This document shows positions 1-13,408 of a DNA stretch of 13,408 bases, piece after piece. Numbering within the stretch: position 1 is the stretch's first letter; the number at the start of each line of letters is the position of its first letter. The position numbers were made by a program, and so were the translations under genes. This DNA is from Bdellovibrionia bacterium (GTDB taxonomy: Bacteria; Bdellovibrionota; UBA1018). The notes below the pieces were generated by a model that was given only the letters and a program-made list of their open reading frames with translations, had not been told where the DNA came from and searched no databases. Where the stretch lies: assembly GCA_049424145.1 (NCBI GenBank), contig JBMSSC010000074.1, forward strand, positions 1 through 13,408, in the 5' to 3' direction.

Positions 1-237
1 TCAGTGAGTTGATGCCGATTTGGCTAATGCTAATTGAGGCCACGTCTAATTTTTTTGTCCGCTGGTTTCGCTTGAGAAGTCTTTCTCTATTATTTAATTC
101 TTATCTTTTTTAGAATAAAAATCTACAAAAAAATATTTTTTACCTGAAGATAAGATCAAAATTTTTTTGAGAAATTTTTCATTTTTTAATAGAGTTCAAT
201 TGGGGATAGGCAATAAAGCCTAATAAAGGGGGAATTT

Positions 238-1131
238 GTGTCTCAATTGAAACAACATAAATGGATTTTTTTGTTCTCTTTTCTTGCTGCGCCGCTTGCA
301 ATTGCCAGTGACGGTTTAACGCTGGTTCAGAAACCCAGTGGGAGAGTGTCTCAAAACTCAACGATGACTGAGAAGCTTTCAAAGAAGATTTTACTCAATT
401 ATCTCGGAATTTATCGTGGTGCTTCGCTTCAAAATCTATCGAGCCCGAGTCAGCCTACGGTCTCAGGGGAGGAGGATCCGAGTAATCCACAGGTACTCGA
501 TAGCTTTCTGACCGTAGGATATAAATTAGAGGAGGACTGGGCGCTGGGAATGACGGGACACTTCAAGTATGCACTTGCCCAAGACCCACTGAGTTCCTCT
601 CAAAATTTAAGTCTTCTTGATCCAGTGCTGATGGTGCAAAAAAATCATCTCGTGAGTCAGGGAGGGTTCAATCTCAATGGGAAACTTACCCTGGAGCTTC
701 CCGTGAGCTCGGAGGACTCTCTGCAACATTATCACTTAGCAACAGCCGTGACTCCTACTATCATGGCAAGCTACACGGTACCTGAGACTTCATTGACTTT
801 GGGAGCTTTTACGTTCCTGAGAGCCTATGTTCCAGGCTCCGACGTCAGTGATGCAGCGATGACTTACCGCATCTTTATGGCCCCTCATCTGAATTATCAA
901 ATCACCCCAACTTTTGCAGCCACCCTCTGGGTCGATCTTTTAACGGCAACCCGGTATCGTGGGAGACCTTTTTTTACAGGAATGGAGGCTGAGACGATGG
1001 ATATTCAGCCTGGCTTCAATTGGGATATAACACGCTCCATTAGCCTCAATCCTGTGTTGAACATTTATCCAGCTCATCCTACGCTCTCCTCGACCTCGAT
1101 TGAGGCTTATTTGTCAATTAGAGCTCTTTAA
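238..1131 (+). CDS. Secreted hypothetical protein, probable outer-membrane beta-barrel (297 aa)
   Basis: GTG start preceded by G-rich SD (AAAGGGGGA). Signal-peptide-like N-terminus: KQHK, hydrophobic WIFLFSFLAAPL, A-I-A cleavage site. Mature part has many alternating amphipathic strands with aromatic ends (SFLTVGYKL, FNLNGKLTLELP, APHLNYQIT, IQPGFNWDIT, C-terminal IEAYLSIRAL). Family not recognised. Confidence 0.7.
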   Translation: MSQLKQHKWIFLFSFLAAPLAIASDGLTLVQKPSGRVSQNSTMTEKLSKKILLNYLGIYRGASLQNLSSPSQPTVSGEEDPSNPQVLDSFLTVGYKLEEDWALGMTGHFKYALAQDPLSSSQNLSLLDPVLMVQKNHLVSQGGFNLNGKLTLELPVSSEDSLQHYHLATAVTPTIMASYTVPETSLTLGAFTFLRAYVPGSDVSDAAMTYRIFMAPHLNYQITPTFAATLWVDLLTATRYRGRPFFTGMEAETMDIQPGFNWDITRSISLNPVLNIYPAHPTLSSTSIEAYLSIRAL

Positions 1132-2375
1132 TCTGGGATCAAAGAGGGACGATTTTTAGCCTCAATCCATCGAGAGAAGTACTTATCACTTCGCTGCAGG
1201 TGATAAGTGAGCATTGCTCCGGTGAAGTTATCACGGCGGTGTTGATTTAAGTTGTTTTGGATCTTCAGGAGTCTCTGCATCAAAAAAGAGGCCTGGGGCT
1301 CCTCACTGTAAAGTTGTCTTAAGATTTCAGAGCCGGCCTGTTGGGCTCTCTGCCAATCCGGTAAGCTCTCGTGCAGCTCAACGGCCTTTGTGGCAAAATC
1401 CTCGGGGTCATCGGAGATTGCGCCACCCCAAGGCAGCCCATCAGCCATACCTTGGGCCCCTAGCGAGGTGGTGACTACAGGGGTTCCTGACCACCAGCCG
1501 TCGGTGATTTTACCCTTAATCCCCGCTCCAAATCGCAGTGGTGCCAAATTGACTCGATACTGCGCTAACGTTTGATGCTGATCAGGCGTGAAGCCTGGAA
1601 TGAGAAAGCCTGTTTTTGGGTCATGAAGTGCCATGATTTCCTGAGGAGGATAGGCGCCATAGAGATGAACCTGAGCCTGGGGGAGCCTTTTGCGAATGGC
1701 AGGCCAGAGTTCTTTTTTGAGCCAAAAGACTCCATCAAAATTTGGAGCATGCCTGAAGTTCCCAATCATTGCGAAATGGATTCGGTTCTTAAACGGGAGT
1801 GTGGGTTTCATCTCGGGGTACTGGAAGCGATGTAAGTGCAGAAGTGCATCAGGGACATGAAAGCGGTTTTTCAAAAGATCCCTCTCAAAACTTGAAATAA
1901 TCAACGAGCAATCACTTCGGAAGAGGGAGGCGATTTCCCGAAAAACACTCTCCTCATGAAATTCAAATCGGGCCTGGGTGAGCTGCTCGAGGGGGGCTTG
2001 TTTTTTTAATTCCCGCTGCCTGATTCTTCTGAGGAAGTGAAGGTCTTGAGTGTCAATGATTCGGACTGCATGAGGACAAGCGTCCTGAACTCTCCATCCA
2101 AACTGTTCCTCTGAGATGAAGCGATCAAAGAACACAAAATCAGGTTGAACTTCCGTGAGGAGCTGATCAAAGGAGGAGTCATTGGTTCGAATGCACTGAG
2201 TCTGAATCCCATGCTCGTGCAGGGATCGCGTGTGATCGTTTTCTTTGGCTGCCGAGGTAAAGAGGATCTCCCACGGATTTTTCCGTAAGGTATTCAGTAA
2301 GTTGTAGGTTCTCAGGCCAGCGGCCGATGACTGGGGTTCAGGCCAGATGTATCCAATGAAAAGCGCTTTTGGCAT
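1128..2375 (-). CDS. Glycosyltransferase, GT-B fold, family 4-like (415 aa)
   Basis: N-terminal IGYIWPEPQSSAAG, central IDTQDLHFLR, and C-terminal nucleotide-sugar-binding domain MIGNFRHAPN...LAPLRFGAGIKGKI...GTPVVTT are typical of GT4 enzymes. SD AAGGAG lies 4 nt before the ATG. Confidence 0.88.
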   Translation of the reverse strand: MPKALFIGYIWPEPQSSAAGLRTYNLLNTLRKNPWEILFTSAAKENDHTRSLHEHGIQTQCIRTNDSSFDQLLTEVQPDFVFFDRFISEEQFGWRVQDACPHAVRIIDTQDLHFLRRIRQRELKKQAPLEQLTQARFEFHEESVFREIASLFRSDCSLIISSFERDLLKNRFHVPDALLHLHRFQYPEMKPTLPFKNRIHFAMIGNFRHAPNFDGVFWLKKELWPAIRKRLPQAQVHLYGAYPPQEIMALHDPKTGFLIPGFTPDQHQTLAQYRVNLAPLRFGAGIKGKITDGWWSGTPVVTTSLGAQGMADGLPWGGAISDDPEDFATKAVELHESLPDWQRAQQAGSEILRQLYSEEPQASFLMQRLLKIQNNLNQHRRDNFTGAMLTYHLQRSDKYFSRWIEAKNRPSLIPD

Positions 2376-2378
2376 GAG

Positions 2379-2405
2379 GCTCCTTTTTGAAGTCTGAAAA
2401 AGAGC
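2379..2405 (-). promoter_or_regulatory. Stem-loop occluding the Shine-Dalgarno of the glycosyltransferase gene
   Basis: mRNA 5'-GCUCUUUUU-CAGACUUCA-AAAAGGAGC-3' forms a 9-bp stem with one G-U pair. Its 3' arm contains AAGGAG and ends 3 nt before the AUG. Confidence 0.4.
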
Positions 2406-2432
2406 TGACCTTATTTTTTTTTCCTGATCCTT

Positions 2433-4826
2433 TCAAGCTGCTTTTGGATGAATGGGTTTTTGGGTTAACGAGGGGAGAGCAATGAGTAACGCTTCATCCA
2501 TCCGCTCGACGAAGGCGACCTGAATCCCCATTTGAATGGATTCACTGAGTTCATTGAAATCCGTTTTGTTTTCCAGTGGGAGGATCACGGAGGTGATCCC
2601 AATGCGTTTGGCCGCGAGTATTTTCTCCTTGATTCCGCCAACGGGGAGAATGAGTCCGCTCAGGGTGATTTCACCCGTCATGGCTAGATCCGCTCGACAG
2701 GGGGTCTGAGTGAGGGCTGAGACCATGGCCACCACCAGAGCAAGCCCGGCTGAGGGGCCATCTTTTGGAGTGGCTCCTGCTGGAACGTGAATGTGGAGAC
2801 CTCCTTTTTGAAGCAGAAAGGGTTGAATGTCCCACTTTTGGGCATGGGAGCTAATATAAGTCTGGGCAGCTTGAGCGGACTCCTTCATGACTTCCCCCAG
2901 CTGCCCCGTGAGTCGGAGCTCTTTGGTGTGAGGCAGATGGTGGGCCTCAATGTAAAGTATATCCCCTCCGGTGGGCGTCCAAGCCAGCGTGGTTGCCACT
3001 CCTGCAGGAAGCGCGTGACGCAATTTTTCAAATCGGAACTTCTCAGGCCCGAGTAGATCACCTAAAAGTTGAGTAGTAAGGACAACTGCTTCCGGATGAC
3101 CCTCTGCAAATCGGCGTGCAATTTTACTGGATAAGCGCCCCAGAATCCTCTCTAACTCACGGACGCCCGCCTCCCGAGTGTAGGTCTGCACAATCGATAA
3201 AAGCACCTCTGGGGGAATATGAAAGTCTTTGGGCTGAAGACCTGCCTCTTTGAGCCGCAGAGGAATGAGATACCGTTGGGCAATCGCAACCTTTTCCTCC
3301 TCACTGTAGCCTGAGAGTCGAATGATCTCCATTCGATCTAGTAGGGGAGGAGGAATCGTTTCCAATTGATTTGCTGTGGTCATGAAGAAAACGGGAGATA
3401 GGTTAAAGGGTAAATCCAGGTAATGATCACGGAATGCATAGTTCTGAGCCGGATCGAGGATTTCCAAAAGCGCTGCGGCCGGGTCTCCTCTAAAGTCTCG
3501 TCCAATCTTATCAATTTCATCGAGCATTAAGATCGGATTGTTTGACTGTGAGCGTCGGATAGCTTGTAAAATCCTTCCAGGCATAGCACCGACATAAGTT
3601 TTTCGATGGCCCCTGAGCTCTGCTTCGTCATGTAGTCCTCCTAAACTCATGCGTTCAAATTTTCGACCCATTGCACGGGCAATGGATTGCCCAAGTGAGG
3701 TTTTTCCGACTCCCGGGGGACCAACAAAACAGAGAATGGGGGGGCGAGCCTGGGGATTGAGCTTCATGACGGATAAATGCTCGAGGATCCGTTCTTTCAC
3801 CTCATCCAAGTCAAAGTGATCCTCATCTAAAACCTTTTTGGCTTGCGTTAAGTCCAAGTGATCCTGCGTTGATCGATTCCACGGCAACTCGGCAATGAAC
3901 TCCAGGTGCGCTCGAAGTATCTGAAAATCAGGGGCTGAGGGAGTGAGCCGCTCAAAGCGATTGAGTTCTTTTTCAATCTCAGTGTGGATTGGATCCGGGA
4001 TATTGGCCTCTTTTAATCGAGTCTTCAACTCTTCGATTTCAGATTTCTCAGTGCCTGACTCGCCCAACTCCTCTTGAATAGCCCGCAATTGTTGCCTCAG
4101 GAGGTATTCTTTTTGTTGCTTGCTGATTTCAGTTTGTGCATGGGATGTGATTTTTGCACGAAGCTCGAGGACCTCGAGTTCATTGAGTAGATCCGCATAT
4201 AACATCTTTAAGACGTGAAGTGTGGAGTCTGCCTCAAGGATCTTCTGTTCTTTCTCAATCCCTAAGTTTAAAATCGAACTGAGCATGTAAGCCAGTTGAA
4301 GAGCATCCGGCGTTTTCTCCATGAGTTGCTCAAGATTAACGCTCAGCTTCAATGGACTGAATTGAAAGATCTGCGTTGCAAGATCCACGATGGAGCGTTT
4401 GAGTGCCTCGACCTCTTGGTTTTCCTCAAAGCGAAAAGGCATGGGTGTCGATCGACCGATGAGATAAGGGGCGGTTTGTTCAAAATTTTTGAGTAAGACT
4501 CGCTCTAAGCCTTGAACCAAAAAGTCGATCCGGTCATCCGTGTGAGCGGCCTTTTTGATCACCACTTGAGTCCCCACATGAAAGAGATCATTGAATTCAG
4601 GGCTTTCAATGCTCGGGTCGCGCTGAGCAATGACGAGAAGCGTTTTGTTCTCATTGAGTAATGCAGCTTCCACGGCTTGAACCGATGCTATGCGCCCTGC
4701 AGACAGAGGGACAAAAAGAGATGGAAAGACTACAGTATTTTTGAGAGGGAGAATGGGAAGGATAAGATCCATCTCAGGTTGATTATGAGAATCAGAAGAG
4801 GAGGAAGAAGAGGTTAAATGAGTCAC
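2433..4826 (-). CDS. lon: ATP-dependent Lon protease (endopeptidase La, LonA type)
   Basis: LON N-domain (LPILPLKNTVVFP), Walker A GPPGVGKTS, Walker B LMLDEIDK, RGDPAAALLEILDP, LLDRME, YTREAGVR, protease domain HIHVPAGATPKDGPSAG (catalytic Ser) and GGIKEK (catalytic Lys). Start uncertain: GTG at 4826 or in-frame ATG at 4772. Confidence 0.98.
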   Translation of the reverse strand: MTHLTSSSSSSDSHNQPEMDLILPILPLKNTVVFPSLFVPLSAGRIASVQAVEAALLNENKTLLVIAQRDPSIESPEFNDLFHVGTQVVIKKAAHTDDRIDFLVQGLERVLLKNFEQTAPYLIGRSTPMPFRFEENQEVEALKRSIVDLATQIFQFSPLKLSVNLEQLMEKTPDALQLAYMLSSILNLGIEKEQKILEADSTLHVLKMLYADLLNELEVLELRAKITSHAQTEISKQQKEYLLRQQLRAIQEELGESGTEKSEIEELKTRLKEANIPDPIHTEIEKELNRFERLTPSAPDFQILRAHLEFIAELPWNRSTQDHLDLTQAKKVLDEDHFDLDEVKERILEHLSVMKLNPQARPPILCFVGPPGVGKTSLGQSIARAMGRKFERMSLGGLHDEAELRGHRKTYVGAMPGRILQAIRRSQSNNPILMLDEIDKIGRDFRGDPAAALLEILDPAQNYAFRDHYLDLPFNLSPVFFMTTANQLETIPPPLLDRMEIIRLSGYSEEEKVAIAQRYLIPLRLKEAGLQPKDFHIPPEVLLSIVQTYTREAGVRELERILGRLSSKIARRFAEGHPEAVVLTTQLLGDLLGPEKFRFEKLRHALPAGVATTLAWTPTGGDILYIEAHHLPHTKELRLTGQLGEVMKESAQAAQTYISSHAQKWDIQPFLLQKGGLHIHVPAGATPKDGPSAGLALVVAMVSALTQTPCRADLAMTGEITLSGLILPVGGIKEKILAAKRIGITSVILPLENKTDFNELSESIQMGIQVAFVERMDEALLIALPSLTQKPIHPKAA

Positions 4827-4999
4827 ATTGGTGGATTCTATGAAAGAGTTGTGCCGATCTGGCTTTCAAGCAGCCCATTTGGGAAGAGCCGCCGTGTGGG
4901 GGCCTCACCAGTTGAGATTGATGCAGCGATTTCTAAAGTTTCAGGGTAAGCTTTTCACAAGGCAGCTTATTGCCGGTTTGATTGTGATCTCTCGAAGGG

Positions 5000-5016
5000 G
5001 GAGAGGGGCCCTCTCT
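5000..5016 (+). promoter_or_regulatory. Hairpin over the RBS of the HEAT-HEPN gene
   Basis: GAGAGG (5001-5006) pairs with CCTCTC (5010-5015) around a 3-nt loop, extendable by G5000-U5016, immediately before ATG 5018. Confidence 0.35.
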
Positions 5017-5017
5017 G

Positions 5018-7816
5018 ATGGTTTCAAATTCTAAGCCTGTATTTCCTTCTCAGCAACTTCAATCGGATCAGTCTCCATTTGAGGCCTATCGGGACTATTA
5101 TTATTCCATCCATGAGGCTGATCGCTCGGAGGCCATTGAGTTTCTAGCAACCCTCGGAGAGCCCGAGGCGGCTCGAGAATTGATCCATATTTTCCACGAG
5201 TGTGAGTGGCGAACCACGCGATTTCAGGTGATCCAGGCTTTGGGCCGACTTCCGACGGAGCGGACCCTTGAGTTTTTGTTTCGGATTGCACGCGACACTG
5301 GGGATCTGCCCATGGCTGAAGCGGCTATTCGATCCTGTGGTCAATCCCAGAATCGTCTTGCAGCAGGGTTTCTCAAAAATTATTGGCGAAATGCTCCATC
5401 AACCCTTCGAGCCGCCATTGTCGGTGCTTTGGGCCAAATCCCGGATCGATCTTTGAGCGATGAGTTTTTAGCTGAGCTTCCCCAAGCAATCAAAGCCCAG
5501 CAAGTGGACTTGGTGAGAAATCTTGTTTTTAGCTTGGGTGAACTGAGGGTGTTTAAGAGTCTCAGTCCATTGATCGAGCTAGCAGCAACGACACCCATTT
5601 CTTCGCTCGCTCTTTGTGCCCTAGTCGCCATTGGGAAGTTGGCGTCGGATCCAAGCGTGCTGAAGGATTTAAGCAAGCGCTTTTCAAACGATGTGTTGGA
5701 TCTACAGATCTTTCGCAGCGTGCACGATCAGATTACGCTTCGCTCGCAATTCACCCTGGATCAAGCGATCCAAAGGATTGTTACCGCGGAGAGCTTTCAT
5801 CCCGTGAATGCCTATGAACTCCATCAGTTCGATGCTCTGCAAGTGAGGGAGAAGTTAAAACAGCTCGCTCAGTCATCATCCCCGGATCAGCGCAAGAAAG
5901 TTGCGCTGACTCTTGAAGAACTGAATTTTCCAGCCTTTCAAAGCGGGTCAGAAGAGTTCGGTGTGTCGATCAAGGAGGGGGATAAAACCCAGGACTCTGA
6001 AGATCAACGGGGAGAGAATCATTCCTCCGATCAGACGGAGGAGCTAGGCTCGCTCTTTTGGACTGACGCCATCCAGGGTCAAACCCTGAGCCTCAGTGCT
6101 GGGATTGCCCCCTTTAAAACAGTGGTGGAGCAGGGACAGTACCGTGCTCTTTCCATCGAAGAACGAGGGAAGCTGATTCATTCCCTCTATCTCTATGGTC
6201 TTTCCGTTCAGAGTGATTCCCAATTCCAATCAGAAATGAATCCGATTCTAGAGCAGCTCTTTGGGCAAGAGGAGTCGGATCTTCTTCAAGCCCGAATGAT
6301 TCGGGCTTTGGCAGTTTTAGGATTAAGATCAAAGAAGATCAATTCGTTTATTGGTCACCTGCTCGAGGACGTGCAGAAGGCTAACTCTTTAGCTTCGTTG
6401 GATAAGGGAAATCTAGGGAATCTCTTGAAGAGTGCACTTCAGTTTTTGGAGTGCAATCCAGAACCCGGGTTCTTAAAGAGTCTGATCCCCTTTGGCGTTG
6501 ACCTTCTGAGCTTCAAGAAGTGGGACGAGGCGACTCAAGTCGGTTTGGAAATCGCCTATTTTAAAGCCCTCTGCTCCTATCCTCAGATGAGTCAGACGCA
6601 GTGCTTAACTCTTTTGCCCTTTGTAAAAACGAGGCTAGAAAAAAAAGAGACCCATCGCGAGCTTATTCTCTGTCTTTTGAAGTGGATCCGGTCCGTTCCT
6701 CATCCCTCCCTTCTTCAGCCCGTTCTCAGTTGCTTAGGCCAGGGGTTTCGTCTTCAGCTCGCAGCAATCATCACCCTGAAGTCCTTTGCTTCAGAGCAAG
6801 CCGTGGAACCGGTGGCATCGTTTTTAACCTCTCCCTCTGCATCTCTTGCGGGCCGAGCCTTAGATACCCTCAGTTCACTGCCTGGAATTCGAGCCAAGCG
6901 GATCTTAATCGATCACCTGGCCGATCAGATCCAGGACCTTGAGGTTTGTGCGAAGGTGATCCGCAGCTTCCGCTTGCCTGAATCGGGATCCGAGTATTTT
7001 ATACAACTTCTTGACACCGTTCTTAAGGCGAATCCGGATCATCCGCTGATCGATGGGTTAATTCAAATGCGAGAAAAGCTGATGGAGAACCCTGCCGACC
7101 CCAGTGTTTTGAACCTGAGAAAGCCCTTTGGGCTCATTCAAATGACGGCAGATGTGGCTCTGTTGGATCAGGAGCTCAGAAAAAAGATCACTCACTATGA
7201 TTCCTATGATGAGTCGATTAAGTCCGTCTTACGGTCGGCAGAGTTGCCCTACTTGCACCGTGAAATTTTTGACCAGTATGTGGATAAAGGGTCCTCAGTG
7301 GTTGAGTATTGTAAGGCCGTGGATCTCTTTTTAGAAAAGACGTTGGGAAAGCGACGACTTTTTCCAAAGTTGGAGCACTCCTTGGTTGAGTTTCAAAACG
7401 TGATTCATGCCTATGGACTCCATTCAGAGGATCCTGGGGCCAGGTATGTCCTAAAGACGATGGATCTTGAGAAGTTTTTTGACCCCTCAAGCTTTCCCCT
7501 TCATAAGATGCTGGGGATTGCACAGGCCATTGGGTCCGGGCGTGTGCTCAATGATCATTTTAAGGTCATCGATGGGCTTCGGGCCTGGGCAGTAGTGGTT
7601 TTACTTTTTTGTCGGGGGCCGCATCGCTCTAAGCCGTTGATTCCCATGAAAAACCTCAAGGATGAGCAGCTGATCTCAATTGCAAAAAGAATGATTAAGC
7701 TTCAAGACATTCGAAATCCGATTGCTCATCGTCAAACCGTCATCGATTTTTCGACCTTGGATGAGGTCCGTGCTCAGGCCTTCTCCATCTTAAATTTTTT
7801 TGACGCCTTGGAATAG
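5018..7816 (+). CDS. HEAT/ARM-repeat protein with C-terminal putative HEPN domain (932 aa)
   Basis: Repeated helical units (RFQVIQALGRL, AEAAIRSCGQ, RAAIVGALGQI, RNLVFSLGEL, ALVAIGKL; later QLAAIITLKSF, AGRALDTLSSL). C-terminal helical domain has SVVEYCKAVDLFLE and LQDIRNPIAH (R899-x4-H904, nt 7712-7729). HEAT call is firm; HEPN call rests on motifs. Confidence 0.8.
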   Translation: MVSNSKPVFPSQQLQSDQSPFEAYRDYYYSIHEADRSEAIEFLATLGEPEAARELIHIFHECEWRTTRFQVIQALGRLPTERTLEFLFRIARDTGDLPMAEAAIRSCGQSQNRLAAGFLKNYWRNAPSTLRAAIVGALGQIPDRSLSDEFLAELPQAIKAQQVDLVRNLVFSLGELRVFKSLSPLIELAATTPISSLALCALVAIGKLASDPSVLKDLSKRFSNDVLDLQIFRSVHDQITLRSQFTLDQAIQRIVTAESFHPVNAYELHQFDALQVREKLKQLAQSSSPDQRKKVALTLEELNFPAFQSGSEEFGVSIKEGDKTQDSEDQRGENHSSDQTEELGSLFWTDAIQGQTLSLSAGIAPFKTVVEQGQYRALSIEERGKLIHSLYLYGLSVQSDSQFQSEMNPILEQLFGQEESDLLQARMIRALAVLGLRSKKINSFIGHLLEDVQKANSLASLDKGNLGNLLKSALQFLECNPEPGFLKSLIPFGVDLLSFKKWDEATQVGLEIAYFKALCSYPQMSQTQCLTLLPFVKTRLEKKETHRELILCLLKWIRSVPHPSLLQPVLSCLGQGFRLQLAAIITLKSFASEQAVEPVASFLTSPSASLAGRALDTLSSLPGIRAKRILIDHLADQIQDLEVCAKVIRSFRLPESGSEYFIQLLDTVLKANPDHPLIDGLIQMREKLMENPADPSVLNLRKPFGLIQMTADVALLDQELRKKITHYDSYDESIKSVLRSAELPYLHREIFDQYVDKGSSVVEYCKAVDLFLEKTLGKRRLFPKLEHSLVEFQNVIHAYGLHSEDPGARYVLKTMDLEKFFDPSSFPLHKMLGIAQAIGSGRVLNDHFKVIDGLRAWAVVVLLFCRGPHRSKPLIPMKNLKDEQLISIAKRMIKLQDIRNPIAHRQTVIDFSTLDEVRAQAFSILNFFDALE

Positions 7817-7897
7817 ATTAAAAATAAGTTTTAAAAAAAAATAAACAAATATAAAATAAAAAAAATCGTTCTATTTTTTGACTTCGAGGAAAAACCC
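7817..7897 (+). promoter_or_regulatory. Extremely AT-rich A-tract intergenic region, probable promoter/UP region and RBS of cheA
   Basis: Only 2 G/C in 7817-7865, with A-tracts at 7820-7824, 7833-7841, 7853-7856 and 7858-7865. SD GAGGA at 7886-7890 precedes ATG 7898. No GC-rich terminator hairpin and no clear -35/-10 pair. Confidence 0.45.
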
Positions 7898-10723
7898 ATG
7901 TCGGATCAGACTGTAGACTCAGGCCTAGACGAGTTTTTTTCAGAATGTAAGGAAAACTTGCAGAGTTTTACAGCGAATCTTGCTCAGCTGGAGAAAGAAG
8001 CCTCTGTTAATCCGGTCCTGATTGATGCCATGTATCGGAGCATGCACACCATGAAGGGTTCAGCTCAGCTTTTTGGATTTGAATCCTTAGGGTGGGTTGG
8101 TCATGCCGTGGAGACCGCCTTAGAGCCCATTCGAAGGCTGAAGATGGTGATTCCTCCTGCGCTCATTGACTCTCTTTTCAATACCGTCGACCTGATTGAG
8201 TTGATTTTAAAAGAGATCTCAATGAATCCAAAAAACTCAGAGACTCGATTGGTTGCTGAAACCAAATCTCATGTGATTGGCCTATTGAGCCAAGTGGTTC
8301 AACTCTTTGGCGCAGAGATGTCTTTGATTCGAGATTCAGGCGTAGTTTCTCATTCCCCATCGGATGCGAGCTCCGGGTCTGCTGTGCGAGTGAAGGAGAA
8401 GGCTCAATCTCAGGCTCGGAATTCTAAGCAGCCCATCAAACAGGGTTTGGATCTGCGAGTTGAAAAAAACACAAGTTTTGCAAGCCCTCGCATCTCGAAT
8501 CCAGCTCAAGTGAAGCCATCTCTGAATCGAACTCATGTGGACGTGAAACCCCCATCCACCAGCGAACCCCCGAAGACGGAATTGAAAGAGGATTTGAGTC
8601 CTTCCCTTCATGAGCAGAACTCCACGGTTAGGATCCAGGTGGCTCTTCTGGATAAACTCATGAACTTGGTGGGGGAGATGGTCTTGGTAAGAAATCAGCT
8701 GCTTCAATACTCTCAAAGAAAGGACATGGATTTTGAGTTTCTTAATCTCAGTCAGAGAATCGACCTAGTGACCTCGGAGCTTCAATCGGAGGTGATGAAG
8801 ACACGAATGCAGCCTCTGGGTACAATCCTCGGGGCGTATCAGCGCATGATGAGGGATTTGGCGCGAAATCTCGGTAAGCAGATTGAGATGACGGTTCAGG
8901 GACTCGACACGGAGTTGGATAAGACCCTTATTGAGGCCATTAAGGACCCTCTGACTCACATGATCCGAAACTCCTGTGATCATGGAATTGAAACGGCCCA
9001 AGAGCGAATTGCTTTGGGAAAAAACCCGGTGGGCCATATTCGGATTTCAGCGTTTCAAGACGGTGGGTTTATTGTGATTGAGCTCTCCGATGACGGACGG
9101 GGACTCAACCATAAACGGATTGCTGAGAAAGCCATTGAACGAAAGCTCATCTCTGCTGAAGCGGTCAGCAAAATGAGTGAGCATGAAGTGGCACAGCTGA
9201 TCTTTACTCCAGGCTTCTCAACAGCCGATTCGGTGAGTGCGATTTCGGGTCGAGGCGTTGGGATGGATATTGTGAAGATCAATCTCGAGAAGCTCGGTGG
9301 CCAAGTTGAACTTAAAAGCGAGTATTTAAAAGGCATGACCATCCGGATGCGAATTCCGCTCACCCTGGCTATTGTTCCGGCCTTAATTGTGAAAGTGGGC
9401 GGTGAGCAATTTGCCATTCCTCAATTTAAGCTTGCTGAACTGATTCGAGTGACTCGAGATGGGCATGGTCCTAGGCTGGAGTACCTTCAAGGCAAACCCG
9501 TCTTTCGTTTAAGAGGAAATCTCCTCTCAATCTTAGAGCTTTGCAAATTCATTCAGATGCAGTGCGTGGACTTAACCTCAGACACACTCAACATCGTGGT
9601 GCTGAATAGCGAGAACGGGGTTTTTGGTCTCCTCGTGGATGAGATCAAAGACTCAGCCGATATTGTTGTGAAACCTTTGCCTGAGTTCCTCAAGAGATTG
9701 AATCTCTACTCGGGAGCCACCATCATGGGAGATGGCTCCGTTTCCCTGATCCTGGACATCACCGGATTGTCAAAAAAGGCGAATTTTCTTCAAAAATCGA
9801 AGGCGAACCCCAATTTGGAAAATCTTCCTATGGGAGCCGAGCGCTTGCCTAATGCTGAGGCCCAAGACTATCTGTTCTTTCGGCTCGGCGGTCGTGAGGT
9901 CTATAGCGTTCCACTGTGCTTAGTGTACCGCTTAGAGGAGTTTAAGAAAGAGCAAGTGGAGCAGACTGCCTCTCAACGGGTCGTAAAATACCGTGATTCT
10001 CTTTTGCCGCTACTTCCTTTGCGAGACTTCATTCCCGTATCGCGTGGAGAAGCAGACCACATGACTCGAGACTCAGTATCAGTAGTGGTGGTCCAAAAGC
10101 AGGGAAAACTCTACGGCTTTGAGGTTGATGAGATTCGCGATATCCTCTCGGTGGAGCGACACCCTGAGGAGCCGATGAAAAGGACGTTTGGGGTTCTAGG
10201 AAATATATTGGTTGGTGATGAGATCGTCACTGTCGTTGATGTGTTGGAAATCATTGATTCTCTTTTAGGGCAACTACCGCAGGTCGGAATGGGAGAGCGA
10301 GGCCGCTCAGTTCAAATGCAGCCAACTCCTGCAGGACATGTTCTTTTTGCTGAAGATACGCCGTCCTTTTTTAAGCAAGTCAAAAAAATCCTGGAGAGTC
10401 ATGGTTTTCAGGTCACTCACTTTAGTAACGGGCTGGAGGCTTGGGAGAGTTTAAGATCTGCTCCGGAGGGCCAGTATCATATCATTCTCTCGGATATTGA
10501 AATGCCCAAGATGAACGGCTACGAGCTTGCCAAGAAAATTCGATCCGATTCGCGATTCACTCATATTCCCCTGGTGGCGCTCACAACAAAATTCAGAGAG
10601 TCCGATATTCAAAAGGGGATGCAATCAGGATTCGATCAGTACTTAGAGAAGATCAAAGCCGATCAATTGGTGCATACCTTAGGTTCGTTGCTGAAGCTAG
10701 GAGACGAAAATGGCCACAAGTAA
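7898..10723 (+). CDS. cheA: Hybrid chemotaxis histidine kinase CheA (Hpt-linker-dimerisation-HATPase-CheW-CheW-REC)
   Basis: Hpt YRSMHTMKGSA; dimerisation VRIQVALLDKLMNLVGEMVLVRNQL; N box HMIRNSCDHGIE; G1 DDGRG; F box IFTPGFST; G2 GRGVGMDIV. Two CheW-like domains (FGLLVDEI, YGFEVDEI) and a C-terminal receiver (FAED...LSDIEMPKMNG...ALTT...YLEK). Confidence 0.97.
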   Translation: MSDQTVDSGLDEFFSECKENLQSFTANLAQLEKEASVNPVLIDAMYRSMHTMKGSAQLFGFESLGWVGHAVETALEPIRRLKMVIPPALIDSLFNTVDLIELILKEISMNPKNSETRLVAETKSHVIGLLSQVVQLFGAEMSLIRDSGVVSHSPSDASSGSAVRVKEKAQSQARNSKQPIKQGLDLRVEKNTSFASPRISNPAQVKPSLNRTHVDVKPPSTSEPPKTELKEDLSPSLHEQNSTVRIQVALLDKLMNLVGEMVLVRNQLLQYSQRKDMDFEFLNLSQRIDLVTSELQSEVMKTRMQPLGTILGAYQRMMRDLARNLGKQIEMTVQGLDTELDKTLIEAIKDPLTHMIRNSCDHGIETAQERIALGKNPVGHIRISAFQDGGFIVIELSDDGRGLNHKRIAEKAIERKLISAEAVSKMSEHEVAQLIFTPGFSTADSVSAISGRGVGMDIVKINLEKLGGQVELKSEYLKGMTIRMRIPLTLAIVPALIVKVGGEQFAIPQFKLAELIRVTRDGHGPRLEYLQGKPVFRLRGNLLSILELCKFIQMQCVDLTSDTLNIVVLNSENGVFGLLVDEIKDSADIVVKPLPEFLKRLNLYSGATIMGDGSVSLILDITGLSKKANFLQKSKANPNLENLPMGAERLPNAEAQDYLFFRLGGREVYSVPLCLVYRLEEFKKEQVEQTASQRVVKYRDSLLPLLPLRDFIPVSRGEADHMTRDSVSVVVVQKQGKLYGFEVDEIRDILSVERHPEEPMKRTFGVLGNILVGDEIVTVVDVLEIIDSLLGQLPQVGMGERGRSVQMQPTPAGHVLFAEDTPSFFKQVKKILESHGFQVTHFSNGLEAWESLRSAPEGQYHIILSDIEMPKMNGYELAKKIRSDSRFTHIPLVALTTKFRESDIQKGMQSGFDQYLEKIKADQLVHTLGSLLKLGDENGHK

Positions 10724-11147
10724 AACTCAATTCTCAACTTTTTATGTCGCAAAGAGACTATACGGGCTCAACGTGATCTCCGTTCAAGAGGTGACCAAGG
10801 CACTACCCGTGACTCGAGTTCCTCTTGCCCCAAAATTTGTCCGCGGTCTCATTAATCTGCGAGGACAAATTGCAACGGCCATCACCGTGAAAGATCTCTT
10901 TGAACTCAAAGACTCCTCCTTTGCAGAGCCGCCGATGAACGTGGTCTGTCGGGGAGATGGGCTCCTGATTTCCCTACTGGTGGATCAGATTGGAGATGTT
11001 GTCGAATTAGATGGAAGTTTGTTTGAACCCACTCCAGATACCATTGACCCTGGGGTGAGTCGATTTATGAGTGGTGTTTATAAGACCTCAGGAAATCTCT
11101 TGAGTGTTCTTGATATCAAAAAAATTGTTGAAGTCTTACAGAAATAA
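10710..11147 (+). CDS. cheW: Chemotaxis coupling protein CheW
   Basis: VQEV...TRVPLAPKFVRGLINLRGQI and LLVDQIGDV motifs. Overlaps the cheA end by 14 nt; SD AGGAG upstream. Confidence 0.96.
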   Translation: MATSKTQFSTFYVAKRLYGLNVISVQEVTKALPVTRVPLAPKFVRGLINLRGQIATAITVKDLFELKDSSFAEPPMNVVCRGDGLLISLLVDQIGDVVELDGSLFEPTPDTIDPGVSRFMSGVYKTSGNLLSVLDIKKIVEVLQK

Positions 11148-11149
11148 AT

Positions 11150-12274
11150 ATGAAAGTCTTTATCGTTGATGATTCATCGGTTTTTAGAACTCAGATTTCA
11201 AAGGCCTTAGCGGATGTGGAGGGAATTGAAGTCGTCGGTACGGCGTCAAATGGGAAGCTTGCATTACAAAAGCTCAGTTTGATGAACGTGGATGTTGTCA
11301 CCTTGGACATGGAAATGCCCGAGATCAGTGGGCGCGAGGTGATTAAGGAAATGAAACTCAGGGGAATTCATTCCAGGGTGATTATCTTTTCCGCTCAGAG
11401 TGCTCAAGGAGCCGAAAGCGCCTTGATTGCATTGAATGAGGGAGCAGATGACTTCGTGCCTAAACCAACCGGAAGCTTCTCGTCGATTGATGAAGTGGCC
11501 GAGTTGATCCGAAAAAGCCTGGTTCCCAAGATTCAGCAATTCGTCTCCAAATTTGGGCGCAACTCAAACACGCGGATGGTACAATCAAACAGTTCTCCTG
11601 CATTGCCCGCTTTTTCCTCCCCGCTATCGGTCGCTCGGAGCTCACCTTCTGCGTTGCCAAAAAAAGAACTCTCTAAGTTTCAACCCTCCGTCTTAGTGAT
11701 TGGCTCTTCGACAGGGGGACCTGCGGCGTTGGACAAGATCTTCTCAGGCTTAAAAGAGCCTGTGAATGTGCCGATTCTGATCACTCAGCACATGCCCCCG
11801 GTTTTTACGGCAAGTCTAGCCAAGCGTCTAGCTGAGGTCTCCGGTATCCCTGCCGCTGAAGCAAGATCCGGGGAGTTCCTTGAGCCAAATCGCATTTACG
11901 TGGCTCCGGGTGATTTTCACATGCTTCTAAGACTTCAGGACTCACGCCCGGCCATTCTCGTTACGAAGGATGCTCAAAGAAACTCCGTTCGCCCTGCTGT
12001 GGATTACCTATTTGAGACGGCGGCTCAAGTCTTCTCCCATCGTTGTTTGGGGCTCGTGCTGACGGGAATGGGTGAAGATGGATTGGCGGGATCCATTGAG
12101 ATTAGAAAAAAAGGGGGCGCTGTCATGATTCAAGATGAGGAGTCTTGTGTGGTGTTTGGAATGCCCGGAGCGATCTATCATGCAAATGAGTACGACTCCA
12201 TGGGTAGTCTTGAGGTGATCACAGCCAAGCTCAACCGGCTGATCAAACCCCCTATCTCAGGGGGGGTGAAATGA
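11150..12274 (+). CDS. cheB: Chemotaxis response regulator protein-glutamate methylesterase CheB
   Basis: N-terminal REC (IVDDS, TLDMEMP, KP), Ser/Pro-rich linker, methylesterase triad motifs GSSTGGP, TQHMP and LTGMGEDG, plus RPAVD and VFGMP. Confidence 0.97.
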   Translation: MKVFIVDDSSVFRTQISKALADVEGIEVVGTASNGKLALQKLSLMNVDVVTLDMEMPEISGREVIKEMKLRGIHSRVIIFSAQSAQGAESALIALNEGADDFVPKPTGSFSSIDEVAELIRKSLVPKIQQFVSKFGRNSNTRMVQSNSSPALPAFSSPLSVARSSPSALPKKELSKFQPSVLVIGSSTGGPAALDKIFSGLKEPVNVPILITQHMPPVFTASLAKRLAEVSGIPAAEARSGEFLEPNRIYVAPGDFHMLLRLQDSRPAILVTKDAQRNSVRPAVDYLFETAAQVFSHRCLGLVLTGMGEDGLAGSIEIRKKGGAVMIQDEESCVVFGMPGAIYHANEYDSMGSLEVITAKLNRLIKPPISGGVK

Positions 12275-12657
12275 AGTATTTTAGTCACTACTTAGTCTCA
12301 AAAGGTGTGGTGTCCGAGGAGGTTTTAGTCAAGTGCCTCCTCAGGCAGGTCCAAGAGCTCCCTATCCTTGCTGAGGTCGTGTTGAGTGTGCACCTTTTAA
12401 CCCCTCAACAGGTTCTAGAGGTTCTTTTGACTCAGAAAAAGCAGAAGATCGATTTTCAGCAAGCTTGTGCTGCCTTGGGCTTTTGGACAGAAGAGCTGAG
12501 TCAAGCCGTGGAGCGTGTTTTAGCGGAAAAACGACGACCGATCTTCAGTTACCTTCTCAATGAAGGAGTGGATCTGGCTGCCCTCATCAATGCCTTAGAT
12601 GACTTTCTCTATCAAGTCGAACTGAGCTCAGATGCGACGGGGAGTCCAGCACTATGA
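12271..12657 (+). CDS. Hypothetical 128-aa helical protein with degenerate MshEN/T2SSE_N-like tandem repeats
   Basis: ATGA overlap with the cheB stop and G-rich SD. Repeats such as YFSHYLVSKGVVSEEVLVKCLLRQ and ILAEVVLSVHLLTPQQVLEVLLTQ follow the spacing of RLGxxLLxxGLIxxxxLxxxLxxQ but lack RLG. Confidence 0.7.
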   Translation: MKYFSHYLVSKGVVSEEVLVKCLLRQVQELPILAEVVLSVHLLTPQQVLEVLLTQKKQKIDFQQACAALGFWTEELSQAVERVLAEKRRPIFSYLLNEGVDLAALINALDDFLYQVELSSDATGSPAL

Positions 12658-12833
12658 ATCTGAGAGATCGAAGAATGCAAGGTTCGGATTTGAAAGGGGA
12701 TAAAAAGATGGGCGGAAGGAGGGGGAGCTCCTGCAGAGTTCAGGTTGAGCCACTTACCCTGACGTCAAAGCATGTTGATGCCTCTGTTTTGAGGTTCAAT
12801 TCAAGTTTTCAATTTATGATCGTGAGAGGCTAA
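12654..12833 (+). CDS. Candidate small protein, 59 aa (not in ORF track)
   Basis: Hand translation: MNLRDRRMQGSDLKGDKKMGGRRGSSCRVQVEPLTLTSKHVDASVLRFNSSFQFMIVRG*. ATGA overlap with the upstream stop, GGAG at 12641-12644, and TAA ending 2 nt before the cheR ATG. No recognisable homology. Confidence 0.35.
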   Translation: MNLRDRRMQGSDLKGDKKMGGRRGSSCRVQVEPLTLTSKHVDASVLRFNSSFQFMIVRG

Positions 12834-12835
12834 GG

Positions 12836-13408
12836 ATGCAACAGAATCGTGAAATCTTAGAATTTTTTGCGCACTATATTGAAAAACAGATCGGGATTGT
12901 CTACCTCGAGGCCAATTATTTTCAATTGGAGCATCGTCTGAACGAGATTGTCTTTCAACTGGGTTTTACGGACTTAAAGCAGCTGCATGAGTTTGCCTTG
13001 GAAGGAGTGCAAGGTCAGCTCAAGGATCTCCTCTTAGACTTAGCCACCAATAATGAGACGAGCTTCTTTCGTGAGCAGTCAGCATTTACGGCCCTTGCTG
13101 AGTCAATCATCCCAAATATTTTTACTCACAATCCTTCTCTTCGTTACCTGAGGATTTGGAGTGCTGCAGGGAGCACAGGACAAGAGGCCTATTCCATTGC
13201 GATGTGCCTTGAGGGAGTGAAAAAAACTCAGCCTCAGCTACTGGGGTATGAAATTCTCATGACCGACTTTTCTGAGCGAGTCTTAACTCAAGCGCAAGGG
13301 GGCCTTTATTCGCAGCTTGAGCTCCAACGCGGGGTGCCGGAGAAGTATTTGAATGAATTTTTCGATCCAGAAAAAGAAGGCTCCTGGCGGATTAAGTCTG
13401 AGCTCAGA
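12836..13408 (+). CDS. cheR: Chemotaxis protein-glutamate O-methyltransferase CheR (3' truncated by window end)
   Basis: Hand translation from ATG 12836 (SD GAGAGG at 12824-12829): MQQNREILEFFAHYIEKQIGIVY...LATNNETSFFRE...LRIWSAAGSTGQEAYSIAM...EILMTDFSERVL...GLYSQLELQRG. These are CheR motifs, and the frame is open to the window end. Confidence 0.95.
   Translation, partial: MQQNREILEFFAHYIEKQIGIVYLEANYFQLEHRLNEIVFQLGFTDLKQLHEFALEGVQGQLKDLLLDLATNNETSFFREQSAFTALAESIIPNIFTHNPSLRYLRIWSAAGSTGQEAYSIAMCLEGVKKTQPQLLGYEILMTDFSERVLTQAQGGLYSQLELQRGVPEKYLNEFFDPEKEGSWRIKSELR

Follow-up and report, generated by a model that had tools for sequence, protein, structure and literature searches.

The protein encoded by P0001, a gene within the 13,408 nt stretch of Bdellovibrionia DNA analyzed here (the window), consists of a long HEAT-repeat solenoid followed by a C-terminal domain with the R-x4-H motif of HEPN ribonucleases. 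We put at roughly 60% the probability that this is a solenoid-plus-nuclease protein with a HEPN domain, likely a self-regulated dimeric endoribonuclease, the activity being one that we infer. Known HEPN RNases are mainly toxins checked by a separate antitoxin, a CRISPR signal or a phage trigger. In contrast, the family described here, HEAT-HEPN, has a fully conserved motif, lacks a partner gene and is welded to a HEAT superhelix of about 690 residues. If active, it would offer a one-gene model for the control of a HEPN nuclease by an alpha-solenoid, and a candidate regulated RNase in poorly studied, often predatory bacteria. The family is unstudied and is confined to some lineages of predatory-type bacteria.

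The gene is one open frame and has a copy number of one in the genome of the window (Table 1). In a full-length AlphaFold2 (AF2) model (67 sequences; pLDDT 90.2, pTM 0.91), helix pairs span residues 20-690 and are followed by a linker and then a helical domain. An initial annotation, made from the sequence alone, had described about 690 aa of HEAT-like helical repeats and a C-terminal helical domain of about 220 aa. Both are recovered in the model, the latter as a helical domain at residues 711-931. The string that the annotation quoted from an early helix, SSVVEYCKAVDLFLE, is found at residues 759-773, and the late LQDIRNPIAH motif is found at residues 895-904 with R899, N900 and H904 correctly numbered. 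The motif ends a helix of residues 882-903, after which comes a single helix (911-931), just as had been read from the sequence. Routine annotation had been expected to see only the HEAT repeats, and the names of database homologues agree, being 'HEAT repeat protein', 'HEAT repeat domain-containing protein' or 'hypothetical protein'. This is an annotation blind spot, with more than 100 database entries named merely 'HEAT repeat protein' or 'hypothetical'.

Table 1. Features of the HEAT-HEPN gene and its downstream spacer, in positions of the window
Feature	Positions	Strand	Basis
Whole gene, HEAT-HEPN protein P0001	5018..7816	+	932 codons, TAG stop
N-terminal HEAT arc, residues 20-301, 18 helices (~9 hairpins); invariant R82, D96, R242	5075..5920	+	DSSP of AF2 model; Pfam HEAT_2 at 34-105; alignment columns
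Acidic insert between arcs, residues 302-347, net charge -8	5921..6058	+	Low pLDDT (42-60) over ~310-350; composition
C-terminal HEAT arc, residues 348-690, ~21 helices; invariant R426, R429, R613, R649	6059..7087	+	AF2 model; alignment columns
Flexible linker, residues 691-710	7088..7147	+	pLDDT 54-55; gapped/variable among homologues
HEPN-like domain, residues 711-932 (222 aa)	7148..7813	+	AF2 domain model; VIA-align; predicted homodimer
R739-S-A-E742; R739, A741, E742 invariant, in predicted dimer interface	7232..7243	+	Alignment; dimer model
D756-K757 (120/120 and 119/120), centre of predicted dimer interface	7283..7288	+	Alignment; dimer model
KAVDLFLE, residues 766-773, long early helix; candidate second half of active site	7313..7336	+	Alignment; dimer model
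DGLRAW, residues 852-857; D852/G853/L854/W857 120/120, R855 119/120, A856 118/120; D852, G853 in predicted interface	7571..7588	+	Alignment; dimer model
QDIRNPIAHRQT, residues 896-907, R-x4-H motif with N after R; densest invariant run of the protein	7703..7738	+	Alignment; interface residues 901, 903-905, 907, 909 (dimer model)
Spacer upstream of cheA, 81 nt, very A+T-rich	7817..7897		Composition; promoter/terminator scan

Residues 20-690 combine the stacked helix pairs and the HEAT profile match that define a HEAT alpha-solenoid, with about 19 HEAT-like hairpins and about 39 paired helices in the AF2 model. HEAT_2 is the sole Pfam match in the protein (E 1.7e-20, best over the stretch given in Table 1). 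A Foldseek search with the full-length model returned 47 matches at E <= 0.001, generic HEAT solenoids such as CAND1, condensin Ycg1, SF3B1 and importin-13 (E 1e-6 to 1e-3), with importins and PP2A-A also among them. The invariant solenoid positions in the homologue alignments are mostly arginines, the six listed in Table 1. Judged by mean column identity, 28% for the solenoid versus 48% for the nuclease domain, the solenoid is the faster-evolving part of the protein.

The HEPN RNase site is described as determined chiefly by the Rx4-6H motif, in which the R is followed by a polar residue (N, D or H in most cases), and as including an acidic residue upstream (PMC3710099). The window protein has the motif, with N as the polar residue, as R899-N900-P-I-A-H904. 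When the C-terminal 243 aa were used as a query, 131 database proteins matched at E <= 0.001, of which 120 were aligned; the homologues share only 37-58% identity within the HEPN-like domain. R899, N900 and H904, the residues whose constancy the initial annotation had proposed to examine, never vary among these 120 homologues, and R905 and Q896 are equally unchanged, as are K766, D769, R739, E742, D756, D852, G853 and W857. Around the motif, conservation is nearly complete at P901 (117 of the 120), A903 (119) and T907 (118). A second set of 61 genome-derived sequences has 22 invariant positions out of 226, eight of them within residues 896-907, and R, N and H are all invariant there too. The literal E-x3-[KR] spacing is absent from the early helix, which instead bears the invariant K766 and D769 and a near-invariant E773 (E in 107/120, D in 12/120). 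The motif-bearing domain is no chance feature, given the 131 database matches and the invariance of the motif in the 120 aligned homologues.

The AF2 model of the HEPN-like domain is all-helical (pLDDT 93.9, pTM 0.91) and was compared by VIA-align with 48,161 PDB representatives. The best match was RnlA (6y2r_A, rmsd 3.5, 139 residues aligned) at Z 10.4, which is below the Z of about 13 that helical bundles can reach from arrangement alone. LsoA (5hy3_A, Z 9.7, rmsd 3.6, 146 aligned) and the RnlA NRD-HEPN structure (7aex_A, Z 9.6, rmsd 3.4, 140 aligned) came second and third. Further rows included AF_0298, the sacsin HEPN domain, ST0689, AbiA, HEPN toxins, Csm6, MtlR, Las1 and AbiV and, further down, Swt1 and HepS. 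Members of the HEPN superfamily, recognized by title or by the table in PMC3710099, make up at least 24 of the 39 best rows (Z 10.4-5.1). The minimal HEPN domains 2hsb, 3o10, 1wol and 1ufb align with residues 20-226 of the model over about 115 residues (Z 6.9-7.8). ESM Atlas features placed RnlA-toxin_DBD/HEPN_RnaseLS clusters at 0.90 and 0.87, and an ESM Atlas structure search led to a cluster of Sel1 proteins, 985 aa long, that contain a similar domain (TM 0.63 by query).

Sequence and fold searches of other kinds stayed below significance. Foldseek with the domain gave no significant PDB or viral match (best E 0.66 and 0.93, respectively). No curated HEPN profile matched the window protein above threshold, and HEPN_RiboL-PSP (PF18735; E 0.08, 13 bits, under its cut-off of 28.4) was the only HEPN model to appear at E <= 10. 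HEPN_RiboL-PSP also matches 15 of 61 homologues, all sub-threshold (best E 0.0046), and its matches cover the motif and the last helix (residues 184-225 of the domain, aligned to positions 144-185 of the 191 in the profile). An hhalign comparison of the family profile with the E. coli RnlA HEPN domain was not significant (Prob 1.7%). The HEPN fold proposed in the initial annotation is nevertheless favoured by the best structural neighbours, and the C-terminal domain is, on its model, probably a new and extended HEPN family of the RnlA/LsoA structural type.

A homodimer of the HEPN-like domain was predicted with ipSAE values of 0.78, 0.79 and 0.78 in three runs (best control 0.00); the runs agreed in 100% of contacts, with a partner pLDDT of 90. 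Of proteins solved as pairs, 20 of 30 attain the pass mark, as does 1 of 23 solved as single chains, a calibration that holds only roughly here because a custom alignment was used. On both copies, the predicted interface takes in motif residues 901, 903-905 and 907, along with other invariant patches. The union of two motifs in a homodimer, a mark of HEPN enzymes, is in this case a prediction, and the pass may stem from the memory that the model has of solved HEPN dimers.

The HEPN profile matched 18 of 301 sampled genomes of the phylum, with one match each, and gave no match in the other 283. A profile of the HEAT part only gave full-length strong matches (E <= 5e-64) in exactly those 18 HEPN-positive genomes, and short weak matches only (E >= 5e-12) in all 45 of the other genomes that it hit. 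Among the best 150 of 303 representative matches, almost all were proteins of 766-1019 aa with the domain at the C-terminal end, or were fragments. The solenoid and the HEPN domain are a fixed architecture, always found together. Carriers are Bdellovibrionota-type lineages, many of them predatory according to record titles. In the family to which the window belongs, 2 of 34 other genomes carry the gene, and in one family 11 of 12 sampled genomes do so. One MAG has two paralogues (loci L009 and L038). The gene tree matches taxonomy, with the window clustering with Bacteriovoracaceae rows (support 97). So patchy a distribution would suit an accessory or defence gene no less than a cellular one.

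HEPN enzymes typically form a composite, metal-independent endoribonuclease site and leave 2',3'-cyclic phosphate ends. In the mechanism that we propose, the HEPN domains of two molecules would pair via the face bearing nearly all of the invariant residues (R739/E742, D756/K757, K766/D769/E773, D852/G853 and P901-T907), and pairing would unite two R899-N900-x3-H904 motifs in a site of this kind. The flexible linker of about 20 residues would tether the two HEAT arcs to the HEPN domain (711-932). The HEAT superhelix would be a built-in specificity or control module that binds RNA, an RNP or some trigger molecule and sets the moment at which the two nuclease halves may pair, in place of the separate antitoxin of RnlA/LsoA. 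The superhelix never occurs without the HEPN domain, and a handful of arginines spaced over it are invariant. That the protein is an RNase, that the solenoid gates it and what substrate it would cut are all matters that we infer.

Around the gene, no conserved partner gene was found, the largest shared neighbour family occurring in only 13 of 65 related loci. Neighbour families that were identified include RecA, an RluD-like pseudouridine synthase, PrmA, MurJ, M17 and M28 peptidases, DsbD, HiPIP, an SNF2 helicase and GAF. Within clades, the gene keeps a stable position next to core genes, recA, murJ and prmA among them. No defence, integrase, phage or mobile genes were seen among the scanned neighbours, and searches of PADLOC-DB 2.0 gave only a generic HEAT-ARM_XIII stretch at residues 579-683 (E 4e-6) and, under threshold, a PtuB match (E 0.018). 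The locus thus corresponds to no known anti-phage defence system in the sense of a PADLOC-DB 2.0 model with defence or mobile context. With housekeeping genes as neighbours and no conserved partner, the context does not bear out the toxin, abortive-infection or CRISPR setting implied by the initial annotation.

Downstream of the HEAT-HEPN gene in the window, on the same strand, lies cheA-cheW-cheB-orf128-cheR. The spacer before cheA holds one promoter-like site (7830-7857), not above chance, and no terminator-like site. CheA, CheW or CheR was found near the gene in 0 of 65 related loci, locus L034 having a 52-bit CheB-like stretch 5 kb from the gene. All five same-family genomes with orthologous cheA-cheW have neither the HEAT-HEPN gene nor lon within about 10 kb upstream. 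The cheA operon adjoins the HEAT-HEPN gene in the lineage of the window only and is not part of the system.

As to biological role, we lean slightly to lineage-specific cellular RNA cleavage or a stress function over single-protein anti-phage abortive infection, because the gene is single-copy, follows taxonomy and holds clade-stable positions beside core genes. Abortive infection would involve the same enzyme: the solenoid would recognize a phage protein and free or assemble the HEPN RNase, tRNA or mRNA would be cut, and the infected cell would be arrested, in the manner of HepS or of solenoid-sensor defence proteins. We regard this as possible, if on the doubtful side. HEPN RNases with an intact motif are described as mostly conflict-system effectors, and several HEPN families as having alpha-solenoid fusions (TPR, Sel1, ankyrin) (PMC3710099), while HepS is a single HEPN protein reported to sense a tail-tip protein and cleave tRNA (PMC13043305). 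The patchy spread, low in the window's own family, the faster evolution of the solenoid than of the nuclease and the paralogues in one MAG point the same way. However, PADLOC returned only the generic and sub-threshold matches, the scanned neighbours lack defence, integrase and phage genes, the gene keeps its place beside recA, murJ and prmA, one family carries it in nearly every sampled genome, and effector swapping is not seen, all 18 solenoid genomes having the HEPN domain.

A more specific form of the cellular role would see in the protein a bacterial counterpart of RNase L/Ire1, chromosomally fixed, vertically inherited and antitoxin-free. Its HEAT superhelix would sense a cellular ligand or RNP and license dimerization, and the cell would reprogram or clear its own RNA in stress or life-cycle transitions, rather than in phage defence, in certain Bdellovibrionota lineages. 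In this full detail the proposal is speculative, and we hold it to be unlikely.

Alternatively, the HEPN domain might cut no RNA, the protein being a scaffold that uses its conserved face to bind a nucleotide, RNA or a partner protein, as MtlR does and as do HEPN domains joined to nucleotidyltransferases. Scaffolding is typical of HEAT proteins, HEPN domains acting as binding modules exist (PMC3710099), and the toxicity-neutralizing partner gene that a constitutively active RNase would need is lacking here. However, binding-only HEPN domains are described as having wholly or partly lost the Rx4-6H motif (PMC3710099), while R, N and H and the upstream acidic D769 are kept in every one of the aligned homologues, which makes this quite improbable.

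It is slightly less probable still that the domain is not HEPN at all, the R-x4-H being fortuitous in an unrelated helical domain and the HEPN-rich list reflecting a common helical arrangement. The missing Foldseek match, the uniformly sub-threshold profile matches and Z scores within the range in which the tool may be non-specific for helical proteins would agree with this. Against it, the majority of the best structural rows are HEPN proteins and not random helical bundles, the sub-threshold Pfam matches fall on the motif-bearing C-terminal stretch, language-model features independently lead to RNase LS-type clusters, and the motif precedes the last helix at the predicted two-fold interface, as expected of HEPN.

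It is very improbable that the protein is a predation effector, an RNase that these Bdellovibrionota would introduce into prey cells and whose solenoid would serve delivery or immunity masking. The family is confined to Bdellovibrionota-type lineages, many predatory, and HEPN toxins do occur in inter-bacterial conflict (PMC3710099); yet no signal peptide is obvious by eye at the N-terminus, no secretion-system or immunity gene is conserved alongside, and most of the sampled genomes of the phylum gave no match. Weakest is a role as accessory or output component of the downstream chemosensory pathway, which the shared strand, the 81 nt distance and the lack of a terminator-like site would allow and which is close to refuted by the missing Che linkage in related loci and same-family genomes and by the A+T-rich spacer with its promoter-like site. 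In such a role the protein would compare with the HEAT-repeat partners that some Che systems have, and a link between HEAT/PBS-lyase-like proteins and a Che system of Myxococcus counted in its favour.

Our preferred reading, a likely self-regulated HEPN endoribonuclease, can be set beside several known systems. RnlA and LsoA (E. coli RNase LS; the RnlAB and LsoAB toxin-antitoxin/anti-T4 systems) are the nearest structural neighbours. Like HEAT-HEPN, they have an extended HEPN domain, about 150-220 aa long, in which R-x4-H lies close to the C-terminus with one helix after it, and the ESM Atlas features of the HEAT-HEPN domain also point to RnlA-toxin_DBD clusters. However, no sequence relation is detectable by hhalign, and the window protein does not belong to RNase LS by sequence, matching neither Pfam RnlA-toxin_DBD or HEPN_RnaseLS nor the RnlA profile. 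The N-terminus of RnlA/LsoA is an NTD/NRD (TBP-like or RNase H-like), where HEAT-HEPN has its 690-aa HEAT solenoid. An RnlB-type antitoxin gene adjoins the HEAT-HEPN gene neither in the window nor in the 65 related loci, and the context of HEAT-HEPN is chromosomal and housekeeping, whereas that of RnlA/LsoA is prophage or plasmid.

Among curated HEPN profiles, RiboL-PSP-HEPN (PF18735) alone matches HEAT-HEPN proteins recurrently. All of the matches lie under the gathering score, and HEAT-HEPN has neither the L-PSP fusion nor the ParB operon. HepS of the Gifsy-1 prophage, in the VIA-align list of the HEAT-HEPN domain as 9oik_A (Z 4.8), is a lone HEPN protein described as sensing and acting without a partner (PMC13043305). 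It is small, prophage-borne, tetrameric and without a solenoid, whereas HEAT-HEPN is about 900 aa, chromosomal and outside any mobile or defence context.

The eukaryotic KEN enzymes RNase L and Ire1 resemble HEAT-HEPN in joining a solenoid or sensor and a C-terminal HEPN domain on one chain. Their RNase works as a dimer, and a dimer is predicted for HEAT-HEPN. KEN is described as fused to kinase and ankyrin repeats (PMC3710099). In contrast, HEAT-HEPN is without a kinase or pseudokinase, has HEAT repeats in place of ankyrin and gave no sequence match to the KEN family, and its ligand-induced dimerization is putative. Other solenoid-linked HEPN families are described in restriction-modification or Abi neighbourhoods (PMC3710099), where HEAT-HEPN is not placed, and none of the Pfam families LA2681, C6orf70, DUF4145, AbiU2 and AbiJ-NTD4 matches the HEAT-HEPN protein. 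What HEAT-HEPN shares with LA2681-TPR, C6orf70-TPR, DUF4145-Sel1, AbiU2 (Sel1 neighbour) and AbiJ-NTD4 (HEAT repeats), as these are described in PMC3710099, is an alpha-solenoid lying beside or fused to a motif-bearing HEPN domain.

The full-length AlphaFold2 model of the 932-aa product of the HEAT-HEPN gene is confident (mean pLDDT 90.2, pTM 0.91, from a 67-sequence alignment) and separates two HEAT stretches from a C-terminal helical domain. Within this domain the motif R899-N900-P-I-A-H904 ends the helix 882-903 and is followed by exactly one further helix, 911-931. Foldseek searches with the whole model returned generic HEAT solenoids (47 matches at E <= 0.001), among them CAND1, condensin Ycg1, SF3B1, importin-13, transportins and PP2A-A. 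Because the helix layout and these matches agree, the solenoid followed by a helical domain described in the initial annotation is real; its numbering of R899, N900 and H904 is also correct, and both strings that it quoted were located, at residues 759-773 and 895-904. It had further anticipated that routine annotation would see HEAT repeats only, which is the case. HEAT_2 is the sole Pfam family in the protein (E 1.7e-20, best stretch 34-105), NCBIfam adds only a sub-threshold NblB-like HEAT match, and the names given to relatives, where there are any among the 120 matches listed, are 'HEAT repeat protein' or 'hypothetical'.

Features of the window and of the HEAT-HEPN protein
Feature	Position	Strand	Description
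lon	2433-4826	-	upstream of HEAT-HEPN gene, divergent
HEAT-HEPN gene	5018-7816	+	single long open frame, 932 codons and stop
First HEAT stretch	residues 20-301		18 paired helices (AlphaFold2 model)
Acidic insert	residues ~302-347		low confidence, net charge -8 (AlphaFold2 model, composition)
Second HEAT stretch	residues 348-690		~21 helices (AlphaFold2 model)
Linker	residues 691-710		low confidence (AlphaFold2 model)
C-terminal helical domain	residues 711-931		AlphaFold2 model
Spacer, HEAT-HEPN gene/cheA	7817-7897		81 nt, A+T-rich
Hybrid cheA	7898-10723	+	Hpt, dimerisation, HATPase, CheW-like and receiver domains
cheW, cheB, 128-aa ORF, cheR		+	downstream of cheA, in that order
128-aa ORF	12271-12657	+	between cheB and cheR

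Modelled in isolation from a 61-sequence alignment, the C-terminal domain reached pLDDT 93.9 and pTM 0.91. When this model was compared with 48,161 PDB representatives using VIA-align, 38 chains were found at Z >= 5 and 5 at Z >= 8, the best Z being 10.4 in a range (below ~13) that can be non-specific for helical proteins. The first three ranks were held by E. coli RnlA (6y2r_A; Z 10.4, rmsd 3.5, 139 aligned), LsoA (5hy3_A; Z 9.7, rmsd 3.6, 146 aligned) and the RnlA NRD-HEPN structure (7aex_A; Z 9.6, rmsd 3.4, 140 aligned). AF_0298 HEPN, sacsin HEPN, ST0689, AbiA, HEPN toxins, HI0074, YutE and Csm6 came next, then DrrA/GlnE, MtlR, Las1, AbiV and ANT-4, with Swt1 and HepS further down the list; the rows for Roquin, TT1696, SO_3166 and YggD we take to be HEPN too. 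Judged by their titles or by the table of families in PMC3710099, at least 24 of the 39 rows (Z 10.4-5.1) belong to the HEPN superfamily. That paper (Anantharaman et al. 2013) characterises HEPN RNases by an Rx4-6H motif with a polar residue after the arginine and an acidic residue upstream. The HEAT-HEPN protein has the motif and the polar residue, and D769 and E773 are its candidates for the acidic one, though not in the literal E-x3-[KR] spacing. Independent leads came from Pfam HEPN_RiboL-PSP, with sub-threshold matches in 15 of 61 members (best E 0.0046) over the stretch that holds the motif and the final helix, from HEPN_Swt1, matched by one of the 61, and from ESM Atlas features, in which RnlA-toxin_DBD/HEPN_RnaseLS clusters scored 0.90 and 0.87 behind a top three (0.95-0.93) of unnamed ~215-aa proteins.

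The HEPN fold proposed in the initial annotation finds agreement in the AlphaFold domain model and the leading VIA-align rows, but not in Foldseek, which gave no match for the domain model at E <= 0.001 in either PDB (best 0.66) or BFVD (best 0.93) and ranked Csm6 only 37th and a phage 'RNaseLS-like protein' 44th, both short of significance. A PDB search with a single sequence produced 0 matches and a profile search 5 at chance level (E >= 0.74), and none of the curated HEPN profiles passes its threshold on the family. Pfam PF19034 was found in 0 of 301 sampled Bdellovibrionota genomes, a search that says nothing either way, since its controls were silent as well (0/14). Membership of the RNase LS family proper is unsupported by sequence, hhalign between the family profile and the HEPN domain of RnlA giving Prob 1.7%. 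The composition of the VIA-align list, the motif, its place ahead of the final helix and the leads from other methods all agree. We assign the domain to HEPN at superfamily level, with a probability of roughly 0.85-0.9.

In a sequence search, 131 proteins matched residues 690-932 at E <= 0.001, and nearly all of the 120 listed are 820-980 aa long. Alignment of the last 260 residues of these 120, the query among them, showed domain identities to the query of merely 37-58%. R899, N900 and H904, whose invariance had been singled out for checking in the initial annotation, are each kept in 120/120, as are R905, Q896, R739, A741, E742, D756, K766, D769, F792, K830, D852, G853, L854 and W857. Near-invariant columns are P901 (117/120), A903 (119/120) and T907 (118/120) in the motif region, and K757 (119/120), R855 (119/120) and E773 (107/120, with D in 12) elsewhere. 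A second, independent set of 60 genome-derived sequences gave the same picture, with 22 of 226 columns invariant and 8 of these 22 inside residues 896-907. The invariant solenoid residues are mostly arginines spread along its length (R82, R242, R426, R429, R613, R649; also L87, D96 and G612), and mean column identity is 28% in the solenoid versus 48% in the nuclease domain.

A working HEPN nuclease is a dimer in which two motifs lie next to each other. The two-copy prediction suggested in the initial annotation did pair the isolated HEPN domain, at ipSAE 0.78, 0.79 and 0.78 where none of three controls exceeded 0.00, with 100% contact agreement between runs and a partner pLDDT of 90. Among proteins solved as pairs, 20 of 30 reach the same ipSAE mark, compared with 1 of 23 among those solved as single chains. 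This calibration is to be read with the caution that our own alignment was supplied and that the pass may stem from resemblance to HEPN dimers of known structure. The interface predicted in both copies of the isolated domain comprises, in the numbering of the full-length protein, residues 739-741, 754-760, 766, 769, 770, 773, 852-853, 901, 903-905, 907 and 909, which coincide with the invariant patches, the motif among them.

The gene was surveyed by a pattern scan with one genome per species, and the resulting 65 loci are almost all from Bdellovibrionota (Pseudobdellovibrionaceae, Bacteriovoracaceae, Silvanigrellales and 'Oligoflexia'/'Bdellovibrionales' MAGs), apart from a single Entotheonella record and a few MAGs that carry a Pseudomonadota label. 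Records labelled Betaproteobacteria, Nitrosovibrio or Cellvibrionaceae (loci L047, L055, L060 and several more from MAGs) carry the gene; L047 has its gene order in common with L044 and L050, and L055 with L039, which are Silvanigrellaceae or Bdellovibrionales loci. Wrong labels or bins, rather than gene transfer, probably lie behind the Pseudomonadota/Proteobacteria MAG loci. A FastTree gene tree of 59 rows of >= 800 aa, from which L041 and five loci whose ORFs are shorter were excluded, tracks taxonomy and places the window on a long branch with four Bacteriovoracaceae/Oligoflexia rows (support 97). One Silvanigrellales MAG holds two divergent copies on two contigs (L009 and L038), in separate sub-clades of the tree, and these are either a paralogue pair or the product of a mixed bin.

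Among the 301 sampled phylum genomes, the HEPN profile matched 18, once in each. These include 11 of the 12 genomes of one family, 4 of the 35 of a second, where all belong to a single genus, and 2 of the 34 other genomes of the window's own family. A HEAT-only profile gave full-length matches (E <= 5e-64) in precisely these 18, and the 45 other genomes that it matched yielded short, weak matches alone (E >= 5e-12, typically 80-180 profile positions). Since the same 18 genomes match both profiles, solenoid and HEPN domain are never apart in this sample, nor did the HEAT-only profile reveal any alternative effector on the solenoid there. The HEAT-profile matches in genomes G260, G112, G025 and G080 contain one stop codon each, probably from overhang beyond the start codon; that in G080 is in two pieces and may include a frameshift. 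A word-indexed search for solenoid relatives with another C-terminus was swamped by repeats (3 matches among at least 8000 candidates). An exhaustive representative search with the HEPN domain gave 303 matches at E <= 0.001, and almost all of the best 150 of these are either proteins of 766-1019 aa that have the domain as their C-terminal part or short fragments. Stand-alone forms were considered for 32 strong matches of 124-399 aa, but most are on very short contigs or marked partial, and they were read as fragments of the long protein.

ORF clustering of the 65 loci found no neighbour family in more than 13, and about six clade-specific syntenies. The neighbours include RecA, an RluD-like pseudouridine synthase, PrmA, MurJ, M17 and M28 peptidases, DsbD, HiPIP, an SNF2 helicase, a GAF protein, a phosphodiesterase, ABC transporters and asparaginase, among others. 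Those identified include no genes of defence systems, integrases or phages. For the HEAT-HEPN protein, PADLOC reported nothing beyond a generic HEAT-ARM stretch (E 4e-6) and a match to PtuB below threshold. The clade-stable sites of the gene beside core genes, its near-universal presence in one family, its single copy and the lack of effector swapping make a lineage-specific cellular function slightly the more likely. A role as a single-protein abortive-infection system is kept alive by the patchy spread of the gene elsewhere, by the faster evolution of its solenoid (28% against 48%) and by the general biology of HEPN enzymes.

A Che-linked role is rejected, as CheA, CheW and CheR, like Lon and glycosyltransferase, occur near the gene in 0/65 loci at >= 50 bits, and the gene is lacking at cheA in 5/5 same-family genomes. 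A CheB-like stretch (52 bits) was found 5 kb off in one of the 65. The cheA-cheW pair is orthologous in the five genomes (44-54% identity), and both the HEAT-HEPN gene and lon are absent from the ~10 kb upstream of it. A link in which Lon degrades an antitoxin is likewise rejected, Lon adjoining the gene in the window only; both adjacencies are incidental. No terminator-like site lies between the HEAT-HEPN gene and cheA, and the promoter-like site at 7830-7857 is not above chance in a spacer that is unusually A+T-rich, with long A runs. The cheA product has two CheW-like stretches, a C-terminal receiver and a long Ser/Pro-rich linker at residues ~150-240. The lon gene has a GTG start, and its product is extended at the N-terminus by ~20 Ser-rich residues ahead of the substrate-binding domain. 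The 128-aa ORF has no Pfam family but matches NF053729, an MshE-related cyclic-di-GMP-binding domain, below threshold (E 1.7e-4, 21.3 bits vs a cut-off of 38). It could be a c-di-GMP input to the Che cluster.

In the best-supported reading of the computed fold, motif, dimer and co-occurrence, the HEAT-HEPN protein would be a self-contained HEPN endoribonuclease, whose activity, gating and substrate we infer. Its HEPN domains would pair through the conserved face, so that two R899-N900-x3-H904 motifs form one composite active site. The solenoid, an obligate part of the protein with conserved arginines and no gene for a partner, would most likely provide recognition of a substrate or trigger.

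In the passages of PMC3710099 consulted, HEPN domains are on record with TPR, Sel1 or ankyrin solenoids, and HEAT repeats appear with AbiJ-NTD4 only. Within the literature covered, no published description of the HEAT-HEPN family or architecture was found, nor anything relevant on HEPN in Bdellovibrio. HEAT-HEPN is a new HEPN family, in an architecture that is new and thematically familiar. The unnamed ~215-aa ESM Atlas clusters, from Campylobacterota and Myxococcota, resemble its HEPN-type domain, and clusters of 321-985-aa proteins from Gemmatimonadota, Planctomycetota and Bacillota, one of them all-Sel1, are also similar (TM 0.61-0.67), so that there may be a broader HEPN clade still to be characterised. 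In design the HEAT-HEPN protein is like RNase L, a repeat sensor with a HEPN-type RNase. It differs from RnlA and LsoA, which have a separate antitoxin, in that the HEAT superhelix would most likely take that place and restrain the nuclease itself.
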